Positions 1 to 64,000 of a stretch of DNA of 64,000 bases are shown piece after piece; within the stretch, counting starts at the first letter, position 1; every line of letters begins with the position of its first letter. Both the position numbers and the translations under genes were made by a program. This DNA comes from Bacteroidales bacterium (GTDB taxonomy: Bacteria; Bacteroidota; Bacteroidia; Bacteroidales; VadinHA17). The DNA lies in the NCBI GenBank assembly GCA_049654745.1, contig JBASIK010000202.1, forward strand, positions 9,111-73,110. Direction: 5' to 3'. The notes below the pieces were generated by a model. The model had not been told where the DNA came from and ran no database searches. It saw only the letters and a program-made list of their open reading frames with translations.

Positions 1-139
1 TGATAATTCTTATTGCCTTTCTCCGCCAGTAAATATCAGCACCAAATGATAAAAGACGGTTTAGAAAATCGTAATGCTTTGCAATCGAATCAAACATTGA
101 TTCGACTTCTTTCTTATTGGCATTTGGAGTATCTTTCAC
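1..139 (-). CDS. ubiE: UbiE/MenG-family demethylmenaquinone/ubiquinone C-methyltransferase, 5' end only (gene continues past the left edge)
   Basis: My own minus-strand translation from GTG at 139-137 gives (M)[45 protein letters not shown]. This matches the N-terminal MFDxIAxxYDxxNxxLSxGxDxxWRR signature of UbiE/MenG. It is too short for the ORF track. The plus-strand ORF 13..288 is its antisense artefact. Confidence 0.6.
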
Positions 140-208
140 ATGTATGTGGTTTACAAATAATTGAATATAAATATTATCGCTTGTTATTAATTCTCATTTT
201 TAAATTTT

Positions 209-367
209 GGGGCTGTCTAAAAAGCCTCTTTATTGTTTTCATACCTGAATCCCTGCATTTACTACAGCAACGTCGGACAGGCCCTTAGAGAGGACTTGTT
301 ATTATACAATATTTTAGCTCTTATGTTTCTATTATACTTGCTAATACACATCTTTTTAGACAGCCCC
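209..367. repeat. IR-bounded element, copy 1 (16-bp perfect inverted repeats around 127 bp)
   Basis: GGGGCTGTCTAAAAAG at 209-224 and its exact reverse complement CTTTTTAGACAGCCCC at 352-367. The left ~48 nt resemble 29408-29455. Confidence 0.6.
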
Positions 368-695
368 GGTTCATCAGCTTTTTTGAAATGAAACAGGTTG
401 ACAAAAATATGAAAAATGTTAACCTAAAACATGATAAGACATCATATAAGCTCCTTTTTGCTTTTTCTTTTATAATTATGAATCTGTCATCTCCTTAACA
501 GGTTTACAGGATAATAGAAAATACCAGTCCCATTGCCAGGGGGGTTGGGGAGTGAACAATAAGCCCCCTCTTAACGAATTAGAGAGGGAGTGAGGAGAGT
601 ACATACATTATATTATATGATAACACAGTCTATTCTTACTTTTGCTTTACATTTATTCATATTTTTATGCCACATTTAAGTAAATTAAGTGAGTC

Positions 696-1457
696 ATGAA
701 TAAAATAATAATGATAACAGGTGCCACGGCCGGTTTCGGCAGGGCAACAGCGAAGAAATTCGCAGAAAACGGGTATAATGTGATAATTACCGGCAGAAGG
801 ACAGAACGGCTCGATGAGGTAAAAAAAGAGCTTGGAAAAAATAAAGGTATAAAAGTTCTGCCCCTTAATTTTGACGTAAGAAAAAGGTATGAAGTTGAGG
901 ACATTATAAATGAAATGCCTGATGAATGGAAGAATATCGATATCCTGGTGAACAATGCCGGACTTGCTGTTGGGCTCGATCCGATTGACAGAGGCAACAT
1001 TGATGACTGGGACAGGATGGTTGATACCAATATCAAGGGTATACTTTATGTTACAAGGGCGGTGGTTCCCTTTATGGTTGCCCGGAAAACGGGTCATATT
1101 TTCAATATTTCATCCATTGCAGGAAAGGAGGAATATGAAAACGGCAATGTGTACTGTGCTACAAAACATGCAGTTGATTCCTTATCGAGGTCGATGAGGA
1201 TTGACCTTTTGAAACATAATATAAAAGTTACAAATATTGCACCCGGGATGGCTGAGACAGAATTCTCTTTGGTAAGGTTCAAGGACGACAGAAAGAGGGC
1301 AAAGGAGGTGTACCGTGGTGTCGACCCTCTTACTGCTGAAGACATTGCAGATGTTATCTACTGGTGTGCAACCCGACCCCCGCATGTTTGCATAAACGAT
1401 ATCACCATAACACCTCTGCAACAGGCTAATGTGCACCATATCAACAGAAGACAATAG
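696..1457 (+). CDS. Short-chain dehydrogenase/reductase (YdfG-like NADP-dependent SDR)
   Basis: 253-aa ORF with TGATAGFG (TGxxxGxG), NNAG and the catalytic YCATK (YxxxK) motif. Confidence 0.9.
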   Translation: MNKIIMITGATAGFGRATAKKFAENGYNVIITGRRTERLDEVKKELGKNKGIKVLPLNFDVRKRYEVEDIINEMPDEWKNIDILVNNAGLAVGLDPIDRGNIDDWDRMVDTNIKGILYVTRAVVPFMVARKTGHIFNISSIAGKEEYENGNVYCATKHAVDSLSRSMRIDLLKHNIKVTNIAPGMAETEFSLVRFKDDRKRAKEVYRGVDPLTAEDIADVIYWCATRPPHVCINDITITPLQQANVHHINRRQ

Positions 1458-1481
1458 GAAGCCTTCTGGACAAGCCAGATG

Positions 1482-2237
1482 TCATTGATTCATAAATCCT
1501 TGTTCTTCAAGAACTTTGAGTAACATTCTGGAAAAATAGACATTGTCTTCCTTTTTATATCTCACATCTGTAAAGACCTGTGCCAGGGTTTCCTTGTTAT
1601 TTTCTCTTATGTATTGCAATGAATCGGCTCTTTGTTCTTTTTCGTGATAGATTCTATCTATATCCTCTGCAGAATAATCGTGGTAGGTTTCATGATGGAT
1701 TACTGCATCAAGAGGCAGGCGGTCGACCTGCTCTGGAATCTCTGCAGGCCAACCCAGTGCTATTGTTGTAACAGGCACCACTCCTGTGGGCAGTTTAAGA
1801 ACCTCTATAATCTTATGTGCCATATATGTTGTAGTTCCAAGATAACATATTCCCAGACCCGAAGACTCAGCTGCTATGCAAACAGTCTGGGCAACTAGAA
1901 GGGCATCAATAGCTGCTGTGAGGAATGAAAGAAAATTATCATAGCCTGGCTCAGCCTTTCTCATCCGGCACCATTTACTGAATCTGTTAAAGTCGGCGCA
2001 GAAAGTGAGAAGCACCGGTGCCTCTGTAACCATTTTCTGGTTGAAATGCAAAGGCAGAAGTTGCTTTTTGATTTCATTATCGCGGGTAACTATTATGCTG
2101 TAAACCTGCATATTGCCTGTTGTAGATGCCCGTATACCTGCAGCGAGAATTTTATTCAGCAATGCATCATCAACATCCCTCTCAGAATATTTTCTGATGG
2201 TCCTTCTATTTATCAGAATTTCAAATATCTTATCCAT
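1482..2237 (-). CDS. Nitroreductase-family FMN oxidoreductase
   Basis: 251-aa ORF. The N-terminal INRRTIRKYS motif and overall layout are typical of the NfsA/nitroreductase fold. Confidence 0.8.
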   Translation of the reverse strand: MDKIFEILINRRTIRKYSERDVDDALLNKILAAGIRASTTGNMQVYSIIVTRDNEIKKQLLPLHFNQKMVTEAPVLLTFCADFNRFSKWCRMRKAEPGYDNFLSFLTAAIDALLVAQTVCIAAESSGLGICYLGTTTYMAHKIIEVLKLPTGVVPVTTIALGWPAEIPEQVDRLPLDAVIHHETYHDYSAEDIDRIYHEKEQRADSLQYIRENNKETLAQVFTDVRYKKEDNVYFSRMLLKVLEEQGFMNQ

Positions 2238-2427
2238 GATTCATTGTTTTTTGTTTGACTGTCAAATATTCCTGTTAATTTAAAGTGCGTGTAAAGATAA
2301 GAAGTAAATAATTATGCAAATGCCGGTTACCGGTTACCCTTTACTACCTATAACCGGTTCCTCCCGAAGCATGAAGTACTCAGGCTAACCTTATGATACT
2401 GACTCTTTAGGATTCGTTACCTGCATG

Positions 2428-3378
2428 TTAGAACCGTTTTGTATAGCCGTGACAATAAGGCAGTTTACCTGTTTTAAAATAATAATCCTGGTGATAATCT
2501 TCAGCTTCGTAGAATTCTGATGCTTTTGTGATGCGGGTTGCAACATTCAGCCCTTTGCTTTTAAGTATACCTATATATTTCTCAGCCAGTGTCTTTTGTT
2601 CACTGTTCAGCCAGAATATTTCCGAGCGGTATTGTTCTCCCACATCCGGTCCCTGCCTGTTAACCTGGGTGGGGTCGTGTATTTCAAGGAAAAGTTTCAG
2701 AAGCTTTTCGTATGATGTTTTGCGGGTATCGTAAATTACCTTCACGGCCTCTGCGTGACCGGTCTTTCCGGTGCATACTTCGCGGTATGAAGGATTTTTA
2801 ACATGTCCTCCGGTATATCCTGATGTAACAGACACAACGCCAGGTTCTTTCTGAAGGAAATATTCTACTCCCCAGAAACATCCACCTGCGAATATTGCGG
2901 TACCATACCTTCCTGGCTCAATTTTTGAAGGAACAAAATCGAGTGAAAGGGAGTTCACACAATGACGGGTGTTGCGCGGAGTAAATCCCTCACCAGTAAA
3001 CACATGACCAAGGTGCCCCCCACAATAGCTGCAGGTAATTTCAGTTCGCCTGCCATCGGGGTCGGGCTTGCGTGTAACTGCCCCGGGTATTTCGGCATCG
3101 AAGCTCGGCCAGCCGCAATGTGCGTCAAACTTGCTGTCGGAGTAAAACAACGCCGACCCGCATTGTTTGCAAATATATGTACCAGTTGCAAAGAGTTTCT
3201 CGTATTTTCCCGAAAAAGGAGGTTCTGTTCCTTTTCCGAGTATCACAGCCGACTCTGCAGGCAACAGTTCGTTCAAAGGAGGCTGTTTTTGGGCAAAATT
3301 CTCAGAGCTCATAATGACAAAAATCAGTAATAGTAAAATTTTATTTTTCTGAATAAACATTTTAAACATGCTTTTCAT
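2428..3378 (-). CDS. msrAB: Exported bifunctional methionine sulfoxide reductase, MsrB domain then MsrA domain
   Basis: A signal-peptide-like N-terminus is followed by MsrB zinc/catalytic motifs (CKQCGSALF, CGWPSF, CSYCGGHLGHVF). The MsrA GGCFWGVE active-site motif follows. Confidence 0.9.
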   Translation of the reverse strand: MKSMFKMFIQKNKILLLLIFVIMSSENFAQKQPPLNELLPAESAVILGKGTEPPFSGKYEKLFATGTYICKQCGSALFYSDSKFDAHCGWPSFDAEIPGAVTRKPDPDGRRTEITCSYCGGHLGHVFTGEGFTPRNTRHCVNSLSLDFVPSKIEPGRYGTAIFAGGCFWGVEYFLQKEPGVVSVTSGYTGGHVKNPSYREVCTGKTGHAEAVKVIYDTRKTSYEKLLKLFLEIHDPTQVNRQGPDVGEQYRSEIFWLNSEQKTLAEKYIGILKSKGLNVATRITKASEFYEAEDYHQDYYFKTGKLPYCHGYTKRF

Positions 3379-3571
3379 CTAAAAACAATTTCCTGTGCAA
3401 ATGGTTCACCAGAAACACAATAAAAATAGGCATGATACGTTTGGTTATTACCCTGAACTGAAAAGTAAAAAACAGATTTTGAACAGTTAATTATTAAAAT
3501 TGTTATAAGAGTACTTGTTTTTAACATTAAAAACTTATTTTTGTCATAGAAATTTTAACCAGAATTATAAC

Positions 3572-3700
3572 ATGAAAAGACTTGTTTTTATTCTGCTTCT
3601 GGCTACTGTGATTGTTGTCGCAACAAGTTCATGCACAAAAAAGACATGTCCTGCCTATAGCAAAGCAGTGACTGAGAATACAGAGCTGAGAAGGGGTTGA
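3572..3700 (+). CDS. Small putative lipoprotein (42 aa)
   Basis: ATG at 3572 gives MKRLVFILLLATVIVVATSSC, a lipobox-like signal, then CTKKTCPAY. There is no other support. The upstream part of ORF 3515..3700 is unlikely to be coding. Confidence 0.35.
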   Translation: MKRLVFILLLATVIVVATSSCTKKTCPAYSKAVTENTELRRG

Positions 3701-3741
3701 AACACCCTCTTATCATAATTTCACCTTTCGGGAAAACTGTA

Positions 3742-4536
3742 ATGAGGAAGCTGTACATATCAGCATTGTTTGTTTTGTTTTTCGGATATCAACTTTCCGG
3801 CCAGGGTGAAATTGATGAACAGGCAAGGATTGTCTTCCGCAATGAGTTCACATTTGGTCTTATTTTAAGTACTGACGGTTACGGGATAAGTTACAGGGAG
3901 GGAAAGAGGCTGGATTATTTCAACAGAAGGCTTCTTGAGTTTGATATGGTTACCCTCAAGCATCCTAAAGAAGTCAGGCTTACCAATCCTGCCTATCAGA
4001 CTCCGGGTTCATTTATCTTCGGCAAAAAAAACTCTGTAGTTGTTTTCAGGGGTGGTATTGGACATCAGAAAGAGATTTTTGAAAAGGGAGATCTGGGAGG
4101 AGTTGCTGTGAGATACTTTTACACTGCGGGGCCCGTTATTGCCTTTTACAAGCCTATTTATTACAAAATTCTCAAGTTTGTAAGTTCCTACGAGGCTGAG
4201 ATCATTGAAGAAAAATTTGATGTCAGGAAGCATGATCCCACAATGATTTATGGGAAATGTTCTTTTTTCAAAGGCATAGAAGAAGGCAAGTTACTGCCGG
4301 GTCTTTACGGCAAGGCAGGTTTCAACTTTGAATACAGCAGGCAGGAAAAAGTGATTCATGCCATTGAAATCGGAGCCCAGATAGATGCATTTCCCAAAGC
4401 CATTCCAATAATGGATGTGGCTAAAAACAAAGCTGTATATTTCTCCCTCTTTGCCAGTTACCGTTTTGGCATGATAATAGATCCTCTGAATCCTGAAGCA
4501 AACAAATTGTCAAATATTTTCAGGGTAAGACGGTAG
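3742..4536 (+). CDS. Hypothetical secreted/outer-membrane protein
   Basis: ATG at 3742 gives a signal peptide (MRKLYISALFVLFFGYQLSGQ). The body is rich in alternating aromatic/Gly beta-strand-like segments. The TTG at 3697 used by the ORF track is less likely. Confidence 0.55.
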   Translation: MRKLYISALFVLFFGYQLSGQGEIDEQARIVFRNEFTFGLILSTDGYGISYREGKRLDYFNRRLLEFDMVTLKHPKEVRLTNPAYQTPGSFIFGKKNSVVVFRGGIGHQKEIFEKGDLGGVAVRYFYTAGPVIAFYKPIYYKILKFVSSYEAEIIEEKFDVRKHDPTMIYGKCSFFKGIEEGKLLPGLYGKAGFNFEYSRQEKVIHAIEIGAQIDAFPKAIPIMDVAKNKAVYFSLFASYRFGMIIDPLNPEANKLSNIFRVRR

Positions 4537-4606
4537 TAATTCAATTTATCACATACGGTTTGCCAGATGAATTTTTTTTTCTATTTTTGGCAGTTCATTG
4601 TATTAA

Positions 4607-5629
<1,023 letters not shown>

Positions 5630-5660
5630 CAGGCACGGGAATAAATCTTGTTTTCATGAA

Positions 5661-5691
5661 AAAAGGGGCTTCTGAAAAAGCCCCTTTTTTT
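5661..5691 (+). terminator. Intrinsic terminator after gap
   Basis: AGGGGCT (5664-5670) pairs with AGCCCCT (5679-5685) and is followed by a T-run. Confidence 0.75.
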
Positions 5692-5822
5692 GCCTCAAAC
5701 AATCAGTGTTTATCCTGCAAGTTTCTCAGATATTAAATCCAGATTCTCAACCTGAAAATTTTCACTTATCGCTTCTTTATCATATAAGCTGACTGAAAGG
5801 AGACCCTAACCTTCACGACTAT

Positions 5823-6200
5823 TCAAATTATCATTTCAATTGTGAGTGGTATTCCTGCGGCATCGCGATAATGTTCACCGAGCTCAAGCATAGCTTCATC
5901 ATCTTCTTCGTACAGCCATTTGATGTTAACTTTCTTCCCGGAATCTATAAAGAATGAAAGTTTTCGAAGAATTTCATACAGGTATTTTGAAGACCCGCTA
6001 TTGATGTATTCCAGCATAATATCAACATCGAGCGAATCATTTTTTTCAAAATGGCTGGTAATCCACTCGTCAAGTTTCCTGAAAATAAGTTCAGGATTTT
6101 CCGGAATAGAACGGCCCTTTAACTCCAGTTTATTTATTGCAGGATAATAATATATTCTCGGACAGTTCTTAAGTTCTTCCTGAATGACTAATTTTTCCAT
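5823..6200 (-). CDS. DUF1987 / SiaC-like small regulatory protein
   Basis: 125 aa. The pattern PRIYYYPAINKLELKGRSIPENPELIF...EYINSGSSKYLYEILRKL matches what I recall for the DUF1987 (SiaC) family. Confidence 0.6.
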   Translation of the reverse strand: MEKLVIQEELKNCPRIYYYPAINKLELKGRSIPENPELIFRKLDEWITSHFEKNDSLDVDIMLEYINSGSSKYLYEILRKLSFFIDSGKKVNIKWLYEEDDEAMLELGEHYRDAAGIPLTIEMII

Positions 6201-6217
6201 ATAGAAAAATATTTTAA

Positions 6218-7462
6218 TTATTCATATCTGAGAGCTTCAATCGGGTCGACATTAGCCGCCTTCACAGCTGGCGCGTAACCCGATGCGATCCCAACAATAA
6301 AACAAACTACAATTCCTGTTCCCACCCATAACCATGGAATAACAAAACTGGATTTCAGCATTGAAGATACAACATTTCCGATAATTACACCCAGAATTAT
6401 GCCAAAAAATCCACCCATTTGTCCTATCAATATTGATTCGAAGAGGAACTGGTTTTTAATTGTTGAGGGTTTTGCTCCTACTGCCTTCCGGGTACCTATC
6501 TCGCGTGTACGTTCAGTTACCGAGACAAGCATGATATTCATAAGTCCGACAGAAGCACCAAAGAGGGTTATTATACCAATAAGTGTTGCTGCCAGAGTAA
6601 CATACCTGATATTCTGAAGAAGCAATGTAACTATGTTGTCGCTTCTTGTAATATTAAAATCTGATTCATCCCTCGGATTAAGATTCCGTACAATTCTGAA
6701 TACGGCTTCTGCAGCACCTGCAACAACTTCGAGGTTGGCAGGTTTGTGAGGCATCACGGTAATACTGAATGTCATATTGGGCCTCGAAAAATACTGCCTT
6801 GCTGTTGTGACTGGCATCAGGCACACATTATCACTACTTACTGCACTGGCACCCCTCGACTTCAGTACACCTATAACCCTCAGGTTCATTCCGGCAACAT
6901 TTATCTCCGTTCCCACAGGGTCGGTTCCTGCCGGATAAAGGCTTCTGACTATTTCAGACCCTATTACAACATAATGACGTGCCATCCTGACTTCTTCTTG
7001 CGAAAAGTTTCTACCCGATTCAATTTCATACCCCGAAACTGTCAGATAGTCTTCGTCAACACCTACAAGCGACACGTTCGGGTTAGTCTTCTCCGATCCA
7101 TATTTTACAGTTGCCATCCCCGAAGCATTATAAGAAATTGACACCCAGGCAGGTTCTTCAAATCTTCTTTTGAACTCTTCTGCTTCCCGGTACGAAATCC
7201 TTGAATAGTTCCTCGCTCTGTAACTTGAACTCCCTATCTGAATGTTCATCCCTCTCGATGAAATCGTGAATGAATTAGCCCCCATCATTGTGAACTGCTC
7301 AGTGAGAGAGGTTTTAATGGCATCAATGGCGGTAAGTATACCAATAAGAGCCATAATACCGAATGCAATAATGCAGACAGTTAAAATAGTTCTTACCCGG
7401 TTTGACTTTATTGCTCGCACCGCAATCCTTAAATTCTCTCTGAAAATACTGAATCTGAACAT
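6218..7462 (-). CDS. ABC transporter permease, MacB/FtsX type
   Basis: 414 aa with an N-terminal TM helix, a ~230-aa periplasmic MacB-type domain and a C-terminal FtsX three-helix bundle ([15 protein letters not shown] motif). Confidence 0.88.
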
Positions 7463-7515
7463 AATACCGGGTTTAGCTAATTGACCAACAGATTTAGAGC
7501 TAAAAATACAAAATT

Positions 7516-7577
7516 TTCAACTAGATACAAAAAGCTGTTCAACTAAAAAATATTTAACAAATTAGTTGAAAAACTAA
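7516..7577. promoter_or_regulatory. Cluster of TTCAACTA(A/G) half-sites (candidate BlaI-type operator)
   Basis: TTCAACTAG at 7516-7524 and TTCAACTAA at 7538-7546. The inverted TTAGTTGAA sits at 7562-7570, and AACTAA at 7572-7577 forms TTAGTT-GAAA-AACTAA. The cluster lies directly upstream of the -7 box at 7589-7596. Confidence 0.4.
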
Positions 7578-7588
7578 AAATTTCGTTA

Positions 7589-7596
7589 TATTTTTG
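7589..7596 (+). promoter_or_regulatory. Bacteroidota -7 promoter box (TATTTTTG)
   Basis: Matches TAnnTTTG, 31 nt upstream of the blaI-like ATG. Confidence 0.45.
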
Positions 7597-7626
7597 TATT
7601 GGTTAATAATCAAAAAAACTAAAATC

Positions 7627-8010
7627 ATGAGATTAACAAGAGCAGAAGAAGAAGTTATGCAGGTACTCTGGAAAATTAAAAAGGGATTTGTTAAAGATAT
7701 CCTGGAACATTTCCCGGAACCTAAGCCTGCCTATACTACAATCAGCACTATAATAAGAATCCTTCAGGACAAAGGTTACGTAACCCACAAGGCACATGGC
7801 CGCTCACATGAATACTTCCCTCAGATATCAAAAGAGGAATATACAAAAACTCATATTAAAAATTTTGTACATGACTACTTCTCCAAATCTTTCAAAAACC
7901 TTATAAGTTTTCTTATTGAATCAAAAAGCATTTCATTAAAAGAGATGGAGGAAAGCATTAAAATTATGCAGAATGAAGTTAAAAGACGCAAGAAAAAACA
8001 AAGGAAATAA
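7627..8010 (+). CDS. BlaI/MecI/CopY-family transcriptional repressor
   Basis: The winged-helix N-terminus (MRLTRAEEEVMQVLW...YTTISTIIRILQDKGYV) is typical of the Penicillinase_R family. I chose the ATG at 7627 over the TTG at 7594. Confidence 0.85.
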   Translation: MRLTRAEEEVMQVLWKIKKGFVKDILEHFPEPKPAYTTISTIIRILQDKGYVTHKAHGRSHEYFPQISKEEYTKTHIKNFVHDYFSKSFKNLISFLIESKSISLKEMEESIKIMQNEVKRRKKKQRK

Positions 8011-8060
8011 ACTTATAAAATGGTGCAGTAGATCATTTTTTTACCTGAAAAAACAAAAAG

Positions 8061-8096
8061 CCTTCCCGTTTTTAAAGCAGGAAGGTTTTTGTTTTT
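8061..8096 (+). terminator. Intrinsic terminator after the BlaI-like gene
   Basis: CCTTCC (8061-8066) pairs with GGAAGG (8080-8085), followed by TTTTTGTTTTT. Confidence 0.65.
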
Positions 8097-8115
8097 CATA
8101 CTCACTGGAAAAAAC

Positions 8116-8123
8116 TAATTTTG
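8116..8123 (+). promoter_or_regulatory. Bacteroidota -7 promoter box (TAATTTTG)
   Basis: Matches TAnnTTTG, 22 nt upstream of the ATG at 8145. Confidence 0.45.
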
Positions 8124-8144
8124 CATCGTTACAGAATTCTTAAA

Positions 8145-9185
8145 ATGAAATTATCAGATAGAATTTCATGTTTTGCACAGCTGGGGGATATACTCAGGGA
8201 GGCACTGGAAGGCAGGGGAAAGTATGCCGGAAAAATTGAGAATCTTATCAACCGCCAGCAGTTCGTAAATCCATGGTTTACACCGGAAAACGTCAGAATG
8301 GCTCTTAAAGCCATTTCTGTCAATCTAACTGAAAAAAAACTGAGGGAATGGACTGGAAGGTATCCGGAGCTTAGTATAGACTATTCTCCTGTTAACGTGG
8401 GAGTTATCATGGCAGGTAATATTCCACTGGTAGGCTTTCATGATTTTCTTTCGGTTCTTATCACAGGCAACAGGATTATTGCACGCACAAGTTCGAAAGA
8501 TCCTGAATTGCCGGTTGCTATAGCAGAAATACTATACGATATCAGTGATGAATTCAGGGAACTGATCGAATTCAGCGATGGTATTATTAAAGGATTCGAT
8601 GCGGTGATTGCAACCGGAAGCAACAATACATCGAGGTATTTTGAATATTATTTCGGGAAATATCACAGTCTCATAAGGAAAAACCGCAATAGTGTTGCCA
8701 TTATTACAGGTAATGAGGATGAAAGCGAGCTTGAAAAGCTAGGTGAGGATATTTTTTCATATTTCGGGCTTGGATGTAGAAACGTTTCAAAGATTTTTAT
8801 TCCTGAATATTTTGATGTTGATTCTTTAAAAAAATACTGGGAAAAATATTCCGGACTCATTAACCACACAAAATACGGTAACAACTATGATTACTACAAA
8901 GCTGTATATCTTGTAAACAAAGAGGCTTTCACCGACAGCGGTTTCTATCTGATGAAAGAAGACCCAGCCTATGCATCACCTGTCTCTGTAATTTATTATG
9001 AATATTATAGAAGAGATGAAGATTTTTCTTTTCTTTTCGACTCTGACAAAGAGAAAATACAGTGCATTGTGGGAAGGGGTCTGATTGATTTTGGAAAAAC
9101 TCAATGGCCTGAATTGTGGGATTATGCTGATGACATTGATACAATTGAATTTATTTTAAAAAAAAATCTGGGAGAGGCATTGTAA
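8145..9185 (+). CDS. LuxC-like acyl-CoA reductase family protein
   Basis: ~346 aa from the ATG at 8145. Overall resemblance to Bacteroidota proteins annotated as acyl-CoA reductase (LuxC family). This is a recognition-level call only. Confidence 0.6.
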   Translation: MKLSDRISCFAQLGDILREALEGRGKYAGKIENLINRQQFVNPWFTPENVRMALKAISVNLTEKKLREWTGRYPELSIDYSPVNVGVIMAGNIPLVGFHDFLSVLITGNRIIARTSSKDPELPVAIAEILYDISDEFRELIEFSDGIIKGFDAVIATGSNNTSRYFEYYFGKYHSLIRKNRNSVAIITGNEDESELEKLGEDIFSYFGLGCRNVSKIFIPEYFDVDSLKKYWEKYSGLINHTKYGNNYDYYKAVYLVNKEAFTDSGFYLMKEDPAYASPVSVIYYEYYRRDEDFSFLFDSDKEKIQCIVGRGLIDFGKTQWPELWDYADDIDTIEFILKKNLGEAL

Positions 9186-9230
9186 AAACAAAAAAATATT
9201 ATATTGCACCGCCTCAATTAGCAAAGAGTT

Positions 9231-9782
9231 ATGGTTTATAAATTTGTTGTACTATCGGATGAAGATGACTCATTTGTAAGGGAGTTTGAGTTGCTCGACC
9301 GCCAGACTCTGCTCGATTTTCACAATATTCTTCAGGAAGAGCTGGAGTTTGACAAATCGCAGATGGCTTCTTTTTATCTGGCATCGAACAACTGGGAAAA
9401 AGAAGAAGAATTCACCCTCATTGACATGGGTGCAGGTTCTTCTACCATGGAAGATGCGGTTCTTGAAGAGATAATTTATAAAAAGAATCAGAAATTGCTT
9501 TACGTCTTCGATTTCTTCAATGAAAGGGCTCTTTTCATCGAGTATGTAGGTGATACAAAGGAAGTTGAAGGCAGACAATATCCTGTTTGCACTAATTCCA
9601 AAGGCTTACCGCCAAAACAAATCGTCTTCGGAGCTGCTTCAAGGAGAAACCTGAGCCCTCTTACCATTGATGACGAGGAAGAAGAGGAAGACATTGACGT
9701 GGATGATGTATTTTTCAACGGCGACGAGGATGAAGGACTGAGTGATTTCGAAAGCTTCGACCAGACAGAAGAAGAGGAATAG
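9231..9782 (+). CDS. Conserved hypothetical protein with a poly-acidic C-terminal tail
   Basis: 183 aa. A compact N-terminal domain (MVYKFVVLSDEDDSFVREFELLD...) is followed by ~45 residues dominated by D/E. It lies 24 bp upstream of miaA on the same strand. It may be pRiA4b ORF-3-like, but that is unverified. Confidence 0.6.
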   Translation: MVYKFVVLSDEDDSFVREFELLDRQTLLDFHNILQEELEFDKSQMASFYLASNNWEKEEEFTLIDMGAGSSTMEDAVLEEIIYKKNQKLLYVFDFFNERALFIEYVGDTKEVEGRQYPVCTNSKGLPPKQIVFGAASRRNLSPLTIDDEEEEEDIDVDDVFFNGDEDEGLSDFESFDQTEEEE

Positions 9783-9806
9783 ACCTCTTCAATTTCTTGA
9801 CACTTC

Positions 9807-10730
9807 ATGCAAAACACTCTTATTGTGGTCGTTGGCCCGACAGGTGTCGGGAAAACAGAACTCTCAATTGACCTGGCCGGACATTTCAAAACTGAAATCA
9901 TCTCCTGTGATTCCCGGCAGTTTTACAGGGAGATGGTTATTGGCACGTCAGCACCTACCGAAGAGCAGCTCAGCAAAGTAAGGCATCATTTTGTACGATT
10001 CCTTTCAGTAACAGATTACTATAGCGCCAGCATGTACGAAAGGGATGTGCTTAAGCTGCTTCCGGAGCTTTTTTCCCGGAACCCTCTGGTTATCTTGACT
10101 GGCGGCTCAGGCTTATACGTCGATGCCGTATGTATTGGCATAGACGACATACCTGATGTGGACCCTGCCGCAAGGGAAAAGTACTGGAAGCTTTACCAGC
10201 GGGAAGGTATTGAAAGCTTGAGAATAGCACTTAAGTTACTGGATCCTGATTATTACAAGATAGTTGACCTGAAAAACCACAAAAGGATTATAAGGGCACT
10301 GGAAATATGTGAGACCACAGGAAGGCCATATTCTTCATTTTTGAAAAAGGAAAAGCGTCGAAGAGATTTCAGAATTATAAAAATTGGGTTAGAACGGCCA
10401 CGTGACGAGCTCTACACCAGAATCAATGAAAGGGTTGACAGAATGGTCACCGAAGGACTTGTGGAAGAAGCACGTAATCTTTTGAAATACAAACATCTGA
10501 ATGCCCTTCAAACACTCGGCTATAAGGAACTGTTCGAATATTTTGACGGAAAAATAACAATAGAAACTGCAATCAGTCTGATTAAGCGCAACAGCCGGAG
10601 GTACGCAAAAAGGCAAATTACATGGTGGGCAAGGGAAAAAGAAATCAGATGGTTCAATCCTTTACAGAAAGATGATATAATAAAGTATATTGAAACAGAA
10701 GTCCTCAGGCAAAATCAATGTACAGGCTGA
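9807..10730 (+). CDS. miaA: tRNA dimethylallyltransferase
   Basis: P-loop GPTGVGKT, then SCDSRQFYREMVIGT and ...RRYAKRQITWW, typical of MiaA. Confidence 0.95.
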   Translation: MQNTLIVVVGPTGVGKTELSIDLAGHFKTEIISCDSRQFYREMVIGTSAPTEEQLSKVRHHFVRFLSVTDYYSASMYERDVLKLLPELFSRNPLVILTGGSGLYVDAVCIGIDDIPDVDPAAREKYWKLYQREGIESLRIALKLLDPDYYKIVDLKNHKRIIRALEICETTGRPYSSFLKKEKRRRDFRIIKIGLERPRDELYTRINERVDRMVTEGLVEEARNLLKYKHLNALQTLGYKELFEYFDGKITIETAISLIKRNSRRYAKRQITWWAREKEIRWFNPLQKDDIIKYIETEVLRQNQCTG

Positions 10731-11377
10731 AGATTTTTAAGCTTATAAATGGTTCCGACCGGGTCGTCTGAACTGAAAACTGTATTTCCTGCCACCAGAA
10801 CATTTACACCTTTCCCTACAAGTTTTGCAGCATTTGAAAGGTCTACTCCCCCATCCACCTGTATCATTACATTATATCCCGATTCATCTATCATTTTTCT
10901 CATTTCTGTGATTTTGTTCCAGCTCTCTTCGATAAATGTCTGTCCTCCATAACCAGGGTTAACAGTCATAATAAGGACCATATCAATATATGGTAGAATA
11001 TTCCTGAGCAGGAAAACAGGGTTATGAGGGTTCAGGGCCACACCGGCTTTCATTCCGAGCGCTCTTATTTCAGTTACGGTTCGCTGGAGGTGGATACATG
11101 CCTCATAATGGACTGTAAGTATGTCGGCTCCTGCTTTTCTGAATTGGTGCAGGTAACGTTCGGCATCTGCTATCATCAGGTGTACATCGAGAGGTTTTGT
11201 TGCGATTCTTTTTACACATTCCAGTACGGGAAAGCCGAATGAAATATTTGGTACATAGACACCATCCATTATGTCGAGGTGTATCCAGTCGGCAACGCTG
11301 CTGTTGAGCATTTTTATTTCCTTTTCAAGGTTGCCAAAATCGGCTGTCAGTATTGAAGGGGCAACAAGGTGTGTCAT
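10715..11377 (-). CDS. rpe: Ribulose-phosphate 3-epimerase
   Basis: APSILTADF, HLDIMDG, MTVNPGYGGQ and QVDGG motifs. The 3' end overlaps miaA convergently by 16 bp. Confidence 0.96.
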   Translation of the reverse strand: MTHLVAPSILTADFGNLEKEIKMLNSSVADWIHLDIMDGVYVPNISFGFPVLECVKRIATKPLDVHLMIADAERYLHQFRKAGADILTVHYEACIHLQRTVTEIRALGMKAGVALNPHNPVFLLRNILPYIDMVLIMTVNPGYGGQTFIEESWNKITEMRKMIDESGYNVMIQVDGGVDLSNAAKLVGKGVNVLVAGNTVFSSDDPVGTIYKLKNLQPVH

Positions 11378-11425
11378 AAAGATAGGTTTAAGGCAGTAAA
11401 TTTGGCAAACAATTTTGAAAAATCA

Positions 11426-12289
11426 TCAGCCCAGGTATGTTTTGAGAATCTTACAGCGGGTTGTATACTGGATTTTCTTTATTGCTTTTTCTTTTATCTG
11501 CCTCACTCTTTCGCGTGTAAGTTTCATCACCTCTCCTATTTCCTCGAGGGTATAAGGATGTTTCATATTTATTCCGAAGTAAAGTTTAAGGACTTTTGCT
11601 TCTCGGGGCGACAGGGTACTCAGTGCTCTTTCGATTTCGAAGGACAGGGATTCGTTGATAAGGTTTTTGTCGGGGCTAAGAGAGTCGTTATTTTGTATGA
11701 TGTCATACATTGTGTTTTCTTCGTCGGGGCTGATAGGGGCATCCATGCTTATGGCTCGTCCGTTCGTTTTGAGAGCGTCTTTAACCTCATCTGGAGCCAT
11801 CTCGAGCATATCGGCAATCTCCTGGTCGGATGGTTCTCTCTCATACTTCTGTTCGAGCCTGGCGAATGCCTTGTTAATTCTGTTGAGCGAACCTATCTTA
11901 TTCACAGGCAGCCTTATGATACGTGCCTGTTCAGCAAGAGCCTGCAGTATAGACTGGCGTATCCACCATACTGCATAGGAAATGAACTTAAAGCCCCTTG
12001 TCTCATCAAACCTCTGGGCTGCTTTCATCAGTCCGAGGTTGCCTTCGTTTATCAGGTCGGGCAAAGTCATGCCCTGGTTCTGGTACTGTTTGGCAACTGA
12101 AACAACAAACCTCAGATTTGCCTTCACCAATGTTGCAAGGGCATCATTATCTCCTGATTTAATGCGCCTTGCCAGATTTACCTCATCTTCGGGAGACAAT
12201 AAATCGACCTTGCCTATCTCCTGAAGGTATTTATCAAGAGATGGTGTATCACGATTTGTGACCTGTTTTGATATTTTGAGCTGACGCAT
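11426..12289 (-). CDS. rpoD: Primary RNA polymerase sigma factor (Bacteroidota sigma-A type)
   Basis: Regions 2-4 are present ([34 protein letters not shown]...[12 protein letters not shown]). At 287 aa it lacks region 1.1, as in Bacteroidota. Confidence 0.95.
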
Positions 12290-12619
12290 ATGTACAGGTC
12301 AAAGGAATGAATAAAAAAATAAAAAACCAGCCAAACGCTACAATTTTAATAAAAAAAATATTCTTCATCAATACAAGTTCATATAATATTTTTGTCAATA
12401 AAAATATTTTACTAATTTTGTCACGTCGTTGCCGTTGATAAAATCAACTTCACAAGACAAGCAATTACTTTATGACTTTAATTTGGAAATTTATTAGCAA
12501 TTTTATTTAATATTGCACGTGTTATTAAATATTATTCTTTCGGGTTTATTGGTCTTCTCTGAACCCGGGTTATCAGATAAAAATTAAGAAATCAATTTCA
12601 CACATCGCAGAAGCAGATT

Positions 12620-14431
12620 ATGTACGACATTCTTGAATTAAGTAAAAAGCTGGTTCCCGAGTTACGGGAAATAGCTAAATCTCTAAACATTAAAAGAGTT
12701 GAATCGCTCAAAAAGCAGGATCTTATTTATAAGATACTGGACCAGCAGGCATTGAAATCAATCGAAGGCAAGCCGTTGCCAGAAACTGAAGCTGCTGAGG
12801 AAAAGGATTCAGGATCGAAAACCGAGCCTTCGTCAAGGCGTGGGAAAAGGCCCCGTTTCATCAAGAGTGCGGGAAATTCGCGGGAATCAATCATCACTGT
12901 TACTCCCGATGGGCTTACCAGATCTGAAACTGGCACCAAAGATTGGCACGATTATCGCGGTACTGAGGATAAGTCTGACGAAGCCGGAAGGAAGAAGAAG
13001 CAGAAGTATGAGTTATTCGAAGCTCCGGAAATAATAATTCCTAAATCAGAATCTCATCAGAAGAGAAGAGAAGAAGAGCCTTATAAGAAAGAAGAAGCTC
13101 CGGTTGAGAAAACCAAGGAAAAGGAACTTCTGGATGATTCGCTTCTATCAATACCCAATGGAGAGCTTCTTGATGAGGAGCTTAAAGCTGAAATAGAGGC
13201 TTCGGAGAAAGAACTTTCGGCTGAGAGAGGTTTAAGTGAAGAGGTCATTACAGCCCCTGAACCCAGGGAAAAAGAAGAGAAAGAGGAGAAAAAAGAAAGG
13301 TTCTATGATTTCGAAGGAGTTATCTATACAACGGGGGTTCTTGAAATAATGCCTGACGGTTATGGGTTTCTGAGGTCGGCCGATTACAATTACCTCAGTT
13401 CACCCGATGATGTATATGTTTCACAGTCGCAGATTAAACTCTTTGGCCTCAAAACCGGCGACACTGTAACCGGATCCATAAGACCTCCCAGGGAAGGTGA
13501 AAAATATTTTCCGCTTATCAAAATTGAAGAAATTAATGGCCGAAGTCCGGATTACATAAGAGACAGGGTTCCTTTCGATTATCTCACCCCGCTCTTCCCC
13601 AATGAAAAATTCACCCTTTGCACACCCGGTGAAGGTTCTCTTTCGGTGAGAATAATTGACATGTTCTGTCCGATAGGCAAAGGACAGAGGGGCCTGATAG
13701 TAGCTCAGCCGAAAACAGGAAAAACCATTCTCCTTCAGGAGATTGCAAACGCCATTGCCAAATATCATCCTGAGGTGTATCTGATAATTCTGCTTGTTGA
13801 CGAAAGGCCTGAGGAGGTTACCGATATGGCCAGAAATGTAAAAGCAGAAGTTATTGCATCAACTTTTGATGAGCCGGCAGAAAGGCATTGCAGGGTTGCG
13901 AATATTGTACTGGAGAAAGCAAAGAGGCTTGTAGAGTGCGGGCATGATGTGGTAATTCTCCTTGATTCCATCACCAGGCTGGCAAGGGCATTCAACACCA
14001 TTGCCCCAGCATCGGGCAAGGTGCTGTCGGGTGGTGTAGATTCTAACGCACTTCATAAACCAAAGAGGTTTTTTGGTGCCGCCCGCAATATTGAAAACGG
14101 AGGCTCGCTTACAATTATCGCAACAGCCCTCATCGACACAGGTTCAAAGATGGACGAAGTTATCTTTGAGGAATTCAAGGGCACCGGTAATATGGAGCTT
14201 CAGCTCGACCGCAAGCTTGCCAACAGAAGGATATTCCCGGCAATCGATATTCCGGCTTCCAGTACCAGAAGGGAAGATTTGCTTCTTAACAAAACAATAC
14301 TGCAGAAGATATGGGTTCTCCGCAACTATCTCAGCGACATGAACTCGGTGGAAGCTATGGAATTTCTGCACGATAGACTGGCTCAGACAAAGTCGAACGA
14401 GGAATTTCTTTTCTCGATGAATGGTAGTTAA
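12620..14431 (+). CDS. rho: Transcription termination factor Rho with a long N-terminal insertion domain
   Basis: N-terminal helix bundle, CSD-like [15 protein letters not shown] and Walker [16 protein letters not shown]. It is 603 aa because of a ~185-aa E/K/S-rich insertion. Confidence 0.97.
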
Positions 14432-14522
14432 ATAAAATTAAAATTCCTGTTTTCTTGCTGTCAGTTTATAACTTTGCATCTGAAACTAAATCTTTAAAAA
14501 CAACTAGGTAACTAAATAAAAA

Positions 14523-17500
14523 ATGAAAATGAAAAAATTCATAGTATGTGACGGTAACCAGGCTGCATCGCATATAGCATATATGTTCAGTGAGGTGGCC
14601 TGTATTTATCCCATTACACCATCGTCGACAATGGCTGAATATGTTGACGAGTGGGCAGCTTCGGGGTTAAAGAACATGTTCGGCGAAACAGTCAAAGTAG
14701 TCGAAATGCAATCGGAGGCAGGAGCTGCCGGTGCTGTTCACGGTACCCTTCAATCGGGTGCCCTCTGTACAACATTCACTGCTTCGCAGGGTTTGTTACT
14801 GATGATACCCAATATGTACAAGATTGCTGCTGAGCTTCTGCCGGGTGTTTTTCACGTTAGTGCCCGTACTGTGGCTGCCCATGCACTTTCAATATTTGGA
14901 GATCATAGCGATATCTACGCAACACGCCAGACTGGCTTTGCAATGCTTGCAAGTGGAAGTGTTCAGGAAATTATGGACCTTGCCGGTGTTGCCCACCTCT
15001 CAGCAATAAAATCCAGAATTCCTTTCCTACATTTCTTCGACGGCTTCCGTACCTCAGCTGAAGTTCAGAAGATAGAACTTCTGGAAATGGAAGATCTTAA
15101 GAAACTTGTTGATTGGGATGCACTTGCAGCATTCAGAAACAACGCACTAAATCCGGAGAAGCCTGTAACAAGGGGAACAGCACAGAATCCTGATATTTTC
15201 TTCCAGGCAAAAGAAGCTATAAACAGATACTATGAGCCTGTTGCCGACATCGTTGCAGAATATATGGCTGAAATATCGAAGCTTACAGGCAGAACATATA
15301 AACCTTTTGATTATTACGGACATCCGGAAGCCGACAGGATAATTATTGCAATGGGTTCTGTAACTGACACAACGAAAGAAACTATCGATTACCTTACTGC
15401 AAAAGGTGAAAAAGTTGGTTTGATAGCAGTTCATCTTTACAGACCCTTCTCGGCAAAATATTTCTTCGATGTACTACCCAAAACTGTAAAAGTTATTTCT
15501 GTTCTCGACCGAACCAAAGAACCTGGGGCACTCGGAGATCCTTTATACCTTGATATAAAATCACTCTTTTACGACAGTGAGTTACAACCGTTAATCCTTG
15601 CTGGACGTTACGGACTCAGCTCGAAAGACACAACACCTGCTATGATTCTTTCGGTGTTTGAAAACATGAAACTGAAAGAGCCGAAGAATCATTTTACAAT
15701 TGGTATTATTGATGATGTTACCCATACATCACTCCCGCTGCTGCCCGATATAGATGTTGATTATCCCGGAACTTATTCCGCAAAATTCTTCGGTATCGGT
15801 GCAGACGGTACAGTAGGCGCCAACAAAAACTCTATCAAGATTATCGGTGAGACCACCGACAAATACTGCCAGGCATATTTTGCTTACGACTCGAAAAAAT
15901 CAGGTGGACTGACAGTATCACATCTACGTTTTGGGGATAAGCCGATTCGTTCGCCTTATTATGTAAACAATCCTGATTTTGTTGCATGTCATGTGCCTGC
16001 ATATCTGAACAAATACGATATGCTCAAAGGTCTGAAGAAAGGCGGCACCTTCCTGTTTAATTCGATATGGGATGTTGAAGAGACAAAGCGTCGCCTACCC
16101 GATCATATGAAAAAATATCTTGCCGAAAACAAGATCAATTTCTATATGATCAACGCAACTGCCATTGCAGATGAACTTGGCCTGGGAACCCGTACCAACA
16201 CTATAATGCAGTCAGCTTTCTTTAAGGTTTCAAATGTAATACCTTACGAGAAAGCCGTTAAAGAGATGAAGGATGCAGTTAAAAAAACTTATGGCCGTAA
16301 GGGAGAGGATGTTGTAAAGCAGAACTACGATGCTATTGACAGGGGCGGAGAAGTGATAAAGGTTGATATTCCTGCAGAATGGGCTGACATTAAGATTGAA
16401 CAGCAACCTGATACCAGGGATGTTCCTGAATTTATCAAGAAGATATTTGACCCCATAAACCGCATGAAAGGAGATGAGGTTCCGGTAAGTGCCTTTATTG
16501 GTCGTGAAGACGGAACCTTCCCTCCGGGAACCACTGCTTATGAAAAACGTGGCGTGGCAGTACATGTACCTGAGTGGCAGCCAGAGAACTGCATACAATG
16601 CAACCAGTGTTCGTATGTATGTCCACATGCAGCTATCAGGCCTTTCCTCCTTACTGAAGAAGAAGCTGCAAAAGCTCCGGAAGGAACGAAAGTCCTTCAG
16701 GCTATTCCCGGATCACTTAAAGCTTACAAATTCAGAATACAGGTTAGTGTTTACGACTGCGTGGGATGCGGTAACTGTGCTGATGTATGTCCTGCCAAAA
16801 CCAAGGCTCTTGTAATGAAACCTTTCGAAACACAGCTTGCCGAAGCAGAGCGCTGGACTTACATGCATGAAAAAGTGGGGTACAAGGATAATGTTGTTGA
16901 TAAGTTCCTCAACGTTAAGAATAGTCAGTTTGCACAGCCACTCTTTGAATTTTCGGGAGCATGCGCAGGCTGTGGAGAAACTCCATACATAAAACTTATA
17001 ACCCAGCTATTTGGTGACAGAATGACCATTGCAAACGCAACAGGTTGTTCGTCAATCTACGGAGGTTCAGCTCCTTCCACACCATATACTATAAACAAAA
17101 ACGGTCACGGACCGGCATGGGCTAATTCACTCTTTGAAGATAATGCCGAATACGGATTTGGAATGGCCCTTGGAACAAATAAGTTAAGGGAGCGTATAGC
17201 AAGGAAGATGGAAGAAGCCCTAAGCAATGGCAAGGTTAATTCCGAAACAAAGGCGGCATTCGAAGAGTGGCTCGCCTCCAGGAACAATGCCGAAGCTTCA
17301 AAGGTTGCATCGGCGAAGGTTGTGGAAGCGTGTGAAAAGGACGGTTCCGAGGTTGCCAGAGAGATACTGAGTCTCAAACAATACCTTGTCAAGAAATCTC
17401 ACTGGATAATCGGCGGTGATGGCTGGGCTTATGATATAGGTTTTGGCGGACTCGACCATGTACTCGCCCAGGGTGAGGATGTAAACTTACTTGTACTCGA

Positions 17501-18059
17501 TACAGAGGTTTATTCCAACACAGGCGGACAGGCATCCAAAGCGACCCCTGCAGCAGCTGTTGCAAAATTTGCAGCAGCAGGTAAAAAGATCAGGAAGAAA
17601 GACCTCGGTCTGATGGCAATAAGTTATGGTTATGTTTATGTTGCACAGGTTGCCATGGGTGCAAACAACGCACAGCTGCTTAAAGCTATTAAGGAAGCTG
17701 AGGCATATCCGGGTCCGTCGCTGATTATTGCATATGCTCCATGTATAAACCATGGACTAAAGTACGGAATGGGCAAGTCGCAGGAACAGGAAGAGAGAGC
17801 TGTTAAGGCCGGTTACTGGCATCTGTACAGATACAATCCTCTGCTTGAAGCTGAAGGCAAGAATCCTTTCATCCTCGATTCGAAGGAACCCGACTGGTCA
17901 CTCTTCCAGGAATTCCTGCATTCAGAAGTACGTTATACTGCCCTGCTCAAGACAAACCCGAAAGAAGCCGAGGCTCTATTCAAAGATGCCGAGGAAAATG
18001 CAAAATGGAGATACAAAACCTATAAACGCCTTGCAGAGATGCAATATCCACAGCAGTAG
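14523..18059 (+). CDS. nifJ: Pyruvate:ferredoxin (flavodoxin) oxidoreductase
   Basis: 1178 aa. Two 4Fe-4S motifs (CIQCNQCSYVCP, CVGCGNCADVCP) and the TPP-binding region GGDGWAYDIGFGGLDH. Confidence 0.97.
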   Translation: MKMKKFIVCDGNQAASHIAYMFSEVACIYPITPSSTMAEYVDEWAASGLKNMFGETVKVVEMQSEAGAAGAVHGTLQSGALCTTFTASQGLLLMIPNMYKIAAELLPGVFHVSARTVAAHALSIFGDHSDIYATRQTGFAMLASGSVQEIMDLAGVAHLSAIKSRIPFLHFFDGFRTSAEVQKIELLEMEDLKKLVDWDALAAFRNNALNPEKPVTRGTAQNPDIFFQAKEAINRYYEPVADIVAEYMAEISKLTGRTYKPFDYYGHPEADRIIIAMGSVTDTTKETIDYLTAKGEKVGLIAVHLYRPFSAKYFFDVLPKTVKVISVLDRTKEPGALGDPLYLDIKSLFYDSELQPLILAGRYGLSSKDTTPAMILSVFENMKLKEPKNHFTIGIIDDVTHTSLPLLPDIDVDYPGTYSAKFFGIGADGTVGANKNSIKIIGETTDKYCQAYFAYDSKKSGGLTVSHLRFGDKPIRSPYYVNNPDFVACHVPAYLNKYDMLKGLKKGGTFLFNSIWDVEETKRRLPDHMKKYLAENKINFYMINATAIADELGLGTRTNTIMQSAFFKVSNVIPYEKAVKEMKDAVKKTYGRKGEDVVKQNYDAIDRGGEVIKVDIPAEWADIKIEQQPDTRDVPEFIKKIFDPINRMKGDEVPVSAFIGREDGTFPPGTTAYEKRGVAVHVPEWQPENCIQCNQCSYVCPHAAIRPFLLTEEEAAKAPEGTKVLQAIPGSLKAYKFRIQVSVYDCVGCGNCADVCPAKTKALVMKPFETQLAEAERWTYMHEKVGYKDNVVDKFLNVKNSQFAQPLFEFSGACAGCGETPYIKLITQLFGDRMTIANATGCSSIYGGSAPSTPYTINKNGHGPAWANSLFEDNAEYGFGMALGTNKLRERIARKMEEALSNGKVNSETKAAFEEWLASRNNAEASKVASAKVVEACEKDGSEVAREILSLKQYLVKKSHWIIGGDGWAYDIGFGGLDHVLAQGEDVNLLVLDTEVYSNTGGQASKATPAAAVAKFAAAGKKIRKKDLGLMAISYGYVYVAQVAMGANNAQLLKAIKEAEAYPGPSLIIAYAPCINHGLKYGMGKSQEQEERAVKAGYWHLYRYNPLLEAEGKNPFILDSKEPDWSLFQEFLHSEVRYTALLKTNPKEAEALFKDAEENAKWRYKTYKRLAEMQYPQQ

Positions 18060-18088
18060 TTTTACTATTTAATGCTAAAATAGACAAC

Positions 18089-18120
18089 AAGGGGGGGCAA
18101 CCCCCTTTTGTTTTTATTTT
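18089..18120 (+). terminator. Intrinsic terminator after nifJ
   Basis: The GC hairpin AAGGGGGGGCAACCCCCTT is followed by TTGTTTTTATTTTT. Confidence 0.8.
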
Positions 18121-18141
18121 TATCTTTGCACTTGATTTTCA

Positions 18142-18573
18142 ATGGGACGAATACTTGCTATAGATTATGGAAAGAAACGCGTGGGTCTTGCAGTCACAGA
18201 TCCTATGCGGATAATTGCTTCACCACTCGAAACAGTTCCGGTAACCGAAGTTGAAAACTTCCTCTCTGATTATTTCAAAAAAGAAACTGTTGATGAAATT
18301 GTTATCGGTTACCCGTTACAAATGAACAATGAGCCAAGTGAAGCTGTTAAATATATTGAACCGTTCATAAGAAGAATGAGAAAGCTCTATCCTGATAAAC
18401 CAATTTATCTGGCAGATGAGAGATTCACTTCTGTGATAGGTCAGCAGACACTGATTGAAGGTGGCGTGAAGAAAAAAAAGAGGATGGATAAATCATTGGT
18501 CGACAAAATTAGTGCTTCACTTATCCTTCAATCGTTTCTGGAGAAAAGGTCTTTTCTTAACAGTAAAAAATAA
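18142..18573 (+). CDS. ruvX: Holliday junction resolvase-like protein RuvX (YqgF)
   Basis: The MGRILAIDYGKKRVGLAVTD start and DERFTS motif are typical of YqgF/RuvX. Confidence 0.92.
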   Translation: MGRILAIDYGKKRVGLAVTDPMRIIASPLETVPVTEVENFLSDYFKKETVDEIVIGYPLQMNNEPSEAVKYIEPFIRRMRKLYPDKPIYLADERFTSVIGQQTLIEGGVKKKKRMDKSLVDKISASLILQSFLEKRSFLNSKK

Positions 18574-18577
18574 CAAA

Positions 18578-19144
18578 ATGATATATCCGGTTGTTGTTTA
18601 CGGACACCCTGTTTTAAAGAAAGTTGCCGCTGAAGTAGAGAAGGATTACCCTGGACTGAAGCAGCTAATCGATGATATGTTTGAAACAATGTACGCTGCT
18701 GAAGGAGTGGGGCTTGCAGCTCCCCAGATAGGAAAATCAATCAGGGTATTTGTTATTGATGGTGCCCCTCTGGCAGAAGATGAACCTGAATTTGCAAATT
18801 TCAAGAGAGTATTTATCAATCCGAAAATAATTGAGAAAGACGGGGAACTTGTACCAATGAACGAGGGGTGCCTGAGCATCCCGAATATTCGTGAAGAAGT
18901 AAAGAGGGAATCACACATCAGAGTTCAGTATTACGACCAAAACTGGGAATTCCACGATGAAACTTTTGTAGGGTATAAGGCAAGAGTCTTCCTGCATGAA
19001 TATGATCATCTCGACGGAATACTTTTTGTAGAAAAGATTAATCCACTGAGAAAAAGACTGATAAAGGGTAAACTTAACGATATCAGCAAAGGAAAATTCG
19101 AAGCCGACTACAAAACTATCGTATATACCCCACGAAAGAAATAG
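18578..19144 (+). CDS. def: Peptide deformylase
   Basis: GVGLAAPQIG, EGCLS and HEYDH metal-binding motifs. The ATG at 18578 fits homologs (MIYPVVVYGHPVLKK); the upstream part of ORF 18512 overlaps ruvX. Confidence 0.95.
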   Translation: MIYPVVVYGHPVLKKVAAEVEKDYPGLKQLIDDMFETMYAAEGVGLAAPQIGKSIRVFVIDGAPLAEDEPEFANFKRVFINPKIIEKDGELVPMNEGCLSIPNIREEVKRESHIRVQYYDQNWEFHDETFVGYKARVFLHEYDHLDGILFVEKINPLRKRLIKGKLNDISKGKFEADYKTIVYTPRKK

Positions 19145-19183
19145 TTTTTTATTATCTTTATGCAGTCTCAATAGCTGCATATC

Positions 19184-21193
19184 GTGCTTTTAAAGGAAGT
19201 ACCTTTTTTGCGGATATTTATCCCTTACTGTCTGGGCATTGCAGCCAGTTTTTGCGCAGAAGGAATCGGCATTAAAATAATGCTTCTGCTTTATGGCTTT
19301 TTAATCATACTACTGTTAATCAGCTACTTCACAATTAATTCGTACAATAACACGGCGTTTGGAGCAATCCTCACTGCTGCATTGTTTCTTTCGGGCGTTA
19401 TTCTTGCTGTAAATGAAAGAAGAAGCCTTTCCACACTCGAACAGAAAGAACAATTGCTTTGTTCAGTTGTACTTGATTTTCCCGAAGAAAAAGAAAATTC
19501 GTTCCTGATAAAATCAAAGCTGAAGTATATCTGGAGCGATAGTGTGAAGAAGAGGATAGAAGGTTCAATAATTCTTTATTATAGCAAAAATAGCCAGCTG
19601 ACAAAACTGATGCCCGGAGATATTATTATGTTCAGGACCACGCCTCGGGAAATAAGAAACAAAGGAAATCCGTATGAATTTGATTACAGGTTTTACATGG
19701 AATCAAAGGGATTCAGGTATTACGGATTCATTCAGAATGATGATATTATATATTATGGATCACCATCACGAAGGACACTCAGAGAAAAAGCGCTCATTTT
19801 CCGTGAGCAGATCATTAACATGTACCAGGAAAAAGGTGCCCGGGGTAAAAGGCTTGCACTGGCCGCTGCAATAACCCTTGGAGAGAAAAGAATGCTCGGC
19901 GATGATGAAAAAGAACATTTTTCCAGAGCCGGTGTAATGCATATTATGGCAGTTTCAGGGCTTCACGCAGGCATACTTAGTCTGTTCATTTTCAATATAT
20001 TATTCTTTTTAAAAGGAAAACTCAAAATTCTCAGGGTAATTTTTACAATAGCCACCTTATGGTTTTTTGCTTTTACAACAGGTTTATCTCCTTCAGTTAT
20101 GAGGGCTTCTCTGATGTTTTCATTCCTTCATACCGGTCAGCTTCTTAACAGAAAAATCAATCCGGTAAACTCCCTGCTGGCATCAGCTTTTATTCTTTCG
20201 GTAATAAATCCTCTGGTTATTTTCGATCCTGCATTTCAGCTTTCGTATGTTGCAGTATTTTTTATAATACTTTTCTACAGAGGCTTTTATAATACATTGA
20301 CTTTCAATAATTTTCTTTTTGATAAGATATGGCAACTGATTTCAGTGTCATTTGTTGCCCAGGCAGGAACACTACCACTGACACTTTCAATGTTCAACCG
20401 TTTTTCGCTTATTTTTCTTTTATCGAATATTTCAATTGTTCCTCTGGCTGCAGTAATAATAATATCGGGTTTTCTGGCTGTTGTTACAGCTCCTGCAGGA
20501 TTTGTCGCATCGATTTTTGTAACAGTGATGGACAGAACCTCATTTCTTGCAGGATATCTTACTGAAAAGACTTCAATGCTTCCTTTCTCATCGCTTGAAA
20601 ACACTGGAATAACGGTACCAGAAAGCATTTTTCTTATCATAGCGCTAGCAATTTTTCTTAATTATTTGCTTTCAGAAAAAAAGAAAAGTGTTGTATTACC
20701 GCTTGCAGCTTTTCTGGCTCTAATTGTTACTGTTACAACAAAGAAGGTAATTTCAGGTTTCAATAATGAACTAATTATTTATAACACTCAGTCAGTTCCT
20801 GTTGCAGGGATAAAGAACGGCAATACACTGAATCTTTTTTGCATGGGGGAAAAAGTGCCAGGGGAAGCACTTCGACATGGTGCAATAATGGGATTACATG
20901 TGAAAAAGATTGATATAAGAGGTAAAATGCCATTTTTAATCAGAGCCGGAGGTAAAAATATCTTGATATCTGATAGCTACCCTGCAGAAAATACTGTAAA
21001 AAAATCTGATATAGTGATTTACACAGGCTTAAGACCTCTATTTTTATCTGAAAGTTCAAAACCAGATAAGATTATATTAACTTCGGCATATCCTGGCAGG
21101 GTGTTTGAAAACAAGGTCAGGAATAACAGGGTCAACGGCTTATGGTTTATAAAAAGCCAGGGGTGCTTCAGAGTGAAGCTGAAAAGAGAATAA
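19184..21193 (+). CDS. comEC: ComEC/Rec2-family membrane protein
   Basis: 669 aa, polytopic. The central competence-domain motif is GVMHIMAVSGLHAGIL, and the start is GTG. I see no HxHxDH motif in the C-terminal region, so the metallo-beta-lactamase domain looks absent or degenerate. Confidence 0.85.
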   Translation: MLLKEVPFLRIFIPYCLGIAASFCAEGIGIKIMLLLYGFLIILLLISYFTINSYNNTAFGAILTAALFLSGVILAVNERRSLSTLEQKEQLLCSVVLDFPEEKENSFLIKSKLKYIWSDSVKKRIEGSIILYYSKNSQLTKLMPGDIIMFRTTPREIRNKGNPYEFDYRFYMESKGFRYYGFIQNDDIIYYGSPSRRTLREKALIFREQIINMYQEKGARGKRLALAAAITLGEKRMLGDDEKEHFSRAGVMHIMAVSGLHAGILSLFIFNILFFLKGKLKILRVIFTIATLWFFAFTTGLSPSVMRASLMFSFLHTGQLLNRKINPVNSLLASAFILSVINPLVIFDPAFQLSYVAVFFIILFYRGFYNTLTFNNFLFDKIWQLISVSFVAQAGTLPLTLSMFNRFSLIFLLSNISIVPLAAVIIISGFLAVVTAPAGFVASIFVTVMDRTSFLAGYLTEKTSMLPFSSLENTGITVPESIFLIIALAIFLNYLLSEKKKSVVLPLAAFLALIVTVTTKKVISGFNNELIIYNTQSVPVAGIKNGNTLNLFCMGEKVPGEALRHGAIMGLHVKKIDIRGKMPFLIRAGGKNILISDSYPAENTVKKSDIVIYTGLRPLFLSESSKPDKIILTSAYPGRVFENKVRNNRVNGLWFIKSQGCFRVKLKRE

Positions 21194-21263
21194 ATATTCA
21201 AACAAACTTGAGTATTAAATATTTTATATCTTATTTTGTGGTGATTTTTCAATAATTCTTTTT

Positions 21264-22604
21264 ATGAGAATTATAATTGCAGGTGCCGGTGAGGTTGGAA
21301 CCCATCTGGCAAAGATGTTGTCGAATGAAAATCATGAAATCCTCATTATTGATCCTGATGAGGAAAGGCTGAAGCCTATTGATTCAACGCTTGATGTATT
21401 AACTTTACATGGATCAGCTACTTCTGTCAATCTCCTTCAGAATGCAATGAAGAAAAAGACTGATCTGTTCATTGCTGTAACTCATTCTGAAGACACAAAT
21501 ATTACGGCTTCTATACTTGCCAGGAGGCTGGGAGCAATAAAAACCATTGCAAGGATTGACAATCTGGAGTATCTCAACCGGGAGAATGAAGAGTTCTTCA
21601 AGTCATTGGGGATTGATTCGCTAATATATCCCGAATTGATTGCTGCCAGAGAGGTGCTGATGCTTCTTCATGAAACCGGGACAACTGACTTTATGGAATT
21701 CTCTGGTGGACAGCTTGTTATGTATGTTCAGAAACTTGATGAGAAGGCCCCGGTACTGAATAAAAGTCTCAAGGAGATTGCCAAACTTTACAAAACAGAT
21801 CAGTACAGGGCAATTGCAATAAAAAGAAACGAAAAAACCATCATTCCAGGTGCTGAAGAAGTGTTTCAACCTGGCGATGTTGTGTATCTGATTTCGACAC
21901 GTGAAGGCATAGACGAGATGATGAAAACATCGGGTAAAGAAAGTTTTGAGGCTAAGAGCATAATGATAGTGGGAGGAAGCAGAATCGGGAAGCATGTAGC
22001 ATTGCACATGCAGAAAACCAGTGCTGTTAAGCTAATTGACTCAGACTATGAAAAATGCCAGGCTCTTGCAGAACTTCTTGAGCAGACTCTGATTATCAAT
22101 GGCGATTGCCGTGATGCAGACCTTTTGAGCCGGGAGGGAATAGGCAATATGGACTGCTTTGTGGCAGTAACAGGAAACTCCGAAACAAATATTCTTTCGT
22201 GTCTTCTTGCAAAGAAGATGGGGGTAAAGAAAACTATCGCCGAAGTTGAAAACACTGAATATATCCATCTGTCTGAGAATATAGGAATAGACACTATAAT
22301 TAACAAGAAGATAGCTGCTGCCAGCAGGATTTTCAGATATACAACAAATCCCAATGTAACACAGGTTAAATACATTGCAGGTGCAGAAGGAGAAGTTGTT
22401 GAATTCATCGTTCCGGTAAATGCAAGAATAACAAAGGGAACACTCCGCAGTATAGATTTCCCCGACGAAGCAATTGTTGGGGGAGGAACAAGGGATGGGA
22501 TACCATTTATAGCTACAGGTGACACCATTATTAAAGCCAACGATAGGGTTGTAGTATTCACGCTTCCTTCGGCGTTTGAAAAGGTCTCTAAATTCTTTAT
22601 CTAA
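21264..22604 (+). CDS. trkA: Trk potassium uptake system, NAD-binding subunit TrkA
   Basis: Two tandem RCK/Rossmann units (IIAGAGEVG and IVGGSRIG), 446 aa. Confidence 0.93.
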   Translation: MRIIIAGAGEVGTHLAKMLSNENHEILIIDPDEERLKPIDSTLDVLTLHGSATSVNLLQNAMKKKTDLFIAVTHSEDTNITASILARRLGAIKTIARIDNLEYLNRENEEFFKSLGIDSLIYPELIAAREVLMLLHETGTTDFMEFSGGQLVMYVQKLDEKAPVLNKSLKEIAKLYKTDQYRAIAIKRNEKTIIPGAEEVFQPGDVVYLISTREGIDEMMKTSGKESFEAKSIMIVGGSRIGKHVALHMQKTSAVKLIDSDYEKCQALAELLEQTLIINGDCRDADLLSREGIGNMDCFVAVTGNSETNILSCLLAKKMGVKKTIAEVENTEYIHLSENIGIDTIINKKIAAASRIFRYTTNPNVTQVKYIAGAEGEVVEFIVPVNARITKGTLRSIDFPDEAIVGGGTRDGIPFIATGDTIIKANDRVVVFTLPSAFEKVSKFFI

Positions 22605-22610
22605 TCGTGT

Positions 22611-24056
22611 ATGATCAATTTCAGGATCATAGCACGGATTTATGGCTTAATGCTAATTTTCGAGGGAATAATGATGCTTGCCGCTGCAGGCATATCTTAT
22701 TTTCTTAAAGACCCAGCAGCCTCATCGCTTCTTTTTTCAGGATTAATTACAATTACAGCTGGCGTTTTCGTTTATGCACCAGTAAAAGGGGAAGAACAAC
22801 TCTACAGCAATCGTGAAGGCTTTCTTATAATAACAGGGACATTTCTGATTTACATCATCACCGGCATGCTCCCCTACCTGCTTAGCGGGACAATAAAGAA
22901 TATCACTGATGCATTTTTCGAATCAGCTTCAGGTTTTACGACTACAGGGGCTACTATTCTGAACAGTATCGATTCACTACCCCGGGGAATAATTTTATGG
23001 CGAAGCCTTACCCAGTGGATTGGTGGTCTGGGAATAATTTTTCTGTCGCTGTATGTCCTGCCTGTATTCAAGGACAATATCATTCAGCTTTCAACCACAG
23101 ATTTTTCAGGTCAGTCTCAGGATAAAATCTACCCCCGGTGGGCCGACACTGCTAAAAGGCTGATTTCATTATATATTATTCTTACCATTCTTGAGGCTCT
23201 TTTTCTGGCAGCCGGAGGAATGAACCTGTTCGACGCAGCCTGCATCTCGTTAAGCACACTCTCTACCGGTGGTTTTTCTCCGCATAACTACAGTCTGACA
23301 CTATTCACAGCACCGTATGCAAAAATTGTTATCACCCTTTTTATGTTTCTGGGTGGAACCAACATGGCTATCATTTATTATCTTTATAAAAGAAATTTAC
23401 AGAAGATTAAAGAGAACCGCGAGTTCATTTATTATCTTGTCCTATCTCTGGCATTCTGTCTGGTAGTATCGGGGCTTTTGATGGCTCAGAAACACCCTTT
23501 CTCCGAATCGGTCATAAACGGCTCTTTCCATGTGATATCAATAATAACCACAACAGGTTTTTACACAAACGATTATACCCAATGGGGTAATTTTATAGTC
23601 CTGCTGTTGTTTATTCTGATGTTTACAGGCGGTACAGTGGGTTCTGCAAGCGGAGGAATAAAAATTGCAAGACTGATGACACTTGGTATAAATACCAGAA
23701 TGGAAATCAAAAGGCTAATACATCCCGATGCCTACCTGCCTGTAAGAATTAACCGTAAAATTATACCACAGGAAATAGTTTACAATATACTTGTATTTGT
23801 AACAATCTATTTTATAATAATTTGCAGCAGTACATTCATTTTTTCCATGATGAATTATGACATAATAACTTCTTTCAGTACTGCAGCATCAATACTGGCC
23901 AATATAGGGCCAGCAATTGGAGAATTTGGGCCATTAACCACCTACTCCTCCCTGCCTGTTGCAGGCAAGTGGTTTATGTCGTTTCTGATGATACTCGGCA
24001 GACTTGAAATGCTTGCAGTAATGGTGCTTTTTGCAAGGAGCTTTTTCAGGAAATAA
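22611..24056 (+). CDS. trkH: TrkH-family potassium transporter
   Basis: 481 aa, polytopic. Repeated selectivity-filter-like segments (TTTGAT, STGGFS, TTTGFY, SASGGIK). It lies 6 bp after trkA. Confidence 0.93.
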   Translation: MINFRIIARIYGLMLIFEGIMMLAAAGISYFLKDPAASSLLFSGLITITAGVFVYAPVKGEEQLYSNREGFLIITGTFLIYIITGMLPYLLSGTIKNITDAFFESASGFTTTGATILNSIDSLPRGIILWRSLTQWIGGLGIIFLSLYVLPVFKDNIIQLSTTDFSGQSQDKIYPRWADTAKRLISLYIILTILEALFLAAGGMNLFDAACISLSTLSTGGFSPHNYSLTLFTAPYAKIVITLFMFLGGTNMAIIYYLYKRNLQKIKENREFIYYLVLSLAFCLVVSGLLMAQKHPFSESVINGSFHVISIITTTGFYTNDYTQWGNFIVLLLFILMFTGGTVGSASGGIKIARLMTLGINTRMEIKRLIHPDAYLPVRINRKIIPQEIVYNILVFVTIYFIIICSSTFIFSMMNYDIITSFSTAASILANIGPAIGEFGPLTTYSSLPVAGKWFMSFLMILGRLEMLAVMVLFARSFFRK

Positions 24057-24064
24057 TTGACTTT

Positions 24065-24697
24065 CTAAAATTCAAGAGTTCCCAGACCCTGCCTTATTAT
24101 TACCGGTTCTTCGCCTGTGCAATCCACAACAGTTGAAGGTTCATTGCTTCCGTAACCACCGTTTATCACAACATCAACCATGTCCTTGTATCTTTCATAA
24201 ATCAGTTCAGGGTCAGTTGTATATTCAATTATTTCATTACGGTCATGAATTGATGTGGTTATAAGTGGTCTGCCCAGTTCCCTCACAATTTCAAGGATAA
24301 TGTTATTTTTCGGTATCCTGATTCCTACAATTTTCTTTTTGTTTCTGAACATTTTGGGAATCTGGTTATTTGCCTTGACAATAAATGTAAATGGACCCGG
24401 GAGGTTTCTTTTCAAAAGCTTGAAGATATTGTTATCCTTTATTATGGTGTACTCGCTCAGTTGACTCATGTCATAAAAAATTAATGACATGTCAGGGTTT
24501 TTTGGGTCAGTTCCCTTAAACCTTGCAATTTTCTCAATTGCATGAGTTGCTTTTATATCGCACCCCATGGCATAAACAGTATCGGTGGGGCAGATAATAA
24601 CTCCGCCCTTTTCAAGAACTTCCACCACTTTGCGGATCTGTCTGGTACCTGGATTCTCAGGATGAATTTTTAACAACATAGTGACTACTTTTTTCAA
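24065..24697 (-). CDS. tsaC: L-threonylcarbamoyladenylate synthase (TsaC/YrdC/Sua5 family)
   Basis: GGVIICPTDTVYAMGCD and the ...PLITTS... pattern of the YrdC domain. The true start may be the internal MLLKIHPENP. Confidence 0.85.
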   Translation of the reverse strand: MKKVVTMLLKIHPENPGTRQIRKVVEVLEKGGVIICPTDTVYAMGCDIKATHAIEKIARFKGTDPKNPDMSLIFYDMSQLSEYTIIKDNNIFKLLKRNLPGPFTFIVKANNQIPKMFRNKKKIVGIRIPKNNIILEIVRELGRPLITTSIHDRNEIIEYTTDPELIYERYKDMVDVVINGGYGSNEPSTVVDCTGEEPVIIRQGLGTLEF

Positions 24698-24791
24698 ATA
24701 TACAAAATGAGAAGTAAAAATTCACCTTTTTATAGACGGGTATAAGGTTAAAAACTATCAAAACACAAAGACCATGGAATAAACTTAAAAA

Positions 24792-24888
24792 GGGTAAGTT
24801 ACTTATATCGCACCGCTACAACCGCCTACCCTTGCTACCTTCCGGTCCTGGGGGAGTTCAGCAGGAGCTGGTCGTATAAGACTTACCC
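24792..24888 (-). ncRNA. ffs: Signal recognition particle RNA (small bacterial 4.5S type)
   Basis: The minus strand reads GGGTAAGTCTTATACGACC...CCCCCAGGACCGGAAGGTAGCAAGGGTAGG...CGATATAAGTAACTTACCC. It carries the conserved domain IV AGGnCCGGAAGGnAGCA with a GGAA tetraloop. The termini pair (GGGTAAGT/ACTTACCC) and a T-run follows. Confidence 0.88.
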
Positions 24889-24892
24889 TGTG

Positions 24893-24900
24893 CAAAATTA
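24893..24900 (-). promoter_or_regulatory. -7 promoter box (TAATTTTG) for SRP RNA
   Basis: The reverse complement of CAAAATTA matches TAnnTTTG and ends 4 nt before the GGG 5' end of the RNA. Confidence 0.55.
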
Positions 24901-24947
24901 ATAAAATTTATGCACAGGGCAAATGATGTTAAAATTGGTTTTTAAAT

Positions 24948-24955
24948 TATATTTG
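24948..24955 (+). promoter_or_regulatory. -7 promoter box (TATATTTG)
   Basis: Matches TAnnTTTG, 30 nt upstream of the ATG at 24985. Confidence 0.4.
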
Positions 24956-24984
24956 CCTGTAAGTCATACCTAATAATTTATTTC

Positions 24985-25518
24985 ATGGAAGAAAAAGTTT
25001 CCGTCTGGAAAGCAAACCTTACGAATGGTTTAATATTCGGGCTGATATACATCGTATATACCCTGATAATGTATTTTCTGGACCTTTCACTTAACAGGAC
25101 GCAGGGTTATATTTTTCTCGCAGCCGAAGTGATAATTCTCTATTTTATGGTAAAATCATACCGCGACAGTTATCTCCACGGTTACATAAAGTACGGTCAG
25201 AGTGTTGGGGCTGGTGTAGTGATTTTTCTGTACTTTTCTGTTATCGCCGCCCTATTTACGTATATTCTTTACAAATTCATCGACCCCGGGCTAATTGACA
25301 AACAGCTTGAAATGGCTGAAGAGATTCTTGCACGCCGTGGTATGAGCCAGGAAATGATTGATACCAGCATGAAAATACAGAAAAAGATATTGATTCCAGA
25401 GTTTATTGCCCCGGCAAGCATAATCAACAACATGCTTCTTGGTACAATCATGTCGCTGCTGGTTAGCATTTTTACAAGGAAAGAAGGTAATCCCCTGATT
25501 GACATCCCGGAAAATTAA
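24985..25518 (+). CDS. DUF4199-family membrane protein
   Basis: 177 aa with four predicted TM helices. The N-terminus (WKANLTNGLIFGLIYIVYTLIMYFLD) resembles the Bacteroidota DUF4199 family. Confidence 0.7.
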   Translation: MEEKVSVWKANLTNGLIFGLIYIVYTLIMYFLDLSLNRTQGYIFLAAEVIILYFMVKSYRDSYLHGYIKYGQSVGAGVVIFLYFSVIAALFTYILYKFIDPGLIDKQLEMAEEILARRGMSQEMIDTSMKIQKKILIPEFIAPASIINNMLLGTIMSLLVSIFTRKEGNPLIDIPEN

Positions 25519-25527
25519 TTAAAACAG

Positions 25528-26481
25528 ATGGATCTGTCTGTTGTCATACCTGTCTATAACGAAGAGGAATCGTTGCCTGAGCTGGCAGAATGGATTGTAA
25601 GAGTTTGCCGCAATTCAGGGTTTACTTATGAAATTATTTTCATTGACGACGGAAGCAGTGATTCATCATGGAAAGTTATCGGTGATCTATGCAGGTTGAA
25701 CAATAATATTAAAGGTGTAAGTTTCAGAAGGAATTATGGGAAGGCGGCGGCTCTGCACACCGGGTTCGGGCTTGCTTCAGGCGACGTTGTGATTACCATG
25801 GACTCAGACCTGCAGGATAGTCCGGATGAGATTCCTGAGTTATACCGCATGGTAAAGGAAGAAGGTTATGACCTTATTTCGGGATGGAAGAAGAAAAGGT
25901 ATGATCCGTTTGTCAAAAGAGTTACAAGCAGGTTCTACAACTTCACAGCAAAAGTATGGTCAGGTATCAGACTGCATGATTTCAACTGTGGATTAAAGGC
26001 TTACAGGAATGAGGTTATAAAAAGTATTGAGGTCTTTGGGGAGATGCATCGCTATATTCCTATTCTTGTTAAAGAAGCAGGATTTAAGAAGATTGGTGAA
26101 AAGGTTGTGCAGCACCGGCCAAGAAAATATGGAACAACAAAATACGGTCTCGACAGGTTCATCAAAGGATACCTTGACCTGTTGACTATAGGCTTTATCA
26201 CCAGGTTCGGAAAGAGTCCGATGCATCTTTTCGGTTTGCTTGGCACGCTGATGTTTCTGGCAGGCTTTTTAATGGCAGGATACCTCGGAGGCAGGAAACT
26301 CTGGTATGTTTCGCACAATATGAGAGCTCCTCTGGTAACCGACAGTGCCTGGTTCTATATTGCACTCACAGTGATGGTTATAGGTACGCTCCTGTTTTTG
26401 ACCGGGTTCATAGGTGAGCTTGTGAACAGAAATTCACCCGAAAGAAATAAATATTTGCTGAAAGACAAAATAAATGCCTGA
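25528..26481 (+). CDS. Family 2 glycosyltransferase (polyprenyl-phosphate sugar transferase, GtrB/ArnC-like)
   Basis: VVIPVYNEEESL, FIDDGSSDSS and DSDLQD (DxD) motifs plus two C-terminal TM helices. Confidence 0.88.
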   Translation: MDLSVVIPVYNEEESLPELAEWIVRVCRNSGFTYEIIFIDDGSSDSSWKVIGDLCRLNNNIKGVSFRRNYGKAAALHTGFGLASGDVVITMDSDLQDSPDEIPELYRMVKEEGYDLISGWKKKRYDPFVKRVTSRFYNFTAKVWSGIRLHDFNCGLKAYRNEVIKSIEVFGEMHRYIPILVKEAGFKKIGEKVVQHRPRKYGTTKYGLDRFIKGYLDLLTIGFITRFGKSPMHLFGLLGTLMFLAGFLMAGYLGGRKLWYVSHNMRAPLVTDSAWFYIALTVMVIGTLLFLTGFIGELVNRNSPERNKYLLKDKINA

Positions 26482-26484
26482 ATA

Positions 26485-27183
26485 TCAGCCAACAGGCGGA
26501 AGTTCCTCAGCTGCTCTGTAATAATCTTCCGGAATACCTATGTCGATAAAATAGGCATCTGAAACATATCCGGTAATCAGATTGTCAGAGATCTTTTTCT
26601 CAAGTATGTCTTTTTCGAGTGAAAATTTTTCTCCAGGGGCGTTCTCCTCAAACCATTTTTTGTTCACAACATAAATGCCTCCGTTTATTAAGCCCCCTGT
26701 ATCTGCAATTTTTTCTCCGAATGCCACTATCCTGTTTTCCTGAAGAATTACTGCACCGTAGCGAGCAGCATTTTTTACCGGATGCAGGGCAACTGACATT
26801 ACTGAGCCGGTGGAATTAAAGAAATCCTCAAAATCATGAAAATTAACTTCAAAATAAGTGTCGCCGTTAAGAAGAAAAAAATTTTCTCCTTTGATTTTTT
26901 GCATTGCCATTAGCACGGCACCTCCTGTTCCGAGTGGTTCGGCCTCAACAGAGTATTTAATATTGAGGTTTTTATATCTGGAGTCAAAGAAGGATGATAT
27001 TTTTTCGTGTTTATATCCAGTGGCAAGAACAACTTTTTCAACGCCTTGTTTTTCAATTAAATCAAGAAGCCATGTCAGAAATGGTTGTCCTCTGACAGGG
27101 GCCATGGGTTTCGGTAAATCGTCAACCACTCCACGCAGCCGTGTTCCCAGTCCTCCTGCAAGTATTACGGCCTCTTTGATCAT
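26485..27183 (-). CDS. Sugar-1-phosphate nucleotidyltransferase (HddC-like)
   Basis: AVILAGGLGTRLR...LPKPM nucleotide-binding signature, 232 aa. Confidence 0.85.
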   Translation of the reverse strand: MIKEAVILAGGLGTRLRGVVDDLPKPMAPVRGQPFLTWLLDLIEKQGVEKVVLATGYKHEKISSFFDSRYKNLNIKYSVEAEPLGTGGAVLMAMQKIKGENFFLLNGDTYFEVNFHDFEDFFNSTGSVMSVALHPVKNAARYGAVILQENRIVAFGEKIADTGGLINGGIYVVNKKWFEENAPGEKFSLEKDILEKKISDNLITGYVSDAYFIDIGIPEDYYRAAEELPPVG

Positions 27184-27186
27184 CGT

Positions 27187-28209
27187 TCAGATAGTCCAGG
27201 TTTCGAGTCCGCGTTTGGTAAATTCATACTTCTGCTCATGTCCACCGAATTGTTTAAGAGCCCGGATAACGTTATATCTTGTATTGCGTGGACAATAGAA
27301 GAACATATATCCTCCCCCTCCTGCCCCGCTTATTTTACCTCCGGTAGCTCCTGCTTTGAGGGCTGTATCATAAATTGTGTCGATGTGGGGGTTTGTTATT
27401 CCGCCCGCCATCTTCTTCTTATATTTCCATGAATTGTCAAGCAATTCTCCCAGAGAGTCAAGTTCCCCCTTCAGCAATGCTTCTTTCATACTAATAGCCA
27501 GCTCCTTAAGTTTGTGCATTGCTTCAACCGATTCGGTAACACCTTCCTTAACATTCCGTTGCTGGTTTTCGATAATGCTCGAGGATAGTCTGCTGGTTTC
27601 AGTATAATAGAGTACTATGTTATTGGAGAGTTCGTTCAGGATCTGTTCTTTAATGCGGAGGGGGTTTACAATAACTTTGTCGTTTTTGTAGAATTCCATG
27701 AAGTTTACTCCGCCGAAAGTTGCGGCATACTGGTCCTGTTTCCCTCCTGCCATACCGAGGTCGTTACGTTCGATATCGCAGGCGAGCCAGGCAAGGTCAT
27801 ATTCGCCGAGGGGAAGCCGGAACCATTCAGCAAATGCTCCAAGGACTGCAACAACAAGTGTAGAGGAAGAACCAAGTCCGGAACCCGGAGGTGCATCTAC
27901 ATAAGCCGAAAGCCTGAAGGGTTGTGGTGAAAGCCTGAATTCCCTGATAATCCTGTTGTATACACCTTTAATCAGATCCATATTTCCATCAGGTTCGAGC
28001 CGCTCAGTAAGAGGGTACCTGAGTTCAAGATTCTTATCTTCAAGCCTGAAGGTGATTTCACCATTATCCCCGGGTTCTATTGAGGCATGTGCATAAAGAT
28101 TTATCGATGCATTAAGGATAGCTCCTCCAAATATATCGGAATATGGTGACACATCTGTACCACCTCCGGCAAGGCCTAACCTGAGGGGGGCTTTACTTCT
28201 TACTATCAT
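27187..28209 (-). CDS. GHMP-family sugar kinase (HddA / heptose-7-phosphate kinase-like)
   Basis: The start RSKAPLRLGLAGGGTDVSPYS and the GHMP motif PPGSGLGSSS. It lies 3 bp upstream of the nucleotidyltransferase. Confidence 0.82.
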   Translation of the reverse strand: MIVRSKAPLRLGLAGGGTDVSPYSDIFGGAILNASINLYAHASIEPGDNGEITFRLEDKNLELRYPLTERLEPDGNMDLIKGVYNRIIREFRLSPQPFRLSAYVDAPPGSGLGSSSTLVVAVLGAFAEWFRLPLGEYDLAWLACDIERNDLGMAGGKQDQYAATFGGVNFMEFYKNDKVIVNPLRIKEQILNELSNNIVLYYTETSRLSSSIIENQQRNVKEGVTESVEAMHKLKELAISMKEALLKGELDSLGELLDNSWKYKKKMAGGITNPHIDTIYDTALKAGATGGKISGAGGGGYMFFYCPRNTRYNVIRALKQFGGHEQKYEFTKRGLETWTI

Positions 28210-29344
28210 ATCCGGAAATTTTGATGTAAATATCTAAAATTCCTGCTGTCATTTTATCCCATGAATATTTTTTCTTTTCCTCTCTGATGTAGCTGGTAAA
28301 GTCAATAGAATTTCTCTCAGAAAGGAAACGGGTTATAGCATCGGCAATTTCAATCGGGTCGGGTTCAACAACATATCCACATTTTCCACCGGGAACAATT
28401 TCTTTCAATCCTCCCACCTTAGTTACTATCATGGGTATTTCAAAGTGGTATGCTATCTGGGTTACTCCGCTTTGTGTGGCACTTTTGTAAGGCTGAACTA
28501 CCAGATCGCAGGCAGAAAAGAAGAGTGCCACTTCATCATCATTTATAAACCTGTTGAACAGAATAATATCATTTTGCAGTTTTTCTTCCTCAATGAGTTT
28601 TCTATAAGGCTGTTCGTCTTCATAAAACTCGCCAGCAACTATCAGTTTTGTCTCAGTGTATTCTTCTCGCACCCATTTGAAAGCTTTTAAAAGGATGTCC
28701 AGACCCTTGTAAGGTCTGACAAAACCAAAAAATAGGATATAATTGAAAGAGGGATCCAGTCCGAGCCGGGTAAGTGCTTCTTTTTTTTCTATTTTCTGTC
28801 CGAAGTTATCGAATAGCGGATGTGGCGTCAGATACACCGGTAAATTGCTCCGGAACTTCAGCAGGTCGGTTTTTACCGTTTCTGACATCACAATAGCACC
28901 GTCAACAGATTTAACGAAATAATTAGTTAAGAATCTGTCACCCGGACGTTTTTCGTGTGGTATAACATTATCGAAGATTGCTATGATTTTTGTATGCCGG
29001 TTCGACTTTGCTATGCGTGCTATGGTTCCGAAACATGGTGCCATAAATGGCAGCCAGTATTTGAAAATGAGGATATCAGGCCCTGTCTTTTTGATTTTCA
29101 AGCCAGTAATTATCCATGCAAACGGATTGACAGAACTCATCCTCCTTTCTATTTTAAGGTCAGAAGGTGCAGGGGCTGATGAAAACTGCGATTTACCCGG
29201 GAAAAGAAATGAAGGGTATTGTGTCGTAAAAGTTATTATGGAAACGTCATGACCTTCAGACTGGAACTGACGTGCAAGGCGTTCGTTGTATGCTGCCAGT
29301 CCGCCCCTGAATGGATAGGCAGTACCTGCAATAATGATTTTCAT
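28193..29344 (-). CDS. Family 4 glycosyltransferase (GT-B)
   Basis: 383 aa. The C-terminal half has the EGFG-type pattern (SGVTQIAYHFEIPMIVTKVGGLKEIV). Its 3' end overlaps the kinase start by 17 bp. Confidence 0.85.
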   Translation of the reverse strand: MKIIIAGTAYPFRGGLAAYNERLARQFQSEGHDVSIITFTTQYPSFLFPGKSQFSSAPAPSDLKIERRMSSVNPFAWIITGLKIKKTGPDILIFKYWLPFMAPCFGTIARIAKSNRHTKIIAIFDNVIPHEKRPGDRFLTNYFVKSVDGAIVMSETVKTDLLKFRSNLPVYLTPHPLFDNFGQKIEKKEALTRLGLDPSFNYILFFGFVRPYKGLDILLKAFKWVREEYTETKLIVAGEFYEDEQPYRKLIEEEKLQNDIILFNRFINDDEVALFFSACDLVVQPYKSATQSGVTQIAYHFEIPMIVTKVGGLKEIVPGGKCGYVVEPDPIEIADAITRFLSERNSIDFTSYIREEKKKYSWDKMTAGILDIYIKISGYDSKK

Positions 29345-29407
29345 AGTATAAAAGTACTAAACTCTACTTACCCGATGATGTAAAAGGAAGAAAAATTATC
29401 CATGTCC

Positions 29408-29538
29408 GGGGCTGTCTTTAAAGTATTTATCTGATTTTCACACCATAATCCCCTGAGAAGAGATAATCTAACATACAATAACATATAATTCCTGGCACTA
29501 AAATATTCCCTTAATTATCCTCTTTCAAGACATCCCTG
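29408..29538. repeat. IR-bounded element, copy 2 (diverged)
   Basis: GGGGCTGTCTTTAAAG at 29408-29423 (14/16 identical to 209-224). The imperfect partner CTTTCAAGACATCCCT is at 29523-29538. The interior shares TTTTCA[T/C]ACC..AATCCC and ATACAATA blocks with copy 1. Confidence 0.5.
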
Positions 29539-29628
29539 TTATAATTCCCGTCTGACCACAGAGTGCGGGAAATAAAGTGTGTCTTTCAGAATATTATATC
29601 CGTTAAATCCAAAAATATTGCAGCATAA

Positions 29629-30963
29629 TCAGTTACCTGAATTCACATTGTTGTATTTTTCCTTAAATCTCCTGGTAAGCTGTTTATGTTTATTGTCGAG
29701 GCTGATATTTCTTCCTGTGATGAATGCAAGCTCCACGTTGTTGGTTTTCATGTCGAGCAGGTCGCCTGTCGACACCACTATATTGACATCCTTACCCGGC
29801 TCTAGAGAGCCTGTAACATTATCTATACCAAGTATTTTCGCATTATTGAGTGTGACAGTTTGGAGTGCTTCCTCTTTTGTAAGGCCGTAAGCAACTGTTT
29901 GGCCAGCAGCAAAAGGCAGGTTACCATAAGCCATTGAGGAATATGTAAGTCCTGTAAGAATGCCCTCCTTCATAAACATTGCAGCCAATTTAAAAGGCAT
30001 TCTCACGTCGCTGTGCTCATATAAAGGCAGGCTCATGGGATTAGCCACTATAACAGGTATATTATTCTCTTTAAGGAAATCCTTCACTTCCCATGCTGAC
30101 TCGTTTGCATTAGTCAGGACTATCTTTTTCACTCCATAGCGTTTGGCAAATGAAACTGCCGCAATGATTCCTTTAGCATCCTGTGCATTGATAAAGAGTG
30201 TCTTGGAACCGTTAAAGAGTCCTCTCATTGCCTCGAGCCTGAGGTTTGTCTTTTCAGGTTTTTCAACTGCTGCATAAGCCACTGCATCGGTAAATATTTT
30301 TTCCAGCTGTTCAACACTTCTTTCGTATGACGACTGGGCTGATGCTGCTGTTGTTTGCGTTTCTGTTACAAATGCCTGCCGTCCTGTTGTTTCAGCTCTT
30401 CTGGGCCAGCCAAGTATGAGGCCATTATCAGGCCAGTATGCAGCATCTTTCCAGTTCCATGCATCTAGCTGAACCACACTTGCAGTGCCAGGAAGAAGAG
30501 TTCCCTGAGGAACTATCTGCGCGATAAGTGTTCCATTGGAACGGATAACAGGAATAACATGTGAGTCGGTATTGTAGGCGACAATGGCCCTTACATTGGG
30601 GTTAAGGTCGCCCAGTTCCCTGCTATCGACAGTAACATCTACACCGCTTATCTCTACCAGTCCGAGAGTTGTATTTGGCAGAATAAGCCCGGGATAAACA
30701 TGTTTTCCGGTCACATCAATTACCTCATACTCGCGTCTGTCGAGCTTGCTGTCAGATGCTTTACCGACAAAAGTAATTTTGCCTGAAGCAAAAGCTATCA
30801 CACCGTTTTCAATCACTTCTCCTGTTCCTGTATGTATTGTTCCGCCGGTAAGCATAACAGGTTTTTTCTGCGGTGGTGCCACAACCGGGCTCTGAGCTCT
30901 TGCCTGAAAAATGCAAGCTATTGCTATTGAGATTATTACAGAAAGTATAACTTTTGTTTTCAT
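29629..30963 (-). CDS. Exported amidohydrolase-superfamily protein (~430-aa class)
   Basis: Signal peptide; GKHVYPGLI near the N-terminus and a C-terminal GSLEPGKDVNIVV pattern, typical of amidohydrolase-fold metallo-hydrolases. Confidence 0.8.
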   Translation of the reverse strand: MKTKVILSVIISIAIACIFQARAQSPVVAPPQKKPVMLTGGTIHTGTGEVIENGVIAFASGKITFVGKASDSKLDRREYEVIDVTGKHVYPGLILPNTTLGLVEISGVDVTVDSRELGDLNPNVRAIVAYNTDSHVIPVIRSNGTLIAQIVPQGTLLPGTASVVQLDAWNWKDAAYWPDNGLILGWPRRAETTGRQAFVTETQTTAASAQSSYERSVEQLEKIFTDAVAYAAVEKPEKTNLRLEAMRGLFNGSKTLFINAQDAKGIIAAVSFAKRYGVKKIVLTNANESAWEVKDFLKENNIPVIVANPMSLPLYEHSDVRMPFKLAAMFMKEGILTGLTYSSMAYGNLPFAAGQTVAYGLTKEEALQTVTLNNAKILGIDNVTGSLEPGKDVNIVVSTGDLLDMKTNNVELAFITGRNISLDNKHKQLTRRFKEKYNNVNSGN

Positions 30964-33953
30964 CGTCTGGGAAAATTAAAGGTTGCTGATTGTGATGGCT
31001 GCTGTGATTCTCTGAGAATGTTTGAAATGATTCTGTTTCTGTCATTTGCAATTTGTTCTCTCATACGGGTGTCAATATCTTCGTCGAAATATATTACACC
31101 ATCTACCATTGTTTTATTTGCCCGGGCGTATATTGAAAGCGGGTTATCTGTCCACAAAACGAGGTCAGCATCTTTGCCAACTTTTATACTTCCCATGCGG
31201 TGGTCGAGATGAAGGATTTTAGCCGGGTTGAGTGTTACAAGTTTAAGCGCCTCTTCTTCAGGGATGTTTCCGTATTTGATTACTTTGGCGGCTTCCTGAT
31301 TAAGTCTTCTACCCATCTCGGCGTCGTCGGAATGGAGGCAAGTAAGGACACCCTGGTTCAGGAGCATCGGGGCATTATATGTTGTGCCTTCATACACTTC
31401 GTATTTATAATCCCACCAGTCAGAGAACACAGAAGCAGCTGCCCCATATTCCTTAATCTGGTCTGCTATTTTATATCCTTCATTAAAGTGGATAAGAGTA
31501 TTCACTTTAACTCCGAAATCCTGTGCAAGGTTCATAATCATTGCACCTTCCGACTGCACATAAGTGTGGCACACAATAAAACTTCTGCCTTCAAGAACAT
31601 CGACCAGTGCATCGAGTTCAAGGTCGCGGCGTGGTGGTATTTTCCCCACCCTTTCGGAAGGTTTGAGAGCATTCCATGACCGCCATTCCCTGTTATAGTC
31701 AACAGCCCGCTGGTAGGCATCACGTATAATCTGTTCCACACCCATCCTGGTATTGGGATAGCGGGTTGTGGTACGTTTAACATTTTCACCAAGTGCATGT
31801 TTCAGGAAGCCGACCTGCCCTTCAACTTTAAGTTCTTCGGCAGGCCTGCCCCACCGGTGTTTGATTATAACCGATTGTCCACCAATAGGATTTGCAGAAC
31901 CGTGCAGGATATGTGCAGCCGTTACACCGCCCGCAAGTTGACGATAGATTGAAATATCCTCAGGGTCAATTACATCGCTGCAACGTACCTCTGAAGTGAT
32001 TGCCTGTCCCATCTCATTTGTAGCATCGAGGGCTATATGTGAATGTTCGTCAATTATTCCTGGTGTAAGATGCATTCCTGTTGCGTCTATGACTTTTGCT
32101 CCGGGAGCAGAAAGGTTCCTGCCAATTGCAGCAATTTTGCCTCCCTTAACAAGAACATCTGTATTTTTAAGTATGCCTTCCTTTTCATTTGTCCACACTG
32201 TTGCATTGCGGAACAGAATATCCTCCTGCTCAGGAGGTTCTATCCAGCCATAGGGAGAAAACGGATAAGGAACTGGTCCGGGTTTGACCACGGGTGGTGA
32301 GGGCCTTTTCTGTTTAGTATCCATTTCAAATTCCCTGCTTACGAAGGTTGCCTTCCAGTTAACCCATTTACCGTTGTCGAGCTGTCCCTTTCCGGTCAGA
32401 TCGTTTCCGGATATGTATCCTGGCAGCCTGTAACGTATTTTCTGTCGTTCAAAGGTTATACTAACAAGGTCTTTTTCAAGCGTAAAAGTTGCCCCCCTTA
32501 ATTCAGTAGTGTCATATAGAAGCTTAACCGCAGGTTTATCAAATGTCCCTGAAAGAACCATTTTATATTTTTCTCCATCGACCTGCAGGTCGTAAGTTCC
32601 TCTCAGGTCCTTCAGCCGGAGGTCAACAAACCTGTAAGGGACACCCTGCACCCAGTGCTCGTATATTACGCAGTCGTCGCTGAAAATGTTGCCTGATGTA
32701 ATCAGAAAGTTTGCAATCATATTTTTCTTTAAAGCACCCACAAGGTCGGCAGCTCCTATTAATGAAGCCGGGGTATATGTCAGAGCTTTGAGAGCTTCTG
32801 TTTCAGGTAATCCGTATTTAATTGCCTTTCTGAGGTTTGCAAGAAATGATGAGCGCTGGCGGAGGTCTGCCGATGTAATGGCGAAGGGTATACCTGCTGA
32901 AGCAATCATTGAAAGGTTCGACGGAGCAAGTTCGTAGTGTTTAAGGGTGGTGTATGCCACTCTTTCCGCATCATACGGATCCTTTACATCGGGTGCTTCG
33001 GGGAAATTGACAGGTATAATAAGTTTCATACCTGTTTTCTTTACATCGCTGAGTGCCTGGTATTCGTCACCTGCACCTTTAATTATGTAGTTTATACCAA
33101 ACTCCTTTGCTATTCTGTCTGCCCGCATAATTTCAAGTTTATTTCTTACCTCCATTACCTGTGGTAAAGAGAGGTTTGCAAGGTAAGCTTCGATATCTTC
33201 ATCGTGCAGGTAACCTGGTGGAAGTTGTTTGTACCACTGGGCGTCGTAATTGAACTGGCGGAGGAGTGCTATAATACCGAAGAGGGAAGCCGGATAGAGG
33301 TCGGATGAGCGTCCCCGGTTAAAAGAGTAGTTAGCTGTTGCAGGGTTTTTGAGCATCACACTGTTTGCTTTACCGTCGCCGGTTGTCACCAGGGCTGATG
33401 TTCCTCTTGCAAGGCCGTCGGCTTTAAAAGTTACGACGGCGCCGAACCCTGCCTGCCGGTATTCTCCTGCAGTGCGCGAGTCGGGAATAAACTCATCTGC
33501 AACGTTGTATGAAGCTTTGATACCTTCGTTCCAGTAATCAGCTACACGGGCTTCAGGTTCAGCCTGCTGTGCTGCCTGCCTTCCGGTTTGCTGTTGAACC
33601 GCAACCAGCCTTGCCATCTGAGAGGCATCACCTGATGCTGTCTGCTGTACCCTGATACCGTAGTTGGGAGCATATACATCCACAAAGGATGGATAGACAG
33701 TTTTTCCCGTAAGGTCGATTATAACTGTGCCGGGAGGGAAAGAAAGGTTTTTACCGACAGAAATTATTCTCCCCTCCGAAACAAGGAAATCAGTATTTTC
33801 CAGTGTAGTCTGATAATCAACCACTACTTTTGCATTTCTGAATCCGTATACATCCGGCCTTCTGTCACTTACTCCCACAACAGGGGCATTGTCCTGCTGG
33901 GGAAAGGCTGACAGCGATAAAAACGAAAGAAACAAAAGAATTTTTATTCGCAT
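30960..33953 (-). CDS. Exported large amidohydrolase-superfamily protein (two amidohydrolase-like modules)
   Basis: 997 aa with a signal peptide. The C-terminal module has GIIDEHSHIA (HxH), HSDD and GSIKVGKDADLVLW. The N-terminal module has a related but degenerate pattern. There is a 4-bp ATGA overlap with the downstream gene. Confidence 0.8.
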   Translation of the reverse strand: MRIKILLFLSFLSLSAFPQQDNAPVVGVSDRRPDVYGFRNAKVVVDYQTTLENTDFLVSEGRIISVGKNLSFPPGTVIIDLTGKTVYPSFVDVYAPNYGIRVQQTASGDASQMARLVAVQQQTGRQAAQQAEPEARVADYWNEGIKASYNVADEFIPDSRTAGEYRQAGFGAVVTFKADGLARGTSALVTTGDGKANSVMLKNPATANYSFNRGRSSDLYPASLFGIIALLRQFNYDAQWYKQLPPGYLHDEDIEAYLANLSLPQVMEVRNKLEIMRADRIAKEFGINYIIKGAGDEYQALSDVKKTGMKLIIPVNFPEAPDVKDPYDAERVAYTTLKHYELAPSNLSMIASAGIPFAITSADLRQRSSFLANLRKAIKYGLPETEALKALTYTPASLIGAADLVGALKKNMIANFLITSGNIFSDDCVIYEHWVQGVPYRFVDLRLKDLRGTYDLQVDGEKYKMVLSGTFDKPAVKLLYDTTELRGATFTLEKDLVSITFERQKIRYRLPGYISGNDLTGKGQLDNGKWVNWKATFVSREFEMDTKQKRPSPPVVKPGPVPYPFSPYGWIEPPEQEDILFRNATVWTNEKEGILKNTDVLVKGGKIAAIGRNLSAPGAKVIDATGMHLTPGIIDEHSHIALDATNEMGQAITSEVRCSDVIDPEDISIYRQLAGGVTAAHILHGSANPIGGQSVIIKHRWGRPAEELKVEGQVGFLKHALGENVKRTTTRYPNTRMGVEQIIRDAYQRAVDYNREWRSWNALKPSERVGKIPPRRDLELDALVDVLEGRSFIVCHTYVQSEGAMIMNLAQDFGVKVNTLIHFNEGYKIADQIKEYGAAASVFSDWWDYKYEVYEGTTYNAPMLLNQGVLTCLHSDDAEMGRRLNQEAAKVIKYGNIPEEEALKLVTLNPAKILHLDHRMGSIKVGKDADLVLWTDNPLSIYARANKTMVDGVIYFDEDIDTRMREQIANDRNRIISNILRESQQPSQSATFNFPRR

Positions 33954-34060
33954 AATAATTTAGATTTTAAGCATATCAAGAAGTTTCATTGAAAACAAAA
34001 GATTCAGTTTTGAATGGTTTAAAGATAATCAGATAGGTAAACGGATATTCAGTTATTTTG

Positions 34061-36901
34061 TTAAAAAGAATTAATTCCTTTGGGTCGGGTTACCATGTCA
34101 ACAAGGTAAACCACAGATTTGAATGAGATGCCTGAATGAAGGGTCAGTCCGATTTCGCATGTACGGCTTGTTGAATATCCCTTATTGACATTGCCGGGTA
34201 TCTGTTTTTTCAGATTCCTCAGGCCGTGCCGGTTCAGTTCGGGATTGAAAAATCCTTTATCGCCTGCAAAGCCACAGCAGTTTGTTTCGGGCACAATAAC
34301 TTCCCTGGCACACATCTTTGCAAGTTCAACAAGTTTTGTTTCAAGGCCCATTTTCTTCATACTGCAAACGGGGAAAACTGTAATTGTTTCATCCAAAGGA
34401 GTAATTTCAAGGTATGGCAGAAGATATTGTAATATAAATTCCACAGGTTCAAAGAGTTTAATCTTGTCTCCGGAATTTTCCCTCATGGTAAAAAGACAGG
34501 GGCTCATATCGCACACAACAGGGTATTCACCGTTATGACTGGCTTTAAACAGTGCTTCTTCAAGTTCATTTGATTTCATTATTCCTGCTTCAGTAAATCC
34601 CTTGCTTAAAAAAGCCATACCGCAGCACAGGTTGTCCAGGTTTTGGGGAAAGATAACTTCATAACCTGCTTTTTTCATCAGGGAAATCATTGTTTCAGAA
34701 AGTTGTTTTTCATTTCCGTAATCAGCTGAAACGCCCATTGTACGGTTTATACAGGAAGGAAAATAAACGGCTTTTCTTTTTTTATCATTACCTTTAAAAA
34801 CAATTTGTTTTATTTTTTTTGAACCACGTGGAAAGAACGGATTCCAGACCGGGATACGATTACCGGAAATTTTAACCAGTACTGTGGCAAAAAAATTCAT
34901 CAGACGGGTTCCCAGAATTTTATGTTTGTAACAGGCAATTGTAAGGAAGAACCGTACAAACAGGATTACAATACCAAGGTTTGAAGCTATTCTGACAGCT
35001 GTTTTTTTTGAGAGTTTTGTTTTACGTGAGCGAAGTGTTTTTACAAGTTTGCCTGTATCTATTCCAACCGGGCAGTTGATAGAGCATAATCCGTCGGCGG
35101 CACAGGTTGTTTTGCCTGAATATTCAAATGATTTTGCTAGTGAAGCGAGGATATGCGGCCGGTGGCCGGTTTTATAGAGTTGAAACATCTCCCTGAAAAC
35201 GGCGATGCGCTGGCGCGCTGTGAGTGTCAGTCCGGCTGAAACGCACGACGTTTCACAAAAACCACATTCAATACATTTATCAATGATTTCGTCAACCTCC
35301 GGGGTTATCTTCAGATTTTTAAGATGAATTTCCGGATCATCGTTGAGAATAACACCCGGATTAAGGATATTTTGAGGGTCGAAAATCTTTTTTATTCTTT
35401 TCATTACCTCATAAGCCTCTCTGCCCCATTCCATTTCAACAAAAGGAGCCATGTTCCTTCCCGTACCGTGTTCAGCCTTAAGTGAACCGTCGTATTTTTC
35501 AACAATCAGATGCACCACTTCTTCCATCAGGTTGCGGTAACGCATAGTTTCATTTTCATCCGCAAAGTTCTGACTGAGGACAAAATGGAGATTTCCTTCG
35601 AGGGCATGTCCGTAAACAACAGTGCTCTCGTAACCGTATTTCGACAGAATATGATGCAGATCCGTTACTGCTTCGGCAAGGCGGTTAACAGGTACGGCAA
35701 TATCTTCAATAATTGCCGATGTTCCACGTTTTCTCATAGCTCCTGCTGAAGGGAAAAGTCCTTTGCGGATTTTCCATAATTCTTCATATTCTGCCTGAAC
35801 ATAAGCAAATCTGAGGGGCAGTTCTGAAGGAATATGCTTTATTCTTCTGAGTATTTTATCAATATGTTCTTTTAGTTCAGCCTCTGACCTTGCTGTTGTT
35901 TCGACGAGCAGTGCAGAAGCATTGCTGCCCAGTCCTTTCAGAAATGCAGGCATTCCCGGTTCATCTTCAACTGAACGCAGGCCGTTGCGATCGATGAACT
36001 CAACTGCTTCAACCGGCATTTCTGAAAGCAACAAAACAGCCGTGCATGCTTCATTTACACCCGGGAAAACCATTAATGAACTGGCCCTGCAGGGTTTTTC
36101 AGGAACAGTATCAAGGGTTATTTCTGAAATAAACCCTAATGTTCCTTCCGAGCCAATCATAAGGTGTTTGATAATGTCGAACGGGTCGCTGAAGTCGGTT
36201 AAGGCATTCAGCGAATAACCCATAGTGTTTTTCAGCCTGTATTTGAATCTTATACGTTCGTAAAGTTCACTGTTTTTCTTTACTGCTTCTGACAGCTGAA
36301 GTAAATCATTAAAAAATTCAGGATGTGATATTAAAAAATCTGTTTTACTGTTTTCATCGCCTGTATCCAGTTTTGTCCCGTCAGCAAATATTATTTTCAT
36401 ATTCCTGACAGTGCTGTAACTTGTACCTGCTGACCTGCTTCTGAGTCCGCTGGCGTTGTTTGCAACAATACCTCCTATTGTTGCGGCATCTATTGAGGCG
36501 GGATCAGGCCCTATCTTCCTGCCATACGGAGCCAGCAGGGAGTTTATCCTGCCACCTGTCAATCCGGGTTGAACTATAATTTTAGTTCCATTATCAGATA
36601 TTTCGTAATTTTCCCAACTGTCGCCTGAGATTATCAACAAAACTGAGTCTGTTACTGCCTGGCCTGAAAGGCTTGTGCCTGCGGCCCTGAAAGTAACCGG
36701 TATATTATGTTTTAATGCGGCTTTCAGAATAAAAGAGACTTGCTCTTCATCTTCAGGTTTTACAACAAGCCGGGGTAAATACCTGTAGAGGCTTGCATCT
36801 GTACCAAAAGCGGTTGTATGCAAAGGATCGTCGAAAACCTTTGATTTTCCAAGTTTTCCAAGTACTGATAAATAAAACTCATGACAACTTCCGGACATCA
36901 T
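34061..36901 (-). CDS. FAD-binding oxidase fused to an Fe-S/CCG-domain module (YdiJ / D-2-hydroxyacid dehydrogenase-like)
   Basis: 946 aa. An N-terminal FAD PCMH-type domain (RAAGTSLSGQA) is followed by the ferredoxin-like CIECGFCETSCV and C-terminal cysteine-rich CCG-type repeats (CCGMAF, CCGFAGDKG). Confidence 0.82.
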   Translation of the reverse strand: MMSGSCHEFYLSVLGKLGKSKVFDDPLHTTAFGTDASLYRYLPRLVVKPEDEEQVSFILKAALKHNIPVTFRAAGTSLSGQAVTDSVLLIISGDSWENYEISDNGTKIIVQPGLTGGRINSLLAPYGRKIGPDPASIDAATIGGIVANNASGLRSRSAGTSYSTVRNMKIIFADGTKLDTGDENSKTDFLISHPEFFNDLLQLSEAVKKNSELYERIRFKYRLKNTMGYSLNALTDFSDPFDIIKHLMIGSEGTLGFISEITLDTVPEKPCRASSLMVFPGVNEACTAVLLLSEMPVEAVEFIDRNGLRSVEDEPGMPAFLKGLGSNASALLVETTARSEAELKEHIDKILRRIKHIPSELPLRFAYVQAEYEELWKIRKGLFPSAGAMRKRGTSAIIEDIAVPVNRLAEAVTDLHHILSKYGYESTVVYGHALEGNLHFVLSQNFADENETMRYRNLMEEVVHLIVEKYDGSLKAEHGTGRNMAPFVEMEWGREAYEVMKRIKKIFDPQNILNPGVILNDDPEIHLKNLKITPEVDEIIDKCIECGFCETSCVSAGLTLTARQRIAVFREMFQLYKTGHRPHILASLAKSFEYSGKTTCAADGLCSINCPVGIDTGKLVKTLRSRKTKLSKKTAVRIASNLGIVILFVRFFLTIACYKHKILGTRLMNFFATVLVKISGNRIPVWNPFFPRGSKKIKQIVFKGNDKKRKAVYFPSCINRTMGVSADYGNEKQLSETMISLMKKAGYEVIFPQNLDNLCCGMAFLSKGFTEAGIMKSNELEEALFKASHNGEYPVVCDMSPCLFTMRENSGDKIKLFEPVEFILQYLLPYLEITPLDETITVFPVCSMKKMGLETKLVELAKMCAREVIVPETNCCGFAGDKGFFNPELNRHGLRNLKKQIPGNVNKGYSTSRTCEIGLTLHSGISFKSVVYLVDMVTRPKGINSF

Positions 36902-37220
36902 AATATGTAAATGGCATAATTTACTTTCATCCTGTTATCTGACAAAGATAGATAGTCTGGTCAATTACGGAAGAAAGCCCCGGTAACAATATACCGGCTG
37001 AATAGTACGATTATTATGGCACCCTGGCCAACTCTGATCCCGGCAATTGCAGGGAACGCGTATTAACACAGATGGATTACAGATAAAATGTATCAAATCA
37101 TTAATACTTTACCGGATAAATCAGCGGAAATCCCCGATGCCAGGTATCAGTCTCATCCTTGTGCTATTTTATCAATGAATAGTCCTGCCCGGGGTCTGTT
37201 CACATTATTTCATGCAATTG

Positions 37221-38078
37221 TCAGAGATTATCCGGCCGGTAAGCCACGCTTGCGCGGCCGAATGAGCATATCATTGCATTACCGGCGAACGATTTATATT
37301 CCTTTGCCTGGCAGGTTCCGTCAAGGATGCTTTTCACGCATGCCACCTGATCGTTAATAAAATCTGATGGGATGGGAGTTCCGTGCCCGGGCATAAGAGT
37401 TGTAAACTCTGCCATTCTTTCCTGCTGTTTCTGAAGTGTTTCAAGGTATCTGTGCAACGAGGTGCAGTTTTGAAGGAACAGCCATACGAGGATGTTGTTA
37501 TTGTCGCCACTGAAAAGAAGTTTATTTTCAATATCGAGAAAACAGATACTTCCGGGAGTATGACCGGGGGTTTCCATCACCTGAATTCTTCTCCCTCCCA
37601 GCCTGAAGACATATCCTTCTTTTACAGGAATGTATTTTGTATCATAAGGTTTGTCCTTGTATTTTTCTTCATCCGCGGGTGTGTTTCCCTGTGTCATGGC
37701 ACCTGCTGACCTGCCGCGTGATTCAGGAAGGTTAAACTGTTTTGCAGCTTCGATGTCTGAAGCATGCATAAATATTTTTTCAAACTGGTAGTTTGCACCT
37801 GAATGGTCGGGATGACCGTGCGTATTGACAACAATCAGCGGTTTGGTTGTGATTTTTCTCACCACCGACACAAGGTCTGCCACACCGAGTCCGGTATCAA
37901 CCAGCAGTGCACTGTCACTGCCTTCAATAATGTATATGTTGTCAGCACCATGGTCACCTATAACCCATACTCCTTTGCCGAGTTCCTTCACTGAAAACCA
38001 TGGTTCTTTCTGCTGTGAAGGTGATATAACTGAAAAAGCAAAACAAAGAATTGCCGAAAAGAGAATTGTTTTTTTCAT
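37221..38078 (-). CDS. Exported MBL-fold metallo-hydrolase
   Basis: Signal peptide plus the HGHPDHSG (HxHxDH) motif and a downstream GHTPGS. Confidence 0.85.
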   Translation of the reverse strand: MKKTILFSAILCFAFSVISPSQQKEPWFSVKELGKGVWVIGDHGADNIYIIEGSDSALLVDTGLGVADLVSVVRKITTKPLIVVNTHGHPDHSGANYQFEKIFMHASDIEAAKQFNLPESRGRSAGAMTQGNTPADEEKYKDKPYDTKYIPVKEGYVFRLGGRRIQVMETPGHTPGSICFLDIENKLLFSGDNNNILVWLFLQNCTSLHRYLETLQKQQERMAEFTTLMPGHGTPIPSDFINDQVACVKSILDGTCQAKEYKSFAGNAMICSFGRASVAYRPDNL

Positions 38079-38152
38079 AACTGAATAACTTTTGTATGAT
38101 TACATCATCGGAACTTGTTTATGAAATTCCCCGCATGAAATTATAGTGGGTG

Positions 38153-39709
38153 CTATTTGTTTACCCTGTTAAAGAATTCAAGTTGTTCCCTGAAGGGAAG
38201 AGGTATCACTTTAACGGCATCTCCGAACTCCATTACCTGGGGGTTTTCAGGATTAAACCATGGCCATTCAGGCAGATTTGTTCCATTTGGGTTTCCCGTT
38301 GTTGCAAAGTTTATCCAGTAAGAAGACATTTTTTCCGACAGGTTGTAATCGGTATCTGTAAAAGGACGATTCCAGAACTTGAGTGTTTTCAGGGCATAAC
38401 CGAATTCTGCCGAGTGGAATGCGCCGTAGTTTGGCTCACCAGGAGGGACATGTGTGAAATAGTACAGATAAGCTTTGTTTTTGCCCTTTTCCGACTGTGC
38501 CTTAGCCCAGAAATAGTTTTGCCAGCCGAAAGAGAGAACACTGGCGAGTTTCTGTGATTTTTGTGCCTGGTTGTCGTCTCCTGCAGGGAAATACTTCAGG
38601 AACTCATTCGCAATTTCGCCATATTGTTTTTTAGCATTTTGTCTGAACATTTCAGCTGTGATATTTACTCCCATCGATACGCCATCGTCGGCATTCCATC
38701 CCGATATCAGGGGCACATCGTTAAACATCCCTGTTTCATATGCCTGACGCGCAGGCAGAACTACATATCCATCAAAGACAACACCCCAGCGGCCGGGCAC
38801 TTTTATTAGTTCCTCCGCTGGTTTTTTCCGGAGTTCTTCGATCGAAGAGACATTCAGCTGTTCTACATATCTCTTTCCGGATGATTCTGCAGTTTCAAGG
38901 TCGTTGACCAATCCGCCGAACCTACTGAACATTCCACCGCTATGTGCTATTGCACGGTGAAACAAACCTTTTGCCAGAGGCGATACAACAAGTGCATTTA
39001 CACTGAATGCACCTGCCGATTGCCCTGCTATCGTAACATTATCAGGGTCTCCGCCAAATGACATTATATTATTTTTCACCCACTTAAGAGCTTCTATCTG
39101 GTCAAGTATTCCGTAGTTGCCCGAGACTTTTGCTGGCGACTCGGCAGAGAGTTCCGGATGAGCAAGAAACCCAAAAACCCCAAGGCGATAGTTAATTGTA
39201 ATAAATACCACACCTTTCTTTGCCATCTCCTCTCCATTATACAGAGGTACTGTCCCTGAACCTCCAGTAAAGCCTCCTCCATGAATCCAGACTATTACAG
39301 GTCTTTTTTCTCCGGTATTTTCCGCTGAAGTCCATATATTAAGATAAAGGCAATCTTCAGACAGCGGTTCCTCAGGAGCCATAAACTCCTTCGACCACAT
39401 CATAAACGGAACGGGCTTCGACTGCATGGCACTGGGAGGAGCTGTAAGACATTCTCGGACACCTTTCCAGTGCGGAACAGGCTGCGGAGGTTTCCATCGC
39501 AAAGAATCAACAGGAGGAGCGGCAAAAGGTATTCCCATGAAAACTTTTACTATTCCGTTCTCAACCGTCTTACCTTTTACAAACCCAGCTTCAGTCTTAA
39601 CTTTATTTACATCAATTTTCTTTCCTGCATCCTTACAGCCGGTAGCAAAATAGGCTACCGGCATAAGGAGTGCGAATAATCCCTGAATGAGTATTTTTCT
39701 CGTCTTCAC
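38153..39709 (-). CDS. Type-B carboxylesterase/lipase family lipoprotein
   Basis: Lipobox (YFATGC), EDCLYLNIW, VWIHGGGF and the nucleophile elbow GQSAGA. Confidence 0.9.
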   Translation of the reverse strand: MKTRKILIQGLFALLMPVAYFATGCKDAGKKIDVNKVKTEAGFVKGKTVENGIVKVFMGIPFAAPPVDSLRWKPPQPVPHWKGVRECLTAPPSAMQSKPVPFMMWSKEFMAPEEPLSEDCLYLNIWTSAENTGEKRPVIVWIHGGGFTGGSGTVPLYNGEEMAKKGVVFITINYRLGVFGFLAHPELSAESPAKVSGNYGILDQIEALKWVKNNIMSFGGDPDNVTIAGQSAGAFSVNALVVSPLAKGLFHRAIAHSGGMFSRFGGLVNDLETAESSGKRYVEQLNVSSIEELRKKPAEELIKVPGRWGVVFDGYVVLPARQAYETGMFNDVPLISGWNADDGVSMGVNITAEMFRQNAKKQYGEIANEFLKYFPAGDDNQAQKSQKLASVLSFGWQNYFWAKAQSEKGKNKAYLYYFTHVPPGEPNYGAFHSAEFGYALKTLKFWNRPFTDTDYNLSEKMSSYWINFATTGNPNGTNLPEWPWFNPENPQVMEFGDAVKVIPLPFREQLEFFNRVNK

Positions 39710-42114
39710 GGTTTTAATTCATTTATTTTCACCTGAGGTGCCAGGGCAACACTCTCTTTTTTGACAGTCAGATTTCCAGGCAGATTAAACTGCGCGGTAA
39801 GTCTTATATCTTTTGATGAAGCACCTATTTTCACGGTATATTTTCCAGCATCTGCTATCCACGATGACGATGATTCATCAAAAGATGCCAGCGACATAGG
39901 GTCGAGAGTGAAGGTGAGAGTCTGGGATTCTCCCGGCTGCAGCAGACGGGTCTTGGCAAATCCCTTAAGTTCGCTTTCAGGCTTATGCAGACGTACGGCC
40001 GGTGCTGAAAGGTAAAGTTGAACAACCTCTTTGCCTGCCACCTTGCCGGTATTTTTCACATCAACACTTACCGTAAGGCTCCTTCTGAAGTTACTAGAAC
40101 TGAGTTTAAGGTTTGAATATTCAAAAGTTGTATATGACAGTCCATACCCAAACTCATAGGATACCGGAACATTAAAGGTATTATAATACCTGTATCCTAC
40201 ATAAATACCTTCCTCATAAGTTACTTCCGATGCACGGGGTCGCATGAAGGCAGAAATCATATCCTGCTCACCTTCCTGCTGGGGCTGAGCCTGCTCAATA
40301 ACCTTTCCAGGGAAATTTTTTGCTGACGGAACATCCTCATATTTCACGGGGAATGTTGAAGCAAGTTTTCCTGAAGGATTGACCTTTCCGGACAGAATAT
40401 CTGCTATTGAATTGCCTGTCTCCTGTCCGCCCTGCCAGGCCAGCAGGATTGCATCGGGTTGACCTTTCCAGCTGGCAGTCTCGACAACACCTCCAACATT
40501 AAGAATTACAACAACTTTTTTATTCTGTTGATGATAGATGTCACATACCGTTTTAATAAGGTTCTGCTCTTCATCAGTCAGATAGAAATCGCCTTTTTCA
40601 GCCCTACGGTCACGCCCTTCTCCTGAGTTTCTTCCAATAGTAATCAGAGCAGCATCTGAGACATTTACCATACTGTTGACAAGGTCGTTATTAACTACGA
40701 ATTCAGGCACCGGGAGGGAACCCATCATAAATCCCCTGCTTCTTGGCCGTCCTTCTTTCACAGCAGCAAGATAGTTGTTGTACATATCCATCAGGTTTTT
40801 ATTCAATGCATATCCTGCATTCTGAAGTCCCTCTACAAGTGATACGCTGTATGCCTCGTTTACATCTCCGCTGCCTGTTCCGCCGGTAATAATATCGTAG
40901 GATGTGTTCCCAAATACTGCAAGTTTCTTAATTTCAGATGCAAAAGGGAGTGTATTGCTATCATTTTTCAGGAGAACCATGCCTTCTGCAGCAGCCTGCC
41001 GGGTAACTTCTGCATTTGCCTTTAAATCGGGCTTGTTCGAAAATTTATACCCTTTAAATCTAGGTGTTTGCAAAATGATATTGAGAATTCTTTCAACATT
41101 TCGGTCAAGGACCGATTCGCTAAGTTTTCCTGATTTCACAGCTTCCAGAATAGCCTGCGACTGGTTGGGGTTTCCCGGCATGAGAAGGTCATTACCTGCA
41201 GCCATCATTGCAACAGCGTCCCTTCCTCCGAACCAGTCGGTCATTACCAGCCCTTTAAAACCCCAGTCATCCCTGAGAACCTTTGTAATCAAGTCGTAAT
41301 TTTCCGGAGCGTAAGTTCCGTTTATGAGGTTGTATGATGACATTATGGTCCAGGGTTGAGCTTCCTTTACTGCTATACTGAACCCCTTGAGATAGATTTC
41401 CCTCAATGCTCTCTGGCTTACAATGGTATTAAGGGAGTTGCGGTTTGTTTCTGCATTATTGGCAGCATAGTGTTTTGCGGATGTACCTACACCCTGCGAT
41501 TCAATTCCGTTTATGATGGATGCAGCCATCTTACCGGTAACCAGGGGGTCTTCGGAATAATACTCGAAATTTCTTCCGCACAGAGGATTTCTGTGGATGT
41601 TCATACCGGGACCAAGGATTATGTCCACGCCATACTCCAGTATTTCTTTACCCATAGCCTGGCCTACCTTGTTCACCAGGTCAACATCCCATGATGAAGC
41701 CAGGAGTGTAGCCACAGGAAATGCTGTACAATAATAAGTGTTAGGGTCATTTGGCCTTGTGGGGCTAATACGGAGACCGGCAGGTCCGTCGGCAACAACT
41801 ATTGAAGGGATTCCTAATCTTGGCACTGCATGGGTTGATCCGGCGGCACCAGGCACAATGTTCTGTGTCTCACCGATCACAGGCTCCTGTTGTTGCTGCT
41901 GGCGCCTCTGACCCTGCCCCTGCCCCTCACCGCCTGCCGGGGGTGCACCGGGCATCCGCATGCCAGCCCCAACAACAATCGATACCTTCTCCTCAAGAGT
42001 CATGGCAGAAACAACCTTTTTTACAGGGTCTCTGCCCAGCTGAGGCAACTGCTGTGCTCCTGCCTGCAGGAACAAAGCAAAAATAATTGCCAGTGTAAAT
42101 ATTCCTTTTTTCAT
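39706..42114 (-). CDS. Glycoside hydrolase family 3 (beta-glucosidase-type), exported
   Basis: 802 aa. ADGPAGLR and the catalytic-region GLVMTDW motif, with a C-terminal Fn3-like domain. A low-complexity GGEGQGQGQRRQQQQQE insert sits near the N-terminus. There is a 4-bp overlap with the downstream esterase. Confidence 0.92.
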   Translation of the reverse strand: MKKGIFTLAIIFALFLQAGAQQLPQLGRDPVKKVVSAMTLEEKVSIVVGAGMRMPGAPPAGGEGQGQGQRRQQQQQEPVIGETQNIVPGAAGSTHAVPRLGIPSIVVADGPAGLRISPTRPNDPNTYYCTAFPVATLLASSWDVDLVNKVGQAMGKEILEYGVDIILGPGMNIHRNPLCGRNFEYYSEDPLVTGKMAASIINGIESQGVGTSAKHYAANNAETNRNSLNTIVSQRALREIYLKGFSIAVKEAQPWTIMSSYNLINGTYAPENYDLITKVLRDDWGFKGLVMTDWFGGRDAVAMMAAGNDLLMPGNPNQSQAILEAVKSGKLSESVLDRNVERILNIILQTPRFKGYKFSNKPDLKANAEVTRQAAAEGMVLLKNDSNTLPFASEIKKLAVFGNTSYDIITGGTGSGDVNEAYSVSLVEGLQNAGYALNKNLMDMYNNYLAAVKEGRPRSRGFMMGSLPVPEFVVNNDLVNSMVNVSDAALITIGRNSGEGRDRRAEKGDFYLTDEEQNLIKTVCDIYHQQNKKVVVILNVGGVVETASWKGQPDAILLAWQGGQETGNSIADILSGKVNPSGKLASTFPVKYEDVPSAKNFPGKVIEQAQPQQEGEQDMISAFMRPRASEVTYEEGIYVGYRYYNTFNVPVSYEFGYGLSYTTFEYSNLKLSSSNFRRSLTVSVDVKNTGKVAGKEVVQLYLSAPAVRLHKPESELKGFAKTRLLQPGESQTLTFTLDPMSLASFDESSSSWIADAGKYTVKIGASSKDIRLTAQFNLPGNLTVKKESVALAPQVKINELKP

Positions 42115-42208
42115 ATCTTTTTAAAATTAACACATCATATTTTTATTAAAATTCTGAATATATTTTCATTCCTGTAATCCCGTGCGTCTGCTTTCAGGTA
42201 TTGAAGGA

Positions 42209-43561
<1,353 letters not shown>

Positions 43562-43589
43562 TCACCTTAAAATATACATATTTTTTCTT

Positions 43590-45278
43590 TCAGGCGGGAA
43601 GTGCTTTTCTTGCTTCGCGATCGGGATCGTTTTTCACCTCACTTACATCATCCAGCACCATCACTTCCCCGTTTTCGGGTGTGTACTTCGGCCATGCCGG
43701 TAAACCTCCACCGTCGGGGTTACCTGTTCGCATAAATTGAAGCAGGGCGCCCGACATCTGTTCAGAGAGTTTTCTTGGTCGCGGTCCGCCACCAGTGTGT
43801 GTCAGCATCAGGTCGGTATTATAAAACCAGAAGCAGATATCCGAACAATGGAATGCCCGCTGGCGGCCATCAAACAGTGGCGGTTGCCAGCAAAACCATG
43901 CAACATAAACCGGTGCAGGCTGTTTGGCTTTGGCATTTGCCAGGGTAACGACGCTCTGGCGTGTACTCATAACCATTGACCAGATTTCCACAGGTTTCTT
44001 GTCGGGAAATGCCTTTGCATATGCTTCAACTACCTCCCTGGCCTTATCACCATAGCCCGAACTGAATCCTGCTCTTTGCTTCACTCTTTCAATAACCTCT
44101 TCAAGCGTGATATTTTCGAGAGCTGCGTTATCCCTGCTTGGCGACATTTCATTCATAGTTGAGCAGATTATCATTGGTATTTCTGCAGCAAGCGGAGTGG
44201 CTTCAGGGTAATAGGGATGCTGGGGCAGAACTGTTCCATCGACACATGGATTGAAACCTCTTCTCAGTCCTCCTCCGGGTCCGGATTCTGATGCCAGTTT
44301 TGCTACAGCGCGGTTTGCCAGGGAATAATACTCCATCCATGGCATTTCGTGCAGTTTACCAATTTCCGAGGGTTTAAGCCCGGCTTCCTTAAGGATGTAT
44401 TCACCAAGTTTCTCGGCATAATCCTTATCGCCCGACATTACTCCTGCACCGCTAAGCACAACAGCTTTATGGAAAAGTCCTTTTGCGGCAGGCATGGCTG
44501 TTATTGTGGTCACTTTTGCGCCGCCGCCCGACTGTCCCATAATAGTTACATTACCCGGATCCCCACCGAAATTCTCTATGTTATCGCGAACCCATTCAAG
44601 GGCAGCAATTATGTCAAGCATACCGACATTACCGGATGCTGCATATTTATCCCCACCCACGGCAGCAAAATTTGAAAAGCCCATGGGCCCTAACCTGTGA
44701 TTTATTGAAACAAAAACTACATCACCCTTGCGACAGAAATTCTCACCATTATATCCATCCTGTTCAATGCCGTTACCGTTTGTAAAGCCCCCTCCATGAA
44801 GCCATACAAGCACAGGCCTTTTCTTGCCGTCATTAATGGCCGGGGTAAAGACATTCAGTCTGAGACAGTCTTCACTAACGTCATCATAGTTCCAATGGTC
44901 ACAGAATGACTGGTAACGGTTTGCATATCTGCCTTCCATGATCTGTGGAGCAGAATTACCCCACCATACTGCCGGGAAGACATCATCCCACGGTTGAGGT
45001 TTCTGAGGTGGCATGAACCTGTTAGGTCCTGATGTATCGGCACCATAAGGTATGCCAAGGAAGTAATATATTCCTCTCAGAATGTATCCTTTTACTTTTC
45101 CGTACCGGGTTTCGGTTACTGCAATGTCATCGCCAATGAACAGAACCTGTTCATCATAAGCGACAGGTATTCTGGAAGCAACCGTTTTGCATCCGGACGT
45201 TATCAGAGGAGCTCCGATTGCCAAACCGGTTCCGCCTGCCCCTACGGTTTTAATAAAATTTCTTCTGTTTGTTTTCAT
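43590..45278 (-). CDS. Type-B carboxylesterase with a twin-arginine signal
   Basis: The N-terminus MKTNRRNFIKTVGAGGTGLAIGAPLITSGC carries the RRxFIK Tat motif and a possible lipobox. EDCLRLNVF, VWLHGGGF and GQSGGG follow. Confidence 0.9.
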   Translation of the reverse strand: MKTNRRNFIKTVGAGGTGLAIGAPLITSGCKTVASRIPVAYDEQVLFIGDDIAVTETRYGKVKGYILRGIYYFLGIPYGADTSGPNRFMPPQKPQPWDDVFPAVWWGNSAPQIMEGRYANRYQSFCDHWNYDDVSEDCLRLNVFTPAINDGKKRPVLVWLHGGGFTNGNGIEQDGYNGENFCRKGDVVFVSINHRLGPMGFSNFAAVGGDKYAASGNVGMLDIIAALEWVRDNIENFGGDPGNVTIMGQSGGGAKVTTITAMPAAKGLFHKAVVLSGAGVMSGDKDYAEKLGEYILKEAGLKPSEIGKLHEMPWMEYYSLANRAVAKLASESGPGGGLRRGFNPCVDGTVLPQHPYYPEATPLAAEIPMIICSTMNEMSPSRDNAALENITLEEVIERVKQRAGFSSGYGDKAREVVEAYAKAFPDKKPVEIWSMVMSTRQSVVTLANAKAKQPAPVYVAWFCWQPPLFDGRQRAFHCSDICFWFYNTDLMLTHTGGGPRPRKLSEQMSGALLQFMRTGNPDGGGLPAWPKYTPENGEVMVLDDVSEVKNDPDREARKALPA

Positions 45279-45387
45279 GACTTGTTAGTTTTTATTTTTA
45301 TTTAACTGTTTAACATCTTATTATCAACATATTCATTGCAACAGGCAACAGATTGTATTTAATTACTCTCTGTAGCATTGTTCTTTC

Positions 45388-47094
45388 CTATTTAAGTTCA
45401 ACAACCCCAGATGCTTTCATGGCCGAAACAGCCGTGGCAGGCAGTTTCCAGTTATTATCAAAGAAACCTTCTGATAAAACATTATCCGGAGTTTCCTTAA
45501 AAAGAATGAAATCCTTATAGTTTCTCAGTACTTCTGCTTTCAGGTTCATAAAATTGATACCTGAACCCTGCTGCTGAACTTTTTGCGGGGTCCACCATGG
45601 TAGTCCGGAATTCACCAGTACATAATGATTATTAAGGAGGAAGATATAAACCAGACCATAATCTTTTTCCGCTTCTTTTTTCAGGTGGACAGGCAGCCTG
45701 TCGGCATATTTTGCTATTATTGAATTAGTTTCGCTTGTTCCAAACAAAACAAGGTTTGAAGTTTCAAGGTCACTCTGTCTTACCTCCCTGTCGGACAATA
45801 CCCGCGGGAAGATCATTATTCTACCCATCATTCCACGGTCGGCTGCCCAGTCGGCCGCTGCTGCTGCCTGAGCCCTTCTGGCGGCAAGCTCTTCCTGTGA
45901 AGGGTTTCCGCCTGTACCATATACATAGACGTGATTATGGCTAACGGCTGCATACATGGGGCCTTCAGCACCCGGGCCCTTTGCCGTCAGTCCAGGTGTA
46001 AACTTCTTATTAATCCAACCTCCCTGTTCCTTTGTAAAGGATACTGAGCCGCCTGGTCTGACTGAAAATGACTTACCATCAACTTTTACAGTCAGCCTTG
46101 CAGAAGGATTAAACTGGGGATGTCCTTCAAGGTTAAGTGTAAAAGCAGAGAGTTCAGTTGTAGTTACTTCAATATTATTCTGTGAAACAAATTTTGCATC
46201 AATGGTAGCAAGAGTTCCTGGAGTAAGGTTGTCAATTTTCACCCAGTATGCTTTGTTATATTTGAACCACCTGGTTGCAAACTTAACATCTGAGGGATAA
46301 TTGTTTCTTTTGAACTGGGAGAACCATTCGAAAATAAAACCGTCTTTATATGCCCACTCCCAGCTATTGTGCCCCACGCCGGGATATTCCACGTAATTGA
46401 ACACAGGGGCGTATTTCTCAAACCTTTCTTTCCATGTCAATGCTGTCTTATACAGGAAATCTTTATCTCCTACAAAAAGGTGAACCGGAAGGTTTGATGC
46501 ATTGCAAGCCAGTTCGTCTGATCCTGAGGGAGGTGCCGGACAGCATGGTGCTATGGCAGCCCATATATCCGGACGGGAAAGACCAAGCCATACCGTCCCC
46601 CCACCCCCCATTGAGAGACCGGTTAGATAAATTCTGTCTTCATCAATGTTGAATCTGCTTTTAATATCATCAAGCATCTGGTATACATCCTCTTCCGGTA
46701 TACCCTGGTATCCTGCTGTTCCCCTTGCCAGTGGAGCCGCAACGATATATTTGACTTTCTTGAGATCAGGCCAGTACCTTGTGGCTTCAAGGTCGGTTTC
46801 TATGACTACACGGTCGGGTTGAGTGAATTCCATACCGGCAATATTGCCCTGGCCAAATGCTCTTCGCAGTCCAAGTCTGTGGTTCGACATGGCCCCATGA
46901 AGAAAAATGACGAGCGGATACTTTACCGATTCATCATAATTTTCAGGGATGTAAATAGCATACGGCTGGTCTGTTTCATCAACCTTTGAGAAAAAACACA
47001 GGTCCTGTGGGCCCGGTTTAAGCTTCTGTGCCAGAAGATTTGATGAAAAAACAACTAACGTTAAAAGTACTGGAAGAACTTTCAATTTTTTCAT
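45388..47094 (-). CDS. Exported alpha/beta-hydrolase (esterase/depolymerase-like) with an uncharacterised ~280-aa C-terminal domain
   Basis: Signal peptide, YPLVIFLHGA, the nucleophile motif LTGLSMGGGG and a later GVGHNSW. Confidence 0.8.
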   Translation of the reverse strand: MKKLKVLPVLLTLVVFSSNLLAQKLKPGPQDLCFFSKVDETDQPYAIYIPENYDESVKYPLVIFLHGAMSNHRLGLRRAFGQGNIAGMEFTQPDRVVIETDLEATRYWPDLKKVKYIVAAPLARGTAGYQGIPEEDVYQMLDDIKSRFNIDEDRIYLTGLSMGGGGTVWLGLSRPDIWAAIAPCCPAPPSGSDELACNASNLPVHLFVGDKDFLYKTALTWKERFEKYAPVFNYVEYPGVGHNSWEWAYKDGFIFEWFSQFKRNNYPSDVKFATRWFKYNKAYWVKIDNLTPGTLATIDAKFVSQNNIEVTTTELSAFTLNLEGHPQFNPSARLTVKVDGKSFSVRPGGSVSFTKEQGGWINKKFTPGLTAKGPGAEGPMYAAVSHNHVYVYGTGGNPSQEELAARRAQAAAAADWAADRGMMGRIMIFPRVLSDREVRQSDLETSNLVLFGTSETNSIIAKYADRLPVHLKKEAEKDYGLVYIFLLNNHYVLVNSGLPWWTPQKVQQQGSGINFMNLKAEVLRNYKDFILFKETPDNVLSEGFFDNNWKLPATAVSAMKASGVVELK

Positions 47095-47118
47095 TTCTCA
47101 ATATTATTTAAATATTTG

Positions 47119-48144
47119 TTAATTCTCTCCTATTTCATTTAATCTTAGAAATCTTGCAGCATTGTTATATAAGATATCTCTTTTCTGTTCTTCTGTCAGG
47201 TAACTTGCATTCTGAATAACTCCGATTGAAGTTTTTATCATATCGGGGTAGCCTATAAAATCGGTGCCGTACATTATTCTTTTACCAAATCCTGCCTGAA
47301 CAAGTCTTTTTATTACCATATGTATCTCTTCAAGGGGATAACTCCAGATGAAACCTGAGATATCAAGGAAAACGTAAGCGTTCCAGCCCATGACGGCAAT
47401 AAGTTCATCAATAAACGGATAACCTGCATGCATTACCCATACTCTAAGTTTCGGGTGCCGGTGAAGGAGGTCTTCCAATTCCAGAGGGTTACCCATTGCG
47501 GCACGGAATTTGGTTCCCATAATATTTGCCATCCCGTTTCCGCCTGTACCCATATGGATACCTACCGGAATATCAAGTTCCTCTGCGATTGAAAAATACT
47601 CATCAAGTGACATGTCGCTCGGAGATATACCCTGGTACTGTGGCGCACATTCAGCCATTACCTTATAGAATCCTGATGAGAGGGAATCGCGCATCGCCTG
47701 CACTGTAATGTTTTCAGGAACACTTACACCTATTCCGGGAATTATGCGCCCTGGTGCAGATTTTTTCCACCGATAAAGAATTTCAGGATTATCACAGAAA
47801 ACAACGGCAGTAATATTTAATTTTTCAAGTGTCTCCAGAAAACCGGCAGTCATCTCATTATCATCTTTTGGTGGCTTCCATGGATCAACACAATCTTTTG
47901 AAGGGAATGACATACCTGTTTTGGGGTCAGTCCCCGGCATTTCCTCAAGAAACCATGGGCAAATTTCTCCCAGTCTGAAATTGTTTACTGAGATTGAGTG
48001 AACATGCATATCTATTATCGGAAGAGGCTTCTTTTCTGCAGGTTTTGTTTGCAAGCTCTGTTGTGCACTCAGAAAATCAGAATAATAGAAGAAAATAATT
48101 AAACATACTATTAAAAGATATAATTGTCTGGTCAGCTTTCTCAT
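47119..48144 (-). CDS. Exported amidohydrolase_2 (PF04909-like) metal-dependent hydrolase
   Basis: ATG at 48144 gives the signal peptide MRKLTRQLYLLIVCLIIFF...SAQQ. IIDMHVHS (HxH) follows near the N-terminus, with a C-terminal YGTDF. The TTG at 48168 in the ORF track is less likely. Confidence 0.75.
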   Translation of the reverse strand: MRKLTRQLYLLIVCLIIFFYYSDFLSAQQSLQTKPAEKKPLPIIDMHVHSISVNNFRLGEICPWFLEEMPGTDPKTGMSFPSKDCVDPWKPPKDDNEMTAGFLETLEKLNITAVVFCDNPEILYRWKKSAPGRIIPGIGVSVPENITVQAMRDSLSSGFYKVMAECAPQYQGISPSDMSLDEYFSIAEELDIPVGIHMGTGGNGMANIMGTKFRAAMGNPLELEDLLHRHPKLRVWVMHAGYPFIDELIAVMGWNAYVFLDISGFIWSYPLEEIHMVIKRLVQAGFGKRIMYGTDFIGYPDMIKTSIGVIQNASYLTEEQKRDILYNNAARFLRLNEIGEN

Positions 48145-48250
48145 AAGAAATATTTTAAAGTAAAACAATAAATTCCGACAATAAAAAGAAATAAAGTTAT
48201 AAAAACCTGTAAAATATTTTTTTTCAATAATTTAAAAAACCTTAAAAATT

Positions 48251-49087
48251 TCAATCAAAATATTTGCTGATAAATGCTATCGCTTTAGGCAGGCAGGTCA
48301 TCCAGAAGTTCCAATCGTGTGTACCCGGCCGTGTAATAAAATTATGTTGAATTCCTTTATCCTCAAGAAAACGGTTAAACTCGACATTGCCGGCATAGAC
48401 AAGAAAATCTTCAGTGCCTGTTTCCATAACATAAGCCGGCAGGATTGCGAGTTCACCTGGTTGCTTGCGGTTTATAATCTCCCTGATATCGGGAGCACCG
48501 TTTACACCGGGTAATGCTCCGCTCATTGAATAGCAACTGCCAAAAAGTTCAGGCCTTTTGTATGCATTGAGTGTTGCACCGTATCCTCCCATTGAAAGGC
48601 CTCCTATTGCCCTGTTATTTCTTTCCTTCTTCACCCTTAATTTATCTTCTATTGAAGGGATAAATTCAGTTATGAAGAAATCCTCATAATTAAATCCCTG
48701 ATTATTGAAATTGTTGCAATAAAAAAGGTTAAATCCCTGCGGCATAACTACCACCATTGGTTTGGCTTTCCCTGCAGCAATGGCATGATTCATTTCAGAT
48801 GCCATTCCGTTATTGATCCAGTCGCAATGGTTACCGTACATTCCGTGAAGAAGGTAGAATACAGGGTAACTTTGTTCAGTGGAGTCATACCCCGGAGGAA
48901 GGTAGACGGAATATCTCACTGTAATTCCCATAATACTACTGGATATTGTGAGGGATGTATCCGTTTTACCAGCGGGAATAATTTCTTTCATGGCCGGTGT
49001 TTCCTCCTGTTCCAACGTTTTCCGGCAGTAAACCAGTAAGAACAGCGGCAAACAAGTCATGATCAGAATTAACAATCTCTTAATCAT
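48251..49087 (-). CDS. Esterase-D family esterase lipoprotein
   Basis: Lipobox-like [19 protein letters not shown] and GGLSMGGYGA. Confidence 0.85.
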   Translation of the reverse strand: MIKRLLILIMTCLPLFLLVYCRKTLEQEETPAMKEIIPAGKTDTSLTISSSIMGITVRYSVYLPPGYDSTEQSYPVFYLLHGMYGNHCDWINNGMASEMNHAIAAGKAKPMVVVMPQGFNLFYCNNFNNQGFNYEDFFITEFIPSIEDKLRVKKERNNRAIGGLSMGGYGATLNAYKRPELFGSCYSMSGALPGVNGAPDIREIINRKQPGELAILPAYVMETGTEDFLVYAGNVEFNRFLEDKGIQHNFITRPGTHDWNFWMTCLPKAIAFISKYFD

Positions 49088-49102
49088 GGCAAAAAAAATT
49101 AA

Positions 49103-49155
49103 AAACGTACCATTTATCTATTGACGGTCTGTAGTCAAAGATAAATGGTACGTTT
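49103..49155 (-). terminator. 17-bp perfect hairpin plus T-run between susD and the downstream esterase
   Basis: AAACGTACCATTTATCT (49103-49119) pairs with AGATAAATGGTACGTTT (49139-49155). On the minus-strand transcript it is followed by UUAAUUUUUUUU, 15 nt before the esterase ATG. Confidence 0.7.
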
Positions 49156-49186
49156 AAGAAATATGAACCTAACCTAACCAACACAA

Positions 49187-50794
49187 TTACCAGCCCGGAT
49201 TTTGTTTCAGGTTTGGATTAACCATAATCTCATGTTCCGGGAATGGCAGGAATTCATGCTTCCCGGTTTTATAACCGTAAACTGAATTGGTATGCGGATA
49301 TGTAATACTATCTGTAACACCATCCTGTTTAAATCCCCAGAATGTAGGTATTTTCTGACCCTGGTTTGCGAGTGCTGCCGGAGCATCGCCCCATCTCTGA
49401 AGGTCTAGATAACGAACACCTTCAGCCCACAGTTCGAGTCTTTTTTCCTTTTTGATATCATCAAGCGTAACAGACGAAAGTGCCGGCAACTGAGCACGTG
49501 TCCTGATCTGGTTAATATAATTAAGCGCTGTTGCCTGATCGGATGGTGAAGAAAGAAGGCTTGCTTCAGCCCCAAGCAAAAGCACCTCGGCATATCTGAC
49601 ATAATGCAGGTTGACATGCCATGCAAAGCCATATCCACCATCAATTGCTTCGTTACGCAACATACGGTGTTTCCAGGAAAATTTACCGGAATGACCGTAC
49701 AATCCCTGAGAACCAACTGTCATCTGAAAGCCCGGTACTGGACAGAGGTCAAGCACCTGCTGGTAAGTCTTCATGCTGCTGGTGAGCCTGAAACCGTTTG
49801 GTCCTTCCATGTCAACAAATGCCTGGTATACTTCAGGTGTCGCATTACAGAAGCCCCAGCCTCCATAGTGAATATTGTGCAAACCAAGAAAATAGCCCGA
49901 CATATTCATATGGTCACCCCTCCAGCCAAGCATGTTCATAAGAAAACCTGAAGATGCACCAGACCAAGCATTAGCAGGGTCATTCAGTCCGATCACCTCC
50001 CAGATGCTTTCCGGTCCAAGGTCATGTACCTGGCGCAAAATATTCTCAAAGTCGGGTATTAACTGGTATTTACCTGAATTTATCACTGATGTGAATTGCT
50101 GGGCAGCTTCGTTGTATTTTTCCTGCCACAGGTATGCCTTTCCGAGAAATACCTGGGCCAGTTGCTTTGTAATCCTGGCACCAATTGATTTATCGGCAGG
50201 TGAACTTTTCTCTGGCAGAGCATTTGAACCGATGGCTTCGGTAAGATCTTTTTCGATCTGTGCCCATATTTCTACAGGGTCGCCGTTCGGTTGCCTGTAC
50301 TCACTGGGAGCAAGTGCATGAAGAACGAGAGGCGGGGTACCCCAGAAATTGACCAGATTGAAATATGCAAAAGCCCTGGCAACCTTTGCTTCAGCGATAG
50401 CCCTGTCCTGAGCAGCTGTACCTCCGTCAACATTATCTATTACCATGTTGCAACGGTAAACGAGATTGTAGAGAGAGCTGAAGAACCCTGATATTGTTGA
50501 GTTTGCCGGATTAAACGTATACTCGTTCATCTGCTCGAGATTGGGGTTATCACCTCTTCCTCCACCTCCGCATGTTACATCATCAGACAGAAGGTTATTG
50601 ATAAAGAACCAGTTAAAATACATACTTCTTATCTGAGCATAAACGGCTGCGATGGCTTCTTCTGCGTCCTGGTCGGTTTTATAGAAATCTTCTATCGCTG
50701 TGGTACCAGGTTGCTCAATATCCAGTCTGTCTTCACAGGAAATCACACCTGTTATCAGAAAGATTACCGCAATTATTTTATATAATGTTTTCAT
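49187..50794 (-). CDS. susD: SusD/RagB-family nutrient-binding outer-membrane lipoprotein
   Basis: Lipobox (GVISCED) and TPR-like helical content. It sits 10 bp downstream of the SusC barrel gene, and its length and composition are typical of SusD. Confidence 0.92.
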   Translation of the reverse strand: MKTLYKIIAVIFLITGVISCEDRLDIEQPGTTAIEDFYKTDQDAEEAIAAVYAQIRSMYFNWFFINNLLSDDVTCGGGGRGDNPNLEQMNEYTFNPANSTISGFFSSLYNLVYRCNMVIDNVDGGTAAQDRAIAEAKVARAFAYFNLVNFWGTPPLVLHALAPSEYRQPNGDPVEIWAQIEKDLTEAIGSNALPEKSSPADKSIGARITKQLAQVFLGKAYLWQEKYNEAAQQFTSVINSGKYQLIPDFENILRQVHDLGPESIWEVIGLNDPANAWSGASSGFLMNMLGWRGDHMNMSGYFLGLHNIHYGGWGFCNATPEVYQAFVDMEGPNGFRLTSSMKTYQQVLDLCPVPGFQMTVGSQGLYGHSGKFSWKHRMLRNEAIDGGYGFAWHVNLHYVRYAEVLLLGAEASLLSSPSDQATALNYINQIRTRAQLPALSSVTLDDIKKEKRLELWAEGVRYLDLQRWGDAPAALANQGQKIPTFWGFKQDGVTDSITYPHTNSVYGYKTGKHEFLPFPEHEIMVNPNLKQNPGW

Positions 50795-50804
50795 GGTATT
50801 CGAT

Positions 50805-53473
50805 TTAGAAAGTTAAATTAACACCAAACATAAATTTTTTGGGAATGGGGTAAGAGCCCTTGTCAATTCCCAGCGAACTTCCTGCATTGGTAGAAACTTC
50901 CGGGTCATAACCGATATAATCACTGAATGTGATCCAGTCGTCCAGCGAGCAATAAACTCTCAGGTTGCTGATTTGAACTTTCTTCGTAATGTTTGAAGGA
51001 ATGGTATAACCTAATTGTATTTGCTTGATTTTGAAGAAAGAGCCGTTGAAGATTACACCGCTGCTAGCGTAGAAATAATCAATCCTGTTTGCACCAGGTC
51101 TTGGTATAGTTGCATCCGTATTTTCAGGTGTCCATCTGTCTTCATAAAAATACTTGAGTTTATTTCCGTTCGGACGGTCAGATCTGGTGAAGCAATTATA
51201 TATCTGATTTCCACCCTGTCCGGCACCGAATACAATTAAATCAAATCCCTTGTAATTGGCTGTTAAAGTAATGCCGTAGGTATAATCCGGGATTCCTTTA
51301 CCTAACATCACCTTATCGTCATTATTGATCACACCATCAGGTTCATCAGCCACGCCGTCGCCATCTGTGTCTATTGTGGGCTGGTCAACGAAAACCGGGT
51401 CACCGGTTGCATCATCTATGTCGGCAAGTTCCCAGCCTCTCATGTACCAGACCGGATACCCCTCTTCAAAAACTGTCAGACCTGTTGATATATGCATGCT
51501 GGCACCATTTATTCTTGATATACTCGGATCTAGGTATGTCACTTTGTTTTTCAGTGTAGCAAGGTTTGCATTTATTCCGTATTTGAAATCACCGAAACTA
51601 TCCTGCCATCCCAGTTCCATGTCCACACCGGAGTTTCTTACATTACCTGCGTTAATGGTGGCGGAGGACATTCCAGTCTCATAAGGAGGAATAATGGTAA
51701 CCAGGAGATCTTTTGAGTTTTTAACAAACCAGTCGAAACTGAATGTCAGTCTGTCGTTCAATGCTCTCAGGTCAAGTCCTATATTAGTCTGTTCTGTTGT
51801 TTCCCATGTGAGTTCGGGGTTTTCCAGCCTGTTGGGTGCGGATGCTGTCTGATAACTGATGTCTTCTGTATATGGGACTGATCCTGCTGAAGCAATGGAT
51901 GCTCTCCATAGAAAACCGTTGAGATGTGCATAGGTACCGTTCTGACCCCATGAGGCTCTCAGTTTCAGGTTATTTATAATATTTGTTTTCGGGAAGAAAT
52001 CTTCCTGGGAAATAACATAACCAACCGAGAAAGCGGGGAATATACCTATATTCTTACCTTCTGGGAAATAGTTTCTGTCGCCTGCATCACGGCGTACGGA
52101 GGCCTGTAAGAGGTATTTCCCTTTATAACCGTAATTGGCACGTCCGAACAAAGAATACAATCTGCCTGTTTTGCTTTCCGAACCACTGACAGTCCTTGTT
52201 GCCGTAGAGGTCTGATATGCAATGTCGTAATAAAGGGGATCATCTTTTATTACTTCATTTACCGAACCGCCTGTGGAACTGGAGAAAGGTTCAATATATG
52301 ACATTCCTGCCATCAGATTCAGGCTGTGTCCTCTAAAGGTTTTCATCCATGTGGCGTAATTATCCCACTGGTATCTGTAGAAGATGCTGTTTGTTCTGCT
52401 TATCTGCCTGTTATCTCTGTTTACAATGGTATTTCCATAGTACGGTTTTGCATGGGTATAGGAACTGCCGTAACCTATCCTGTACCCGAATTTTGAAGTT
52501 ACCGTCAGATCCTTTATGGGAATCAAATCCATTGATACAGATCCTGTGAGGTTAAAGCCGTTGCTGTAACTGTCAGTCTGGTCTCTGATGATCATCGGGT
52601 TTGTCATATCCTGAACATTGGCATTTGACCATGCCCAGTATCTTCCGGTTTCTTTGTCCTGCAAAAGAGGATAGATACCGCCATTAAGGACTGACAGCAT
52701 ATAACCGGGTAAATCCTCATAAGCATATGATACTGGGGTGAGTGGATCCTGAGTCAGTGCGGCACCGAGCAAACCGCCATATTCGTTTGCCTCCGACACT
52801 GTTTCAACATGGTATTTTTCAAGCAGGTTATTGGAACTGACTTTTAGCCAGTCTTTTATTTTATAATCCATATTGAATACCCCTCCAAGTCTTTCATATA
52901 CATCTTTGTCGCCCACGACTATTCCGTCCTGGTTGGTATAGGAAGCTGACATATAATAGGACATTCTTTCGTTCCCACCCTGAAAACCTAAATTATGTCT
53001 CTGTGTTATGCCAGTTTCAAACACGACATCCAGCCAGTCGGTATCTGTAACTCCGTCCCAGTAATCATCAATAAAGGATTTTGAAAGGTAACCTCCTTCA
53101 GTCATGTAATTGATATACTCTTCAGCGTACATTATATCCGGAATACGTGGAAGCTGGCTTGTAGAAAACTGATAGTCGTAGGTTATCCTACCCTCACCAG
53201 CTTTTCCTTTCTTGGTTGTAATAAGGACGACGCCGTTACCTGAAGAAACGCCGTATATAGCCGCTGAGGCAGCATCCTTCAGTATTTCAATTGATTCGAT
53301 ATCGTTGGGATCAATGCCAGAGATGCTGCCGGTTATTATACCGTCAACAACATATAGTGGTTCGGCAGCATTATTTGATGATACACCTCTAACCCTGATG
53401 GTTCCGCTTCTTCCGGTTTTCTGTTAGTAATGTCGCAAACACCGGATGCCGGTTTCGTAGTGGCTTTGATTAT
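50805..53473 (-). pseudogene. susC: SusC/RagA TonB-dependent transporter, 5'-truncated and frameshifted
   Basis: The open frame runs 50805-53423 and begins mid-plug (QKTGRSGTIRVRGVSSNNAAEPLYVVDGIIITG...IESIEILKDAASAAIYG...). An in-frame TAA lies at 53424-53426. Only 25 more plug-like codons (..ASGVCDIT) are readable, in another frame (53399-53473). The upstream GH3 stop is at 53495, so there is no signal peptide, N-terminal extension or TonB box. Confidence 0.8.
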
Positions 53474-53494
53474 TTATTACATCCCTTTTATTAT

Positions 53495-55825
53495 TTACTT
53501 TTTAACATATTTCTGTGTCCTGTTGTCGCTTATCACTCCTTTCCAGTTGAGCCCGAACCCGAATTTGTAGGTATTTCCTTCGCTGTCGGTATAGCATTTC
53601 ATGTCGTGAGGTACGTCTTCGAACTGTTCTTCAACAGTTTTCATATCGGCAGGCATGTTGAATGGCAGCAATGCCGAAGGTTCGGCTTTACCTGAGATAA
53701 TATCCAGTATTGCCTGATCCTGTACAGCAAAATGCAGGAGGATTGCGTCGCAAATACTCTCCATCTCTGCAAGCACGAAGGGATTGGCAGTATTTACGAC
53801 AACAATTAACGGTTTATTCCCAATAGCTTTGCGCGTATCCTTTATGAGTTTCAGGTCGCTATTGTTGGTTGCGGTTACTGTTTTTCCCCTGTAAGTACGG
53901 TTGGTGAAGTTTTCAAAAGGGCTGCCTCCCGCAATACTTACGGGACGGGCATTGACTGCTGTATATTTCTCATACTGAAGTGTTATTGGTACGTATCCGG
54001 TGCCACCTTTACTGAGTTCATCGGTGTTGAAACCTGTCCCTCCCCTCGGACTGTCAATAACAACAATGGCGGCATCGGCTTCTGCGGGATTACCGGTGAG
54101 TTCAAAATAACGGCCTGCAATGTCTGAAGACAGACAGTCAACAATTCTTTCTGCTGCCGGACCGCCAAAAAATCCTCCGCCACCTGCAACACGACGTTTG
54201 GGAATATAGACTTTTATCTTTTCCTTCAACGGAAGCACATTATTCTTATTTTTCAGCATCACTATTGATTTCAGCTGTGCCTCATATCCTGCTTTCATAA
54301 ATTCCGGATTTCCAACTATTTTTTTAGTTTCTTCCGAATCCAGATATGGATTTTCAAAGAGGCCAACCCTGAAAATATTTTTGAGCAATCTTACGGCTGA
54401 TTCTTCAAATCTTGCACGCATAAACTCCTCGCCATACTCTTTCACTCCCATGTTATAGGCATCCAGCACAGGACCTTTATCGTTATTACCGCCGAACTGG
54501 TCTATTCCTGCCATGATAGCTTTGTAATGTCTTTCACTGACAGTCAGTTTCTCGACACCCCATGGTTTTCCCTGGAACTGGTAAACTCCCTCAACGTTGC
54601 CTGTGATCCCCCAATCACTGCAAACAACGCCGTCGAAATTATATTTTTTTCTTAGCAGGTCTGTTATTACAAACTTGCTGTAAGAGTTCCCTACGTTTTC
54701 ATGATAAACGGTGTCGATATTGTAAGAGATTGTATAATAAGGCATTACCGCTGAAGCCATTCCTGTGGGGCCATTAAGTTTGAAGGCTCCTTCCACAAAT
54801 GGTTTCAGGTGATCTTTAAGGTTATTTCCGGGGTAGACGGCGTAGGCACCATAGCCGAAGTGGCCGTCTCTGCCTCCTTCTTCCGGTCCGCCTGAAGGCC
54901 AGTGTTTAACCATAGCATTAACTGAGTGGTAGCCCCATCCGTCTTTTATTTCATAAATAGAATCGGAAGTCTGGAAGCCGTCGACGTATGCTCTGGCCAT
55001 ATCTGTTGCCAGATCGGGGTCTTCGCCCATTGTTCCGTTAAATCTGCCCCAGCGGGGTTCGGTTGCAAGGTCAATCTGTGGCGACAGAGCGGTTGCGATG
55101 CCAAGGGCCCTGTATTCTATGGAGGCTATTTTACCGAATTGAAGCATGAGGTCAGGATCAAAAGTAGCTGCAAGCCCAAGAGTATTAGGCCACATCGAAA
55201 TGTTACCCCCTGCACCAAGGTTGAATTCTGCTGTTGCCTCGGTGCCGTGGCGTGGGTCGGAGCTTGTGTTGACAGGTATTCCGAGTCCCAGACCCTCGAC
55301 AAAAGCCTGCACATTGTTGTTCCATTGTGCTGCCACTTCAGGGCTTTCGACTCTGGTTATCAGCACATGCCTGACATTATCTTCCGATAGGAATTTCTTC
55401 TGCTGGTCGGTCAGGTCGGAAGGTTTTGCACCACTTTTACTGAAGGGCTGGCCGTTGTAAGTAGCTCCCATTCTTCCTCCCTCACCTGCAGGGATTGATT
55501 GATGACTGCTGTAGAGCATCAGCCCTGCTATCTGCTCAACGGAAAGTTTTGAGGCAAGATCTTTTGCCCTTTCGTCTGCCGACAGGCGTCAGTCTTCATA
55601 CGCATCGAGTTTTCCGTTCCGGTTAAGGTCCTTGAAGGCATAACCTCCTGTAGTAATAATCTGTACTCCTGAAGATTTCGAGTAGCCTAGAACCGGACCT
55701 TTCCTGTTATGCACCAGAGTATACCCCTGTTTTTCTTCTTCAGTCCACTTTTTACATGACTGTAGTGAGGTCATAACCATAGCGGTAATGACAAGAATAC
55801 CTGATAAAATGATTGTTTTCTTCAT
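53495..55825 (-). pseudogene. GH3 lipoprotein interrupted by one in-frame TGA (otherwise an intact 776-codon frame)
   Basis: ORFs 55589..55825 (lipoprotein signal MKKTIILSGILVITAMVMTSLQSC...DLNRNGKLDAYED*) and 53495..55519 are in the same frame. My translation of the gap (RLSADERAKDLASKLSVEQIAGLM) contains no other stop. GH3 motifs include SDPRHG and VVCSDWG. Confidence 0.8.
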
Positions 55826-56334
55826 AAGCTATTATATTATAATTGTCAAATAAGAATCTCATTTTGAATTCATATTACTCACATTACCGTAGTACACATT
55901 TCACTATCTATAAGTTAATTTCCAATAGCCTTTCATAAAGGTATTAAATTTTTAATATTGGCTCTCCTTGTAATCAAAACATCATTTCCCGATTAAAAAT
56001 AACTTTAGGAATAATAAAAATGACAATTCATTGCATTCCCGGGGTTTAATCATTTTTCTTCAACCATTACTTTCGTTTGTATGATTTTGTTCTCACATTA
56101 TTTCCTTCTAATATTTTGAAAGATAGCCAATTAAACGATATTCACATATAAGCACCGATTTTGTTATTGATTTTATGTATCATTAAACAACAATTTTCAG
56201 ATTGTGCAAATAGAATATCAATATTGTGACAAACTTAATTTTTTTTTCGAATGCTTTTATTTATTACCATAAGAGAATGAATAAGCGGGTCGACAGTATT
56301 GGTTTTGACATGGCAAGAATTGGAATAATTTTTG

Positions 56335-56342
56335 TAATTTTG
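56335..56342 (+). promoter_or_regulatory. -7 promoter box (TAATTTTG) for tmRNA
   Basis: Matches TAnnTTTG, 13 nt before the mature 5' GGGG. This fits a short precursor leader removed by RNase P. Confidence 0.5.
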
Positions 56343-56355
56343 TTGTCTGATTACC

Positions 56356-56752
56356 GGGGCTGACCTGGTTTTGACAGCATGGGAGGTGGTATGTAAGCAT
56401 GCAGCGTGTGGTGACGCGTCGCTATAAACGGTGTCACGGACTCAATAAACGGCGAATACAATTACGCTCTCGCTGCTTAAACGAACAGAGTAGTTTAAGC
56501 TTTATCCCGGCACAGTGCTGGGAGCGGGACGTCTCCCGGGCGGCGTAGCCGCGAGCCAACCCGATAAGGAGGCGCGTGGAAATCGGGGCTGGCCCGAAGG
56601 TTGTTCCGGCCAGAGGGCGAGACAGAAACGGAACTACGGATTATCAGGGTTGTCCTGCACCCGGATGGTCCCGACAATGGAGCAGGACTAAGCATGTAGA
56701 AAGCATATGGTCTCCATGACTGGACGCGGGTTCGACTCCCGCCAGCTCCACC
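56356..56752 (+). ncRNA. ssrA: Transfer-messenger RNA
   Basis: The 5' GGGGCTG pairs with the 3' CAGCTCC, including the G3:U identity pair. A T-arm GGGTTCGACTCCCGCC is present. The tag ORF GGC GAA TAC AAT TAC GCT CTC GCT GCT TAA (56451-56480) encodes GEYNYALAA. The gene ends ..CCACC, so the terminal A of CCA is not encoded. Confidence 0.95.
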
Positions 56753-56755
56753 TCC

Positions 56756-56890
56756 GCCCTCCGAAGTCCCGAGCAATCGGGACGAAAGAGGGCTCGGTAT
56801 CGCCCTCCGAAGTCCCGAGCAATCGGGACGAAAGAGGGCTGGGTATCGCCCTCCGAAGTCCCGAGCAATCGGGACGAAGGAGGGCTTCTC
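56756..56890 (+). repeat. Three tandem 46-bp hairpin repeat units directly after ssrA
   Basis: The unit is GCCCTCCGAAGTCCCGAGCAATCGGGACGAAAGAGGGCTCGGTATC, at 56756-56801, 56802-56847 and 56848-~56890, with one substitution each in copies 2 and 3. The fold is a 6-bp stem, a 5x5 internal loop, a 6-bp stem and a GCAA loop. Confidence 0.9.
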
Positions 56891-57026
56891 ATTTTAGTGC
56901 CGAACCATAAAATTTGTTTTTCTACTTAATACTTCGTCGGGCTACGGTGGACGCAGTCCACATTTATTTTGTAAGTTTAACAAAATTCCTAAATTTGTCT
57001 GGCTGCATTTCTATTATGTAATAAAC

Positions 57027-57272
57027 ATGGAAGAATTTTGGTTTGTATACATTCTTAAATGTGTAAATGCCAGATATTACACTGGTCTAACCAGAGACAT
57101 CGGCAGAAGATTAACTGAACATAATTCTGGTAAAGTTCATTACACAAAGGACAAGAGGCCTGTAGAACTTATCTCATTCGTTGCTTTCACGGATAAATAC
57201 AAAGCAGTAAATTTTGAAAAATATTTAAAGTCTGGTTCTGGTATTGCATTCAGAAACAGGCACTTAATATAA
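57027..57272 (+). CDS. Minimal GIY-YIG nuclease-domain protein (81 aa, UPF0213/COG2827-like)
   Basis: FWFVYILKC..ARYYTGLTRDIGRRLTEHNSG...: a GIY-type strand, YTG (YIG), a conserved Arg and E..N. No additional DNA-binding domain is present. Confidence 0.85.
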   Translation: MEEFWFVYILKCVNARYYTGLTRDIGRRLTEHNSGKVHYTKDKRPVELISFVAFTDKYKAVNFEKYLKSGSGIAFRNRHLI

Positions 57273-57321
57273 TTTTACCATCAAACATCTATTGTTTCCC
57301 GGACTGCAACCAAAAAACATT

Positions 57322-57382
57322 AGTCCCGAGCAATCGGGACGAAAGAGGGCTCGGTATCGCCCTCCGAAGTCCCGAGCAATCC
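57322..57382 (+). repeat. 1.5 further copies of the 46-bp hairpin unit
   Basis: 57322-57358 equals unit positions 10-46 of copy 1. 57359-57382 equals the first ~23 nt of a unit and then breaks off. Confidence 0.9.
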
Positions 57383-57470
57383 TTTAGATTTACCCTTTTA
57401 TTTATTCTTTTATAAAATGATGATGAAAATTTTTCTTTTTGGTTCTTTTTCTTTTGTTGAAATGTGTTAA

Positions 57471-59627
57471 TATGTTAATAAATCAACACCAGTAGTGGCG
57501 CATTATCCGCGCAGCCTTTTAGACGATGTTCGTAAAAACGGTGTGGGACAGCGTTATTTAATCCAGCATTCTGCCGGCAGCGGCAAGTCCAATTCCATCG
57601 CCTGGCTTGCCCATCAGCTTATCGGTGTACAAAAGGACGAAAAACCTGTTTTTGATTCTATCATTGTGGTAACCGACAGGCGTATTCTCGACCGGCAGAT
57701 TCGCGACACAGTGAAACAGTTTGCCCAGGTGAGTGCTACTGTGGGACACGCAGAGCGCTCTGGAGATTTACGGGCTTTCATCGAAAGCGGCAAAAAAATC
57801 ATTATCACCACACTGCAAAAATTCCCCTTTATTCTGGATGAGATCGGCAGTGAGCATCGCAACGGGAATTTTGCCATCATCATTGACGAAGCCCATTCAA
57901 GTCAGGGTGGCCGCACTCAAGCCCAAATGCATTAGGCATTGTCCGCAGCTATCAATATTGAAGACGATGACGAAACCTTTGAAGATGAAATCAACAGGCT
58001 GATAGAGGCAAAAAAACTTCTGCCCAATGCCAGTTATTTTGCCTTTACCGCCACGCCCAAAAACAAAACCCTTGAGATTTTTGGTACCCCTGTACCTCAG
58101 CCCGATGGCAGGGTAAAGCACATACCATTCCATAGTTATACCATGAAACAGGCCATCCAGGAAGGGTTTATCCTGGATGTGCTGGCTAACTACACGCCGG
58201 TTAATAGCTACTATCATCTGGTTAAAACCATTGAAGATGATCCACAGTTTGACGTGAAGAAGGCGCAGAAAAAACTCCGTCGTTTTGTAGAGAACCACGA
58301 GCATGCCATACGCCTCAAAGCAGAAATCATGGTGGATCATTTTCATGAACAGGTAATTGCCAAAGGAAAAATCGGAGGGCAGGCAAGGGCAATGGTGGTT
58401 ACACGCAGCATAGTCCTTGCTATTGAATACTTCCATGCTATCCGGCAATATTTGCAGGAACGAAAAAGTCCATACATGGCTATTGTGGCATTCTCAGGAG
58501 AACATGATTATGGCGGTAAAAAAGTCAGCGAAGCCAGTCTGAACGGTTTTCCTTCCAACATGATTGCCGACAAAATCAAGGAGGAACCATACAGGATTTT
58601 AATCTGTGCCGACAAATTCCAGACCGGTTACGATGAACCCCTGATGCACACCATGTATGTTGACAAAACACTCTCCGATGTAAAAGCCGTACAAACGCTT
58701 TCGCGGCTCAATCGTTCCCACCCGCAGAAGTACGATACATTCATTCTGGATTTTGCCAATGATGCCGAAACCATTCGCAAGGCCTTTGAGCCATACTACA
58801 GAACAACTATCCTCTCAGAGGAAACAGATCCTAATAAACTTCACGATCTCAAGGCAGGTCTGGATGGCTATCAGGTGTATACCAGAGAGAATATAGAGGA
58901 AGTGGTGCGTCTCTATCTGGCAGGGGCAGAGAGAGATAAGCTTGATGCAATACTTGACAATTGTGTGGCAGAGTATTTGAAACTGGATGAGGATGGACAA
59001 ATAGATTTTAAAAGTAAAGCAAAGGCTTTTCTCCGCACCTATAATTTTCTCTCTGCAATCTTGCCATACACGAATGCTTCGTGGGAAAAGCTTTCTATAT
59101 TTTTGCAGCTTCTGGTTCCAAAGCTCCCTATGCCAAAGGAAGAAGATCTTTCAAAAGGCATATTGGATGCTATCGACATGGATAGTTACCGGGTAGAAAA
59201 ACAGCAGACCATTCGTATTGCGCTCAACGATGCGGATGGCGAAATTGGACCTGTTCCAACCATAGTTGGTGGGCATAAAGGTGAGCCGGAGCTTGATCTT
59301 TTGTCGAATATCATAAATTCATTTAATGACCTTTTTGGTAACATTGAGTGGACAGATAAAGACCGTGTGCAGAAGCTTATTACCGAAGAAATACCTGCAC
59401 GTGTCGCTGCTGATACAGCCTACCGGAATGCGATGAAAAATTCAGACCAGCAGAACGCCCGCATCGAACACGATAAGGCATTGGAGAGGGTGATGACCGC
59501 TATTTTGCAGGACGATACCGAGCTTTTCAAGCAATTCAGTGATAATGATTCTTTCCGCCACTGGCTCAGGGAGAAAATATTTGCGTTAACCTATACAAAT
59601 CAACAGACAGAATCTTCCTCGCCGTAG
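57471..59627 (+). pseudogene. hsdR: Type I restriction enzyme R subunit (HsdR), 5'-truncated with an in-frame TAG
   Basis: Helicase motif I is HSAGSGKSNS and motif II is IIDEAHSSQG, followed by the C-terminal HsdR region. There is no ATG and no N-terminal nuclease domain (the frame opens only at 57471). TAG at 57933-57935 splits two same-frame ORFs (..QAQMH*ALSAAINIEDD..). No hsdM or hsdS is present. Confidence 0.8.
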
Positions 59628-59635
59628 ATAAATCG

Positions 59636-59764
59636 TTTGGGGCAATTCATGATTTGCCCTCAGATAAAGATATAATCCAATGGGAGCGGGAAATAAATAG
59701 GTTGATTTATAAATTGTACGAATTAACCGATGATTAAATTAAAATTATTGAAAATCAAAAATGA
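59636..59764 (+). pseudogene. C-terminal remnant of a restriction-modification methylase/specificity-type protein
   Basis: My own translation gives FGAIHDLPSDKDIIQWEREINRLIYKLYELTDD*IKIIENQK*. It resembles the common ...EIDxLVYxLYxLTxEEIxIIE C-terminus of type II/IIG methylase-family proteins, with TAA where homologs have Glu. Confidence 0.45.
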
Positions 59765-60064
59765 CCTACAATCCCGATAAACACCACCGCCGTTCCATCC
59801 GGTTGCCCGGATACGATTTCATCGGCCGGGGCGTATTTCATTACCATTTGCACGCACAACCGTGTATGTTTGTTCGGGAATATTGTGGATGGGGAAATGA
59901 TATTGAATGAATCCGGGAAAATTGCCCAACAATGTTGGTCGGAAATACCCCGTCATTTTCCGGATGCATCATTGGATGAATTTGTGATAATGCCAAATAA
60001 TGTGCATGGAATCATTATTATTGTACGGGCACAAAATGCTGTGCCCCTAAAATCCATAAAGTAG
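59761..60064 (+). pseudogene. Y1 (HUH) transposase of the RAYT/IS200-like family, frameshifted and 3'-truncated
   Basis: Frame 1 from the ATG at 59761 reads MTYNPDKHHRRSIRLPGYDFIGRG. The frame then shifts at a GGGG run (~59828-59832) into AYFITICTHNRVCLFGNIVDGEMILNESGKIAQQCWSEIPRHF...FVIMPNNVHGIIII. The HUH motif reads NVH (first His lost), and a stop at 60064 falls after ~100 aa. Confidence 0.7.
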
Positions 60065-60218
60065 GAATTGGATAAAAATTATTCAAAATGAATTGTAAGG
60101 GTTCAAAATGTCGGGGTTCAAAATTTTGAACCTGATTCGCCTTCAGATCACCTGATCCTAAAGAACCAGGTCTGCACAATACTCTTTATTTTTCTGCAAT
60201 CCTTCGTCAGGAACGTTC

Positions 60219-62504
60219 TCACTGCCAGTTTACCTTCACCTGCTTCAGATCAGCCGAGTTCGGACCGGCATAGATGATAAACTCTCCCGGTTCCCAGTTG
60301 TAACTGAGATCGGTATTGTAAAACTTCAGGTCTTCCGTTGTAACTGTAAATGAAACTTCTTTCTTCTCACCCGGTTGTAGCAACACCTTCTTAAAGCCTT
60401 TCAGTTCCTTAACCGGTCTTGATATGCTTGCTACCGGATCCTGAATATATAGTTGCACTGTCTCTTCGCCGGCATACTTACCTGTATTGGAAACAGATAT
60501 GATAACCGTTAATGTATCATCACCTTTTAGTTCTGTTTTGTCTGCAACCAGGTCACCGTATTCAAAGGTTGTGTAACTGAGTCCGAAGCCGAAGGGATAC
60601 AACGGTTCGTTAGGTATGTCGAGGTATTTTGATGTGAATTTGTTATTTGCATCAAACGGGCGGCCTGTGTTTTTATGGTTGTAATAGACGGGTATCTGTC
60701 CGGTGTTTCTTGGAAACGACATTGTGAGCCTGCCCGATGGGTTATAGTCTCCGAAAAGTACGTCAGCTATGGCATTGCCTGCTTCGGTACCCGGTGCCCA
60801 TGCTTCAACGACGGCAGGTACGTTCTCATCTTCCCATGCGAGTGTAAGGGGTCTGCCGTTAATCAGCACCAACACAATGGGTTTTCCCGTCTCAAGCAGT
60901 TTTTCAAGAAGCCTTTTCTGTGTGGCAGGAAGGCCGATATCCGAACGGCTGGCAGCTTCACCCGACCATCCTGCCGCTTCACCGAGAACAGCCACCACCA
61001 CATCTGATGCCCGTGCGGCCGATACAGCCTCACGAAGCAGTTTCTGTGCATTGGTCTCAACTTCCTCTCCCGGCAGGGACTGTACCGGTGACCCAAAGAA
61101 TGAGAGTGCAGCATTCAACCCCGGATCGTCCGACAGTTCCGAACCTTTAGCATAAACAACCTTCACACCCTCTCCCCCAACATTTTTTATTCCCTGAACA
61201 ACGGTAACAATCTTCGACCTGTCACCGAAAAAGGCCCACGTGCCCAGCATATCTTCCGGCCGGTCGGCAAGAGGACCAATCACCGCAACAGTTCCTGACT
61301 TCTTCAGAGGAAGAACATTGTTTGCGTTTTTAAGAAGTACTATTGAGCGTTTTGCCGCTTCACGTGCAAAGGCCAGGTTTTCAGGTTTTAAGATCTCCCG
61401 CTTTGCTCTCGCTTCATTGATATGCCTGTACGGGTCTTCAAAAAGGCCCATCTTGTATTTTGCTTCAAGAATTCTCCGGCATGCCTGATCAATTTCCGCC
61501 ATTGTGATTTTGCCCTCATCAAGTGATTTCTTCAGTGTGGTTAGGAATCCTTCTCCTACCATATCCATGTCGACACCTGCCTTCAGTGCCAGGGCTGAAA
61601 CGTGCTGAAGGTCTCCGAGACCATGGTTTGTAAGTTCATTTATTGCTGTATAATCTGTGACAACAAAACCTTTAAAGCCCCACTGATTTCTGAGTACCTC
61701 CGTAAGCAGCCATTTGTTTGCGGTTGCCGGTATGCCGTTGATGTCGTTGAAGGATGTCATAACGCTCCCCACGCCGGCTTCAACAGCTGCCTTATAAGGT
61801 CTCAGATAATCCTGATACATTCTTATCAGGCTCATATCCACAGTGTTGTAATCCCTTCCGCCCTCGGCTGCTCCATAGAGAGCATAGTGTTTAACACACG
61901 ACATAACTGCTGTGCTGTCTTTCAATCCCGGACCCTGATACCCCCGTACCATTGCTGCTGCGATAAGGGAGCCAAGGTAGAGATCTTCTCCTGCACCTTC
62001 GGCAACACGTCCCCAGCGAGGATCGCGTGCAAGGTCCACCATTGGTGAATAGACCCAGTTCAAACCGTCGGCGGCTGCCTCCGTAGCGGCAATCCTTGCC
62101 GATTTCTCAATCAGATCAATATCCCATGAGCACGACAGCCCCAGCGGTATGGGAAAAACTGTACGGTGACCATGAATGACATCCATACCGAAAAAGAGAG
62201 GTATTTTGAGCCTTGATTCGTTAACCGCGATATCCTGCAACTTTTTCAGCAACTCAACACCCGAGACACCCAGAAACGCTCCTACCTGCCCGTTACGTAT
62301 CTTCTCAGCCGACGCATCGTTAACAGTAGATCCGGTGACAACTCCTCCCGTATATGTTGCCAGATTCAATTGTCCGATTTTCTCCTCAACGGTCATTTTC
62401 TTTATAAGGTCGCCGACAAAGCGGTCCATTTCGCTTTCCCTGCTGCAATTCTGAAACAGCAACAGCACAGTAAGAAATAAAATCAATGAATTTAATCTTT
62501 TCAT
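60219..62504 (-). CDS. bglX: Periplasmic GH3 beta-glucosidase (BglX-like) lipoprotein
   Basis: 761 aa with a lipobox (LLFQNCS). EEKIGQLNL, SPMVDLARDPRWGR and GFVVTDY catalytic-region motifs, plus a C-terminal Fn3-like domain. Confidence 0.93.
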   Translation of the reverse strand: MKRLNSLILFLTVLLLFQNCSRESEMDRFVGDLIKKMTVEEKIGQLNLATYTGGVVTGSTVNDASAEKIRNGQVGAFLGVSGVELLKKLQDIAVNESRLKIPLFFGMDVIHGHRTVFPIPLGLSCSWDIDLIEKSARIAATEAAADGLNWVYSPMVDLARDPRWGRVAEGAGEDLYLGSLIAAAMVRGYQGPGLKDSTAVMSCVKHYALYGAAEGGRDYNTVDMSLIRMYQDYLRPYKAAVEAGVGSVMTSFNDINGIPATANKWLLTEVLRNQWGFKGFVVTDYTAINELTNHGLGDLQHVSALALKAGVDMDMVGEGFLTTLKKSLDEGKITMAEIDQACRRILEAKYKMGLFEDPYRHINEARAKREILKPENLAFAREAAKRSIVLLKNANNVLPLKKSGTVAVIGPLADRPEDMLGTWAFFGDRSKIVTVVQGIKNVGGEGVKVVYAKGSELSDDPGLNAALSFFGSPVQSLPGEEVETNAQKLLREAVSAARASDVVVAVLGEAAGWSGEAASRSDIGLPATQKRLLEKLLETGKPIVLVLINGRPLTLAWEDENVPAVVEAWAPGTEAGNAIADVLFGDYNPSGRLTMSFPRNTGQIPVYYNHKNTGRPFDANNKFTSKYLDIPNEPLYPFGFGLSYTTFEYGDLVADKTELKGDDTLTVIISVSNTGKYAGEETVQLYIQDPVASISRPVKELKGFKKVLLQPGEKKEVSFTVTTEDLKFYNTDLSYNWEPGEFIIYAGPNSADLKQVKVNWQ

Positions 62505-62542
62505 CGGATTTCAATATTTAATTATTTCTATCAGATTGTCTA

Positions 62543-63478
62543 TCAAAAACCTGAGTCTTTTAGCCAGTCGTAAAATCTTTCAATCCAGGTATCGGTTGCC
62601 ATTCCCCGCTTCTGCATCCCGAAGCCATGTCCTCCTTTTGAATATATGTGAATTTCGGCAGGCTTACCGGCCGTTCTCCATGCTTTGTACAGTTCAACAC
62701 ATGCCGATGATATCTGGTCATCAGCGGCTGCAAGGGTAAAGAGGGGTGGTGCAGCATCAGGCACTTTTGATTCGCCTAACCAGCCGCCATAGATGGGAGC
62801 AACAAATGCCGGCATTTTTCCCGGTATACTGTTAACGACCGAATAGACAGCCACGGCAGCACCTGCAGAAAATCCCATTATCCCTACTTTACCGGGGTCG
62901 ATACCAAAGTCTCCTGCATGGTCAATAACATATCTGACAGCCTTAACTCCGTCTTCCCCTCCGGGATATTTCTCGGCCGGTGTGGGAAGCGGTGAAGACG
63001 AACCTCCGGCTTTTAAAGATTCGGATATTTTTGTTAAATATTTAACAGAAAATTCCTGAAACTCTTTCGGGTCTTCCGGTGTCCTCACAAGCCTGTATTT
63101 CAAAACGAAAGCTGTTACACCCTTACCGGCAAGCCATTCAGCCACATCGGTTCCCTCGCTGGAGTATGAAAGCCAGATATTGCCTCCTCCGGGGCAGATT
63201 ATCACAGCCGTTCCTGTTGGCTTTTCAGGAAGGAAGACCTCCAGTGAAGGATCAACAACATTCCTGATCATCCTCCCCGGCATCATCGGGGATGTCCATT
63301 CTATCTCCCTGTAATTCCAATCTTCAGAACCGGGCGCTCTGCCTTCGTAAAGGCGAATCACCCTGCTCTTTTGCCCGGCAACTTTCTCCTGTTCCTGGGA
63401 ATATATTCCCAATGCGGGAATTAACAATAAGAACAAAAAACAGATTGTCCTTGACATTCCGGTCTTTCTACCAGTCAT
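62543..63478 (-). CDS. Exported alpha/beta-hydrolase (Abhydrolase_3 / acetyl-esterase-like)
   Basis: Signal peptide, IICPGGGN oxyanion region, the nucleophile GFSAGA and a C-terminal GGHGFG. Confidence 0.85.
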   Translation of the reverse strand: MTGRKTGMSRTICFLFLLLIPALGIYSQEQEKVAGQKSRVIRLYEGRAPGSEDWNYREIEWTSPMMPGRMIRNVVDPSLEVFLPEKPTGTAVIICPGGGNIWLSYSSEGTDVAEWLAGKGVTAFVLKYRLVRTPEDPKEFQEFSVKYLTKISESLKAGGSSSPLPTPAEKYPGGEDGVKAVRYVIDHAGDFGIDPGKVGIMGFSAGAAVAVYSVVNSIPGKMPAFVAPIYGGWLGESKVPDAAPPLFTLAAADDQISSACVELYKAWRTAGKPAEIHIYSKGGHGFGMQKRGMATDTWIERFYDWLKDSGF

Positions 63479-63509
63479 TTATTCTGAACCTCTCAATTAT
63501 TAATTCAGC

Positions 63510-64000
63510 TCATGGTTTAATAAAAACAGATGGGTCAACAGGTTTATTCAGTTCAACCTTTGATACGGTACTGTTTATCTCCATCATATATCCGATGCTT
63601 GTATAAACCTTGTAGGGAACCTTATATCCCCCGTTATCCCTGTAGTCATCGTACAGGACGGTTACCTCCACTGGCTGGCCTTCCATCTGACTCTGTTGCA
63701 TTGATTTGACAAGATAGCCGGTTTGGGGATCAAACCAGTGGTAGAGGATTATACTGTCCGGGCTGGTCATCTTGATTTTAGCAGCATTTATACCTCTAAC
63801 ATCCTCATTGCCAACATATTCTGCTTTATATCCTTTTTCTTTGTAAACAGAAAAAGGTGCACCGATATAAATCTGGTCTTTACCTTCCTTGAACTGGTTT
63901 TCAGGCATATCTTCAGCTGTTGAAACGCCTGCAAACGGATTGATAGTCCAGCCACCCTTTTCTGTAAAACAGTTTACAAGAAGCGAACCCATTACATCAA
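63510..64000 (-). CDS. LolA-like / outer-membrane lipoprotein-sorting-like beta-sandwich protein, 3' part (gene continues past the right edge)
   Basis: The frame stays open to the window edge (..DVMGSLLVNCF..). Composition and the C-terminal ...VELNKPVDPSVFIKP resemble the LolA-fold family. This is a weak, recognition-level call. Confidence 0.45.
   Translation of the reverse strand, partial: DVMGSLLVNCFTEKGGWTINPFAGVSTAEDMPENQFKEGKDQIYIGAPFSVYKEKGYKAEYVGNEDVRGINAAKIKMTSPDSIILYHWFDPQTGYLVKSMQQSQMEGQPVEVTVLYDDYRDNGGYKVPYKVYTSIGYMMEINSTVSKVELNKPVDPSVFIKP

Follow-up and report, generated by a model that had tools for sequence, protein, structure and literature searches.

Organization of the ssrA locus

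In the 64,000-nucleotide stretch of Bacteroidales DNA analyzed here (the window), the tmRNA gene ssrA is followed on the same strand by three head-to-tail 46-bp hairpin units, a short ORF coding for a GIY-YIG nuclease domain, 1.5 further hairpin units, and a truncated hsdR gene (Table 1). All of these had been described in a first-pass annotation, and each was recovered in its place.

Table 1. Features of the ssrA locus, in window coordinates
Feature	Positions	Strand	Description
tmRNA gene (ssrA)	56356-56752	+	ARAGORN; Rfam RF00023, 136 bits; tag peptide GEYNYALAA; 3′ end ..CAGCTCCACC is the module anchor
Linker TCC	56753-56755	+	Equivalent of the TTC/TCC/TAC linker between tRNA gene end and H1 in relatives
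H1 copy 1	56756-56793	+	C.A mismatch in outer stem
Linker TCGGTATC	56794-56801	+	Between H1 copies 1 and 2
H1 copy 2	56802-56839	+	Followed by linker TGGGTATC at 56840-56847
H1 copy 3	56848-56885	+	Perfect 7-bp outer stem GCCCTCC/GGAGGGC; ortholog of the single H1 of relatives
T-rich tail TTCTCATTTTAG	56886-56897	+	Directly 3′ of H1 copy 3; matches the post-H1 T-tract of relatives
M2 prefix CTTCG-TCGGGC-TACG	56932-56946	+	Imperfect reverse complement of the H1 5′ half (GCCCTCCGAAG), then TWCG core
H2 hairpin GTGGAC-GCA-GTCCAC	56947-56961	+	Followed by a T-run
Promoter-like site	56968-56997	+	TTTG (56968-56971), 18 nt, TAAATTTG (56990-56997); read from the sequence; conserved in relatives L001 and L128
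81-aa GIY-YIG nuclease gene	57027-57272	+	Pfam PF01541
Module 3′ tail (..GGACTGCAACCAA..)	57273-57321	+	Homologous to the tails of L011, L101, and L128
Post-ORF hairpins	57322-57382	+	Partial H1 without 5′ arm (57322-57350), linker TCGGTATC, 5′ part of next H1 (57359-57382)
AT-rich filler, 112 nt	57383-57494		Separates the truncated hairpin from the hsdR remnant
hsdR pseudogene remnant	57495-59627	+	Outside the module

The tandem repeat was resolved by TRF as 2.9 copies of the 46-bp unit at 56755 to 56886 with 97% matches, and its inner hairpin, GTCCCGAGCAATCGGGAC, occurs four times in the window, always at the ssrA locus, against 0.01 copies expected by chance. The unit and its GCAA loop stand as first described, but the proposed 6-bp stems and 5 × 5 internal loop are better redrawn: in each 38-nt hairpin (H1), a 7-bp outer stem and a 7-bp inner stem (GTCCCGA/TCGGGAC), the latter carrying the loop, are separated by a 3 × 3 internal loop of GAA/GAA. 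Of the three outer stems, that of copy 3 alone is perfect; those of copies 1 and 2 have a C.A mismatch. In a check for a GC-rich stem-loop plus T-tract, only copy 3 is directly followed by TTCTCATTTT, and the T-rich tail here is the probable terminator tail of the tmRNA; copies 1 and 2 lack a T-tract. A simple terminator scan called the downstream H2 hairpin and missed H1 because its loop limit excludes the nested inner stem-loop of the latter. The 38-nt unit is predicted to fold with −24.8 kcal/mol (z = −6.0) and its reverse strand with −24.6 kcal/mol, so folding energy cannot pick the strand. An Rfam scan of positions 55500 to 58500 at E ≤ 1 gave the tmRNA as the sole above-threshold match; a sub-threshold match to the permuted tmRNA overlaps the tmRNA 3′ end.

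Beyond the ORF, the 60 nt at 57322 to 57381 are 100% identical to 56765 to 56824, the partial hairpin being identical to H1 copy 1 from its position 10 on. As first read, the array stops in mid-unit; it does not abut hsdR directly, since the AT-rich filler lies between the two. The hsdR remnant consists of two fragments (57495 to 57935 and 57939 to 59627, matching model positions 271 to 392 and 392 to 669, respectively), lacks the N-terminal ~270 aa (the N-terminal third), and carries one frameshift; it marks a deletion or rearrangement that truncated the array. The window holds no displaced tmRNA fragment (attR), searched for as a second TCCCGCCAGCTCCACC with up to three mismatches allowed. 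The contig belongs to a metagenome-assembled genome (MAG), and a mis-join at the 60-nt repeat is possible.

The 81-aa protein matches the Pfam GIY-YIG domain (PF01541; E = 8.7 × 10−16; 58.4 bits against a cutoff of 22.6) over residues 4 to 69 and has no separate DNA-binding domain or other domain. Among 35 homologs, 19 columns are invariant, including Y8, Y18, G20, R28, and E64, and H32 and N77 are conserved at 90% or more; by analogy, these residues make up the catalytic set of GIY-YIG nucleases. A profile search of PDB recovered only 1zg2 (1.6 × 10−15) and 1ywl (8.5 × 10−9). The AlphaFold model (pLDDT 86) has a beta-beta-alpha-beta-alpha-alpha topology with the last 5 residues disordered, and with it Foldseek retrieved the UPF0213 protein BH0048 and Slx1 (TM 0.70 to 0.74; 27 to 34% identity), as well as the N-terminal domain of UvrC (E of ~0.5). 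Profile and model thus place the protein as a predicted minimal Slx1/UPF0213-type GIY-YIG domain, nearer to Slx1/UPF0213 than to the homing-endonuclease, UvrC, or restriction-enzyme branches. The NCBIfam, PHROG, and PADLOC models gave no match, and an exact-sequence look-up returned nothing. The family comprises 1,680 clusters at 50% identity (E ≤ 1 × 10−10). In 2.9 million viral contigs, we recovered two distant relatives, each located at the end of its contig with no tRNA detected, and did not find the tmRNA-type M2 pattern; a plasmid collection yielded only distant, YazA-like GIY-YIG matches (30 to 44% identical). A phage or defense origin of the protein was rejected on the strength of the missing PHROG and PADLOC matches and of these distant plasmid and viral relatives.

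A hairpin-nuclease module behind tRNA and tmRNA genes

To place the locus among its relatives, we used 80 genome loci chosen by the protein alone, 75 of which are informative. In 57 of the 80, a same-strand tRNA (32 loci) or tmRNA (25 loci) ends 54 to 842 nt upstream of the GIY-YIG gene, and in 16 further loci H1 directly adjoins the 3′ end of a tRNA gene or a displaced fragment of one. In total, the gene lies just 3′ of a tRNA/tmRNA end or displaced fragment in 73 of the 75 informative loci and never on the opposite strand. These loci come from Bacteroidota, together with some MAGs labeled Patescibacteria. At least 10 tRNA species have modules behind them. Of 10 control tRNAs taken from these loci, 9 lack the leader and the remaining one has an ORF-less copy. 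The order is (i) the tRNA gene end (..NCCACC), (ii) a TTC/TCC linker (of 42 loci, 31 have TTCG and 8 have TCCG), (iii) H1, usually with a T-tract, (iv) M2, (v) an AT-rich leader with a promoter-like site, (vi) the ORF for a GIY-YIG protein of ~80 aa (78 to 81 aa), and (vii) a short tail. By eye, the promoter-like site of the window resembles the Bacteroidetes −33/−7 consensus. The recurrence of this order at tRNA/tmRNA 3′ ends in dozens of genomes bears out the earlier suspicion that hairpin and nuclease gene belong together and shows the locus to be one case of a modular element anchored at these ends. H1 and the 81-residue GIY-YIG gene make up a widespread and apparently undescribed mini-element that is found almost only at tRNA/tmRNA 3′ ends. 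The first-pass annotation had not recognized the pairing as a described element, and we likewise found no description of it, or of GIY-YIG genes linked to bacterial tRNA genes, in open-access papers and bioRxiv. An Rfam scan of 16 related loci at the gathering threshold returned tRNA and tmRNA only.

In general, H1 is built of an outer stem of 7 bp that covaries, an inner stem-loop that is variable, and, between the two, conserved internal loops of the form G(A/T)A // G(A/T)A. A perfect 7-bp stem lies 2 to 4 nt past the tRNA gene end in 49 of 62 loci, with at least 14 different heptamers. Stem covariation, a check named beforehand, is present on our H1 alignment (A2): 12 of 15 pairs vary on both sides, and 93.4% of the cells are paired, a value that is partly circular for the 7 outer-stem pairs because their arms were chosen by complementarity, the inner-stem pairs and the heptamer diversity being free of that choice. 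None of 500 shuffles reached the observed values, and slid registers pair at 35 to 49%. Comparison with these loci shows the 46-bp unit of the window to correspond to H1, with copy 3 as the ortholog and copies 1 and 2 as local duplicates. The GNRA loop highlighted in the first-pass annotation is lineage specific, with a single occurrence among 81 instances of the hairpin core; the loops of tRNA-gene-linked H1 are mostly TTTA, CTTG, or longer inner stems. A GNRA-receptor-type RNA motif was rejected because the loop is unconserved. Nor is the core specific to tmRNA: at least 120 metagenome contigs carry it, mostly distant from tRNA genes and GIY-YIG genes, and H1 is not exclusive to the GIY-YIG module. 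A T-tract follows H1 in about two-thirds of the relatives; because it is so often present, H1 plausibly also acts as an intrinsic terminator of the tmRNA/tRNA transcript.

The leader contains a second structured element, M2, in which a reverse complement of the 5′ half of H1 is followed by a TWCG core and then by the H2 hairpin. The 3′ arm of H2 is a copy of the last 6 to 7 nt of the element's own tRNA gene and the 5′ arm is the complement; in the window, the copied end is that of the tmRNA, (C/G)TCCAC. The resulting H2 types are GCCCGA (Pro), GTCCGC (Ser), GACCGC (Asp), GCCCAC (Met/Val), and GTCCAC (tmRNA/Ala/Arg). In the output of an automatic detector minus two mis-detections, the 3′ arm of H2 agrees with the end of its own tRNA gene at 5.17 of 6 positions (4.41 ± 0.08 when permuted; 0/2,000), and the M2 prefix is complementary to the 5′ arm of its own H1 at 5.26 of 7 (4.34 ± 0.12 when permuted; 0/2,000). 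The most enriched 4-mers between tRNA gene end and ORF are GAAG, CGAA, CTTC, and TTCG (z = 7.8 to 13.6). The strand cues disagree: of 15 imperfect H2 hairpins, 14 have a mismatch that reads C.A in the sense strand, which favors the antisense strand, whereas the G.U pairs of H1 fall on the sense strand and weakly favor it.

Comparison with a two-module sister locus

A sister locus of the window, L128, has two modules behind ssrA where the window has one. The two are 96.7% identical in the tmRNA region, and the window is 93.9% identical to positions 1295 to 1705 of L128 (H1b, M2b, and most of ORF B); of the H1 type seen in the window, L128 has a single copy against three, and a different second module precedes it. 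Positions 57190 to 57382 of the window are colinear with the junction in L128 (end of ORF A, tail A, partial H1, and H1b). By this colinearity, the post-ORF 1.5 copies are shown to be a junction into a next module, which was cut at 57382 by the rearrangement that truncated hsdR.

These comparisons bear directly on the model of the first-pass annotation, namely, that a ~431-bp GIY-YIG cassette invaded a tandem hairpin array behind ssrA and replaced about 16 nt of it. Hairpin copies do flank the ORF on both sides, and the downstream 60 nt are identical to part of upstream copies 1 and 2, as that model would predict. However, its left break (GGAGGGC-TTCTCATTTTAG..) is 94% identical to L128, which has one hairpin there, and is also how a single H1 normally continues in L001, L011, L101, and >40 other loci; hairpin, T-tail, M2, and ORF form a conserved single-copy order in the relatives rather than an interrupted array. 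The right junction is common to L128, where it joins two complete modules, so the post-ORF copies are not the other half of the array. Tandem H1 is itself rare, with two exact pattern matches in 1 of 80 metagenome loci and a second, variant unit alongside in L163 and L186. We therefore hold invasion by a cassette to be very improbable; the locus is a recombined, partly deleted array of modules.

The last ~60 nt of the window ORF and its tail are closer to module A of L128 (87%), a hint of possible recombination between paralogous modules. We set aside a chimera of module-B 5′ and module-A 3′ parts in the window since the RNRHLI terminus is the family-consensus C-terminus; for the same reason, module B of L128 may be the rearranged one.

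Possible mobility, possible mechanisms, and meaning

In 12 of 56 loci, a stretch of at least 9 nt from the 3′ end of the tRNA gene recurs without mismatch in the 300 nt that follow the ORF (mean of 1.4 and maximum of 5 loci in a permutation control). These direct repeats extend to 11 to 201 nt (201 nt in L089), and they run from the T-loop to the tRNA gene 3′ end in five tRNA-Ser loci (20 nt) and in L025 (17 nt). Displaced tRNA gene fragments precede the modules where other DNA separates tRNA gene and module. Closely related proteins are encoded behind different tRNA genes with the common terminus CTCCACC, such as those of L101 (tmRNA) and L106 (tRNA-Ala; 83%) and of L044 (tmRNA) and L049 (tRNA-Arg; 76%). 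Tandem amplification is also frequent: L022 has a 100-bp unit repeated 7.8 times, L058 has 363-bp units and, in all, five matches to GIY-YIG (one weaker, the other four full-length), L089 has its 201-nt repeat, and L028, L054, and L093 have two ORF copies each. L022 further has a pseudogene copy and L049 an ORF-less copy. Because no pair of empty and occupied alleles with identical flanks was found among the loci compared, mobility is inferred from the direct repeats, the tRNA gene switches, and the copy-number variation. Among the called genes and ORFs in or next to any module examined, there is no integrase.

With modest confidence, we favor nuclease-driven selfish spread of a modular tRNA/tmRNA-end element, of which the window holds a recombined, partly deleted array. 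The 81-aa protein would be an active minimal Slx1/UPF0213-type structure-specific nuclease that cuts DNA at or near the hairpin or branch structures and the CTTCG/CGAAG words at the tRNA gene end. Repair of the breaks by recombination would copy the module, in a homing-like manner, into unoccupied tRNA genes with the same 3′ terminus, and the same breaks would give rise to local tandem duplications and unequal exchanges; H1 probably has its terminator function as a second role. Slx1 and the UPF0213 proteins (YazA, YhbQ, BH0048) are the best sequence and fold matches and agree with the module protein in their catalytic residues. The substrates cut by Slx1 are branched, flap, and stem-loop DNA, which fits a module built of hairpins; Slx1 differs in having a C-terminal RING/zinc-finger domain and in requiring Slx4. 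We know of no linkage of bacterial UPF0213 proteins to tRNA genes or conserved flanking hairpins. Several observations sit uneasily with nuclease-driven spread. The protein lacks a separate DNA-binding domain, unlike characterized homing endonucleases; direct repeats that start at the T-loop are the classic tyrosine-integrase signature, and the modules have no integrase; the window lacks a displaced tmRNA fragment; the hairpin core also occurs apart from tRNA and GIY-YIG genes; proteins partly group by tRNA gene type; and neither the viral contigs nor the plasmid collection points to a transfer vehicle.

Small GIY-YIG genes beside tRNA genes have a parallel in SegA to SegG, the free-standing GIY-YIG homing endonuclease genes of T-even phages. 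Seg proteins are roughly 200 aa or more and have a C-terminal DNA-binding domain, in contrast to the 78- to 81-aa module protein, which is a catalytic domain only. The Seg genes are selfish, have their own promoter, and lie among or next to tRNA genes. They spread by recombinational break repair (PMC2330249; PMC13096335), and SegB, which is encoded in the tRNA gene cluster of these phages, causes the neighboring segment to be amplified in tandem (PMC13096335). The module family further differs from them in being chromosomal in Bacteroidota/Patescibacteria and essentially absent from phage contigs, in its structured leader (H1 and M2/H2) matched to the tRNA gene, and in a protein closer in sequence and fold to Slx1/UPF0213.

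Repeats from T-loop to 3′ end are the classical integrase att pattern of tRNA-gene islands. The module could accordingly be read as a CIME-like, non-autonomous mini-island with such an att core, mobilized by a tyrosine integrase in trans, with the GIY-YIG gene as cargo for, e.g., addiction, exclusion, or defense. It shares with Islander-type islands (Islander database, PMC4383910) and CIMEs, their integrase-less derivatives, the site at the tRNA gene 3′ end, a tRNA gene left intact, the stacking of successive elements in tandem, and, in some loci though not in the window, a displaced or duplicated 3′ fragment at the far end that begins in the T-loop; the tRNA gene fragments displaced by inserted DNA speak for the same reading. 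It differs in having no integrase, a size of ~0.4 to 0.55 kb, one constant GIY-YIG gene, and target-covarying hairpins. That an element of only 400 to 550 bp keeps the same gene and structured leader throughout a phylum, that H2 and the M2 prefix vary in step with the tRNA gene and H1, which an att site alone does not explain, and that no PADLOC defense model matches the protein make this origin improbable in our estimate.

Many of the same features could instead belong to a resident host locus acting at the RNA level, in which the nuclease gene is inherited vertically, H1 is a terminator, M2/H2 is a cis-regulatory or processing leader, and the triplication is neutral slippage. Pairing of the tRNA 3′ end and H1 5′ half with M2 would then compete with H1 and H2 and control read-through, processing, or nuclease expression. 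Consistent with this, a T-tract follows most H1 hairpins, H2 with its T-run scores as terminator-like, the G.U pairs of H1 lie on the sense strand, and minimum-energy RNA folds pair the tmRNA 3′ end with GGTGGA of M2 as an alternative to H1/H2, with the H1 5′ half also paired to the M2 prefix in L025. Moreover, a protein and its nearest neighbor lie behind the same type of tRNA gene in 36 of 64 cases, which fits long vertical residence too, and the family is essentially absent from phages, with only distant GIY-YIG relatives on plasmids. However, the M2 partner lies downstream of the terminator and thus cannot be a classical antiterminator, and the sense-strand C.A mismatches argue against sense-RNA pairing for H2. 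H1 resembles an intrinsic terminator of ssrA in being a GC-rich hairpin directly past the mature 3′ end, with a T-rich tail at copy 3 and in about two-thirds of the relatives. It differs in its conserved purine internal loops, its fixed linker to the tRNA gene end, its second complementary partner in the M2 prefix, its link to the presence of the module, as the control tRNAs indicate, and the absence of a T-tract at copies 1 and 2. The direct repeats that bracket modules, the range of tRNA species and tandem arrays, and the ORF-less and pseudogenized copies likewise weigh against residence, which we judge unlikely though not negligible.

A further possibility is that the hairpins are REP-like palindromes served by a RAYT/IS200-type transposase, with the GIY-YIG gene nearby by coincidence. 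As in REP/BIME-RAYT systems, IS200/IS605 ends, and attC sites, imperfect palindromes with conserved unpaired bases delimit units, a short word (here CTTCG/TWCG) lies beside the hairpin at every junction, strand asymmetry is possible, and the hairpin occurs as solitary or tandem intergenic copies, including those in many unrelated contigs. A frameshifted ORF at 59761 to 60064, which we take to resemble an HUH Y1 transposase fragment, could be counted in favor. Yet this ORF has no Pfam, NCBIfam, or PDB support, lies at a distance of 2.4 kb, and has no hairpins on its flanks; within the window, the hairpin is confined to the ssrA locus rather than scattered, units are anchored at tRNA gene ends, and the linkage of hairpin, GIY-YIG gene, and tRNA gene is systematic. 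The module protein is a GIY-YIG hydrolase rather than an HUH Y1 transposase or tyrosine recombinase, and we know of no strand-transfer chemistry in GIY-YIG enzymes. We rejected this explanation as extremely improbable.

Within nuclease-driven spread, the leader might serve as a built-in, target-matched guide for the nuclease, a proposal that we make tentatively and consider unlikely on present evidence. M2 reads as the reverse complement of the junction between tRNA gene 3′ end and H1 5′ half, with the exception of an unpaired TTC(G) at its center, which is on both strands. M2 would splint the target and element ends into a two-fold-symmetric branch or bubble, to be cut by a dimeric minimal Slx1-type GIY-YIG nuclease, and a change of 6 to 7 nt in H2 would retarget the module to other tRNA/tmRNA genes.

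tRNA and tmRNA genes are the classic sites of integrase-borne islands, and the module is a second, much smaller occupant of them, at ~0.5 kb with one 80-residue Slx1-like nuclease gene and two structured elements. If repair induced by the nuclease spreads it, the module would be a bacterial chromosomal counterpart of the free-standing homing endonucleases of phages and also a source of rearrangement at essential RNA genes. Should the hairpins guide the nuclease, they would make it a very small, retargetable DNA-cutting system and a new class of hairpin-guided, nuclease-only mobile element, that is, a DNA-structure-guided analog of IS200/IS605 guide sequences or bridge-RNA systems with a GIY-YIG hydrolase. 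Annotators of Bacteroidota genomes should treat as one unit the hairpin arrays, the "GIY-YIG nuclease family protein" ORFs, and the tRNA gene fragments that lie behind tRNA/tmRNA genes.

A GIY-YIG gene and leader at tRNA and tmRNA gene ends

The first two homologs of the GIY-YIG protein of the window, P0022 (73% identical) and P0076 (64%), are each encoded on the strand of a tmRNA gene, approximately 150 to 170 nt 3' of it, and the genes further downstream differ. A scan of one genome per species with protein patterns alone yielded 80 loci, in 57 of which a same-strand tmRNA (25) or tRNA (32) gene ends 54 to 842 nt upstream of the open reading frame (ORF), the tRNA types being Ala, Met, Ser, Pro, Val, Arg, Asp, Trp, and Lys. 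In 16 of the remaining 23 loci, the leader directly abuts the 3' end of a tRNA gene or a displaced fragment of such an end (e.g., ..CGACTCCCGCCAGCTCCACC followed directly by TTCG.., and two tmRNAs undetected by ARAGORN), a count that, like the common leader plan described below, comes from sequences read by eye. Two more have no tRNA gene, and contig edges or masked bases make 5 of the 80 uninformative. In total, linkage is seen in 73 of 75 informative loci, never on the opposite strand. Nine of ten other tRNA genes at the same loci lack the leader and mostly have ordinary terminators; the tenth has an ORF-less copy.

The leader plan was drawn from the DNA between the tRNA gene end and the ORF start at about 60 loci. 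TTC (or TCC or TAC) links the gene end (..NCCACC) to a first hairpin, H1. Its 7-bp outer stem is perfect in 49 of 62 loci and uses at least 14 different heptamers (e.g., GCCCTCC, GCTCGCC, GCCCGCC, GCCCTGC, GCCCTAC, and GTTCTCC), its internal loop is formed by 5' G(A/T)A and 3' G(A/T/C)(A/C), and its inner stem, in which the first pair is always G-C, ranges from 2 bp (GC-TTTA-GC) to at least 7 bp (compare GTCC-GATA-GGAC in locus L057 with GTCCCGA-GCAA-TCGGGAC in the window). On A2, the alignment used for covariation counts, H1 is 93.4% paired, a figure that is partly circular for the outer arms because these were selected by complementarity; neither the variety of arm sequences found at one fixed position nor the inner pairs carry this circularity. 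Slid controls are 35 to 49% paired. The stem covariation that the first-pass annotation proposed to look for is present, with 12 of 15 pairs varying on both sides, and 0 of 500 shuffles reach this. The wobble pairs of H1 fall on the sense strand.

After H1 comes a T-tract in about two-thirds of the loci and TTCG plus the start of another partial unit in the others. The second leader element, M2, consists of a prefix complementary to the 5' half of H1, a TWCG core, and a hairpin, H2, whose 3' arm is a copy of the last 6 nt of its own tRNA gene and whose 5' arm complements it (GTGGAC/GTCCAC for tmRNA, Ala, and Arg; TCGGGC/GCCCGA for Pro; GCGGAC/GTCCGC for Ser; GCGGTC/GACCGC for Asp; GCGGGC/GCCCAC for Met and Val; GCGGGT/ACCCGC for Trp). 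The H2 arm matches its own gene end at 5.17 of 6 positions (4.41 ± 0.08 upon locus permutation; 0/2,000), and the M2 prefix matches its own H1 arm at 5.26 of 7 (4.34 ± 0.12; 0/2,000). Imperfect H2 stems have C.A on the sense strand, i.e., G.T on the antisense strand, in 14 of 15 cases. An AT-rich leader and the ORF, 3' of M2, complete the module. The leader is minimal and merged (TTCG-CTCGCC-GAAG-CGAGC-TAYG-GCGGAC-AAA-GTCCGCC) in six loci labelled Patescibacteria/Saccharibacteria (L046, L066, L072, L077, L083, and L085), where it follows tRNA-Ser, Trp, or Lys; either the family crosses phyla or the MAG bins are contaminated.

Since the window has every leader element, its 46-bp unit is H1 plus an 8-nt linker, part of a conserved tRNA/tmRNA leader rather than a free-standing repeat family peculiar to ssrA. 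The suspected co-occurrence of hairpin unit, GIY-YIG gene, and tRNA/tmRNA 3' end is borne out by the same plan at about 60 loci of relatives.

The window locus and its relatives

Features of the ssrA locus in the window
Feature	Positions	Strand	Basis or remark
tmRNA gene	56356-56752	+	ARAGORN, Rfam
Tandem repeat, 46-bp unit x2.9	56755-56886		Tandem Repeats Finder
M2 part, CTTCG-TCGGGC-TACG	56932-56946		
H2, GTGGAC-GCA-GTCCAC	56947-56961		
GIY-YIG ORF	57027-57272		PF01541, E = 8.7e-16
hsdR pseudogene	57495-59627		model positions 271-669 only; frameshift at ~57936

The tmRNA gene, the 46-bp units, the GIY-YIG ORF, and the post-ORF copies are all present as first described in this MAG sequence. 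All four copies of the inner hairpin GTCCCGAGCAATCGGGAC in the 64-kb window lie at the ssrA locus (0.01 expected), and 57322-57381 repeats 56765-56824 with 100% identity. The predicted fold of the unit has -24.8 kcal/mol (z = -6.0), and that of the reverse complement is equally stable. The hairpin is best described by outer and inner stems of 7 bp each, separated by a GAA/GAA internal loop and closed by GCAA; a perfect outer stem with a T-rich tail is found in copy 3 only. The order is TCC, three H1 copies, T-tail, M2, H2, a promoter-like site, and the ORF, the site being TTTG..TAAATTTG, which we take to be promoter-like from the Bacteroidetes consensus.

A sister locus, L128, was found by the metagenome scan for the hairpin core; it is 96.7% identical to the window in the tmRNA region and 93.9% from H1 to most of the ORF. 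Its first part comprises tmRNA, H1a, M2a, ORF A (78-aa type), tail A, and a partial H1 without the 5' arm; its second comprises a single window-type H1 with an identical TTCTCATTTTAG tail, M2b, ORF B (81-aa type, the ortholog of the window ORF), and tail B, followed by a mini hairpin, GCCCTCCGAAGAGGG. What had seemed the left break of an invaded array is thus the ordinary continuation of a single H1, as in L128. Window positions 57190-57382 (ORF end, tail, partial H1, linker, and H1 5' part) are colinear with ORF A end-tail A-partial H1-H1b of L128, so the 1.5 post-ORF copies, previously taken for the resumed array, are a hairpin junction leading into a next module. That module is absent from the window, where AT-rich DNA and a decapitated hsdR follow. 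Of the abrupt array end against a truncated hsdR, the mid-hairpin stop at 57382 and the truncation stand, but 112 nt of AT-rich spacer separate the last hairpin fragment from hsdR. The latter lacks its first ~270 codons and has one frameshift, with no hsdM or hsdS in window 54-64 kb; it is probably what is left of a restriction-modification locus or island, the rest having gone in the same rearrangement that cut the module array short. Farther on, 59761-60064 (+) holds two overlapping frames (MTYNPDKHHRRSIRLPGYDF.., ..DEFVIMPNNVHGIII..) that presumably resemble the N-terminal half of a frameshifted IS200/RAYT-type HUH transposase; Pfam, NCBIfam, and PDB gave no match to back this identity.

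From copy position 10 on, window copy 1 is identical to the post-ORF junction, linker TCGGTATC included. Loss of a proximal module via recombination between hairpins would give this identity, as would a 557-bp segmental duplication with a truncated second copy; copy 2 (linker TGGGTATC) needs one additional 46-bp duplication. Such instability is common among relatives: L022 has 100-bp units (x7.8) spanning the H1 3' half through M2, with a pseudogene for an ORF; L058 has 363-bp units and five GIY-YIG matches, of which four are full-length and one is weaker; L028, L054, and L093 have two ORF copies each; L089 has a repeat of 201 nt; and H1/M2 pieces are repeated in L037, L040, L055, L061, L075, and L092.

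Short tandem repeats (14 bp x15.6, GAAGACCGAAGTCT; CTTCCGA x3-4; GGCGTAG x4.4; 35 bp x5) also lie just 5' of ssrA in L001 (2136-2397), L011 (2342-2402), and L128 (30-204), with none in the window; ssrA flanks seem repeat-prone in this group generally. In L048 (2178-2360), L064 (2141-2310), and L080, the H1-M2-ORF module is attached to a second tmRNA 3' fragment, which lies ~150 nt past a complete tmRNA gene that has an ordinary terminator of its own, as if a further small element had inserted between tmRNA and an older module; the intervening pieces end in ..ACCGAAGGTAC.

The hairpin core outside the module

The core pattern CCGAAG-TCCCGA-N4-TCGGGA-CGAA, confined to the ssrA locus within the window, matched at least 120 metagenome contigs. 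Among the 80 examined, it lies at tRNA or GIY-YIG genes only in L128, L155, L175, and L182. In 21 (L113, L120, L123, L130, L135, L137, L139, and 14 more), a GAA-flanked GTCCCGA hairpin sits in a ~180-nt nested-palindrome intergenic element (GTCATTTCGACC-hairpin-..-TCGAAATGAC, flanks TGCTCTGTAGA/TCTACAGAGCA), to which no Rfam family matched; the rest include intergenic hairpins, single or in tandem, whose outer stems covary. A GNRA loop, put forward as a feature of the hairpin, occurs in 1 of 81 core instances. Being common to many intergenic contexts, the core is a widely reused palindromic building block.

In L142 (4754-4848), L163, and L186, H1-type hairpins are paired in tandem between genes (period, 47 nt; linker, TCTGATGCxT), with neither a tRNA nor a GIY-YIG gene there; since in L163 a unit whose inner part is minimal (GC-TTTA-GC) adjoins one with a GTCCCGA inner stem, the inner hairpin behaves as a swappable insert. 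In L125 (~3988-4174), a duplicated tRNA-Asp 5' half with a 30-nt insert (CCGCCTTCGCCAAGGCTTCGGCGGACGAAG) in the D-loop lies just 5' of the intact tRNA-Asp and just 3' of an H1-type hairpin. In L150/L189, the core, with TTC/TTC loops on the tRNA-sense strand, is the spacer between tRNA-Val(cac) and tRNA-Pro(ggg), in opposite orientation.

Probable mobility, nuclease, and relation to known systems

Within 300 nt past the ORF, 12 of 56 loci repeat the tRNA gene 3' end exactly over at least 9 nt (1.4 loci on average after permutation, 5 at most). Repeats of 20 nt (TCGAATCCCnCCCTCnCCGC, T-loop to 3' end) are found in tRNA-Ser loci L047, L050, L059, and L091, and shorter ones in tRNA-Ser locus L097 (15 nt), tmRNA locus L025 (17 nt), and L001 (12 nt); those of L077 (46 nt), L079 (63 nt), and L089 (201 nt) extend over H1. 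Beyond the distal repeat, the sequence looks like native flank with an ordinary terminator. Closely related proteins occur behind different tRNA/tmRNA genes sharing the terminal heptamer (L101, tmRNA, versus L106, tRNA-Ala-UGC, 83% identical; L044, tmRNA, versus L049, tRNA-Arg, 76%), and 36 of 64 nearest-neighbor proteins have the same tRNA gene type; long residence at a tRNA gene and occasional switching both appear to occur. From the repeats and the switches, the module is probably an inserted, selfish element. No clean empty site was found among the loci examined.

In L106-L109, the module stands behind tRNA-Ala of a stand-alone tRNA-Ile(GAU)/tRNA-Ala(UGC) pair, which is usual in rRNA spacers; 5' of tRNA-Ala are an apparent partial second tRNA 5' segment (ggggaattagctcagctgg) and then palindromic sequence.

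The protein family has a mean column identity of 72%, with Y8, Y18, G20, R28, and E64 invariant and H32 and N77 nearly so, and numbers 1,680 clusters (E <= 1e-10) among 50%-identity representatives. A PDB profile search matched only the UPF0213 proteins BH0048 (1.6e-15) and EF2693, and no PHROG, PADLOC, or NCBIfam model matches. The window protein is a GIY-YIG domain without an extra domain, and its AlphaFold model (pLDDT 86) aligns with the nuclease domain of Slx1 at TM 0.70-0.74. Slx1 cuts flaps, stem-loops, and junctions; by analogy, the alternative hairpins of the module would present this kind of substrate.

The sequences establish how the module is built and that it covaries with the tRNA gene, together with its direct repeats and frequent tandem amplification. 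The nuclease may cut at the tRNA gene end or the hairpin region, where the pentamer CTTCG/CGAAG, present at every junction, is the most over-represented word (z up to 13.6; scored as the 4-mers GAAG, CGAA, CTTC, and TTCG between tRNA gene end and ORF). Recombinational repair would copy the module into tRNA genes with an identical terminus, and the same repair could produce local duplications and unequal exchanges, e.g., the H1 triplet of the window. A functional precedent for such amplification is SegB, a GIY-YIG homing endonuclease in the T-even tRNA gene cluster, shown in recent work to drive tandem segmental amplification (PMC13096335).

H1 is probably also a terminator of tmRNA/tRNA transcription, and H2 with its T-run is terminator-like. 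In RNA folds that run from the tmRNA end to H2, the tRNA 3' end and M2 are predicted to form a long-range helix; in L025 it extends to the H1 5' half/M2 prefix as an alternative to H1 plus H2, one equally available to single-stranded or extruded DNA.

The module would work most like a free-standing GIY-YIG homing-endonuclease gene, although its protein has no DNA-binding domain; it shares sites with integrase-borne islands but has no integrase, and it is hairpin-built like REP, IS200/IS605, and attC systems but lacks an HUH or tyrosine recombinase. It is a member of none of these. No description was found in open-access papers and bioRxiv, and the 2006 GIY-YIG survey does not mention tRNA gene linkage for its Slx1-like cluster. 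That the target-matched hairpins make the module categorically new seems unlikely to us; we class it with the selfish GIY-YIG genes, as an undescribed variant.
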